Shown here piece after piece: positions 1 through 32,000 of a stretch of DNA of 32,000 bases. This stretch comes from Candidatus Altimarinota bacterium. GTDB lineage: Bacteria > Patescibacteriota > Gracilibacteria > UBA1369. The notes under the pieces are model-generated. The model was not told the DNA's origin and did not search any database. It saw only the letters and a program-made list of their open reading frames with translations. Position 1 is the stretch's first letter; each line of letters starts with the position of its first letter. The position numbers were made by a program, and so were the translations under genes. The stretch covers positions 120,001 through 152,000 of the forward strand of contig JBAZYK010000001.1 of assembly GCA_041659405.1 (NCBI GenBank), given 5' to 3'.

Positions 1-1959
1 AGTCAGGGACAAATTATTGGCGAAGTTGATCCAAATACCGGAAAAGTTATTTTGAAGGATAACCGCTATCATTTGGAAGTTTTGCCTGCAGAAAGGCCTC
101 TTTTGCCAACTCGTATTGTTACCAAAGAAACAGCCACCGGCCTAATTATCAATACGATGCTGCTGATTCCGGATGCGAATACAGATACCACAATCGATAA
201 ACCGGATCTGGTTTATAACTCCACCGGTGTTGGCATATTCAATGGTGTTCATGCCAAAGATGGAAATACTTTTGATGAGTTTGAATATAATAAAATTCCT
301 TCCGATGATGCCAATTATCCGGGTGGAATTGAAATCACAGAAACAACAACCAAAAAACGGGCCGCGATTTTGGATACCGGTGGAAATTTCTATGTGCTGG
401 ATAGCCGCTTAAGCCTGCGCTTAAAAGACACTACTTCTTTGGAAGATCCGCTGGTGATTGAAATTGTTTTGAATAAAGATTCCGCAAGTACGGTTATCGG
501 CGAGTTCTATGTTGCCGTACACAGCACTAAGGGTTTGCAAATGCTGCCAAAGGCCAAGTTCCAATCTTATGTGGACCAGGCCAATAGCCGTGGACCTTTG
601 TATGACAGCGACAATGACGGCATGCCGGATCAATGGGAACTTATTTATGGCTTAAGTCCAAAAGATCCTACCGATGCCGGCAAAGATAACGACAACGATG
701 GTCTGACCAATCTGGAAGAATATCGCGCAAGCACTTCTCCACTTAATCCGGATACAAACGGTGATGGCATTTCTGATGGTGATGAATTGAAATATGGCCG
801 TGCTCCTGGCAAAAAACTGGTTCTGCCTTACAGCGATATTGCGCAAAATCATCCTTACTATGAAAGTATTTTCAAGTTGTGGATTCGTCGCATTTTTGAA
901 GGAATTCCGGGCTGGGGAAAGCAGTTGTTTGAACCTGATTCTTATCTTACACGTGCCGAATATGCGGACTTAATGTTGAAGATTTTCTGTATTATTCCGC
1001 GTAAGGAAGCCTATGACGGCCCTTCACCTTTTAATGATGTACCGTATGTAAAAGGCCAATTGCCATGGTATTACGCCATTATCAAAGAAGCTTTTTTCCA
1101 GGGTTTTGTTACAGGTTATCTTAAAGATGCTAAACAAATTCCTTACAAACCAAATGGCACTATTTCACGCGCGGAAGCGGTTAAAGTGATTTTGGAAGCT
1201 CTACAAAAACAGGGAGTGATTGAGATGGGCCAGATTCCGGCATTACCCGCTGGAACGCCTTATTATGCGCCTTACATGCAAATTGCCCAGGATTTGACGC
1301 CTTATTTAAAGAAGGCCGGATCTGTTAAAAAGCCATTTATTGTTACTGCGGATGAAGCAGCGCGGCCGGAAGATCCATTAACAAGAGCCGGATTTTTGGC
1401 TATGGCTGACCGCGTTTTGACAACTTCGGATTGTTCGGTACTTGATGATGATCACGATGGCATGCCAAGTCACTGGGAACTATTAAATGGCTTGAACCCA
1501 CACAATGCCAGCGATGCGGCAAAAGATCCGGACCGTGATAACCTAACCAATTTGGAAGAATATAAACACGGAACCGACCCGCATAATCCGGATACGGATG
1601 CTGGTGGCGTTAATGATGGCGATGAGGTCAAGAAAAATGGCACATTCCCGCTTGATCCGGCTGATGATCATTCGCAGCCACTGATTTCCGCGCCTGCCAA
1701 TTTGCCTGATCCACGCAGTGATTTGACCGAAGGGGTCTACATTATTCAGGATCCATGCGCAACTTGTCCTTGTCCTTCGGCAATCGACCACACCGCCGAT
1801 CTGATTGTTGGTGATAAAGTTTTTGGTTTGATTTCCAATAATGACAAACTCAAGCCAATAATTTACAGCAAGAGCAACGAAGTTGAAATTACCGAAATCC
1901 CGCAGCCGGATGCCGCGGCAACGTCACATGTGATTATTGAAAAAGTCGTTCAACAATAA
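1..1959 (+). CDS. Large secreted/cell-surface protein, 5' end cut by the window edge; two Asp-rich thrombospondin-type-3-like Ca-binding modules flank three SLH-like segments
   Basis: Frame 1 is open from base 1, so the TTG at 52 in the ORF track is probably internal; stop at 1957-1959. Module 1 is DSDNDGMPDQWE..DNDNDGLTNLEEY..NPDTNGDGISDGDE (nt ~604-797). Module 2 is DDDHDGMPSHWE..DPDRDNLTNLEEY..NPDTDAGGVNDGDE (nt ~1441-1641). Between them lie YLTRAEYADLMLKIF, ISRAEAVKVILEAL and LTRAGFLAMADRVL, which resemble S-layer-homology domain cores. Confidence 0.7.
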   Translation, partial: SQGQIIGEVDPNTGKVILKDNRYHLEVLPAERPLLPTRIVTKETATGLIINTMLLIPDANTDTTIDKPDLVYNSTGVGIFNGVHAKDGNTFDEFEYNKIPSDDANYPGGIEITETTTKKRAAILDTGGNFYVLDSRLSLRLKDTTSLEDPLVIEIVLNKDSASTVIGEFYVAVHSTKGLQMLPKAKFQSYVDQANSRGPLYDSDNDGMPDQWELIYGLSPKDPTDAGKDNDNDGLTNLEEYRASTSPLNPDTNGDGISDGDELKYGRAPGKKLVLPYSDIAQNHPYYESIFKLWIRRIFEGIPGWGKQLFEPDSYLTRAEYADLMLKIFCIIPRKEAYDGPSPFNDVPYVKGQLPWYYAIIKEAFFQGFVTGYLKDAKQIPYKPNGTISRAEAVKVILEALQKQGVIEMGQIPALPAGTPYYAPYMQIAQDLTPYLKKAGSVKKPFIVTADEAARPEDPLTRAGFLAMADRVLTTSDCSVLDDDHDGMPSHWELLNGLNPHNASDAAKDPDRDNLTNLEEYKHGTDPHNPDTDAGGVNDGDEVKKNGTFPLDPADDHSQPLISAPANLPDPRSDLTEGVYIIQDPCATCPCPSAIDHTADLIVGDKVFGLISNNDKLKPIIYSKSNEVEITEIPQPDAAATSHVIIEKVVQQ

Positions 1960-2002
1960 CTATTTATGTCAACGTGGTGTTGTCCTCTGTATGCCCTTTT
2001 TC

Positions 2003-2011
2003 TGGTATAAT
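2003..2011 (+). promoter_or_regulatory. Putative extended -10 promoter element for the secreted-protein cluster
   Basis: TGgTATAAT lies 45 nt upstream of the ATG at 2056. The only -35-like hexamer (TTGTCC, 1980-1985) is 20 nt away, longer than optimal. Confidence 0.35.
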
Positions 2012-2055
2012 ATTAAGAAATATTCACTCAACCGAAATAGCTAAAAAATAGGCAT

Positions 2056-2709
2056 ATGCAAACGAATAAAATACAATCCGACTCTTCACAAAACCAAAAG
2101 CTTTCCCTTAAAACCCACGCCCTAATGGTGGTGATGGCCTGCTTGCTGTTTTTGGGAAATTCTTTCGATAACGCGCAAGTGCTAAAAGCTCAAGGTGGAG
2201 CCAGCGTCGACAATTCCATTCCTCTGAATATTTTTAGCAGTTATCAAACCGACACCAATTATCAGTGTGAACCTGCCATGAAAGAGTTTGCTTCAAAGCA
2301 ACTTGAGGATTTTCGTAAGTTTACCGAAACAAATTTTCAAAATAAAAGTTCAACGGCTTCATTGCTTGATAACGCCATTCAAAAATATCGTGAGTTGCGT
2401 AAAGGCTTAATGGCGGCTTATTCCCAGTATTATCCAAACCAGGGGGCCTTTATTTTAAGCATTGCGGCACAGCCGAATTCCTGTTTGAAAATTGTTCAAG
2501 ACACGCTTGGTGATGCCCAGATTCTGTTAAAAACTCATGCAATTACAACTTCCGGAGTTAAAAAATCTTCGGGGCTTTTGGAAAAATATCAATCGATCAA
2601 TGGTCAACTTCAAAATCTTAACCAGCAATTTACAAGTATGAAAGCCCTTTTTGACACTTTCTCGCAAAAATTGCCATGTTACGTCAAGAAAGGTGAATGC
2701 CTTAAATAG
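2056..2709 (+). CDS. Secreted/membrane-anchored hypothetical protein, cluster paralog 1 (217 aa)
   Basis: ATG start. N-terminal hydrophobic segment HALMVVMACLLFLGNSF. Helical Q/N/K-rich body. Motifs SCLKIVQD and DNAIQKYRELRKGLMAAYSQYYP. C-terminus ...LPCYVKKGECLK. Confidence 0.7.
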   Translation: MQTNKIQSDSSQNQKLSLKTHALMVVMACLLFLGNSFDNAQVLKAQGGASVDNSIPLNIFSSYQTDTNYQCEPAMKEFASKQLEDFRKFTETNFQNKSSTASLLDNAIQKYRELRKGLMAAYSQYYPNQGAFILSIAAQPNSCLKIVQDTLGDAQILLKTHAITTSGVKKSSGLLEKYQSINGQLQNLNQQFTSMKALFDTFSQKLPCYVKKGECLK

Positions 2710-2742
2710 CCCGGAACAAGCCTGATTGTTAAAATAAAAACT

Positions 2743-3447
2743 ATGAAAAATCTTATTAAAACTCTACCAATTCGCTTAAAGGTAACCATTGGCCTGATGC
2801 TGATGCTGGTGATTTTTCTGTTGTTCAATGTGGTTAAACTAAGGGCTTTGCAATCTTCATATACTTTTTACGACAATCCGGATCTTTCGATTTCTGATGT
2901 CATGACCGCTTATCATACATACATAAATGATACGGTTAATGGTTACACCAGCACCATGCTGGCGGCTCCGCTTACAGATAAACGCGGTAATCCACCGGAA
3001 AACAGTAATAATTGTCCCGACGATCCGCAGAAAAACTTTAGTACTTATTGTTTAGCTGTTCAGCTTATAGGAGATGATGGCAAGAATTTTAAAGGATTCA
3101 TTAACTACAAAACAGCGCTACAGAATCGCAGAAATCAGTTGGCAGATAAAGATCCGCTAAATCCTTATGTCCAGGGGGCGGTTAACATGGTCGATTCTTT
3201 AACGGCAATCCGTTATTTTGCCATAAGACAGACAAATCTTGACAAGGAAATTGATAATGCAAAGAAAGCCATAGATACAACTTTGGCCACTTATGATGAG
3301 TTGCGAATTCTTTATCCGATGCATAAAGAATATGTAAATATTTTTAATGCTTTGGTGAATTATCGTGACAAACTGGTGGAAGTACGCCATGAAACAGACC
3401 AATTCCCATCACGATTTATTGACGTGACCACCTCTAAATGTACGTAA
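2743..3447 (+). CDS. Membrane-anchored/secreted hypothetical protein, cluster paralog 2 (234 aa)
   Basis: N-terminal TM/signal anchor VTIGLMLMLVIFLLFNVV. Motifs YCLAVQLIGD and IDNAKKAIDTTLATYDELRILYP. C-terminus ...TTSKCT. Starts 33 nt after the previous stop. Confidence 0.7.
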   Translation: MKNLIKTLPIRLKVTIGLMLMLVIFLLFNVVKLRALQSSYTFYDNPDLSISDVMTAYHTYINDTVNGYTSTMLAAPLTDKRGNPPENSNNCPDDPQKNFSTYCLAVQLIGDDGKNFKGFINYKTALQNRRNQLADKDPLNPYVQGAVNMVDSLTAIRYFAIRQTNLDKEIDNAKKAIDTTLATYDELRILYPMHKEYVNIFNALVNYRDKLVEVRHETDQFPSRFIDVTTSKCT

Positions 3448-3451
3448 AACT

Positions 3452-5218
3452 ATGAAAAAAATACTCTACATTTTGGGGTTTCTGATGTTCTCGACGGCAT
3501 TGTTGAGCCCGTTTGTAAGTCATAGAGTTTTTGGGGCCGACACTCAAAATCAGGACACTGACTGCAAAAAAGCGGGCAGCTATTCCGAATCGCAAAAGTG
3601 CGTGCCATTTAGCACCGTAAGTATTTTTAATAAACTCAGCATTTTAGATAAAAAATGGGGCGATATTTTTGGAAGCGAAGATCCCACTGTTCTTGGACAA
3701 GGTATGTATAATTTTATTTACAAAGAAGTTGGCGTAAGCCCGGAAGTTAACGCCGCGAAAAATGTTACCGGCAAATATGGCACTACAGAAGCCGAAATGG
3801 CCCAAATCCTTACCGGCAATATTTCATCGATTTTAAAGAAGTATCCTTCATTACCGCAAGAAGTGGCAATGAAAAAAGTGGCGGAAATTCAGCAACAGTT
3901 TCAGGATGAAAAGGATATATTGGCTTTAAAAAACAGTATTGAAGCCACAGTTACTCCAAGTGAAATGTTTACAAATGGAACGACAACAGACTCCGGTTTT
4001 GACCTGGTAGAAGACCTGCGTGACATTGAAACGATTCTATTCTTGAAGTCCGATCCGATTGATGTTGGTGCAAACTGGGTCGGTAATAATGATCCAAATG
4101 CCGGTTATGCTTATAATCCTCCGGGTGGAGGAGGAGCCGGTGGCAATGCAGGCGGTGCCGGTGGTGGCGCAGGCGGTAACGCAGGCGGGGCCGGCGCAGG
4201 TCAGGCAAATAATCAACAAAATGCAAATCAGGTGGCACAGAATAAAGTCCCAAAGACGCCTTCCGCCAATCCGAATATTTGTTTTGGTAATAATAGCCTG
4301 GCTCAAGCCGTGAATTCTTTTGATAAAGCCAATCCCCCTGCTCAAAACCCTGTGTCCGGGAATCAAAAACAGCAAAATGCCGGCGCGGGTTCAAACGAAA
4401 ATTCTGCTTTAACTGCAGGTGGAAGCTTAGATATTTTGCCTATTAATGAGCCACAAACTCCGCCGGTGGTAGCGGCTCCCGCAGGCCAATGGGGTAAAAA
4501 AGATCCGTGTGATGATAAAGTTTTCTGCCTACAGGTGAATTTTGTGATGAAACCGGTTGAACTATTTCAAACACCGGATAACTGCATTGCCTGCCATGTG
4601 GAAAAAATTAATGCAAAATTAAAAGACACAATTGGTCATAGTTTGACTCCGGGTAAAGCTACCGGAAACCTGATGGAACCTGAAATCTGTAAAACGGCGG
4701 CCGCGACCTCGTTTGGAACGTTGGCATTTAATTTTTATGCCGTACCAAAGCCGGTTCAGACTCCAGCCAATGACGATTTAATTTATGGAACAAGCATTGT
4801 TGATGAGTGGAGCAGCTTTGTTGGCACATACAAGCCATTTCCGTTCTATGAAAAAAATCCACCCAAAGCAAGCGATACAAAGGCGGATTTAATTCCTCCT
4901 TCCGAAATTGAGCGTGCCACCAAGTCGGCAATTGCCAATGCAGCTCCAGATGCCACTTTTGAGCAGATCCAAAAGGCGGTAACCGATGAGCTTAACGCCA
5001 ATCAACAACTCAGAAATCAGCAAATTGGCATAGCCGAGCCTTCAACCCAGAGCGATAACGATGTTGGCTTTTATCAGTCAATTCTTCGTCAGTTGGAACA
5101 AATGAATTTTTATTTCGATAATTTTAAAAATATTTTGCACAGTCTTCATGAACCGGTAGACAGTATTCCCGGCCAGCAAGCCTGCACCGAACTAAAAAAT
5201 AAGAAACAGTGTGACTGA
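3452..5218 (+). CDS. Secreted hypothetical protein, cluster paralog 3 (588 aa), with a Gly/Ala- and Gln/Asn-rich low-complexity linker
   Basis: Sec-type signal MKKILYILGFLMFSTALLSPFVSHRVFG/AD. Starts 4 nt after the previous stop. Linker PPGGGGAGGNAGGAGGGAGGNAGGAGAGQANNQQNANQ. Cys-rich core DPCDDKVFCLQVNF..NCIACH..EICK. C-terminus ...QQACTELKNKKQCD. Confidence 0.75.
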   Translation: MKKILYILGFLMFSTALLSPFVSHRVFGADTQNQDTDCKKAGSYSESQKCVPFSTVSIFNKLSILDKKWGDIFGSEDPTVLGQGMYNFIYKEVGVSPEVNAAKNVTGKYGTTEAEMAQILTGNISSILKKYPSLPQEVAMKKVAEIQQQFQDEKDILALKNSIEATVTPSEMFTNGTTTDSGFDLVEDLRDIETILFLKSDPIDVGANWVGNNDPNAGYAYNPPGGGGAGGNAGGAGGGAGGNAGGAGAGQANNQQNANQVAQNKVPKTPSANPNICFGNNSLAQAVNSFDKANPPAQNPVSGNQKQQNAGAGSNENSALTAGGSLDILPINEPQTPPVVAAPAGQWGKKDPCDDKVFCLQVNFVMKPVELFQTPDNCIACHVEKINAKLKDTIGHSLTPGKATGNLMEPEICKTAAATSFGTLAFNFYAVPKPVQTPANDDLIYGTSIVDEWSSFVGTYKPFPFYEKNPPKASDTKADLIPPSEIERATKSAIANAAPDATFEQIQKAVTDELNANQQLRNQQIGIAEPSTQSDNDVGFYQSILRQLEQMNFYFDNFKNILHSLHEPVDSIPGQQACTELKNKKQCD

Positions 5219-5234
5219 GGCGACTGATGAGCTC

Positions 5235-5283
5235 ATTGGCCATAGCTGAGTGAGCGCATGCGAACGAAGCTAATATGGCCAAT
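5235..5283. repeat. GC-rich hairpin element between cluster genes 3 and 4
   Basis: Perfect 10-bp inverted repeat ATTGGCCATA / TATGGCCAAT encloses 29 nt (gctgagtgagcgcatgcgaacgaagctaa), including the palindrome CGCATGCG. No T-tract follows. The sub-motifs AGCTGAGTGAGCG and GCATGCGAACGAAGC resemble the hairpin modules of the dispersed repeat family at 6494, 6694 and 23461. Confidence 0.55.
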
Positions 5284-5351
5284 AGAGCGAAGAAGGAGCC
5301 TCAAAACGGAGAAAAAGGTAAAAAAGAATCCTCAAAAAAACTAAAAAACTT

Positions 5352-6467
5352 ATGAAAAAAACTCAACTTATTATTACCGGCCTGCTGATCTTTACCCTTG
5401 GAATCTCCCAAAATTCCGGGACGAATGGTAGTGCTAATCCAAGCTCAGTAATTTCCGCATTTTCAGAGATGCAAGTTGCCCTGGCCGCTGACCCGAATGC
5501 CGTGGCTCAATTGGGCAATGAACTCATTTGTAAAGGTGGTAGCCGTGACTGGATTGCCTTCCTTTCCGCCGTAATCAGCTATGACGATTTTGTTGAGTAC
5601 TGGCGCGATATTATTGGTATGCCCCCGGCATTTGTTAACAGCCGTTATGCCGCCAACTATTGTCTATTTTTGGATGTTGATAACCTTTTAAACAGGGTCA
5701 AAAAGGCCCGTGAACAGCTGCGTAAAGCCTTTTATGCCTGTGATCCAAACTCAGCCTCATTTAAAAAAACATATTATCGCCTGGAAGCGGAACTTTTCTT
5801 TTTACGAAAATATATTAACGTGAGCAGTGGTACGATAATTCCGGTAAATGAACAAAAAGTTTACGACCAACTAAGCGCATATTATGTTTTAGATAAGAAC
5901 GCATTCACTAAAGATGAAATCAAACTGCTTTTTGATCAATTGAAATCAAAATATGCGGCACGCATGGAAAGTTACATCCAATGTAAAGATCCCGGATGGG
6001 AAGATCTAATGTTAAAAATTAGAGAATTAAGGGATAACGTAAAAGGTGGTTTTGGCATAAAAGAGGCAGCCGAAACCATTAAAAACAGCTTCAATAAAGT
6101 TATCAATACTCCACTAAAAAGATCCGGAAACTTTCTTGGGGGGCTTTTGGATGGCAAAATCAATGGGGTCAGTCCATTACAGGCCTGGGGTGACATTATG
6201 CAGGAAATCAGTAGCAATGCGCCAACCGGTTATTCTTTTGATCGATTACAAACTGCCACAGTTACGGAGCAGTCCAGATATGACAATGCCATTCAAAAAG
6301 CAACCTATTTGGCTCAGTACGAAGCACTTTATAAGAATAGCTCCGCCGAAATTTTCTCCAGTATTATGGACCGTTTGACCAGTCTGGAGGGAATTATTAC
6401 CAAGACCTTCAACTACATGAATCAAACCACCCAGTGCGCAAAGGGCTTGTTGGATAAGGCGTGCTAA
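5352..6467 (+). CDS. Secreted hypothetical protein, cluster paralog 4 (371 aa)
   Basis: Signal peptide MKKTQLIITGLLIFTLGISQ. Motifs YCLFLDVDN and YDNAIQKATYLAQYEALYKN. C-terminus ...TTQCAKGLLDKAC. Confidence 0.75.
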   Translation: MKKTQLIITGLLIFTLGISQNSGTNGSANPSSVISAFSEMQVALAADPNAVAQLGNELICKGGSRDWIAFLSAVISYDDFVEYWRDIIGMPPAFVNSRYAANYCLFLDVDNLLNRVKKAREQLRKAFYACDPNSASFKKTYYRLEAELFFLRKYINVSSGTIIPVNEQKVYDQLSAYYVLDKNAFTKDEIKLLFDQLKSKYAARMESYIQCKDPGWEDLMLKIRELRDNVKGGFGIKEAAETIKNSFNKVINTPLKRSGNFLGGLLDGKINGVSPLQAWGDIMQEISSNAPTGYSFDRLQTATVTEQSRYDNAIQKATYLAQYEALYKNSSAEIFSSIMDRLTSLEGIITKTFNYMNQTTQCAKGLLDKAC

Positions 6468-6493
6468 CAAGGTGGTAATGGCGTTGCAAGCAA

Positions 6494-6533
6494 AGCTCAG
6501 CTTGCGATAGAAATGAACACTTCGTGCATGGTG
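6494..6533 (+). repeat. Dispersed GC-rich repeat, family 1, copy A
   Basis: AGCTCAGCTTGCGATAGAAATGAACACTTCGTGCATGGTG. About 30 of 37 aligned positions match copy C (23461) by eye. Lies immediately 3' of the 5352-6467 CDS. Confidence 0.7.
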
Positions 6534-6545
6534 ACATAAAAAAAA

Positions 6546-6570
6546 CCCCTAATGACATAGGAGTTTTTTT
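6546..6570 (+). terminator. Possible weak rho-independent terminator after the secreted-protein cluster
   Basis: AAAAA-CCCCTAatgacaTAGGAG-TTTTTTT. The stem is short and imperfect (one mismatch), but a T7 tract follows. Confidence 0.4.
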
Positions 6571-6693
6571 AAGGCTTTCTAGGGCTTATAGTTAAAGTTC
6601 TTTCTGCAGCTTAGCGCTTTTACAAGCGTTTTCCCAATCGGGCTTCCGAAAAATGATTCGGTTGTCCCTTCCTCCCGGGCCATTTTTGGAGAG

Positions 6694-6735
6694 GAGCTTG
6701 CTCCGCTCGCGGTAGAAGTAAGCACTTCGCGCGTG
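6694..6735 (+). repeat. Dispersed GC-rich repeat, family 1, copy B
   Basis: GAGCTTGCTCCGCTCGCGGTAGAAGTAAGCACTTCGCGCGTG. About 32 of 37 aligned positions match copy C by eye. Embedded in a GC-rich non-coding island. Confidence 0.7.
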
Positions 6736-6824
6736 GAGGATGGTTTAAGCTACATAGTCCCAGGGCGGTGGCCCAGACGACGGGACGCGCTCATGCGCAC
6801 TTGCCAATTCAGTTTTGGCAGGGC

Positions 6825-7013
6825 TCAGTGGAGCACATACGAGAGAATTGTTCCTTTGAACTTTTCTCTCCATGTTATGTTTTCACTGGTTTGTGGGGAT
6901 TTTTTTATTCCGGTCAATGTTCCGATAATTTCACTGTTATCAGTTCTGCAATACATGCAGCGTTCACATTTAGTGGAAATAGATATCCCGCAATTGAGAC
7001 AATTAAAGATCAT
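6825..7013 (-). CDS. Possible small zinc-ribbon protein (62 aa)
   Basis: N-terminus MIFNCLNCGISISTKCERCMYC has CxxC-x8-CxxCxxC spacing typical of zinc ribbons. Lies 58 nt downstream of the HTH gene on the same strand. No clear RBS, and the C-terminal half looks non-descript. Confidence 0.3.
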   Translation of the reverse strand: MIFNCLNCGISISTKCERCMYCRTDNSEIIGTLTGIKKSPQTSENITWREKFKGTILSYVLH

Positions 7014-7071
7014 TCTTTAAGTTGGTTTGATTTTGTATGTAAATGAAGATGTTTTTCAATTTGTAGTACCC

Positions 7072-7539
7072 CTATTCAAGGACGTAGTGGTCCAGTTCGA
7101 ACATTTTATCTGCTGGATCAAGCCGTTTTTTGGGTACAACATTACCGTCAGGATTCTTTGGGGAATCTGACTTTTTTGATTTGCCGGATGGGAATTCAGG
7201 TAACATCAGCTCTTTTGGATTTAAGGCCGGTGCTGCTTTTATTACTACATTTTCGTGTTGTTCGATATTTGGACTTTTTAAAGCATCTTCTTTCGTCTCT
7301 ACTACGAGGTCGAGTGAAACTTGAGAAGTTTCTTTGGGAGTCAAACTCTTTCTGGACTTTGCTACAGACGTCTCCGCCTGCTCATCCAGAAAGCGACTAA
7401 CATCGCTTTCACGGATCCGATATACCCTTCCCAACTTACTGGCCTTCAATTTACCTTGTTTTATAAATTTTAAGACAGTGAAGGGGTGCATTTGCAACTT
7501 CTGGGCAACCTGATCTGGAGTAAGAATATTTTCTTCCAT
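7072..7539 (-). CDS. Excisionase/MerR-type helix-turn-helix DNA-binding protein with a disordered C-terminal tail (155 aa)
   Basis: N-terminus LTPDQVAQKLQMHPFTVLKFIKQGKLKASKLGRVYRIRESDVSRFL matches the excisionase-family HTH pattern (LT..eaA..L.v....v......G.l.a.k.Gr.wri....l..fl). Confidence 0.7.
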   Translation of the reverse strand: MEENILTPDQVAQKLQMHPFTVLKFIKQGKLKASKLGRVYRIRESDVSRFLDEQAETSVAKSRKSLTPKETSQVSLDLVVETKEDALKSPNIEQHENVVIKAAPALNPKELMLPEFPSGKSKKSDSPKNPDGNVVPKKRLDPADKMFELDHYVLE

Positions 7540-7740
7540 CTAGCTCAACTTTAATTAGTAATAAGTCATTGGGGCTTGATTTAAAAGTTTTTAAACCTTT
7601 TAACCAATCCAAGACAATCTAACTAAAGTTTAACATTATTTTAATGAACAGACAATGATATAAACCTTTGTTTATTTATCTGGGATACTTATATCACAAA
7701 CAACATAACTATTCAAGATTTTTAGCAAGTTAATTTAAGT

Positions 7741-16433: not shown

Positions 16434-17424
16434 TATTTTTAAGAATAAGTTCCGGCTTGACTTGGCTTTTTTTAGCCATTTTCAAGGTCGTTTCCCCACT
16501 TAAAACCAGGGCGCTTGTGATCCCGTAATCGTTGGCGCCTTTTATGTCTGTGTAAAGGCGATCGCCGATCATGATCATCTCGTTTTTGGTGCATTTAAGT
16601 CGTTTTTGGAGTTGCTGGTAAATGATTGGCTGCGGCTTGCCAATGATGACGGGCTTGCGGGTGGTTGCGCGCGCCTTGGTTGCGTCTCCCTCTTTAGCCT
16701 GATTGGTCGCAGAGAAAGCTGTTTCAAAGGCATTTAGCAATGTGCCAATATCAGGATGAAATCCATCGGTAGTGGGCACAAGCGTGTCCGGATGAGTCGC
16801 ATAAAAAGGCACTCCGGCCATGATGTAATCGTAAGCGATGCAGAATTTTTGGTAATTGAAAGTGGTGTCAAAAGTAAGAACTACTGCTTGAGGCAGGGCT
16901 TTCGAGCGCGCAGAACTTTCTTTAAAAAAGCTGATCGCTGAACTCATTTCCGGGTCAGGTCGTTGCGCATTATGCGCCGTTGATTTTTTTGAAGATTGTG
17001 ATGAATGCGTGTGCGCGCGCACAGATTCATGGCTGTTTTCTGGCTTATTTAAGCTATTTTGAGTTTTATTTTCTTCGTCAAGCTTTATAAGTTCAAATCC
17101 CGCCTCTACAAATTCACGCTCAACTTCCGGCGTGGCCATTAAAAAAATCCTGCGCAAACCTTGCTGCTGTAGATATTCAATCGTTGCATTCAGACTCGTA
17201 TAGATTTCATCTTCTTTTGGAGCCAGCCCAATTTTGTTTAGCTTCTGCAGATATTCGGCTGTGCTTTTGGAAGAATTATTACTCAAAAAAATCGGTTTGC
17301 GCCCGCTATCACGCAAAGTTTTAATAAATTTTTTAGTGTATGGGAAAAGTTTAGAACCGCGGTAAAGCGTTCCATCCAAATCCAACAAAAAATATTTTTT
17401 ATACTGGAGAATAGAATTTGGCAC
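16411..17424 (-). CDS. HAD-superfamily subfamily IIA hydrolase (NagD/UmpH-like sugar phosphatase) with a ~50-aa low-complexity insert
   Basis: YFLLDLDGTLYRGSKLFPYTKKFIKTLRDSGRKPIFLSNNSSKS (DxDGT motif I plus the SNNS motif), GKPQP and MIGDRLYTDI (motif IV). Confidence 0.85.
   Translation of the reverse strand: MPNSILQYKKYFLLDLDGTLYRGSKLFPYTKKFIKTLRDSGRKPIFLSNNSSKSTAEYLQKLNKIGLAPKEDEIYTSLNATIEYLQQQGLRRIFLMATPEVEREFVEAGFELIKLDEENKTQNSLNKPENSHESVRAHTHSSQSSKKSTAHNAQRPDPEMSSAISFFKESSARSKALPQAVVLTFDTTFNYQKFCIAYDYIMAGVPFYATHPDTLVPTTDGFHPDIGTLLNAFETAFSATNQAKEGDATKARATTRKPVIIGKPQPIIYQQLQKRLKCTKNEMIMIGDRLYTDIKGANDYGITSALVLSGETTLKMAKKSQVKPELILKNIGEIINF
17002..17030. repeat. Family 2 GC-rich palindrome inside the HAD CDS
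   Basis: TGAATgcgTGTGCGCGCGCACAgATTCA. The 18-mer TGTGCGCGCGCACAGATT (17010-17027) is identical to 12011-12028. Translated in frame as HESVRAHTH inside the insert. Confidence 0.75.
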
Positions 17425-17534
17425 AAATAAATTGGTGAAGGCTTGTTTTTAGCCCGCTTATTGTATTCTTTTTGAGATAACTCCTCAAACAAATCTAATG
17501 GTCAGCTTTTTCCCAAAAATCCTGCCAATTTTCA

Positions 17535-18407
17535 TCAACTGTTTCGTTCGGTTGTCACCAATCCATATTCCTTGTGATCCTCTTTTTTTTCAAGCAGATA
17601 ACTCAGCAAAATGTAACCGGCGGTCAGGTATGGAACAATCAAAAAGGTCCAGTTCATCTCTAAAAATAGATTAAAAAGGGCATGCAAACCAATCGCAATC
17701 AGCAGGCCTTCCATCATTTTTTCTTCTTTGAAACGGACGTCTTTTTTAAAATGGAAAATCCTGGCCATGGTTCTAAAAATCGGCCAACGTTTTTTGTTAT
17801 GCTCATCCTGTAAAACCGGTCCCGCAAACTGGGCAAGGCCATAGTAATAGCCCAAAACTCCCGAAAACATTAAGTGGGCAAAAGTTGAAAATAGTGAGCG
17901 GAAAACGAAAGGATAAAAAATATTTTCCGGACCACGGTTGGTAATAATCGTATTAAAATAAATGATGTTTTCGATGAAAGCAAAGCCAAGCGCGGCAGTT
18001 ACCGCAATTTCAATCGCATCATCAACGGAACAGATTTTTCCGCGATCTGTGGCTTTCATAGCCCAAAATTTGGTCACCTCTTCAATCACTCCAACAATCA
18101 AAAATGTCAAAATAACTTCAAGTGGAATAAGGCCAAAACTCGCAAATCCAATCAGATCGTCCTTGAACGGATGCGTGTATTGGAAGGCATTAAGCCAGGG
18201 AAAGTATTGCCACATGTATTTGTAAACCATTAGCGGCGCAACCGAAACTGCGCCTGCAATAAACGTAATCAGCGACATGCTTTTTTTACCGACCTGTTTT
18301 TTATAAAAAATGTAGCCCCAAATGCAGGCCGGAACGATGGCCAGAAGAATGGAAAGGGCGATTTTAACAAAATTTTCTGTAAAAATACTGGTGAGAGCTG
18401 TGGGCAT
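17535..18407 (-). CDS. PrsW-family intramembrane metalloprotease
   Basis: Polytopic membrane protein with GVIEEVTKFWA (EExxK), FAHLMFSG and GLHALFNLFLE (HxxxN) motifs characteristic of PrsW. Confidence 0.8.
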   Translation of the reverse strand: MPTALTSIFTENFVKIALSILLAIVPACIWGYIFYKKQVGKKSMSLITFIAGAVSVAPLMVYKYMWQYFPWLNAFQYTHPFKDDLIGFASFGLIPLEVILTFLIVGVIEEVTKFWAMKATDRGKICSVDDAIEIAVTAALGFAFIENIIYFNTIITNRGPENIFYPFVFRSLFSTFAHLMFSGVLGYYYGLAQFAGPVLQDEHNKKRWPIFRTMARIFHFKKDVRFKEEKMMEGLLIAIGLHALFNLFLEMNWTFLIVPYLTAGYILLSYLLEKKEDHKEYGLVTTERNS

Positions 18408-18451
18408 TTTGATTTTGTTTTTATTTTGGATTCGGCTTTTGACGTTATGTT

Positions 18452-18480
18452 ATTATAACACCTTTCGCCGATTTTTGCCA
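18452..18480 (-). promoter_or_regulatory. Putative promoter of the PrsW-like gene
   Basis: Minus strand reads TGGCAA-17 nt-TATAAT with a TGt extended -10. The -10 lies about 45 nt upstream of the ATG at 18407. Confidence 0.45.
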
Positions 18481-18496
18481 GGATTTTAAAAAGGCC

Positions 18497-19864
18497 TTAG
18501 AATGGCTGATCTTCCACAGCCGCGTGCATTTTATTTGCAATTTTTGTTTTTAAATTTAACTGCTGATGTTGGCGAATAGTTTTTTCACCGAGATTGAGGT
18601 CGGCGGCGAGGTCCGGTTCGATTTCATGAGTTGCCGTAATAATGGTTTGATGCGTTTGAATGGCTTCCAACAGCATTCTTTGGCGACTACCATCAAGCTC
18701 GGAGAAAACGTCATCCAATAAAAGTAAAGGCTTTTGGCCGGATTTTTGCTGATAAAATTCAAGCTCCAAAAGTTTAAGACTTAGCAGCAATGAACGATAT
18801 TCCCCGCGAGAAGCATGCTGTGAAAGTGGCAGCCCATTCAGGTAAAACACCAGGTCATCACGGTGCGGCCCGATGCTGGTGTGTTCGGATTTGAAATCTT
18901 TAGGTTGAGCGGCCTTGAGCGCTTTTTGATAAGCTTCCTTAATTTGTTCGAGTGAAATGTTGCTGATGGATTCCGCTGTTGTGCGGGAATCCGCCGTACT
19001 TGAAAAATTTGTTTTTTTTGCGGAATCACCTGTTGGCAAATAATCACCCAAACAATGTTGATAGTGAGCGGTAACTTCCTCATTCCCCTGCGAAATTTTT
19101 CGGTACTGCGCCTGCAAATTTTGATGAAAAAATTCAATTGATTTGGCGCGTTCCTGAATCAGAACACTGCCGTTTTCAATCAGCTGCTCGTCCCAAATTT
19201 CCACGTCGGCAGCTTTGGCATATCCATCTTTCAACTGATGCAAAAGCGTGTTTCTTTGATCCAAAATACGACGATATGCCCGCAAAGCCTGATAATATTT
19301 TTTGTTGATTTGAAGATTCAAAATATCCAGATAACGACGGCGTAAATCCGGCCCCAGATAAAGCATATTCAAATCTTCCGGATGAAAAAACACCACCTGA
19401 AATGAGCCGATAAAATTGGCGGCACTGGTCTTAACACCATTTTTTTTGTGAACCTTGCCAGGATGCGGAGGTCGACCTAAAAAAACCTCAAGCTCAAAGG
19501 GCTGGTTGTAGCTGGAATTGAAAAATTGAGATAGCCCCGTGGTGGAATTGGCGCTCAAACTGTCAGCGGTTCGTTTTAAAAATTCGGCATCTGCAGCGGG
19601 GTGTCCTGTAGCGCGGTTCGACGCGGCATCTACCGCAAAAAAGCCTTTAACACGCCCAAATTCGGTTTCCCACTGGACCATATCTTCGTGATTATTGGTG
19701 CGAAAAGATTTGGTCAGCGCCAACAAATAAATGGCTTCAAGAATGTTAGTTTTGCCCTGCGCATTTTCGCCCACGATGTAGGTTACGGGCTGACTTGAGT
19801 CAAACTCGAGCTCGAATTTTTGGTGATTACGGAACTGTTCTAAAATGAGTTTTTTCAGATGCAT
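18497..19864 (-). CDS. recF: DNA replication/repair protein RecF, with lineage-specific inserts
   Basis: MHLKKLILEQFRNHQKFELEF...YIVGENAQGKTNILEAIYLLALTKSFRT (Walker A), ...LLLLDDVFSELD (Walker B), and the SMC-like signature region. Confidence 0.9.
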   Translation of the reverse strand: MHLKKLILEQFRNHQKFELEFDSSQPVTYIVGENAQGKTNILEAIYLLALTKSFRTNNHEDMVQWETEFGRVKGFFAVDAASNRATGHPAADAEFLKRTADSLSANSTTGLSQFFNSSYNQPFELEVFLGRPPHPGKVHKKNGVKTSAANFIGSFQVVFFHPEDLNMLYLGPDLRRRYLDILNLQINKKYYQALRAYRRILDQRNTLLHQLKDGYAKAADVEIWDEQLIENGSVLIQERAKSIEFFHQNLQAQYRKISQGNEEVTAHYQHCLGDYLPTGDSAKKTNFSSTADSRTTAESISNISLEQIKEAYQKALKAAQPKDFKSEHTSIGPHRDDLVFYLNGLPLSQHASRGEYRSLLLSLKLLELEFYQQKSGQKPLLLLDDVFSELDGSRQRMLLEAIQTHQTIITATHEIEPDLAADLNLGEKTIRQHQQLNLKTKIANKMHAAVEDQPF

Positions 19865-20058
19865 GGTGGAGTTTTAGCGGGGATGCGCGTAAGAAATTTC
19901 AGGGTACATGGGCGTGTTTTGCGCGTTGTTTTGCGTGTGGCTCCCTTATAGCATCCACTAGCCCCATGGTCAATTTTGAATCCCTAGAGTCGCATGCTTT
20001 GAAAGGCATTTGGCCCAAAGTCGACTCTGCCCAAATGCTCTGATTTTTTGTACATGTC

Positions 20059-20127
20059 GATCACGCGGGTGGGGCTCTAAATCTCTGCACTTTCCGATCA
20101 CGCGGGGAAAGCTCTAAACCGTTGCAC
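20059..20127. repeat. Tandem imperfect duplication of the 3' coding end of the HNH gene
   Basis: GATCACGCGGGTGGGGCTCTAAATCTCTGCAC (20059-20090) versus GATCACGCGGGGAAAGCTCTAAACCGTTGCAC (20096-20127); 25 of 32 positions identical. On the minus strand they read VQRFRAPPA* and VQRFRAFPA*. Confidence 0.8.
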
Positions 20128-21132
20128 AACCTGATCAATCACATACTTTGCTTTGCCGATTTCGCTGGTTACATCAGCCGATTTTCGGACTTTCCACAAC
20201 CTTGGCGACAAATCTTCATTTTCAATTAGTCCCAAATGTGCAATGCGTTCGTGTGCCTTGCATAAGCCATAAAGCCGATCAGAGTCGTGAACATTTTCGA
20301 GCGCAAATCTTTGCGTGTGGTGTTTGATGTTGAGTTTTTTATTGCAGCCCGGAAACGCGCACTGGCCGTTGGTTCTTGAAGTAACATATCGGTCGATTTT
20401 GGCCGGAATATGCCGCGAATCGGTCTTCACCGGATCCGGTTTTTGCTCTTCAAGATGTTCTTCACGCATCTGCAAAAGTTGTTTCATCAGATCATTCCAG
20501 TCACCATTTTCGCCTTTAAGTTTTTCCAGTTGAGCCAGAATTTCCGGATCAAGCTGCATGGCCACAAGCTTTTTGACGGATTGAAAAGTTTCTGGCGTAT
20601 TCGGGATTTTCGGGACGTCCCAAGAAATATCCTCAGATTTTGGCTCAAATAAGCCAATTTGATTTTGGCCGGTTTCATTGTTTGTATGATGCAAGTTTTT
20701 GTTTTGCAAATTTTCAGTATCGAAATTTTCAACTTTCTTAAATTCTTGAACGTAGGTTCTTAAGGTGTGATTGCTCATTTCCATCGCTTTTTCAGCCCAG
20801 AAATTCGCATCTTCTTGAGTCGCGATTTTCACTAATGGCCGAACCGCATTAATTCCTTTTGTTTCCACAACTTTCAGCAAAGCCGGTTTGTCTTCAATTT
20901 TCTTCAAAACCCACAAAGCATCATCGACCGAAGGATGGCTCATCCCCGCCAACTTTGCCGCATATTCGTAAATGTCCCTGAAACCTTTTTTCTTCCAAAT
21001 TTCGTACTTTTCGATTTCTGGAAGCAGTAAAGAGCACTTCCAAATCCATTCCTTGGCGTTCCTGCCAAACGTTACAAATTTTTCATGCAGAATTTTTTCC
21101 TGAACCGTTATTTTTTGAAGATTTGTTTGCAT
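20098..21132 (-). CDS. HNH endonuclease domain protein (344 aa)
   Basis: C-terminal CAFPGCNKKLNIKHHTQRFALENVHDSDRLYGLCKAHERIAHLG fits an HNH/His-Me finger (C..C...H H ... C..H..H). The N-terminal helical region resembles the DUF222-type HNH proteins often found as multi-copy genes. Confidence 0.8.
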   Translation of the reverse strand: MQTNLQKITVQEKILHEKFVTFGRNAKEWIWKCSLLLPEIEKYEIWKKKGFRDIYEYAAKLAGMSHPSVDDALWVLKKIEDKPALLKVVETKGINAVRPLVKIATQEDANFWAEKAMEMSNHTLRTYVQEFKKVENFDTENLQNKNLHHTNNETGQNQIGLFEPKSEDISWDVPKIPNTPETFQSVKKLVAMQLDPEILAQLEKLKGENGDWNDLMKQLLQMREEHLEEQKPDPVKTDSRHIPAKIDRYVTSRTNGQCAFPGCNKKLNIKHHTQRFALENVHDSDRLYGLCKAHERIAHLGLIENEDLSPRLWKVRKSADVTSEIGKAKYVIDQVVQRFRAFPA

Positions 21133-21355
21133 ATTTTCTTGGGTTAAATTTTGAATAAAATTCCATGTATGTCATATCCAAATTTTCCCTCTGTTTAGGC
21201 AATAAATCCACACTAAATCCTCAAATCATGATGACTAATTTGATAGATATTTTATGGGTGAGTGTATACTCACCTTAACCATTTCTTTTCAGTAAATTTT
21301 GCATTCGTAAGTAATATTGTATTACGATTGTTTACTAATTACTTTTCTATAATTT

Positions 21356-21508
21356 ATGCGATCCATATTGAACATTGACCTCCGAGACAAAAAACCAAAA
21401 GAAGAACTCATCAGTGAAGATGAACTTTTAAATATGGCAAAAATAGCTGAACAAGAATATAAAACCGGCAAAACCAAAACTCTTAAAAGCCTAAAAGATT
21501 TGATGTAA
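21356..21508 (+). CDS. Possible small ORF (50 aa), antitoxin-like C-terminus
   Basis: MRSILNIDLRDKKPKEELISEDELLNMAKIAEQEYKTGKTKTLKSLKDLM. Below the ORF-track size cut-off; found by reading the sequence. A TATAAT at 21347-21352 is too close to the ATG to serve it unless the transcript is leaderless-like. Confidence 0.3.
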   Translation: MRSILNIDLRDKKPKEELISEDELLNMAKIAEQEYKTGKTKTLKSLKDLM

Positions 21509-21632
21509 GCCTATATCGGTTGGTTTTCACGCACCATGAAAATCCATTTTATTTGATTATTTTGACGTACAAAGCACCTTTAGCTAAACTCATCGGTGTC
21601 TAATCAGTCTGAATTTTTAAAAAACTACGATA

Positions 21633-23450
21633 ATGAATGATACCAAGCAAAAATCACCGGAAGAAGAAGAGCTCCACGGCATGCGCCATACTTGCTCGCA
21701 TATGCTGGCGCAGGCGATTTTGGAAATGTTTCCGGATGCCAAGTTGGCGATTGGGCCAACCATTGAAAATGGCTTTTATTATGATTTTGATTTGCCGCGA
21801 ACTTTGATTCCGGAAGATTTGGAACTTTTACAGGGAAAAATGGAAAGAATCGCTAATGAAAGACAAATTTTTGAAAGATTGGAAGAGCCTGTTGAAAAAG
21901 CGATCGAGTTTTTTAAGAAAGTTGGACAGCCTTATAAAATGGAAATTGCGTCGGATCTTAAAGATGGAGGTGAAAAAATCGTGACCTTCTATGAGAACCG
22001 TTTGCCGGCTAATTATAAAGGTAAAAGCGGTAATCCCGGTGATCTTAAATTTTCGGATTTGTGTCGCGGTGGGCACACTGAAAATACCGGAAAAACAGGT
22101 GTATTTAAGTTAACAAAAATTGCCGGAGCGTACTGGCGCGGTGATGAAAAACGTCCGATGTTACAGCGTATTTATGGTGTTTGTTTTAAGACCAAACAGG
22201 AACTCCATGATTATTTACAACATCTGGAAGAAGCCAAAAAACGCGATCATCGCAAACTCGGCAAAGAACTTGAACTCTTTACGATTATTGACGAAATTGG
22301 CCCGGGCATGCCGCTTTTTTATCCTAAGGGCGCAATTTTAAGACGCACTTTGGAAAACTATATTACCGAATTGCAGGAACGACGTGGTTATTTGCCGATC
22401 TGGATCCCACATATCACCAAAGGCCGTCTTTATGAAATTTCCGGACATCTGCAAAAATATGACGCAATGTATCCGCCAATGTCTTTGCAGGATGAGGCTG
22501 ATTATTATTTGAAGCCGATGAACTGTCCGCATTTTATGATGCTTTATAAGAGTTTGCCGCATTCTTACCGTGATCTTCCGGTGCGTTATGTTTGCACGAC
22601 CACCAATTATCGCTATGAAAAATCCGGAGAATTGAATGGACTGACCCGCGTTCGCGCGCTGACACAGGACGATTGTCATGTGTTTATGCGACCGGATCAG
22701 ATCGGGCAGGAGATTAATTTGATGCTGGATATGGTTGCGGATGTTTATAAAACTTTTGGTTTTAATGATTTCTGGGTGCGCATTTCTACGCATGATCCTG
22801 CCAATAAAGAAAAATATATCGGCGATCCCGAGATTTGGAAAAACAGTGAAGCGGCGCTACAAGACTTGATTGAAAAACGTGGTTGGAAGCATGAAATCGG
22901 CGTGGGAGAAGCGGCTTTCTATGGACCTAAACTGGACTTTATTTTCAAAGATGTTTTGGGCCGTGACTGGCAACTTTCCACGATTCAGTTGGATATGAAT
23001 TTGCCGCAAAGATTTGACCTTGAATATGTAACTGCTGAAGGTGGCAAAGAAAGACCGGTAGTTGTCCACAGGGCTATTCTTGGCTCTACTGAACGCTTTT
23101 TAGGTATTTTGATTGAGCACTTTGGTGGTTCTTTCCCAACCTGGTTGGCTCCACTTCAGGTGATGATTTTGCCGGTTTCGGAAAAGCATCTTGAATATGG
23201 TCGAAAACTGCATGAAGATTTTTTGGACAAAGGCATTCGCGTTGAAATAGACGAAAACAATGAAAGCCTTGGCAAAAAAATTCGCGCGGCCGAACTTAAA
23301 AAAGTGCCTTACATGCTGATCGTGGGCGACAAGGAAGTGGAAAGTGGTGACGTTTCCGTCCGCAGCAGAAAGACCAAAGATCAAACTACAATGAGTAAGG
23401 ATGAGTTTGCGTCAAAGATTCTGGAGGAAACAAAGACCAGAAGTTTGTAA
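21633..23450 (+). CDS. thrS: Threonine--tRNA ligase, lacking the N-terminal TGS domain
   Basis: HGMRHTCSHMLAQAILEMFPDAKLAIGPTIENGFYYDFD (editing/SAD HxxxH region), class II core motifs (YLKPMNCPHFMMLY, RVRALTQDDCHVF, GEAAFYGPKLDF), and the anticodon-binding tail. Confidence 0.95.
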   Translation: MNDTKQKSPEEEELHGMRHTCSHMLAQAILEMFPDAKLAIGPTIENGFYYDFDLPRTLIPEDLELLQGKMERIANERQIFERLEEPVEKAIEFFKKVGQPYKMEIASDLKDGGEKIVTFYENRLPANYKGKSGNPGDLKFSDLCRGGHTENTGKTGVFKLTKIAGAYWRGDEKRPMLQRIYGVCFKTKQELHDYLQHLEEAKKRDHRKLGKELELFTIIDEIGPGMPLFYPKGAILRRTLENYITELQERRGYLPIWIPHITKGRLYEISGHLQKYDAMYPPMSLQDEADYYLKPMNCPHFMMLYKSLPHSYRDLPVRYVCTTTNYRYEKSGELNGLTRVRALTQDDCHVFMRPDQIGQEINLMLDMVADVYKTFGFNDFWVRISTHDPANKEKYIGDPEIWKNSEAALQDLIEKRGWKHEIGVGEAAFYGPKLDFIFKDVLGRDWQLSTIQLDMNLPQRFDLEYVTAEGGKERPVVVHRAILGSTERFLGILIEHFGGSFPTWLAPLQVMILPVSEKHLEYGRKLHEDFLDKGIRVEIDENNESLGKKIRAAELKKVPYMLIVGDKEVESGDVSVRSRKTKDQTTMSKDEFASKILEETKTRSL

Positions 23451-23460
23451 TCGCAAATAA

Positions 23461-23504
23461 AGCTCGCTCAGCTTGCGGTAGAAATAGGCACTTCGCGCGT
23501 GCTT
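23461..23504 (+). repeat. Dispersed GC-rich repeat, family 1, copy C (best-preserved copy)
   Basis: AGCTCGCTCAGCTTGCGGTAGAAATAGGCACTTCGCGCGTGCTT. Two small hairpin modules (AAGCTcgctcAGCTT; AGCACttcgcgcGTGCT). Occupies most of the 61-nt gap between convergent thrS and the 158-aa ORF. Confidence 0.75.
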
Positions 23505-23511
23505 GAATAAA

Positions 23512-23988
23512 TTAAGCAACGTCTGATTCATCGTCCGCTCTGTCATCATCTGGAGATTGCTCAGCTTCATCAACTGAACCTGCTTTCGGTGGAGTTGTTG
23601 ATGGGCGTACCCGACTGATCGGTCCTCCTTGTCCGTGAATTTTTTCTCTGGTTTCCCCACTAAGCCTTTTGATCGTTCTGAGCACCTTTGCATTATCCTT
23701 CTCTGTTCTACCGGGAATTCCGGAAATCCCTTTTAAGAGCAAAATTCTTTCTGCTTGCGTCAAGCCTTTGGATAACTGATCATTAGTTAAAAATGCAGCA
23801 AATGATTCTTGGTCGATAGGTTTATAGAAACTATGGTTATGTCTATTACGCAAAGCTAGAGCCTTGATACGGGCCTGTTGATAAGCCACTAGGTCAATTG
23901 GGTATCTATCCACCCCACTTTGGGGAGATTCATCATCGCGCCCACTTTCCGGGCCTTGTTTTTCAGGTGATGTATTTCCATGGTTCAT
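23512..23988 (-). CDS. Hypothetical protein (158 aa) with disordered acidic termini
   Basis: ATG-initiated ORF downstream of the 724-aa ORF on the same strand (118-nt gap). No recognisable domain. Confidence 0.55.
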   Translation of the reverse strand: MNHGNTSPEKQGPESGRDDESPQSGVDRYPIDLVAYQQARIKALALRNRHNHSFYKPIDQESFAAFLTNDQLSKGLTQAERILLLKGISGIPGRTEKDNAKVLRTIKRLSGETREKIHGQGGPISRVRPSTTPPKAGSVDEAEQSPDDDRADDESDVA

Positions 23989-24106
23989 CTCAATTTTGTT
24001 ATATTTTATTAAATCTTTTCTATTTTACACCTTTCGTGACTTATGTCAATGTCCGCCGGTGGTTTGATGTTGGCTTGATGTGGTCGACCTGGTCTTTCTG
24101 TGGCTA

Positions 24107-26281
24107 CTACCTTGCTGAAGTTTTAAAGCTTCCACTGTTCATGACAATTTTTCGAGCAGTTTGTCTGGCGGCTATTTTTTCACGTTTTCTGTAGGTTTGT
24201 GAACCGTAAACTACTGCAGGATGCAGAATATGGTCTATGACAGGCGCTTCACGCTTGGCACGATATTTTTTGTATGAGCTTTCGGTGTTATCACTGACAC
24301 TGTAAAGCAAAAAATCCTTTAAGTTTTGAACAACCGTTATTTCAAAATTCATCCTGGTTTGATCTTTACCAACAAAGGCATATCCGGACATATTTTCCCT
24401 ATTGTGTGCGGGAAAAGCGCTGTTTTCATTTTGCTCTTTTTCTTCGGTGAAGCGTGTCGTTTTTTTACCATCAGTCATGAAATTTCTGGCAAAATATTTA
24501 CGCAGATCTTCATAATCTGCCGGATTAACCGGAATAATGCTGGTGCGCACCAAGTCGGTAAAATCCGGATGTTTTTTTCCTTCACGAAGAAAATTGGATA
24601 TTATGGAAAAAAGATCTTTATCGTGAAATAATTGTTCATTTTCGTTGGCATAAAAATAAACAGGAATTGTTTTTGGCCCCTCATGGGTGGGAATAGTTAC
24701 AGTAGTTTGATAAAATTTCTTGTTCTCGATTTCGTGCAGTACCGAGCCATCTTCACCTGTATTTTTCTCGGCTGGTCGATCCTGAAGAGATTTTTCATCA
24801 GTTATAAAATCATACCTGTTACCGTTGCTTCCGTTTGGATTTTCTTTAACTCTAAAAGAGATTGTTTTAATTTTCTCTTCGGTCAGCTCGCCCATCTCAA
24901 GAAATTCAATAAAGAAATCTCTAATGGCATCACGATCCTTGATTCGATTTTGAACATCTCTAATGTTGGCACATTTTCTAACGATTATCATGTATTTTAA
25001 AACGGTTCCGGCTTCATGACTTAACACTTTTAAAACATTGGATCTTCCATGCTTTTTTATTAATGCTTCCTGCCGCTCTTTTGGAAGTTTCCGCAATAAA
25101 TAAACAGGTCTAATGCTCCACTGTAACAGCTCTTCAACATTGTCAGAAGCCATTATTTCTTTCGTGAAATCATATTCTTTTCTGACCGGATCATTTTGAT
25201 CAGTGTCGGCAAAAAACTCATTAAAGCTCCATTCAATAAAATCCTTGGCCTGTCCAAGATCTTTAGCCAGTGTTTCCCGGTCATTATTACTGGTGTAATG
25301 TCTAAGCAATGGGGCCCGATGTTCCGGTTTTGCCAAAAGAAATTTCCAGACAGCTTTTTTAATGGTTGGTGCCGAAATTACTTTTTCCATTCCACGTTGA
25401 TTGGTACTTGTAAATTCATCAAAATCGGGCTCATCACTCATTTCCGCGGCACGGGCATCAGCAATTACCGGCTCAAAAAATCTGGTCCAGACTTTGTCAA
25501 AATCCGCTTCGTTTTCTCGAGGGAATCCATTGGAATCCTGTGGTAAATTTGCATCTACCGCTCCACGAATACTATCCGTGGATGTTTCGGTCTGATCTTC
25601 GGTTCCAAGAAACCACCGATAAAGCTCATTATGAATAACATGTTCATCTAAAATTTCATTTTCATTCAAAAATTCAATAAATTTCTTAATGTTTCCCGTA
25701 TTCGCTATTACTTCAGTGTTTTTCCGTGATATCAGTCGTGGGAAAATATACTCTTTCATAAATTCTTCCGCGTCTGCTCCAAATTCTTCACGAAAAGTTT
25801 TTTTGGAAATATGCGCGGCAGTTTCATTGATTTTTTCAACCAGGAGTGCCTTAAGTTCACTATCAAACAAGTCAATAACTTTCAAATCGGGATATTGCTT
25901 CTTCAATTTTTGTAAATTTTGATAGAGTGAAGCTATACTTTTTTCATATCTATTTAAAAATTTGAGAAGTTTTGCTTTTGCTTCCTGAAACTGCGGATCT
26001 TCCGGCGTTAATGGGTTTTCAATATTTTCAGTCGGCGCTTGAATGTTCTTGATAAAATCGGCAGCCAAAGAAGTTGCAAATCCATTGCGGAAAATTGCCA
26101 TAAATTCGTGCTCGAGCATGCCATATTTCGTAAACGCACGTGTGACCAGGTCTCTGATTAAGCCCTTGATTGGTGCGTCAGGTTTTGAATTCAATTCTTC
26201 AGCATAATCTGAAAGATCAGCGAATTCCGGGCTTTGCACAATGCGGTGAGGCAAATCTATTTGTTCCGCTAAATTAATCAT
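24107..26281 (-). CDS. Large hypothetical cytoplasmic protein (724 aa)
   Basis: Long ORF with no signal peptide or TM segment. A strong promoter lies upstream. I recognise no domain with confidence; see findings for a weak motif-order resemblance in the C-terminal ~120 aa. Confidence 0.75.
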   Translation of the reverse strand: MINLAEQIDLPHRIVQSPEFADLSDYAEELNSKPDAPIKGLIRDLVTRAFTKYGMLEHEFMAIFRNGFATSLAADFIKNIQAPTENIENPLTPEDPQFQEAKAKLLKFLNRYEKSIASLYQNLQKLKKQYPDLKVIDLFDSELKALLVEKINETAAHISKKTFREEFGADAEEFMKEYIFPRLISRKNTEVIANTGNIKKFIEFLNENEILDEHVIHNELYRWFLGTEDQTETSTDSIRGAVDANLPQDSNGFPRENEADFDKVWTRFFEPVIADARAAEMSDEPDFDEFTSTNQRGMEKVISAPTIKKAVWKFLLAKPEHRAPLLRHYTSNNDRETLAKDLGQAKDFIEWSFNEFFADTDQNDPVRKEYDFTKEIMASDNVEELLQWSIRPVYLLRKLPKERQEALIKKHGRSNVLKVLSHEAGTVLKYMIIVRKCANIRDVQNRIKDRDAIRDFFIEFLEMGELTEEKIKTISFRVKENPNGSNGNRYDFITDEKSLQDRPAEKNTGEDGSVLHEIENKKFYQTTVTIPTHEGPKTIPVYFYANENEQLFHDKDLFSIISNFLREGKKHPDFTDLVRTSIIPVNPADYEDLRKYFARNFMTDGKKTTRFTEEKEQNENSAFPAHNRENMSGYAFVGKDQTRMNFEITVVQNLKDFLLYSVSDNTESSYKKYRAKREAPVIDHILHPAVVYGSQTYRKREKIAARQTARKIVMNSGSFKTSAR

Positions 26282-26350
26282 TATAGTTAAATCATAAAAA
26301 ACCTCTTTCCGTGAAGAGATTCATTGTTTTTGAAACTTTCATTGGCATTC

Positions 26351-26378
26351 ATTCTATGAATTTTCAAAAAAGTGTCAA
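26351..26378 (-). promoter_or_regulatory. Strong sigma70-type promoter of the 724-aa ORF
   Basis: Minus strand reads TTGACA-16 nt-TAGAAT. The -10 lies about 70 nt upstream of the ATG at 26281. Confidence 0.55.
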
Positions 26379-26466
26379 GGGCTTTTTCACTGAAGGGGCG
26401 CAAGAGATTTTGTTATGCTTAAGCCTTTGCTGGTAAGATGACAGAAGGTTGGTTATTTACCTGCGT

Positions 26467-28164
26467 ATGGTTAAGCATTTTCAAAAAATAAGCACTTCGT
26501 GCGTGCTTGATGAAGTGATTGAGTTATTGTGGTTAACGGTTGTTTTTGCTTTACCCTTGGTCTTTTTGCCGAGTCTTTACACCACCTTTGAAATACCAAA
26601 AGTGGTGCTTTTTAGGGTGGTGACCTGGATTATGCTTTTGCTGTTTTTGATCAGGATCGGCAGGCATGGGATGAAATTTGGCAGGTCAAAAATGATCAAA
26701 TGGCTTTGGATTTTTGGCGGAGCGTTTTTGACTTTTTATCTATTGGCGACAATCTTTTCGACGTCACCGATTGTTAGTATTTTCGGCTTTTATCCACGCT
26801 TTCAGGGGCTTTATACTTTTTCGTGTTATGTAATTTTCGCGCTGATTGTTTTTCTGCAAATTGGCTCACAGGCCGATAAAACCAGTCGCGAAACCCAAGT
26901 TCGGCGAATCATAAAAACCATTTTTATTTCGGTGAGTCTGGTTTCGGTAATTGCGCTTTTGCAAAAATTTTTGCCGGGATTTTTGGCTTTCTGGAACGAT
27001 CAGGCTTTTGAAGGCAGAATTTATGGAACCATGGCCAATCCAAATTATTTGGGCAGTATTTTGGTAATGATTATTCCGTTGATGCTGATACGGCTTGTGG
27101 AAAACGAGGAAGAATCAAAGAAAAATAGAGCCACCTCAAAAAACATTTTTACAAAAACCATGCTTGTTTTGGCGCTTCTGCTAAATTTTACGGCACTTTA
27201 TTTTACATATAGTCGCGCGGCTTTTGTGGGGCTTGCCATAGGTCTGTTTTTTGCATTTTGGGTAATGGCAAAGAAGAAACATTCACCGGGAGTATTTTGG
27301 GTAACAGTAGGAGGAATTTTGGTAATAGTTGGATTTGTGGTTGTTGTGAATCTTTTTGGGCAGAACTGGAAATCAACTTTTCTGGAGAGACTAAAATTTC
27401 AGGGTCAATATACCGTTTCCGCGGAAACCCGCCTGGAGCTTTGGCCGGCTGTAACACGCCAAATCTTGGCTAGACCTCTGCTTGGTTATGGGCCGGAAAC
27501 TTTCGCGTTAACGTTTCCAAATTTTGCCCCTAAAAATATCAACACTTCACCATTAAAAGGTGCATATCCCGACCGTGCTCACAATGAAATTCTGGATATG
27601 GCCGTGCAAATTGGCATACCCGGACTTATGGCCTATCTGGGATTTTTAATTTTATTTTTCGTTATCGCGACAAAAAAAATCATCAATGATAAAAGCCAAT
27701 CATCCTGGTATTATTTGGGATTATTAAGCGGAATTCTGGCCCTGTTTGTTTCCAATCAATTCGGATTTTCGGTTACCACGTTGTGGGTTTATTTCTTTCT
27801 GTTTGTGGCTGTATTGCTGCAATATCTACCGCCTGACGATAACAGCAAGAAGCTTGCTCAGCGGCTGTTTGCAAAATCAAAGCCGACTATCCCGGACACT
27901 TCGCACTCGGCTGTTGGCCTCGTCGAAATGGGTACTTCGCGCATGCGGATAAATATTTTTTTCAAAATCATATTTGTTTTATTGGTACTTGGTGCGGGAT
28001 CCTGGTTTGTCTTTTTTCATGATGTGCGCCTGATTGAAGCGGATCTTTTGTATCGAAAAGGAGTAGACATATCAAACAATAATCCCGATAATCATAATTC
28101 TGAAGTTTATAGTCAATACCTGCAAAAAGCGGCTTTGTTACAGCCAGATCAGTATCAACGATGA
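26467..28164 (+). CDS. O-antigen ligase/polymerase-like (Wzy_C-type) polytopic membrane protein with a C-terminal soluble tail
   Basis: Multiple TM helices. YSRAAFVGLAIGLFF and PDRAHNEILDMAVQIGIPGL resemble the O-antigen-ligase domain loop (H-N-x-x-L...G). The start is uncertain: ATG 26467 preferred over TTG 26449, and GTG 26515 is also possible. Confidence 0.8.
   Translation: MVKHFQKISTSCVLDEVIELLWLTVVFALPLVFLPSLYTTFEIPKVVLFRVVTWIMLLLFLIRIGRHGMKFGRSKMIKWLWIFGGAFLTFYLLATIFSTSPIVSIFGFYPRFQGLYTFSCYVIFALIVFLQIGSQADKTSRETQVRRIIKTIFISVSLVSVIALLQKFLPGFLAFWNDQAFEGRIYGTMANPNYLGSILVMIIPLMLIRLVENEEESKKNRATSKNIFTKTMLVLALLLNFTALYFTYSRAAFVGLAIGLFFAFWVMAKKKHSPGVFWVTVGGILVIVGFVVVVNLFGQNWKSTFLERLKFQGQYTVSAETRLELWPAVTRQILARPLLGYGPETFALTFPNFAPKNINTSPLKGAYPDRAHNEILDMAVQIGIPGLMAYLGFLILFFVIATKKIINDKSQSSWYYLGLLSGILALFVSNQFGFSVTTLWVYFFLFVAVLLQYLPPDDNSKKLAQRLFAKSKPTIPDTSHSAVGLVEMGTSRMRINIFFKIIFVLLVLGAGSWFVFFHDVRLIEADLLYRKGVDISNNNPDNHNSEVYSQYLQKAALLQPDQYQR
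26488..26508 (+). repeat. Family 1 repeat, partial copy D (3' module only) inside the 5' end of the CDS
   Basis: ATAAGCACTTCGTGCGTGCTT, translated as ISTSCVL in the gene frame. Confidence 0.6.
27904..27948 (+). repeat. Family 1 repeat, copy E, inserted in frame inside the O-antigen-ligase-like CDS
   Basis: CACTCGGCTGTTGGCCTCGTCGAAATGGGTACTTCGCGCATGCGG. The 3' 22 nt match copy C at about 19 of 22 positions by eye. Translated as HSAVGLVEMGTSRMR between the ligase core and the last TM helix. Confidence 0.65.
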
Positions 28165-28200
28165 ACCTTTTGACAATAGCCCGTTTGAAAAAACCGGGGG

Positions 28201-28228
28201 TTGACTTTTTAAAAATGCAACCTAAAAT
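28201..28228 (+). promoter_or_regulatory. Putative promoter of the atp operon
   Basis: TTGACT-16 nt-TAAAAT. The -10 lies about 53 nt upstream of the GTG start at 28281. Confidence 0.5.
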
Positions 28229-28280
28229 GCATGGCTAGTTCATCCAAATTAGTAATTGCTAATTCTTAAATTAAGTAAAA

Positions 28281-29123
28281 GTGGGAATCCAAGACCTAGA
28301 AATTCATCTTTCACCAAAAACGGTTTTCCAAATTGCACCTGGAATTCCGGTTACCAATACAGTTATTACGATGTGGGTTGTAATGGCGATTTTGATTGGG
28401 CTGGCTTTGGCTGTTCGTCTGACATTGAAGTTTGTTCCTAAAGGGTTCTTCCAAAATTTTGTGGAATGGTCGCTTCATGGCCTTTATAACTTTATGGAAG
28501 AAGTTGGCGGAAAGGCCGCAAAGAAGCATTTCACGATTTTTATAACTTTCTTTTTGACGATTCTTTTTTCCAACTGGCTTGGGATTGCCATGGGTTTAAT
28601 CGCTGAAGAATCAGGTTTTTTACGCGCCCCTACCAGCGACTTGAATACCACGGCCGCTTTTGCGCTTGTGGCCTTCATTTATTTTGAATATCAGGGAATG
28701 AAATCACATGGTTTTTTGGGACACCTTGGACACTTTGTGAATTTAAAAGCCCTTTTCACCGGAGGTGGAATGGGAATTATTGACTTCTTTGTTGGACTTT
28801 TGCATATTGTTTCGGAATTGGTTCGTCCGCTTGCGCTTGCTCTTCGTCTTTTTGGAAATATTTTTGGAGGAGAAATCGTTTTAACTGTGGCATTCTTATT
28901 GATTGGGCCGGCCTTCCCTCTGCCATTTATGGGTCTTGAAGTTATTATCGGTTTGATTCAGGCGTTTGTATTCTCGGTTTTGTTCTTAACATTTACGACC
29001 CTGAATACGGCTCATGAAGAAGAAGACAATGAAGTAATTGCTCCTACCAAAGAAGAACAGTCTGCTCCTATCGACGTCATTGTTGGTAGAGCGCAACATG
29101 GAAAATCCGGTGTACCGGCATAA
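28281..29123 (+). CDS. atpB: F0F1 ATP synthase subunit a, with a ~40-aa acidic C-terminal extension
   Basis: LALALRLFGNIFGGEIVL (the conserved Arg-containing helix), multiple TM helices, GTG start. Confidence 0.9.
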   Translation: MGIQDLEIHLSPKTVFQIAPGIPVTNTVITMWVVMAILIGLALAVRLTLKFVPKGFFQNFVEWSLHGLYNFMEEVGGKAAKKHFTIFITFFLTILFSNWLGIAMGLIAEESGFLRAPTSDLNTTAAFALVAFIYFEYQGMKSHGFLGHLGHFVNLKALFTGGGMGIIDFFVGLLHIVSELVRPLALALRLFGNIFGGEIVLTVAFLLIGPAFPLPFMGLEVIIGLIQAFVFSVLFLTFTTLNTAHEEEDNEVIAPTKEEQSAPIDVIVGRAQHGKSGVPA

Positions 29124-29135
29124 TAGCTTGATGCT

Positions 29136-29169
29136 GGCTTTTAAGGATTGATTAATCATCTTAAAAGCC
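29136..29169 (+). other. Intercistronic stem-loop between atpB and atpE
   Basis: GGCTTTTAAG-gattgattaatcat-CTTAAAAGCC: a 10-bp perfect stem with no T-tract after it. Confidence 0.5.
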
Positions 29170-29212
29170 GCCACTGAGAGATTATCTCACATTTATTTCT
29201 TAACTCATTTAA

Positions 29213-29437
<225 letters not shown>

Positions 29438-29473
29438 TAGCTTTATGGAAATGGCTTATTTGTTTAAAAATTT

Positions 29474-30094
29474 ATGAACGAACTAATATTCGCCCAGATT
29501 GCTCTGGCATCCCCTGCGGAAGCTACAGAGAACATTAATGCTGAAAATGCCCAGGCAAAAACCGGAACTGAAGCTCAAACGCTGGTTCCGGAAAAAGAGC
29601 ATGAAACTCAAGGGCTTTCAATTCAACCGGTTGTGGTGCTCACACAGGTTTTAAACCTGTTGATATTGATGCTTGCTTTGTATTTCATTCTTTACAAACC
29701 TCTTCTTAAGATGATGACCGAGCGTGAGAAGAAAATAAAGGATGGCGTTGAAAACGCAGATAAAGCAGACAAAATGTTAAGTGAAGCTACCGTTACTCAG
29801 GCTGAAATTGTTAAAAAAGCCAATATGGAAGGCCAGCAGGTTATGGAGAAAGCTCGCAAAGCCGGTGAAGAACTCAAATCCGGAATTGTTGGAAACGCCC
29901 ATACCGAAGCCGGCCAAATCATTAAGTCCGGCCATCAATTGGTTGAAATGGAAAAATCCAAAACTTTGCAGGAACTAAAGAGTAAGGCTGTAAACATTAT
30001 AATTAAAGCTACAGAAAACATCCTGAAAGAAAAATTGGATGCTCAAAAAGATGCTAAATTTATTGACGAAAGTCTTAATTCAATCAGTGCATGA
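29474..30094 (+). CDS. atpF: F0F1 ATP synthase subunit b, with an N-terminal extension
   Basis: Single TM (VLNLLILMLALYFILYKPLLKMM) followed by a long charged helix. Position in the atp operon supports the call. Confidence 0.8.
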   Translation: MNELIFAQIALASPAEATENINAENAQAKTGTEAQTLVPEKEHETQGLSIQPVVVLTQVLNLLILMLALYFILYKPLLKMMTEREKKIKDGVENADKADKMLSEATVTQAEIVKKANMEGQQVMEKARKAGEELKSGIVGNAHTEAGQIIKSGHQLVEMEKSKTLQELKSKAVNIIIKATENILKEKLDAQKDAKFIDESLNSISA

Positions 30095-30645
30095 TCTCAA
30101 CAAATTCTCATTTAAAATACGGCAAAGCGCTCTATGAAGTCGCTTCAAAAAAACAGGAGGAAGCCCCTATTTTGCATGAGCTAAAAGCGGTTTGCGAACT
30201 TTATCATCATGTTAAGATTAAAAAAATGATGGATTCGCTTTCTCTGATGGAGAAATCCGCACGAGACCTGGTTTTGGATAAAACTTTTGAAGGTAAAGTA
30301 AATCTGCTTGTTGTGAATTTGTTAAAAATGCTGGCTTCAGCTAGAAAATTGGTTTTATTACCAAAGGTTTATGAAGCTTACAGCCAGATTTATCATGAAG
30401 CTAAAGGCATTGAAGAGGTTGTGATTGCTTCGGCGCGGCCTTTAAGCAAGGATGAAGAACATAATCTGATTAAAAAACTTGAAGAGAAAATGAAGAAAAA
30501 AATATCGGTCCATTTTAAAACTGATGCTGCACTTATTGGTGGCGTGCAAATCTTTGAAAGGGGCTATCTGACTGACTTTTCGGTTCAACATTATCTTACA
30601 AATTTGCAAAAATATCTTTTGCATCACGAAACCCCTTTCAACTAA
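30091..30645 (+). CDS. atpH: F0F1 ATP synthase subunit delta (OSCP)
   Basis: YGKALYEVASKK... N-terminus and ...ALIGGVQIFERGYLTDFSV C-terminus are typical of delta/OSCP. The ATGA start overlaps the atpF stop. Confidence 0.8.
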   Translation: MISTNSHLKYGKALYEVASKKQEEAPILHELKAVCELYHHVKIKKMMDSLSLMEKSARDLVLDKTFEGKVNLLVVNLLKMLASARKLVLLPKVYEAYSQIYHEAKGIEEVVIASARPLSKDEEHNLIKKLEEKMKKKISVHFKTDAALIGGVQIFERGYLTDFSVQHYLTNLQKYLLHHETPFN

Positions 30646-30673
30646 AAATTAGTAATTAATAATTTTAAAAACT

Positions 30674-32000
30674 ATGCAAATTAATGCCCAAGAGATTACA
30701 GAATTCCTGGCAAAACAACTGGAAAATTATCAATTTCAACCTGAGAAAACCGGTGTTGGAGCCATCGTCTCGATTGGTGATGGAGTTGCCCAGGTAAGCG
30801 GCTTGAATGACGTGAAGATGGGTGAAATGATTGAGTTTCCAGGCGGCACCTTTGGTATGGCTATTAACTTAAGCCATGATACCGTTGGCTGTATTTTGTT
30901 TGATCTGGGTAAACATTTGAAAGAAGGCGATATGGTTAAGAGTACCGGCCGCGTGATGGAAGTTCCTGTTGGTGAAGCGCTTACCGGCCGTGTTGTGAAT
31001 GCTCTTGGACAACCTGTAGATGGAAAAGGACCGGTTAAGACTACCAAATTCCGTCCAATTGAACATAAAGCCGAAGGTGTAATTTCCCGCAAGTCGGTTA
31101 ATACTCCTTTGCAAACAGGTATTAAAGCCGTTGATGCCATGATCCCGATTGGTCGTGGTCAACGTGAACTTATTATCGGTGATCGCCAAATTGGTAAAAC
31201 TGCGATCGCGATCGATACAATCATCAATCAAAAAGGCCAAAAGGTACATTGTTTTTATGTTGCGATCGGCCAGAAACAATCAACTATTGCAACCGTAGTA
31301 AACAAATTGGAACAATCCGGTGCTATGGAATATACAACTGTGATTGTGGCTACAGCTTCCGATGCTGCGGCTTTGAGTTTTATTGCTCCTTATACCGGTT
31401 GCGCCATGGCGGAAGACGTTATGTACAGCGGTAAAGATGCTTTGATTGTTTATGATGATCTTTCCAAACATGCGTGGGCTTACCGTGAAGTTTCCTTGTT
31501 GTTACGCCGTCCACCGGGTCGTGAAGCGTATCCGGGCGATGTATTTTATTTGCATTCCCGTTTGTTGGAACGTGCTTCCCGCCTTGCGGATGACTTGGGT
31601 GGTGGATCATTAACCGCTTTGCCAATTATTGAAACACAGGCCGGTGACGTTTCCGCTTATATTCCAACCAACGTAATTTCAATTACAGATGGTCAGATTT
31701 ATTTGGAAGCTGAACTTTTCTATGCCGGTAAACGTCCTGCTATTAATGCCGGTATTTCCGTATCACGCGTAGGTGGCTCCGCTCAGGTTCCGGTTATGAA
31801 AAAAGTTGCCGGTAACTTACGTTTAAGTTTGTCTCAATTCCGTGAAATGGAAAGCTTTGCGCAAATTGGTTCAGATCTTGATCCACAAACAAAAGCGTTG
31901 TTGGAACGTGGCCAACGCATGACAGAAGTATTGAAACAACCACAATATCGACCGCTTTCCGTTGCCAAGCAGGTTGCAATTATTTACGCTGTGAATTCCG
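30674..32000 (+). CDS. atpA: F0F1 ATP synthase subunit alpha, 3' end cut by the window edge
   Basis: Absent from the ORF track because there is no stop inside the window. Read directly: [20 protein letters not shown]...[29 protein letters not shown] (Walker A)...[41 protein letters not shown]. Confidence 0.95.

Follow-up and report, generated by a model that had tools for sequence, protein, structure and literature searches.

A conserved set of genes for four predicted exported, cysteine-bearing proteins beside a giant surface protein gene in Peregrinibacteria

The window analysed here is a 32,000-nucleotide stretch of DNA from Candidatus Altimarinota bacterium (GCA_041659405.1, JBAZYK010000001.1:120001-152000). 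Near its start, four ORFs on the same strand, here called A to D, follow the 3' end of a gene for a giant surface protein. The features of the locus are as follows:

1-1959, + strand: C-terminal ~635-650 residues of a giant surface protein of 5,316 aa (frame open from nt 1; Pfam)
1684-1959, + strand: C-terminal tail of the giant protein, conserved (16 giant C-termini aligned)
1756-1773, + strand: C-x2-C-P-C of the giant tail (Cys569/572/574 invariant among 16 giant C-termini)
2003-2011, + strand: predicted extended -10 element TGGTATAAT, 44 nt 5' of the ATG of A
2056-2709, + strand: gene A, 217 aa ORF, predicted exported (family alignment, n=19; hydropathy)
2743-3447, + strand: gene B, 234 aa ORF, predicted exported or N-terminally anchored (family alignment)
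3452-5218, + strand: gene C, 588 aa ORF (family alignments; AF2 model; 52 homologs)
4577-4606, + strand: D-N-C-I-A-C-H-V-E-K in protein C, CxxCH/CxxC-type (38-41 of 41 sequences identical at each position)
5216-5303, + strand: RNA hairpin of ~88 nt, beginning at the stop codon of C, within the C-D spacer
5352-6467, + strand: gene D, 371 aa ORF, predicted exported (alignments; AF2 model; 275 cluster representatives)
6539-6571, no strand assigned: possible bidirectional terminator, A8-hairpin-U7 (weakly indicated, from sequence)
6825-7013, - strand: zinc-ribbon-like ORF of 62 aa, CxxC...CxYC, of uncertain membership in the system
7072-7539, - strand: HTH_17 protein of 155 aa (Pfam), of uncertain membership in the system

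The coordinates and lengths of the four ORFs, and the gaps of 33 nt (A-B) and 4 nt (B-C), agreed with those given in an earlier note on this DNA; C and D are separated by 133 nt. At other loci the genes mostly abut or overlap (-26 to +9 nt), suggesting coupled expression. The earlier note had proposed comparing gene order in related genomes, and the order giant, A, B, C, D was retained in every related locus of sufficient length, down to ~25% identity and in distant (deep-branching) members as well. The giant ORF lay directly 5' of A in 21/21 loci reaching that far, and at one locus (L004) the five-gene block was intact although the downstream context differs. An exhaustive search with D returned 275 clusters at 50% identity, all without annotation, and none of 52 homologs of C was annotated. 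A fragmented cassette (L026) was also read with genetic code 25, which was unsupported since in-frame TAA/TAG stops persist; that cassette is probably degraded or misassembled. A to D are real genes that form a single, lineage-wide block in the Peregrinibacteria/Peribacteria of the CPR, and no paper describing the cassette was found in the literature. Synteny extends to the flanking HTH_17, UvrA and PrsW genes, and conservation of the genome at large may thus explain part of the adjacency to the giant gene. Taken together, these findings support the view that A to D are a conserved set of uncharacterised genes for exported proteins, linked to a large surface protein, rather than random ORFans.

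The upstream gene had been described as encoding a TSP3/SLH surface protein. Both domains were found there (Pfam matches to SLH and to TSP3_bac, the TSP3 Ca-binding repeats), but the ORF at 1-1959 is only the C-terminal part of the 5,316-aa gene, which is present in full on contig k141_184062 and has FG-GAP, Invasin_D3 and Glyco_hydro2_C5 domains further upstream. Giants across related loci span 4.8-5.7k aa and carry SLH/TSP3/FG-GAP; a homolog search with the giant tail yielded no full-length giants, its matches being short TSP3 proteins and contig-edge fragments. The tail has the consensus DPR.DL.EG.Y.I...C..CPC.SAIDH.AD..GD..F..IS...IFSKSN, and its CxxCPC is also kept in the deep-branching loci L027, L030 and L031.

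The cluster had been credited with its own extended -10 promoter, and the predicted element at 2003-2011 does recur: 14 of 22 distinct loci have TGnTAnAAT in the 70 nt upstream of A, compared to ~0.16 expected (0.0074 per 70 nt), and in 9 of the 14 it ends 8-10 nt from the ATG of A. A to D are thus probably made from their own transcription unit. The hairpin at 5216-5303 occurs once in the window and is exceptionally stable (dG -46.7 kcal/mol, z = -6.8), with no equally stable structure among 200 shuffles; an Rfam scan of the whole window gave 0 matches. The 133-nt spacer that holds it is peculiar to this genome, as C and D overlap or are at most 8 nt apart at other loci. The possible terminator lies between the A-D unit and the convergent HTH_17/zinc-ribbon unit, and its hairpin appears in the MFE fold of a region that is not unusually stable overall (z = -1.2). 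A small CxxC...CxYC ORF is located 3' of D in 24 of 29 loci; the HTH_17 and zinc-ribbon pair recurs beside the cassette and is absent in L004.

Each of the four proteins possesses exactly one hydrophobic segment, which is N-terminal, while the maximum 19-residue Kyte-Doolittle hydropathy elsewhere is 0.74-0.95. The proposal that all four start with a signal peptide or N-terminal anchor fits this lone segment, and the family N-termini resemble ordinary n-h-c signal peptides with A-x-A-like ends (e.g. TQA↓Q, AHA↓Q). Protein A has a lipobox-like VMAC29, but C29 is missing in orthologs, and B, C and D lack a conserved signal-peptide cysteine. The SLH domain is confined to the upstream giant, and A to D bear no LPXTG-type sortase signal; they end in short, polar, Cys-bearing tails without a hydrophobic segment. 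Protein A has core cysteines C71/C143 and terminal cysteines C208 (nt 2677-2679) and C215 (nt 2698-2700), whereas B combines C91/C103 with a lone, near-invariant terminal C233 (nt 3439-3441). In protein C, residues ~83-167 form a helical N-terminal domain and ~205-340 a low-complexity linker rich in Gly, Asn and Gln; its middle is rich in cysteines (C277, C353, C359, C378, C381, C413), and it has a long C-terminal helix and terminal C578 (nt 5183-5185) and C587 (nt 5210-5212). Protein D has core cysteines C60/C104/C130/C211 and terminal C362 (nt 6435-6437) and C371 (nt 6462-6464).

Searches for known relatives were negative. With Pfam and NCBIfam, nothing in A to D came near the gathering cut-off, and a member-by-member scan of 19-41 orthologs per family revealed no recurrent family; FliD_C appeared in 2 of 20 members of B and was then not seen in five B members that were re-scanned. 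PDB searches with five family profiles, one of them a D profile of 105 sequences, retrieved only amphipathic-helix and designed-bundle noise. The AF2 models of C (pLDDT 57) and D (pLDDT 62) are all-alpha and of low confidence, with a confident core at 100-215 in D, and Foldseek found no significant match for these low-confidence models. Neither the models nor the fold searches pointed to a function, and the fibre, adhesin or scaffold suggested in the earlier note is thus a conjecture. Thus, A to D fit no described family or fold.

The four proteins had been proposed to be paralogs that share three short features in the same order: an internal [S/Y/F]-C-L-x-hydrophobic-[Q/D/N] motif, a helical DNA(I/K)(Q/K)K segment, and a cysteine within the last 1-3 residues. 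All of the peptide strings quoted for them are present in the proteins. In every family the cysteine of the first motif is 100% conserved (C143 in A, C103 in B, C359 in C and C104 in D), but the flanks of the motif are not (5-71%), except for two aspartates of D, D108 (100%) and D110 (84%). The helical segment did not hold up as a shared element: its core is 5-50% conserved within families, its alanine 24-85%, and the version in protein C 5-24%, indicating that the resemblance between A and D is specific to this genome. Nor is the order common to all four, since in A the helical segment (103-127) precedes the internal motif (142-149), which is followed by the terminal one. In contrast, the terminal cysteine was borne out in all four proteins (93-100% conserved among orthologs), and C-x6-8-C stands at the extreme end of A, C and D in most genomes.

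Direct pairwise BLASTP among A to D gave nothing significant (best E~0.07). Profile comparisons with hhalign were controlled by reversed and block-shuffled profiles. A and B scored 50.1, compared to a control maximum of 25.3, and the top 12 non-self matches of a HMMER profile of A were all B. D matched C through a C-terminal module (44.5 vs 31.9), with both terminal cysteines aligned, and A through an N-terminal module (38.7 vs 28.6), the latter score being parameter-sensitive. D-B was marginal (31.7 vs 30.1), while C-A (26.5; reversed, 27.3) and C-B (25.9) were at noise level. The claim of four-way paralogy thus stands for A-B, and in modular form for D-C and D-A, but not for the remaining pairs. 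As judged from these profiles, A to D are related only modularly, with A resembling B, and the N- and C-terminal modules of D resembling A and C, respectively. The motifs first used as evidence mostly differ from the conserved or aligned elements.

We then compared the terminal cysteines across genomes, naming each pair by protein letter and residue. Five states were seen for the six terminal cysteines of A, C and D, with 6, 4, 2, 2 or 0 present, so that the total is always even, and every state corresponds to loss of whole cross-protein pairs, namely A208-C587, A215-D371 and C578-D362. Proteins with a single terminal cysteine have an odd cysteine total (A 3, C 7, D 5); among members of the D family with a single terminal cysteine, 20 of 24 have 5. 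In states S4, S2a and S2b, a single terminal cysteine and an odd total are found in two proteins together, never in one or three. A model of intramolecular loops leaves an orphan cysteine in three of the five states, and on a rough NJ tree of D the changes represent at least 4-5 independent events. This pairwise loss across proteins argues for intermolecular disulfides, and suggests that A, C and D may be locked in one disulfide-linked complex. This set of pairs was read from the very data that it explains, its only independent confirmations being the co-loss of A208/C587 and a co-relocation in L029, so the support amounts to roughly p~0.01-0.07 and is not proof. Two lineages (L027 and L031) have none of the six cysteines, so the disulfides are not needed for the function of the proteins, whatever it is. 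B behaves differently: exactly one cysteine lies within its last 8 residues in every Cys-state class, the sole exception (L039) being at a contig edge, and both this cysteine and the CxxCPC of the giant are retained even in the class without any A/C/D terminal cysteine. The disulfide-stabilised multi-subunit assembly envisaged earlier fits the co-variation of the terminal cysteines across A, C and D.

We tentatively propose, at somewhat less than an even chance, that A to D are Sec-exported, mostly alpha-helical proteins with fixed Cys frameworks, of which A, C and D would be disulfide-latched, and that they act as an accessory of the giant surface protein. The tails of A, C and D at their C-termini would meet extracellularly, where as many as three disulfides between the proteins (A208-C587, A215-D371 and C578-D362) would link them into a covalently latched A-C-D hetero-oligomer. 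The unpaired terminal cysteine of B would partner elsewhere, with a second B or with the C-x2-C-P-C tail of the giant; the latter link is proposed from parity and invariance alone. The complex might then serve the giant as an accessory, an anchor or a tip module in the surface apparatus by which these symbiotic bacteria presumably grip other cells, a partnership suggested by gene linkage alone. Our best guess is that A to D would assist the giant adhesin as a complex outside the cell. A more elaborate version, in which a three-way A-C-D junction, a B bridge to CxxCPC and a redox or metal latch at the CxxCH of C make up the base or tip of an undescribed host-attachment organelle, possibly for acquisition of host lipids or nutrients, strikes us as quite improbable.

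It is unlikely, in our estimate, that A to D are instead four independent secreted or envelope proteins, forming no complex and having no link to the giant, whose terminal cysteines staple their own helices or remain free thiols. The paired C-x6-8-C ends of A, C and D, the syntenic HTH_17, UvrA and PrsW flanks and the lineages missing all terminal cysteines are compatible with such independence, but it would not account for odd totals arising in two proteins together in S4, S2a and S2b, for a five-gene block that stays whole in L004 despite its changed downstream context, or for gene overlaps that point to coupled expression. The CxxCH site of protein C raises a different question. C378 and C381 are conserved in 41/41 sequences and H382 in 38/41, matching the CxxCH haem-attachment motif, and with H396 (nt 4637-4639) the decapeptide is the most conserved element of any of the four proteins. 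A haem-c reading was not supported, as no cytochrome family was found in Pfam, NCBIfam or the PDB and no respiratory chain in the literature: Peribacteria are described as fermentative, without a respiratory chain, and haem is unmentioned (PMC4736985). The site could also mark A to D as factors that mature the giant outside the cytoplasm (by oxidative folding, metal insertion or chaperoning, with the C site binding metal or haem or acting in redox) rather than its structural partners. In the AF2 model a predicted helix (379-397) opens at the motif, as in CxxC oxidoreductases, in a region of pLDDT <50 where no beta-strands are predicted; one ortholog of C has a faint Cu-binding_MopE match, the giant tail contains CxxCPC, and a single Dsb-type protein is reported in Peribacteria (PMC4736985). 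We nevertheless consider this role rather doubtful, since the model is of low confidence in that region, searches revealed no family or fold of the thioredoxin, Dsb or cytochrome-c type, the organisms are reported without a respiratory chain or mention of haem (PMC4736985), and the co-variation of terminal cysteines across proteins is left unexplained.

A to D might also be effectors secreted where the host is contacted. They would then act beside the adhesin as an alpha-helical module of several components that binds lipids or acts on membranes, in analogy to tripartite alpha-pore-forming toxins or exchangeable apolipoproteins. An operon of remotely related, secreted, all-alpha proteins would suit this role, fatty-acid synthesis is missing in Peribacteria (PMC4736985), and weak matches of a broad D profile were to 2lse, a four-helix-bundle protein, and to apolipoprotein A-I (E 0.006-0.075). 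Such matches are, however, typical of amphipathic-helix composition, and those of the D model to AhlB/AhlC in the PDB by Foldseek are noise (E 5.3-7.4, TM ~0.11). Foldseek gave no such match for the C model; the moderate to low confidence of the two models keeps this from being a strong negative. The mature proteins have no hydrophobic head or insertion segment, and their fixed Cys frameworks set them apart from tripartite toxins and apolipoproteins. Taken together, these findings make effectors very improbable.

CPR bacteria account for a large share of bacterial diversity, and their presumed lifestyle is attachment to other cells; the Peregrinibacteria among them are unusually rich in giant uncharacterised surface proteins. 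The A-D cassette appears to provide one such giant with a lineage-wide, single-copy-looking partner set outside known families, and turns hypothetical proteins beside a giant gene into a defined candidate complex. Co-variation of the cysteines leads to a specific and cheaply testable prediction, namely three named inter-subunit disulfides and one orphan cysteine in B. If confirmed, this would provide a first molecular entry point to how Peregrinibacteria build their envelope or attachment apparatus.

Giant membrane proteins are described in Vampirococcus lugosii, and Peregrinibacteria are reported to be enriched in proteins of >5,000 aa (PMC11573180, PMC8080830, PMC4736985); Peribacteria reportedly have large Cys-rich extracellular proteins with a proposed attachment role, together with one disulfide-formation protein (PMC4736985). 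The gene upstream of A is likewise giant, multi-domain and presumably adhesive, as in other CPR, epibiotic or predatory bacteria, but those reports (PMC11573180, PMC8080830, PMC4736985) describe no conserved small exported partner genes like A to D. A preprint on giant genes of Omnitrophota leaves Peregrinibacteria and Gracilibacteria unmentioned, with CPR as background only. The near-invariant C-I-A-C-H of protein C, at a predicted helix start, recalls haem-c and CxxC oxidoreductase sites, but protein C matches no cytochrome-c or thioredoxin-fold family and the organisms are fermentative (PMC4736985). Like the tripartite alpha-PFTs (AhlABC, Hbl and Nhe; ClyA family), A to D are an operon of secreted, all-alpha, very distant paralogs that may form a hetero-oligomer; unlike them, they lack a hydrophobic head and significant similarity, have conserved Cys frameworks and are obligately linked to a giant SLH protein. 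The D-region of type IV pilins, small exported proteins whose hydrophobic segment is likewise N-terminal, also places C-x(n)-C at the very C-terminus. In the A-D alignments, in contrast, the class III (prepilin) signal, with its G↓F(T/S)LxE motif, is absent, and co-variation in A, C and D argues for pairing between proteins rather than within a loop. Endospore appendages of Bacillus (Ena) are homopolymers of beta-jellyroll DUF3992 subunits. They share with A to D the side-by-side arrangement of small exported subunits and the proposed use of terminal, Cys-bearing segments for intermolecular disulfides, but A to D are alpha-helical proteins with no Pfam or PDB match, and their network would be a closed three-partner junction rather than a polymer.

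The cassette comprises four same-strand genes, A to D, which were present as the earlier note had described. In each product the only hydrophobic segment is N-terminal, and nothing membrane-like comes after it, in line with the signal peptide or N-terminal anchor proposed for it. This pattern fits Sec export, and an uncleaved anchor could be conceived for B given its long h-region. The cassette and its surroundings are laid out as follows.

1684-1959: tail module of the giant surface protein (last ~90 residues, strongly conserved), with an invariant C-x2-C-P-C at 1756-1773
2003-2011, + strand: extended -10 element TGGTATAAT, 44 nt before the A ATG
2056-2709, + strand: gene A, 217 aa
2743-3447, + strand: gene B, 234 aa
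3452-5218, + strand: gene C, 588 aa
4577-4606: C decapeptide D-N-C-I-A-C-H-x-E-K (residues 376-385), with H396 at 4637-4639; identical in 38-41 of 41 C orthologs
5216-5303: RNA hairpin of ~88 nt beginning at the C stop codon (dG -46.7 kcal/mol, z = -6.8)
5352-6467, + strand: gene D, 371 aa
6825-7013, - strand: unannotated zinc-ribbon-like ORF, 62 aa, MIFNCLNCGISISTKCERCMYC..., CxxC...CxYC
7072-7539, - strand: HTH_17 gene adjoining the zinc-ribbon-like ORF

The ORF upstream of A (52-1959) is incomplete, its reading frame being open back to nt 1; the parent contig, ENA ERZ27249449 k141_184062 (167 kb), shows it to be the C-terminal part of a protein of 5,316 aa with matches to SLH, TSP3, FG-GAP, Invasin_D3 and Glyco_hydro2_C5. 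No Pfam model covers its tail module. Outside the cassette and the giant gene the window is ordinary chromosome, encoding UvrA, a PhdYeFM/ParE pair, a GlpO-like oxidase, HAD, PrsW, a RecF/RecN-like ATPase, ThrRS, Wzy_C and ATP synthase a/b/delta. Several related loci lack, at the corresponding place, the antitoxin/toxin pair (11376-11984, + strand) that in the window stands between UvrA and two unknown genes. Sizeable ORFs with no Pfam family lie on the - strand at 12131-14538 (681+119 aa), 20098-21132 (344 aa) and 24107-26281 (724 aa). The 62-aa ORF, likewise lacking a Pfam family and often missed or truncated by gene callers, is kept downstream of D beside the HTH_17 gene in 24/29 loci.

Judged from sequence, A-D are real, conserved genes. 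A word-indexed search returned 28 D homologs and an exhaustive profile search 275 cluster representatives (246 at E<=1e-10; 340-460 aa throughout), while C had 52 homologs; all were named only "hypothetical", and Pfam domains were absent in every one. Named genomes belonged to Candidatus Peregrinibacteria/Peribacteria, some of them filed under Gracilibacteria or Patescibacteria. The order giant-A-B-C-D was kept in all sufficiently long loci, in relatives with D identity down to ~25%, and in locus L004 although its downstream neighbours differ; three complete chromosomes covered by the genome scan yielded one cassette locus apiece. In Candidatus Gracilibacteria STL-PAT5 (L026, 7000-10900), B, C and D orthologs were fragmented under codes 11 and 25, with in-frame TAA/TAG and TGA stops present, reflecting either decay or poor assembly.

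Cassette genes mostly adjoin or overlap across loci (-26 to +9 nt). Gaps in the window are 33 nt (A-B), 4 nt (B-C) and 133 nt (C-D), the last an outlier unique to the window's genome, since C and D in relatives overlap or lie <=8 nt apart. The hairpin at 5216-5303, single-copy in the window, sits in this spacer and may be either an insertion or an RNA structure within the operon. Behind D there is a weak A8-hairpin-U7 structure. A simple promoter scan overlooked TGGTATAAT because it lacks a -35 element. TGnTAnAAT occurred <=70 nt upstream of A in 14/22 distinct loci versus ~0.16 expected. The deepest-branching loci are without it, and there the giant gene adjoins or overlaps A. This recurrence, lost where the giant abuts A, bears out, for the window's clade, the earlier statement that A-D have their own extended -10 promoter. 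In nine loci (including L005, L006, L008-L011, L014 and L016) the element ends 8-10 nt ahead of the A ATG, a leaderless-type spacing, which implies that the A mRNA is leaderless there, or nearly so.

Direct BLASTP among A-D gave no match. We also compared the families with one another using hhalign against block-shuffled and reversed controls. A and B were related across nearly their full length (probability 92%, E 7e-7, score 50.1; block-shuffle 20.9+-2.5, maximum 25.3; reversed ~17), in agreement with HMMER, where the 12 best non-self matches of the A profile were all B proteins. D and C shared a C-terminal module of ~80 residues (62%, E 7e-5, score 44.5 versus a control maximum of 31.9), with both terminal cysteines in register. 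D and A shared an N-terminal module (64%, 38.7 versus 28.6) that sank into noise under different hhalign settings. D-B similarity was marginal, and C-A and C-B were noise only. These scores therefore describe a family chain B-A-D-C, not the four full-length paralogs that had been proposed.

The proposed shared motifs fared unevenly. The motif (c) terminal Cys held up in all four families (93-100% conserved). The motif (a) Cys was invariant within each family, but its flanks were mostly 5-71% conserved, D108 excepted (100%). Motif (b) did not hold: its DNAIQK core was 5-50% conserved, alanine aside, and C's version 5-24%, the A/D likeness being confined to the window's genome. Nor was the order common to all, A having b-a-c instead of a-b-c. 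Invariant cysteines were as follows.

A: C71, C143, C208, C215
B: C91, C103, C233
C: C277, C353, C359, C378, C381, C413, C578, C587
D: C60, C104, C130, C211, C362, C371

A deep-branching C ortholog (L028, 8085-10010) has 16 Cys and a faint precomputed Pfam match to Cu-binding_MopE; its B neighbour is enlarged (360 aa, about 9 mature Cys).

Across 50 loci, 19 of them metagenomic loci added to cover the divergent clade, the six terminal Cys of A, C and D fell into five states, written (A208, A215; C578, C587; D362, D371) with 1 for present.

S6, all six Cys: 20 loci, the window among them
S4, (0,1; 1,0; 1,1): L042, L043 and six partial loci sharing the C and D states
S2a, (0,1; 0,0; 0,1): L030, L032, L034-36
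S2b, (0,0; 1,0; 1,0): L050
S0, none of the six: L027, L031

The A+C+D total was even in every state, single proteins turning odd two at a time (Cys counts in odd states: A 3, C 7, D 5). In the broad D family, two, one and zero terminal Cys went with 6 (66/75 members), 5 (20/24) and 4 (5/6) Cys overall. The pairing A208-C587, A215-D371, C578-D362 explains each state by whole-pair loss; it was inferred from the same data, the independent checks being only A208/C587 co-loss and L029, where the second Cys is repositioned in both A and C. Placed on a D tree (NJ, rough), the states require at least 4-5 events that arose independently, L029 among them. Taken together, the co-variation is suggestive, not conclusive, of A-C-D cross-protein pairing. 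The single terminal Cys of B and the giant's C-x2-C-P-C were present in every state class, and the partner of B therefore lies somewhere other than in the tails of A, C and D; parity would allow a disulfide from B to the giant or to a second B. The one B ortholog without this Cys (L039, tail DATSSQVP) lies at a contig edge, and its absence may be an assembly error.

In the best-supported reading, which we hold tentatively, the A, C and D tails would be joined outside the cell into a hetero-oligomer, B would attach at another point, and the assembly would serve the giant SLH-anchored protein as an accessory module. The earlier observation is confirmed in part, and the disulfide-linked multi-subunit surface structure first envisaged is supported in part: it retains a conserved exported block and suggestive Cys co-variation, and loses full paralogy, motif (b) and motif order. 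That A-D are instead independent proteins with self-stapled tails is unlikely, as S4, S2a and S2b would each contain orphan cysteines if the tails merely formed intramolecular loops. We consider it rather improbable that they are extracytoplasmic maturation factors centred on C's DNCIACHxEK, even though this near-invariant site, with H396, is the most conserved in the cassette; by pattern it fits the haem-c signature CxxCH as well as a redox or metal site of the CxxC type, and the organisms that carry it are described as without a respiratory chain. Membrane- or lipid-active effectors are very doubtful, both hydrophobic segments and fold similarity being missing.

Comparison with known families returned nothing of a characterised kind. 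A-D had no match near threshold in Pfam or NCBIfam, orthologs scanned one by one gave no recurrent family (a FliD_C assignment was an isolated blip, not reproduced), and profiles against PDB sequences gave amphipathic-helix noise only. The AlphaFold2 model of D was all-alpha (pLDDT 62, pTM 0.49; confident core, residues 100-215); in that of C (pLDDT 57, pTM 0.32) the helical domain at the N-terminus was confident, a long helix lay at the C-terminus, and the Cys-rich middle was poorly modelled. Foldseek searches of PDB and BFVD gave no fold match (best E 1.7, 1.8 and 0.08; low TM-scores throughout), and we found no description of the cassette in the literature. The accessory-complex reading is consistent with the Cys-rich extracellular proteome and symbiotic lifestyle reported for Peribacteria (PMC4736985). 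No kind of system known so far matches the A-D families, which are themselves undescribed, and their analysis yields a concrete, testable structural prediction for them.

Follow-up and report, generated by a model that had tools for sequence, protein, structure and literature searches.

What is the GC-rich sequence that fills the gap between thrS, which encodes threonyl-tRNA synthetase, and the convergent open reading frame (ORF) downstream of it, and how is it related to similar sequences in other genes and gaps of the same genome? The gap lies within a 32,000 nt stretch of DNA (the window; C1:120001-152000 of the genome G000). The original prediction described its contents as one copy, here called copy C, of a dispersed palindromic repeat that is read in a single conserved phase, extends the thrS frame past its stop, and resembles RPEs, the in-frame palindromic repeats of Rickettsia. 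These ideas were assessed across G000, this bacterium's genome, a MAG of 1.51 Mb that is 98.5% complete and assembled into 21 contigs (C1-C21), using as a reference the full assembly of G001, a genome of the same genus that is ~75% identical to G000.

A dispersed family of 45 nt repeats

An nhmmer search of G000, iterated from the three best window copies, converged after four rounds on a 43 nt model with the consensus GAGCTCGCTCCGCTCGCGGTAGAAATAGGCACTTCGTGCGTGg; the family consensus is GAGCTCGCTCCGCTCGCGGTAGAAATAGGCACTTCGTGCGTG. The whole genome contained 46 copies at E<=1e-3, and 77 matches at E<10, with a sequence-only covariance model returning 50 matches. The weak, sub-threshold nhmmer matches shared the orientation of their contig's copies in 23 of 26 cases, which suggests most are real degenerate copies; there are ~25 weaker copies besides the 46 significant ones, and the total copy number is put at about 50-70. 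The family is real, and well beyond chance: rather than few copies in random orientation, scanning the genome and its relatives identified 46 copies by nhmmer, or 50 by the covariance model, in G000 and none in G001, with 45 of the 46 in the orientation common to their contig.

The copies were unevenly spread, with contig C1 containing 18 of the 46 relative to an expectation of seven (p=1e-4), and none of those in G000 was within 600 nt of a tRNA gene. No Rfam family matched the repeat when the whole window was searched at E<=1, which yielded a single chance match to mir-129, and no tRNA genes were found in the window. Nor was any described equivalent of the 45 nt element found in Rfam, or in the published literature searched. 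Table-11 ORFs cover 89% of G000, and therefore TGA is a stop codon in this genome.

A core flanked by a direct repeat

The repeat unit consists of a 40 nt non-palindromic, GC-rich core and a flanking 5 bp direct repeat (~WTGGA), making 45 nt. In a logo of 31 ungapped copies, the informative positions extend from -1 to 42, followed by a dip at 43-45; the TGGA at -2..2 recurs at 44-47, an offset of exactly 45 nt. The left flank is conserved as WTGGA, and the right flank repeats the left one in a copy-specific manner. Among the 20 best copies, the flanking pentamers (-3..2 and 43..47) were identical in six, relative to 1.25 expected by shuffling partners (permutation test, p=8e-5 for exact matches and p=0.003 per base), whereas the signal was diluted over all 37 full-length copies (p=0.06). 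These identical pairs were ATGGA, three times, and the non-consensus TTGGA, GAGGA and TTTGA. From the sequences, the flanking repeat is probably best read as a 5 bp target-site duplication at ~WTGGA around a 40 bp core, although it could alternatively be a terminal redundancy of the element itself. An increment of 45 bp (40 + 5) per event is indicated by the combination of the period-45 flank repeat with the copy-specific matching of the flanks. In some copies, the direct repeat runs into the element's own first bases, as with the ATGGAACT present on both sides at C12:27557.

No terminal inverted repeats were evident in the consensus, the 5' end of which (GCTCGCTCCGC) is unrelated to the reverse complement of its 3' end (CACGCACGAAG). 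RNAalifold assigned 0 consensus pairs across the 31 copies, and no hairpins; with copy C folding no better than its shuffles, the description of the repeat as palindromic was not borne out. Two copies, at C4:20805-20859 and C11:35362-35427, have an extra 12-23 nt between the halves of the core, with CCTCATAAAAATAGG common to both, and may represent a longer subfamily or parental form.

Copies and other repeats in the window

All significant copies in the window are on the plus strand. Of the five positions proposed, four (6494, 6694, 23461 and, for the partial copy, 26488) were recovered as significant matches, whereas the match at 27904 was reduced to 21 nt with an E value of 0.23. Neither the profile nor the covariance model recognised the GC-rich sequences at 5245, 10942 and 19605 that had been put forward as related modules, and the 37 nt sequence first offered as a consensus proved to be that of copy C itself, with one match at <=3 mismatches.

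Copy A (6489-6536, plus strand; nhmmer E 3.5e-7 for 6495-6531) aligns to model positions 7-43, its 5' end having diverged. It lies 21 nt past the stop of the gene at 5352-6467, just before that gene's own hairpin and T-run (6538-6570); in the alignment, G001 lacks copy A but retains the AAACCCCTAA..GGAGTTTTTT hairpin. Copy B (6691-6740, plus strand; nhmmer E 5.9e-12 for 6694-6736) has its core at 6696-6735 between perfect direct repeats of GAGGA (6691-6695 and 6736-6740), and is absent from the orthologous site in G001.

The predicted intragenic copies were less clear. The partial copy at 26484-26506 (plus strand; nhmmer E 5.2e-4; covariance model 23.6 bits) corresponds to the 3' half of the element, model positions 21-43, and is found at the 5' end of a gene with a Pfam Wzy_C (O-antigen-ligase-like) match, called as 553 aa in other assemblies. 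It overlaps an alternative start, GTG 26503, and is not clearly intragenic because it is at or before this start, which another gene caller uses. Further into the same gene, a possible old, degenerate copy at 27925-27945 (plus strand; 21 nt; E 0.23) is not significant alone, and is plausible only because weak matches genome-wide keep their contig's orientation (23 of 26).

The window contains further repeats. The GC-rich imperfect palindrome at 5219-5351 (CATTGGCCATAGCT ... AGCTAATATGGCCAATAG), intergenic and preceding the gene at 5352, is not part of the 45 nt family. At 10901-11123, in the gap after a gene encoding a 963 aa protein, a 41 nt inverted repeat (83% complementary) surrounds a 141 nt GC-rich core. 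A second repeat family, at 12011-12040, 14861-14890 and 17010-17039, comprises a 14 bp perfect palindrome, TGTGCGCGCGCACA (variant TGTGCCCGGGCACA), followed by GATTT. Positions 1-1959 are the end of a giant 5,316 aa ORF that continues ~14 kb upstream on C1, and has internal direct repeats with an 840 nt period (616-723 and 1456-1563).

Copy C does not extend thrS

The thrS gene (21633-23450, plus strand; 605 aa) ends with the stop TAA at 23448-23450, and the convergent ORF (23512-23988, minus strand; 158 aa) has no Pfam match and no G001 counterpart. Between them, copy C occupies 23457-23506 on the plus strand (nhmmer E 1.5e-12, matching 23461-23501; covariance model 55.3 bits). Its 40 nt core at 23462-23501 is bordered by flanks, ATAAA (23457-23461) and CTTGA (23502-23506), that are no longer alike. 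The stretch at 23451-23510 reads, from the TAA stop of thrS, tcgcaaata and then AAGCTCGCTCAGCTTGCGGTAGAAATAGGCACTTCGCGCGTGCTTGAATAAA, after which comes the convergent ORF's stop. In a repeat search, copy C clustered with 6495-6540 and 6700-6745, and the matches at 26486 and 27926 were to its 3' half.

The peptides originally quoted are correct translations. The ELAP frame of the element is in phase with thrS at copy C, and the run-on frame after thrS does terminate at a TAA (23508-23510), with 1 nt separating it from the stop of the convergent ORF (23512-23514). Nevertheless, the claim that copy C extends the thrS frame fails on comparison with G001. The gene has 80% nucleotide identity to its orthologue up to the stop, and both proteins end in ...TRSL*; hence the thrS stop is ancestral, older than the insertion, and therefore copy C does not extend thrS. 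The gap between the convergent stops is 61 nt in G000 and 16 nt in G001, a difference of 45 nt, with the downstream gene differing in G001. It had also been proposed that copies following a stop keep the phase of the upstream gene. This is true of copy C with thrS, and of copy A with the gene at 5352-6467, but genome-wide the same-strand post-stop copies are divided between phase 0 (3/6) and phase 1 (3/6), and therefore the phase match at thrS carries no weight.

Neither strand of copy C folded better than shuffled sequences (z +0.46 and +0.89), and a scan for terminator-like sites found none; hence neither test provided evidence of a terminator role. Two other public assemblies (Logan contigs) hold this locus, and both are 100% identical to the window, including the element, its flanks and the convergent protein, such that no presence/absence polymorphism of copy C was seen in these two contigs. 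Copy C is an ordinary intergenic copy, without effect on thrS.

Copies are read in four frames of unrelated genes

Using simple codon-score gene calls (1,322 genes in G000), ORFs contained 31 of the 46 copies, relative to a coding density of 89%, meaning copies are ~3-fold enriched in intergenic DNA. Of those in ORFs, 12 fall in the first 40 codons and could be upstream of the true start; the other 19 are deeper. Relative to the host gene, 13 are sense and 18 antisense. Rather than the one conserved phase originally described, four of the six frames are used (14/8/5/4/0/0): antisense THEVPISTASGASS in 14 copies, sense ELAPLAVEIGTSCV in eight, sense GARSARGRNRHF in five and antisense RTKCLFLPRAERA in four. 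The stop-free antisense frame HARSAYFYRERSEL and the TAG-containing sense frame were unused, and the bias is evident among the antisense frames alone (chi-square p=1.7e-4). That the stop-containing frame is never used argues that the inserts are probably translated, rather than removed.

The hosts include alanyl-tRNA synthetase (AlaRS), MurG, an IspE-like GHMP kinase, aspartokinase and CoaBC, as well as RsmE, a GlmU-like transferase, a DEAH helicase, a U32 peptidase and a DUF4147/MOFRL kinase. The inserts are mostly between Pfam domains, or cut one domain match in two, and in AlaRS the insert interrupts the alignment with the human and bacterial enzymes of solved structure. In a separate case, the copy at C21:3483-3522 overlaps a gene's 3' end and, read in the stop-containing frame, provides the last residues and stop of that gene (..INWSSLHSQ*), such that the element has replaced the C terminus. 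In annotation, the copies account for unusual loops of 12-17 residues, and N-terminal extensions, in the housekeeping proteins of G000.

An old burst seen in a single species

The element is absent from G001 at all 12 of the 12 orthologous sites that were aligned as DNA, and nearly all of ~25 host proteins have G001 orthologues without the segment. In AlaRS, for instance, G000 has PLKN-GAHSARTNDDGHSVPG-CHANCECGRY where G001 has PLKDG--SGR--CHANCECGRY. These empty sites do not fix the edges of the element, because at ~75% identity the length differences are 24-99 nt, rather than a clean 45. Among 40 relatives, the covariance model had a single match in G006, four half-matches in G016 and none in G001; when 150 genomes of the order, from 91 genera, were scanned, G000 was alone in showing an expansion. 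Scanning public genome and metagenome contigs with GAAATARGCACTTYGYGCRTG found single chance matches in unrelated taxa, for example Nitrotoga and Acidobacteriota. As far as searched, these sequence comparisons suggest that the family is confined to this species.

Mean identity to the consensus was 0.83-0.85, alike in deep intragenic, 5'-proximal and intergenic copies, and 108 of the 203 substitutions relative to the consensus were G>A or C>T. No pair of copies was identical, the maximum pairwise identity being 0.95. Because there are no identical copies, and the other assemblies of the copy C locus are 100% identical, mobility is deduced rather than observed. The copies stem from an old burst, which postdates the divergence from G001, and are being eroded by AT pressure.

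Relatives (G016, L003, L005, L007 and L009; G006, L002) have GC-rich modules that are longer than the element, resemble it in the 5' half alone, ATGGAGCTCGCTYCGCTCGCGGT, and are stacked beside tRNA genes. G006 has one full-length look-alike in a tRNA-Pro leader, with TGGTGCT on both sides. These tRNA-adjacent modules may be the stock from which the 45 nt family arose.

Orientation is uniform over large blocks of the chromosome

Orientation was uniform per contig in 45 of the 46 copies (simulation P<5e-6), with plus and minus counts of 17/1 on C1, 0/5 on C4, 5/0 on C11, 3/0 on C5 and 2/0 on each of five further contigs. It stays uniform across G000 contigs bridged by synteny with G001, forming blocks of 100-300 kb, and bears no relation to the strand of the host genes (13 sense, 18 antisense).

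This polarity was compared with GC skew, taken at 4-fold degenerate sites as an average of genes on both strands. The element's strand is G-rich in rev(C17)-rev(C12)-C1, C9-C20-C4, C13-C8 and C5 (764 kb, 32 copies), where skew is mostly weak (|0.09-0.17|, except C9 and C20). It is C-rich in C2-rev(C19)-rev(C7), C3-C11, C10-rev(C15) and rev(C18)-rev(C6)-rev(C21)-C16 (712 kb, 14 copies), where skew is mostly strong (|0.22-0.39|, except the short C18 at 0.10, and with C19 unscored). The orthologous G001 contigs have the same two-fold difference in raw skew (0.049 and 0.133); the difference is thus also found in an element-free genome, and therefore predates the element. No skew switch or internal turning point was found within any G000 contig, and dnaA, at C7:48.8 kb, is mid-contig in uniformly skewed DNA. 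Considering contigs regardless of the element, skew at 4-fold sites is bimodal, with a weak class (about |0.10-0.17|) of ~700 kb, which includes the window, and a strong class (|0.22-0.39|) of ~780 kb.

Two near-equal halves with opposite relations to skew are the expectation if all copies are on one physical strand. Block-wise founder effects, or a past change in replication direction, are possible sources of the same pattern. One version of the latter, in which an origin shift reversed replication of the weak-skew half, was rejected, as copies with 83% identity to the consensus would have been erased in the time the skew needs to change sign; a scenario in which the reversal preceded the insertions is possible. 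It is a doubtful proposal that all copies are on the same physical strand around the chromosome, leading in one replichore and lagging in the other, and that this and the two-fold skew difference both reflect a chromosome-wide single-strand asymmetry exploited by the element's insertion machinery. The orientation biases of IS200/IS605, IS91, IS110 and Tn7 (TnsE) follow the direction of replication (PMC3971601).

Discussion

The copies are probably, with a likelihood we put at around 0.7, the fossils of a miniature, non-autonomous, strand-specific insertion element, which is RPE-like but much smaller. A 40 bp GC-rich core, lacking terminal inverted repeats and hairpins, would have been inserted at ~WTGGA with a 5 bp target duplication, such that each insertion would add exactly 45 bp, or 15 codons. 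As the added length is a multiple of three, insertion would never shift the reading frame. These insertions would have occurred after the split from the sequenced congener G001, with the copies since decaying through G>A and C>T changes. Within genes, copies would survive only where the frame was stop-free and a 15-residue loop, mostly small and polar, was tolerable, with others persisting at gene ends or in intergenic gaps; this filter is suggested by the frame spectrum, the ~3-fold intergenic enrichment and the positions of inserts between Pfam domains. Copy C would be one such insertion, in the gap between thrS and the convergent gene. Strand-specific insertion would imply an enzyme that acts on one DNA strand, or reads a chromosome-scale polarity, as orientation is uniform over blocks of 100-300 kb.

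Seven Pfam families searched in G000 yielded no candidate for the mobilising enzyme: Y1/RAYT, rve, DDE_Tnp_1, RVT_1 and the TnpB zinc ribbon were absent, and the recombinases found were two tyrosine recombinases and one sub-threshold, resolvase-like match. The RAYT-like mobiliser that had been suggested was looked for as PF01797, which had 0 matches in G000, although control genomes do match. An insertion sequence at a contig break is possible, because the assembly is 98.5% complete but fragmented.

Small repeats fused in frame with host ORFs include RPEs, BOX/RUP, ERIC and BRE (PMC10969869, PMC3184786). RPEs, as those two articles summarise Ogata et al. 2000, are palindromic, ~105-150 bp, and in-frame within host ORFs. 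The analogy with RPEs holds in part. Both are dispersed, lineage-restricted, selfish repeats found in frame in unrelated housekeeping genes, the ORFs of which are kept open; both add a peptide segment, both are also intergenic, and for neither is a mobilising enzyme known. In-frame presence in unrelated genes is supported by the 31 of 46 copies in ORFs, 19 of them more than 40 codons from the start, and by G001 lacking the segment. The analogy fails for the palindrome: rather than a hairpin unit of 105-150 bp, the element is 45 bp with 0 consensus pairs and no stable fold, and furthermore has a 5 bp flank duplication and is strand-polar. The host is a CPR-type bacterium, not Rickettsia, and the likeness to RPEs is one of behaviour.

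Similarly partial resemblances apply to other classes. Like MITEs, the element is small, non-coding and multi-copy, with a short target-site duplication, seen as the 5 bp flank repeat with a 45 nt period (p=8e-5 in the 20 best copies), and MITEs too are sometimes fused in frame to host ORFs. However, it lacks terminal inverted repeats, at 40 bp is below the usual MITE size, and has no parent insertion sequence or transposase detected in the 21 contigs of the 98.5% complete G000. Unlike REPs and REPINs, it is not palindromic, RAYT is absent, and two thirds of copies are in ORFs rather than extragenic; inverted pairs are absent because copies on one contig keep one orientation. Chromosome-scale orientation polarity, and a preferred 4-5 nt target on the left flank, are shared with IS200/IS605 and REP/RAYT, PATEs and Tn7 with TnsE, and Tn7 also makes 5 bp duplications (PMC3971601, PMC5027513). 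Yet G000 has no Y1/HUH transposase or rve (TnsB-type) gene, and the element has no subterminal hairpins; IS200/IS605 make no duplication, whereas the 45 nt element has a copy-specific right-flank repeat; and those known cases follow the sign of the skew throughout, whereas the 45 nt element agrees with it in about half of the genome and opposes it in the other. The MIRUs of mycobacteria, as PMC3184786 reports from Supply et al. 1997, are 40-100 bp units in ~40-50 copies, with short ORFs in phase with flanking genes. They resemble this family in unit size, copy number, and an in-phase idea reminiscent of that first raised for thrS. MIRUs are intergenic, and often tandem within operons. The 45 nt family, by contrast, has no tandem arrays and two thirds of its copies in ORFs, and is in phase in 3/6 post-stop cases. 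The element is best filed as a selfish in-frame repeat that fails the definitions of RPE, MITE and REP/RAYT.

Alternatively, the copies might be functional polar signals of the chromosome, similar to KOPS or Chi, or sites for a strand-specific DNA-handling protein, maintained by the host. An orientation that is uniform over large blocks (45/46), independent of gene strand, and a core conserved over 42 positions would fit such a role, which is nonetheless unlikely given that the element is absent in G001, with no expansion in 150 genomes of the order, and that only ~50-70 uneven copies (18/46 on C1, relative to 7 expected; p=1e-4) decay equally inside and outside genes. Known polar chromosome signals, in contrast, are 8-mers present in hundreds of copies. 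Similarly improbable is the idea that the copies are templated patches, copied as breaks were repaired or replication restarted from a small template that was either RNA or extrachromosomal, with the flank repeat an overrun of a 45 nt circular template. This would explain the lack of a transposase, the direct repeats that enter the element's first bases (ATGGAACT at C12:27557; TGGTGCT in G006), and a strict strand polarity that fits a replication-linked process. However, the assembly contains no template locus or longer master copy, and no longer parent element is seen despite two copies having internal extras of 12-23 nt. To our knowledge, there is no documented precedent for such a mechanism generating a family of this kind.

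It is highly unlikely that the copies have a role in RNA, whether as intrinsic terminators, stabilisers, leaders or small RNAs, with copy C terminating both thrS and the convergent gene. Seven of the ~15 intergenic copies are in convergent gaps, shortly past stop codons, and the single G006 copy is in a tRNA-Pro leader, as such a role might predict, but there is no Rfam match or consensus structure, copy C folds like its shuffles (z +0.46, +0.89) with no terminator-like site, copy A adjoins a gene's own conserved hairpin and T-run, and most copies are within ORFs, on either strand relative to the gene. It is barely credible that the family is a selected peptide module (ELAPLAVEIGTSCV-like) common to proteins. 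Eight intragenic copies are read in the ELAPLAVEIGTSCV frame, but 23 are in three other frames, 18 of these being antisense, such that the frame spectrum already contradicts this explanation; 15 copies are intergenic, the similarity is at the DNA level and accompanied by a flanking duplication, and the orthologues lack the segment.

The past activity of a miniature, strand-specific insertion element therefore remains the preferred reading. New features are the copy-specific flanking duplication, the lack of a match to any known transposase family searched, and an orientation that is uniform per contig in 45 of the 46 copies. The element would be the smallest known mobile insert to colonise essential genes in frame, adding 15 codons per event, and would extend the RPE phenomenon both to ultra-small CPR bacteria and to a non-palindromic element. 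The 45 bp increment, 5 bp duplication and absence of a recognisable transposase provide a lead to an undescribed mechanism of insertion. The near-perfect polarity, which does not track the sign of GC skew in the usual way, makes the family a marker for the replication of these uncultured genomes. Were the doubtful single-strand asymmetry true, it would point, for example, to unidirectional or rolling-circle replication, or a transfer phase, that exposes one strand in these CPR bacteria.

What the first reader, a model, noticed from the sequence alone, without database searches (positions are those of the whole stretch)
26488..27948. One membrane-protein gene carries two in-frame family 1 repeat copies
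The O-antigen-ligase-like CDS contains the 3' module of the repeat right after its probable start (ISTSCVL, 26488-26508). It also contains a full copy (HSAVGLVEMGTSRMR, 27904-27948) in the cytoplasmic or loop segment between the ligase core and the final TM helix. Both are in the same phase as all other copies, and neither introduces a stop. The gene is thus a natural test case for whether these elements are tolerated insertions in loops or contribute a functional peptide. Copy D also makes the true start codon ambiguous (26449, 26467 or 26515).
Basis: seen in the sequence. Interest (0 to 1): 0.6.

Follow-up and report, generated by a model that had tools for sequence, protein, structure and literature searches.

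The report
Mobile mini-repeat inserted in-frame in membrane gene
A membrane enzyme gene (WaaL/O-antigen-ligase type) of an uncultured ultra-small (CPR) bacterium carries two in-frame copies of a tiny mobile DNA repeat; both sit in floppy segments on the cell-interior side, where they look like tolerated passengers and not working parts.

Summary
Both repeat copies are real. Copy D (26486-26510) is a 5'-truncated copy in the N-terminal tail.

The internal copy is larger than reported. It is a 99-nt (33-codon) long variant at 27847-27945. It aligns without gaps to a 99-nt intergenic copy on another contig.

The same-genus genome G001, which lacks the repeat family, has an exact empty site: DNS|RI in G001, DNS[33 aa]RI here. 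More distant orthologs also lack the segment.

A sister population (~90% nucleotide identity) has the 45-nt short form at the same site, read in another frame. A second sister population has a decayed long form with a 12-nt deletion. The peptide is therefore not conserved.

The AlphaFold2 model (pLDDT 88.7) puts the insert in the cytoplasmic linker between TM12 and TM13. This is the only region with pLDDT below 50.

A helicase gene gives a clean filled/empty pair (40 nt plus a 5-bp duplication), which shows the family is mobile.

ATG 26467 is the most likely start (about 65%); GTG 26503 remains possible.

The claim "same phase as all other copies" fails genome-wide.

An earlier follow-up in this scan described the family on this genome (e1-2550567). 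This report adds the empty site, the length variants, the sister alleles and the topology. The mobilising enzyme is unknown.

The parts
26467..28164 (+). Host gene: 565-aa Wzy_C / WaaL-like polytopic membrane protein (13 predicted TM helices, N-terminus inside). The preferred start is ATG 26467.
   Evidence: Pfam PF04932 E 5.5e-23. AlphaFold2 pLDDT 88.7, pTM 0.91. Best fold match is WaaL 7TPG, E 5.4e-7, TMt 0.66. Purifying selection: omega about 0.2 against sister alleles.
26449..26451 (+). Alternative start TTG, the longest ORF; judged unlikely.
   Evidence: An AGAAGG motif abuts it with no spacing. No gene caller chose it.
26503..26505 (+). Alternative start GTG. It lies inside repeat copy D and is used by the Logan/ENA gene call (553 aa).
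   Evidence: P0122 begins MLDEVIE. P0002 and P0003 were called the same way. This start would give an acidic N-tail with no K or R.
26515..26517 (+). It would leave no N-terminal tail before TM1.
   Evidence: Sequence. No gene caller used it.
26486..26510 (+). Copy D: a 5'-truncated family copy, made of the 20-nt 3' module plus a CTTGA flank. It is read as (K)ISTSCVL(D) if translation starts at ATG 26467.
   Evidence: nhmmer E 2.9e-7, model positions 28-52. 92% identical to intergenic copy C over 25 nt. Present at the same place in L002 (E 2.9e-5) and, decayed, in L001. No hit in G001.
27847..27945 (+). Copy E: a 99-nt (33-codon) long-variant insertion, read as KKLAQRLFAKSKPTIPDTSHSAVGLVEMGTSRM. 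It has a 5' module (about 27847-27867), an internal segment of about 54 nt, and a 3' module (27926-27945).
   Evidence: Empty site in G001: DNS|RI there, DNS[33 aa]RI here. Gapless 68/99 identity with the C16 long copy. Alignment A6 shows the short, mid and long classes. The 3' module scores E 0.012 and the 5' module E 1.4 in nhmmer.
27946..27950 (+). Probable remnant of the right-hand target duplication (CGGAT, or GCGGA from 27945).
   Evidence: By analogy with the 45-nt geometry of canonical copies. The left 5-mer AAGAA (27847-27851) no longer matches, so this is inconclusive.
26368..26486 (+). 119-nt block with no difference from L002. It covers the upstream region and the first codons and ends where copy D begins. 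It is probably the promoter or 5' leader.
   Evidence: The background is about 90% nucleotide identity.
23455..23511 (+). Copy C, a canonical intergenic family copy after the upstream + gene.
   Evidence: E 5.6e-15.
6690..6745 (+). Copy B, a canonical intergenic family copy with a perfect GAGGA duplication.
6495..6540 (+). Copy A, a partial intergenic family copy.
   Evidence: E 1.6e-5.

Best explanation
The gene encodes a WaaL/Wzy_C-type membrane glycan ligase or polymerase. It has twice been hit by a tiny, non-autonomous mobile repeat that is specific to this lineage.

The repeat has a 40-nt core and inserts with a 5-bp target duplication, usually nTGGA. Each short insertion therefore adds exactly 45 nt, or 15 codons. 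Longer forms of 69 and 99 nt also exist.

The internal copy is a 99-nt long form. It landed between the Ser and Arg codons of the cytoplasmic linker that joins the 12-TM catalytic core to the extra 13th TM helix. It is translated as a 33-residue basic segment that is mostly disordered.

The N-terminal copy is a 5'-truncated remnant in the cytoplasmic N-tail, just after the probable ATG.

Both copies persist because they fell in positions and reading frames that do not disturb folding or topology. They are tolerated passengers that now evolve fast.

Shown here: family membership, the empty site, sister-lineage variation, mobility of the family, and the predicted location.

Inferred: neutrality of the peptides, translation of copy D, a single or a repeated origin at the E site, and the unknown enzyme that moves the element.
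For: Empty site:
- The same-genus ortholog reads ...YQDNS|RILN..., while the window reads ...DDNS[33 aa]RINI....
- P0004 and seven more distant orthologs also lack the segment.

Family distribution: not found in 40 related genomes, including G001, nor in the 185,579 GTDB species representatives by exact pattern search.

Homology to intergenic copies:
- Gapless 68/99 identity with the C16 copy.
- Alignment A6 shows the short, mid and long classes.

The peptide is not conserved:
- L002 has a canonical 45-nt copy at the same site (E 5.6e-10), read as GVRSAHGSNKHFVRV, which is another frame.
- L001 has a 12-nt deletion.
- dN in the insert is 0.25 against 0.079 in the rest of the gene. Omega for the rest is 0.19-0.23.

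Structure and topology:
- The only pLDDT < 50 segment (478-487) lies inside the insert (461-493). The 10-residue block means there are 66, 51 and 48, against a whole-protein mean of 88.7.
- Loops on the predicted inside carry 16 K/R in 81 residues. Outside loops carry 7 in 106.
- The 12-TM core matches WaaL 7TPG.

Mobility of the family:
- The helicase gene is filled here and empty in L028. The difference is exactly 45 nt, with TCCAA duplicated.
- 6 of 22 copies have perfect 5-bp duplications, against 1.2 expected; P = 2e-4.

Other genes carry copies between or inside Pfam domains.

The mRNA of the insert folds no better than shuffled sequence, z = -0.46.
Against: - Omega in the insert (0.36 over 30 codons) is not 1, and K/R residues are kept in all three alleles. 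Weak constraint, or a role as a basic cytoplasmic linker, is therefore not excluded.
- The target duplication at copy E is no longer recognisable (AAGAA against CGGAT).
- The junctions in L002 differ by 5 nt and 2 nt from those in the window. The history at this site is more complex than one clean insertion.
- No transposase candidate was found.
- No expression, proteomic or read-level population data could be obtained.
Confidence: 0.78

Rival explanations
1. Exaptation. The inserted segment now contributes a useful part. For example, its N-terminal KKLAQRLFAKSK stretch (predicted helix 458-470) could act as a basic, membrane-proximal anchor. This anchor would fix the orientation of TM13 and of the external C-terminal domain.
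For: - AlphaFold2 predicts a short helix at 458-470.
- The insert carries 6 K/R in 33 residues in a cytoplasmic loop.
- Basic residues are retained in L001 (KKPAPRLSARSK) and also in the differently framed L002 peptide.
- Omega in the insert is 0.36, below 1.
Against: - Orthologs function without the segment.
- The sequence and even the reading frame differ between sister lineages.
- pLDDT is the lowest in the protein.
- The same DNA occurs intergenically.
Confidence: 0.1
2. Copy D is not translated. Translation would start at GTG 26503 (or 26515). Copy D would then be part of the 5' leader, and its own terminal GTG would supply the start codon.
For: - The Logan/ENA gene call (P0122) and the calls for P0002 and P0003 start at this position.
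- There is no Shine-Dalgarno motif at proper spacing before ATG 26467.
- The 119-nt block identical to L002 runs through ATG 26467. This looks like nucleotide-level (leader) constraint more than coding constraint.
- In G001 and P0004 the called start lies closer to TM1.
Against: - ATG 26467 is conserved in all three populations.
- The indels between it and TM1 are 6 and 9 nt, both in frame.
- JGI and NCBI both call ATG 26467.
- Starting at GTG 26503 gives an N-tail with D, E, E and no K/R. That fits poorly with an N-in topology, and orthologs have K/R-rich tails.
- There is no Shine-Dalgarno motif before GTG 26503 either.
Confidence: 0.3
3. The E site is an insertion hotspot that was hit independently. 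A long form would have inserted in the ancestor of the window and L001 lineages, and a short form in the L002 lineage. This replaces the idea of one ancestral insertion that later changed length.
For: - The junctions differ: a 5-nt offset on the 5' side and a 2-nt offset on the 3' side. The element is read in different frames.
- The flanks next to the junctions are far more diverged than the ~90% background.
- Both inferred empty sites contain an nnGGA target (inference).
- The family was active after the split.
- dS places L002 outside the window + L001 pair.
Against: - Two hits within about 3 nt of each other in a 1.5-Mb genome would be a strong coincidence.
- Copy D, in the same gene, is clearly shared by all three lineages.
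- A 54-nt internal indel plus two small junction indels, or conversion by another family copy, explains the data equally well.
Confidence: 0.3
4. The segment is ancestral and was lost in other lineages, or it is an assembly artefact at a repeat.
For: None beyond the poor alignability of this loop among distant orthologs.
Against: - The segment is present only in three closely related populations. It is absent from two nearer outgroups and from all distant orthologs.
- It is homologous to intergenic repeat copies.
- It was assembled independently in the JGI/NCBI genome, in a Logan/ENA contig of 167 kb, and in the Logan contigs of two runs.
Confidence: 0.02

Closest known systems
Rickettsia palindromic elements (RPEs; Ogata et al. 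2000, as summarised in PMC10969869)
   Same: A dispersed repeat family in a small genome. Its copies are often inserted in frame inside unrelated housekeeping and metabolic genes and are translated as extra peptide segments at permissive positions.
   Different: RPEs are about 100-150 bp and palindromic. This element has a 40-nt core with no terminal inverted repeats and only weak 4-bp hairpins. It makes a 5-bp duplication and points one way along each contig. There is no sequence relation to RPEs, and the host is a CPR bacterium.
Bacterial MITEs (Correia/NEMIS, ERIC, BOX, RUP)
   Same: Small and non-autonomous, flanked by target duplications, sometimes intragenic and in frame (PMC10969869).
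   Different: MITEs are defined by terminal inverted repeats and derive from an IS. Here there are no TIRs (the ends GCTCGCTC... and ...GTGCGTG are not complementary), no parent IS was found, and the element is much shorter.
REP/BIME elements with RAYT, and IS200/IS605-derived elements
   Same: Very small, oriented, without TIRs; strand polarity is expected from single-strand transposition (my own knowledge).
   Different: Those elements make no target duplication and need a Y1 (HUH) transposase. Here a 5-bp duplication is shown and no Y1_Tnp gene is found in a 98.5%-complete assembly. Polarity does not follow the sign of the GC skew.
Start-codon-inserting hairpin elements of CPR bacteria with an ATGRR 5-bp duplication and a GIY-YIG cargo
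   Same: CPR host, a 5-bp duplication with a similar target (here mostly ATGGA or TTGGA), and copies at gene starts and in frame inside genes.
   Different: Those elements are hairpins, and their full forms carry a GIY-YIG gene. This family has no strong hairpin. The two small GIY-YIG ORFs of this genome are not flanked by family modules. This is only a lead.
WaaL O-antigen ligase (PDB 7TPG), for the host gene
   Same: A 12-TM core fold (Foldseek E 5.4e-7, TMt 0.66) and a sequence match in the external catalytic loop.
   Different: The CPR protein has a 13th TM helix and an external C-terminal helical tail, which is TPR-rich in relatives. Its substrate is unknown.

Membership tests
Family-1 dispersed repeat of this genome (40-nt core + 5-bp duplication) | Sequence match to a family model built from other copies | tested here: met
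   Copy D: E 2.9e-7. Copy E: 3' module E 0.012, with a collinear 5' module. The full 99 nt of E aligns without gaps to the C16 long copy, 68/99 identical, score 37 against -12.8 +/- 4.9 for shuffles.
Family-1 dispersed repeat of this genome (40-nt core + 5-bp duplication) | An empty site exists in relatives that lack the family | tested here: met
   Copy E: G001 has DNS|RI; P0004 and distant orthologs lack the segment; the family gave no hit in G001. Copy D: the N-tails are too diverged to decide.
Family-1 dispersed repeat of this genome (40-nt core + 5-bp duplication) | Flanking 5-bp target duplication | tested here: inconclusive
   For the family as a whole it is met: 6/22 perfect, P = 2e-4, and TCCAA duplicated in the helicase filled/empty pair. 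At copy E the flanks are AAGAA and CGGAT, which have decayed. Copy D lacks its 5' end.
Family-1 dispersed repeat of this genome (40-nt core + 5-bp duplication) | Same orientation as the other copies on the contig | tested here: met
   Copies D and E are + like 15 of 16 copies on C1. In the whole genome, 41 of 42 copies agree with their contig's majority.
Rickettsia palindromic elements | In-frame insertion into protein-coding genes, read through as peptide | tested here: met
   This gene. Also a helicase, a U32 peptidase, a GHMP kinase, a glycerate-kinase-like gene, a GlmU-like gene and others.
Rickettsia palindromic elements | Palindromic structure, about 100-150 bp, sequence homology to RPE families | tested here: not met
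   The consensus fold of 22 copies is weak (-1.4 and -5.4 kcal/mol). The insert's RNA fold has z = -0.46. The core is 40 nt. No Rfam family matches.
MITE | Terminal inverted repeats and a related autonomous IS | tested here: not met
   The ends are not complementary (alignment). No longer family member with a gene was found. DDE transposases were not searched systematically.
REP/RAYT or IS200/IS605-type single-strand elements | Y1 HUH transposase in the genome; insertion without target duplication | tested here: not met
   PF01797 gave no match, and the control search rang in 6 of 14 genomes. A duplication is present.
Retro-element-derived short insertions | Reverse transcriptase in the genome | tested here: not met
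   PF00078 gave no match.
Wzy_C / WaaL-like O-antigen ligase family (host gene) | Pfam PF04932 above the gathering score, and a WaaL-like 12-TM fold with a large external loop carrying conserved Arg/His | tested here: met
   81.8 bits against a cut-off of 31.7. 7TPG is the best fold match. R322, H372 and N373 are invariant in 48 homologs. The enzymatic activity itself is not testable here.

The most novel reading that the evidence does not exclude
The repeat would represent an undescribed kind of ultra-small mobile element with these features:
- a 40-nt core without inverted termini;
- a 5-bp duplication at nTGGA;
- uniform orientation over whole contigs;
- no recognisable transposase.

Its size classes (45, 69 and 99 nt including the duplication) are all multiples of three. 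Its surviving genic copies use only one benign reading frame per orientation. In effect it would be a codon-compatible parasite that keeps adding and remodelling loops in the proteins of a CPR bacterium.

The TM12-TM13 linker of this gene would be a recurrent landing or conversion site, with different forms in sister lineages.
Probability: 0.35. Interest if true: 0.7.

Novelty: new variant of a known kind. Interest (0 to 1): 0.5.

Why it matters
In-frame selfish DNA in genes is best known from Rickettsia. This gene gives a case in a CPR bacterium that is unusually well bracketed: an exact empty site in a congener, three diverged filled alleles (two long forms, one of them decayed, and one short form read in another frame), and a confident structural model that places the insert in a cytoplasmic linker.

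The gene shows how a very compact genome, about 90% coding, can absorb a mobile repeat. Copies survive where the frame and the protein position are permissive, and they then become fast-evolving loop material.

There are also practical consequences. Such copies blur start-codon calls: three pipelines gave two starts and two ends for this gene. They also inflate apparent lineage-specific protein segments.

The family's mechanism is unknown and could point to a new transposition route. It has no TIRs, it makes a 5-bp duplication, its orientation is polar, and no transposase was found.

Tried and rejected
- Rfam and tRNA/tmRNA scans of the window found nothing, so the repeat is not a known RNA.
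- RNA structure: the consensus fold of 22 copies is weak, and the insert's fold is no better than shuffles. The idea of a structured RNA element was dropped.
- The terminator-like hairpin that copy D forms on the minus strand is at chance level: 3 found against 2.6 expected.
- The search for related loci on metagenome contigs found no relative.
- A pattern scan of metagenome contigs gave one GC-rich contig with no detectable similarity to G000. At this database size I estimate it is a chance match.
- A scan of genome contigs gave nothing.
- Replication-linked polarity: orientation is uniform within each contig but agrees with the sign of the GC skew for only 28 of 42 copies, on 6 of 14 contigs. 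A simple leading/lagging-strand rule was rejected.
- Mobilising enzyme: there is no Y1 transposase and no reverse transcriptase. The two small GIY-YIG ORFs are not next to family modules.
- The 10-residue lineage-specific extension NEEESKKNRA (27103-27132) was checked as a possible third, decayed copy. It gave no family hit.
- The U32 peptidase comparison with G001 did not give a clean 15-codon gap. It gave 8 aa in a variable loop.
- The helicase has no ortholog in G001.

Full report
**Observation**

The ORF 26449..28164 (+) matches Pfam Wzy_C (E 5.5e-23) and contains both peptides at the stated coordinates. Repeat finding in the window groups 26486-26510 and 27926-27950 with intergenic copies at 6495, 6700 and 23466. 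Those three lie after stop codons, not in genes.

Genome-wide, an nhmmer model finds about 45 copies. A 21-mer of the 3' module, allowing up to 3 mismatches, occurs 27 times in this genome. It occurs 0 times in 40 relatives, including the same genus, and the reversed control gives 0. The exact pattern is absent from 185,579 species representatives. Copy D scores E 2.9e-7 against a model built without it. Rfam and tRNA scans are negative.

**What the internal copy really is**

A protein alignment with orthologs shows extra residues only in the window protein and its two closest relatives, P0002 (84% identical) and P0003 (80% identical).

The same-genus genome G001 has an exact empty site. Its ortholog reads ...YQDNS|RILN..., where the window reads ...DDNS[KKLAQ...GTSRM]RINI.... 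The insertion is therefore 33 codons, 27847-27945, not 15.

At the DNA level it is a long variant of the family: a 5' module, an internal segment of about 54 nt, and a 3' module. An intergenic copy on contig C16 has the same 99-nt length and aligns without gaps, with 68/99 identical and a score of 37 against -12.8 +/- 4.9 for shuffles. A 69-nt intermediate form sits on C11. Canonical copies measure 45 nt including the duplication. All three size classes are multiples of three.

**Sister lineages**

The Logan contigs L001 and L002 are about 88-91% identical in nucleotides to this genome.

- L001 carries the long form, decayed and with a 12-nt deletion.
- L002 carries a canonical 45-nt copy at the same site (E 5.6e-10). 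This copy is read in a different frame (GVRSAHGSNKHFVRV), with a 5-nt offset at the left junction and a 2-nt offset at the right.

Outside the insert the gene is under purifying selection (omega 0.19-0.23, dS 0.35-0.48). Inside the insert, dN between the window and L001 is 0.25 against 0.079 for the rest of the gene. The peptide is therefore not conserved.

I cannot decide whether the site was hit once and then remodelled, or hit twice.

**Copy D and the start codon**

Copy D is only the 3' 20 nt of the core plus a CTTGA flank. L002 has it at the same place, and L001 has a decayed version. It therefore predates the split of the three populations.

Evidence for ATG 26467 as the start:
- It is conserved in all three populations.
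- The indels between it and TM1 are 6 and 9 nt, both in frame.
- The JGI and NCBI pipelines both use it.
- It gives a K-containing N-tail like those of orthologs.

Evidence against:
- There is no Shine-Dalgarno motif at proper spacing.
- Other callers use GTG 26503.
- In G001 and P0004 the called start is nearer to TM1.
- A 119-nt block (26368-26486) is identical to L002 and ends exactly where D begins, which suggests leader-type constraint.

I put ATG 26467 at about 65%.

**Structure and topology**

AlphaFold2, run with 48 homologs, gives pLDDT 88.7 and pTM 0.91. The only segment below pLDDT 50 is 478-487, inside the insert (461-493). Residues 458-470 form a short helix, and the following coil runs to TM13, which starts at 497.

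The core matches WaaL 7TPG (Foldseek E 5.4e-7, TMt 0.66; sequence E 5e-4).

Counting 13 TM helices from an N-in start places the insert in the cytoplasm. Inside loops carry 16 K/R in 81 residues, and outside loops carry 7 in 106.

Both copies therefore lie on the cytoplasmic side: one in the N-terminal tail and one in the linker after the 12-TM core.

**The family is mobile and often genic**

A DEAH helicase gene carries a near-consensus copy. The 92%-identical ortholog in L028 lacks exactly 45 nt, and TCCAA is present once there and twice here.

Across 22 full copies, the 5-mers spaced 45 nt apart are identical in 6 cases, against 1.2 expected (P = 2e-4).

Copies lie deep inside at least eight further genes, between or within Pfam domains. 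All 14 deep genic copies use either one sense frame (ELAPLAVEIGTSCV-like; 5 copies, including D and E) or one antisense frame (THEVPISTASGASS-like; 9 copies). The Arg-rich frames appear only near ORF starts. This fits a selective filter on the encoded peptide.

L002 breaks even that.

**Mechanism: unknowns**

- The ends are not inverted repeats, and the folds are weak.
- Orientation is uniform within each contig (41 of 42 copies) but does not track GC skew.
- No Y1 transposase and no reverse transcriptase gene is present.
- Earlier scan notes describe CPR elements with ATGRR duplications and GIY-YIG cargo. This genome has two small GIY-YIG ORFs, but neither is flanked by family modules.

**Comparison and novelty**

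The behaviour matches Rickettsia palindromic elements (PMC10969869), but the anatomy fails the RPE, MITE and REP definitions.

The family was already reported by this scan on this genome (e1-2550567). One point of that note needs amending: the family is not confined to one bacterium, because sister populations share copies D and E.

**Limits**

No sequencing-run search was possible, and searches of the metagenome contigs gave no further alleles.

Noticed in passing
window 28162-28179 (end of the gene): NCBI's protein for this gene (P0121, 570 aa) reads the TGA stop as Gly and ends ...QYQRGTFGQ, so the record was translated with code 25. However, TGA ends 122 of 881 long ORFs, and coding density under table 11 is about 90%. 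The code-25 annotation looks wrong for this genome.
   Followed up: partly
window 26368-26486 and 26438-26491: A 119-nt block upstream of and into the gene start has no difference from the ~90%-identical sister contig L002. It contains a 17-codon upstream ORF (MTEGWLFTCVWLSIFKK) that stays open in all three populations and overlaps ATG 26467.
   Followed up: partly
window 26656-26703 compared with L002: Cytoplasmic loop 1 (IGRHGMKFGRSKMIKW) is replaced in the L002 allele by PLRLARPLRLG, a short tandem-like segment. This is a second fast-changing loop in the same gene.
   Followed up: no
window 27103-27132: A 10-residue extension (NEEESKKNRA) of the cytoplasmic TM6-TM7 loop is present only in the three close relatives. 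It gave no match to the repeat family.
   Followed up: partly
G000 C1:46140-46193 (helicase gene C1:44553-46721) compared with L028:3470-3595: A clean filled/empty pair for the repeat family. The difference is exactly 45 nt (40-nt core plus duplicated TCCAA), in frame between the DEAD and Helicase_C domains.
   Followed up: yes
G000, genome-wide: Deep genic copies use only two of the five stop-free reading frames: sense ELAPLAVEIGTSCV-like, and antisense THEVPISTASGASS-like (9 of 9 antisense copies).
   Followed up: partly
G000 contigs C1-C21: Repeat orientation is uniform within each contig (41 of 42 copies). It agrees with the sign of the GC skew on only 6 of 14 contigs, so the cause of the polarity is unexplained.
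   Followed up: partly
G000 C5:1500-2400: An 80-codon GIY-YIG ORF is followed by tandem partial copies of itself. Each copy is bounded by a GC-rich hairpin (core CCCCGCCATGGCGGGG), and there is an assembly gap of Ns. It resembles the mini GIY-YIG elements noted elsewhere in this scan.
   Followed up: no
L028:1-2998: Upstream of the helicase, the sister contig carries genes (including an AbiEii-family gene) that produced no blastn match (E <= 1e-20) anywhere in G000; only L028 2999-5632 aligns. This is a synteny break between ~90%-identical genomes.
   Followed up: no
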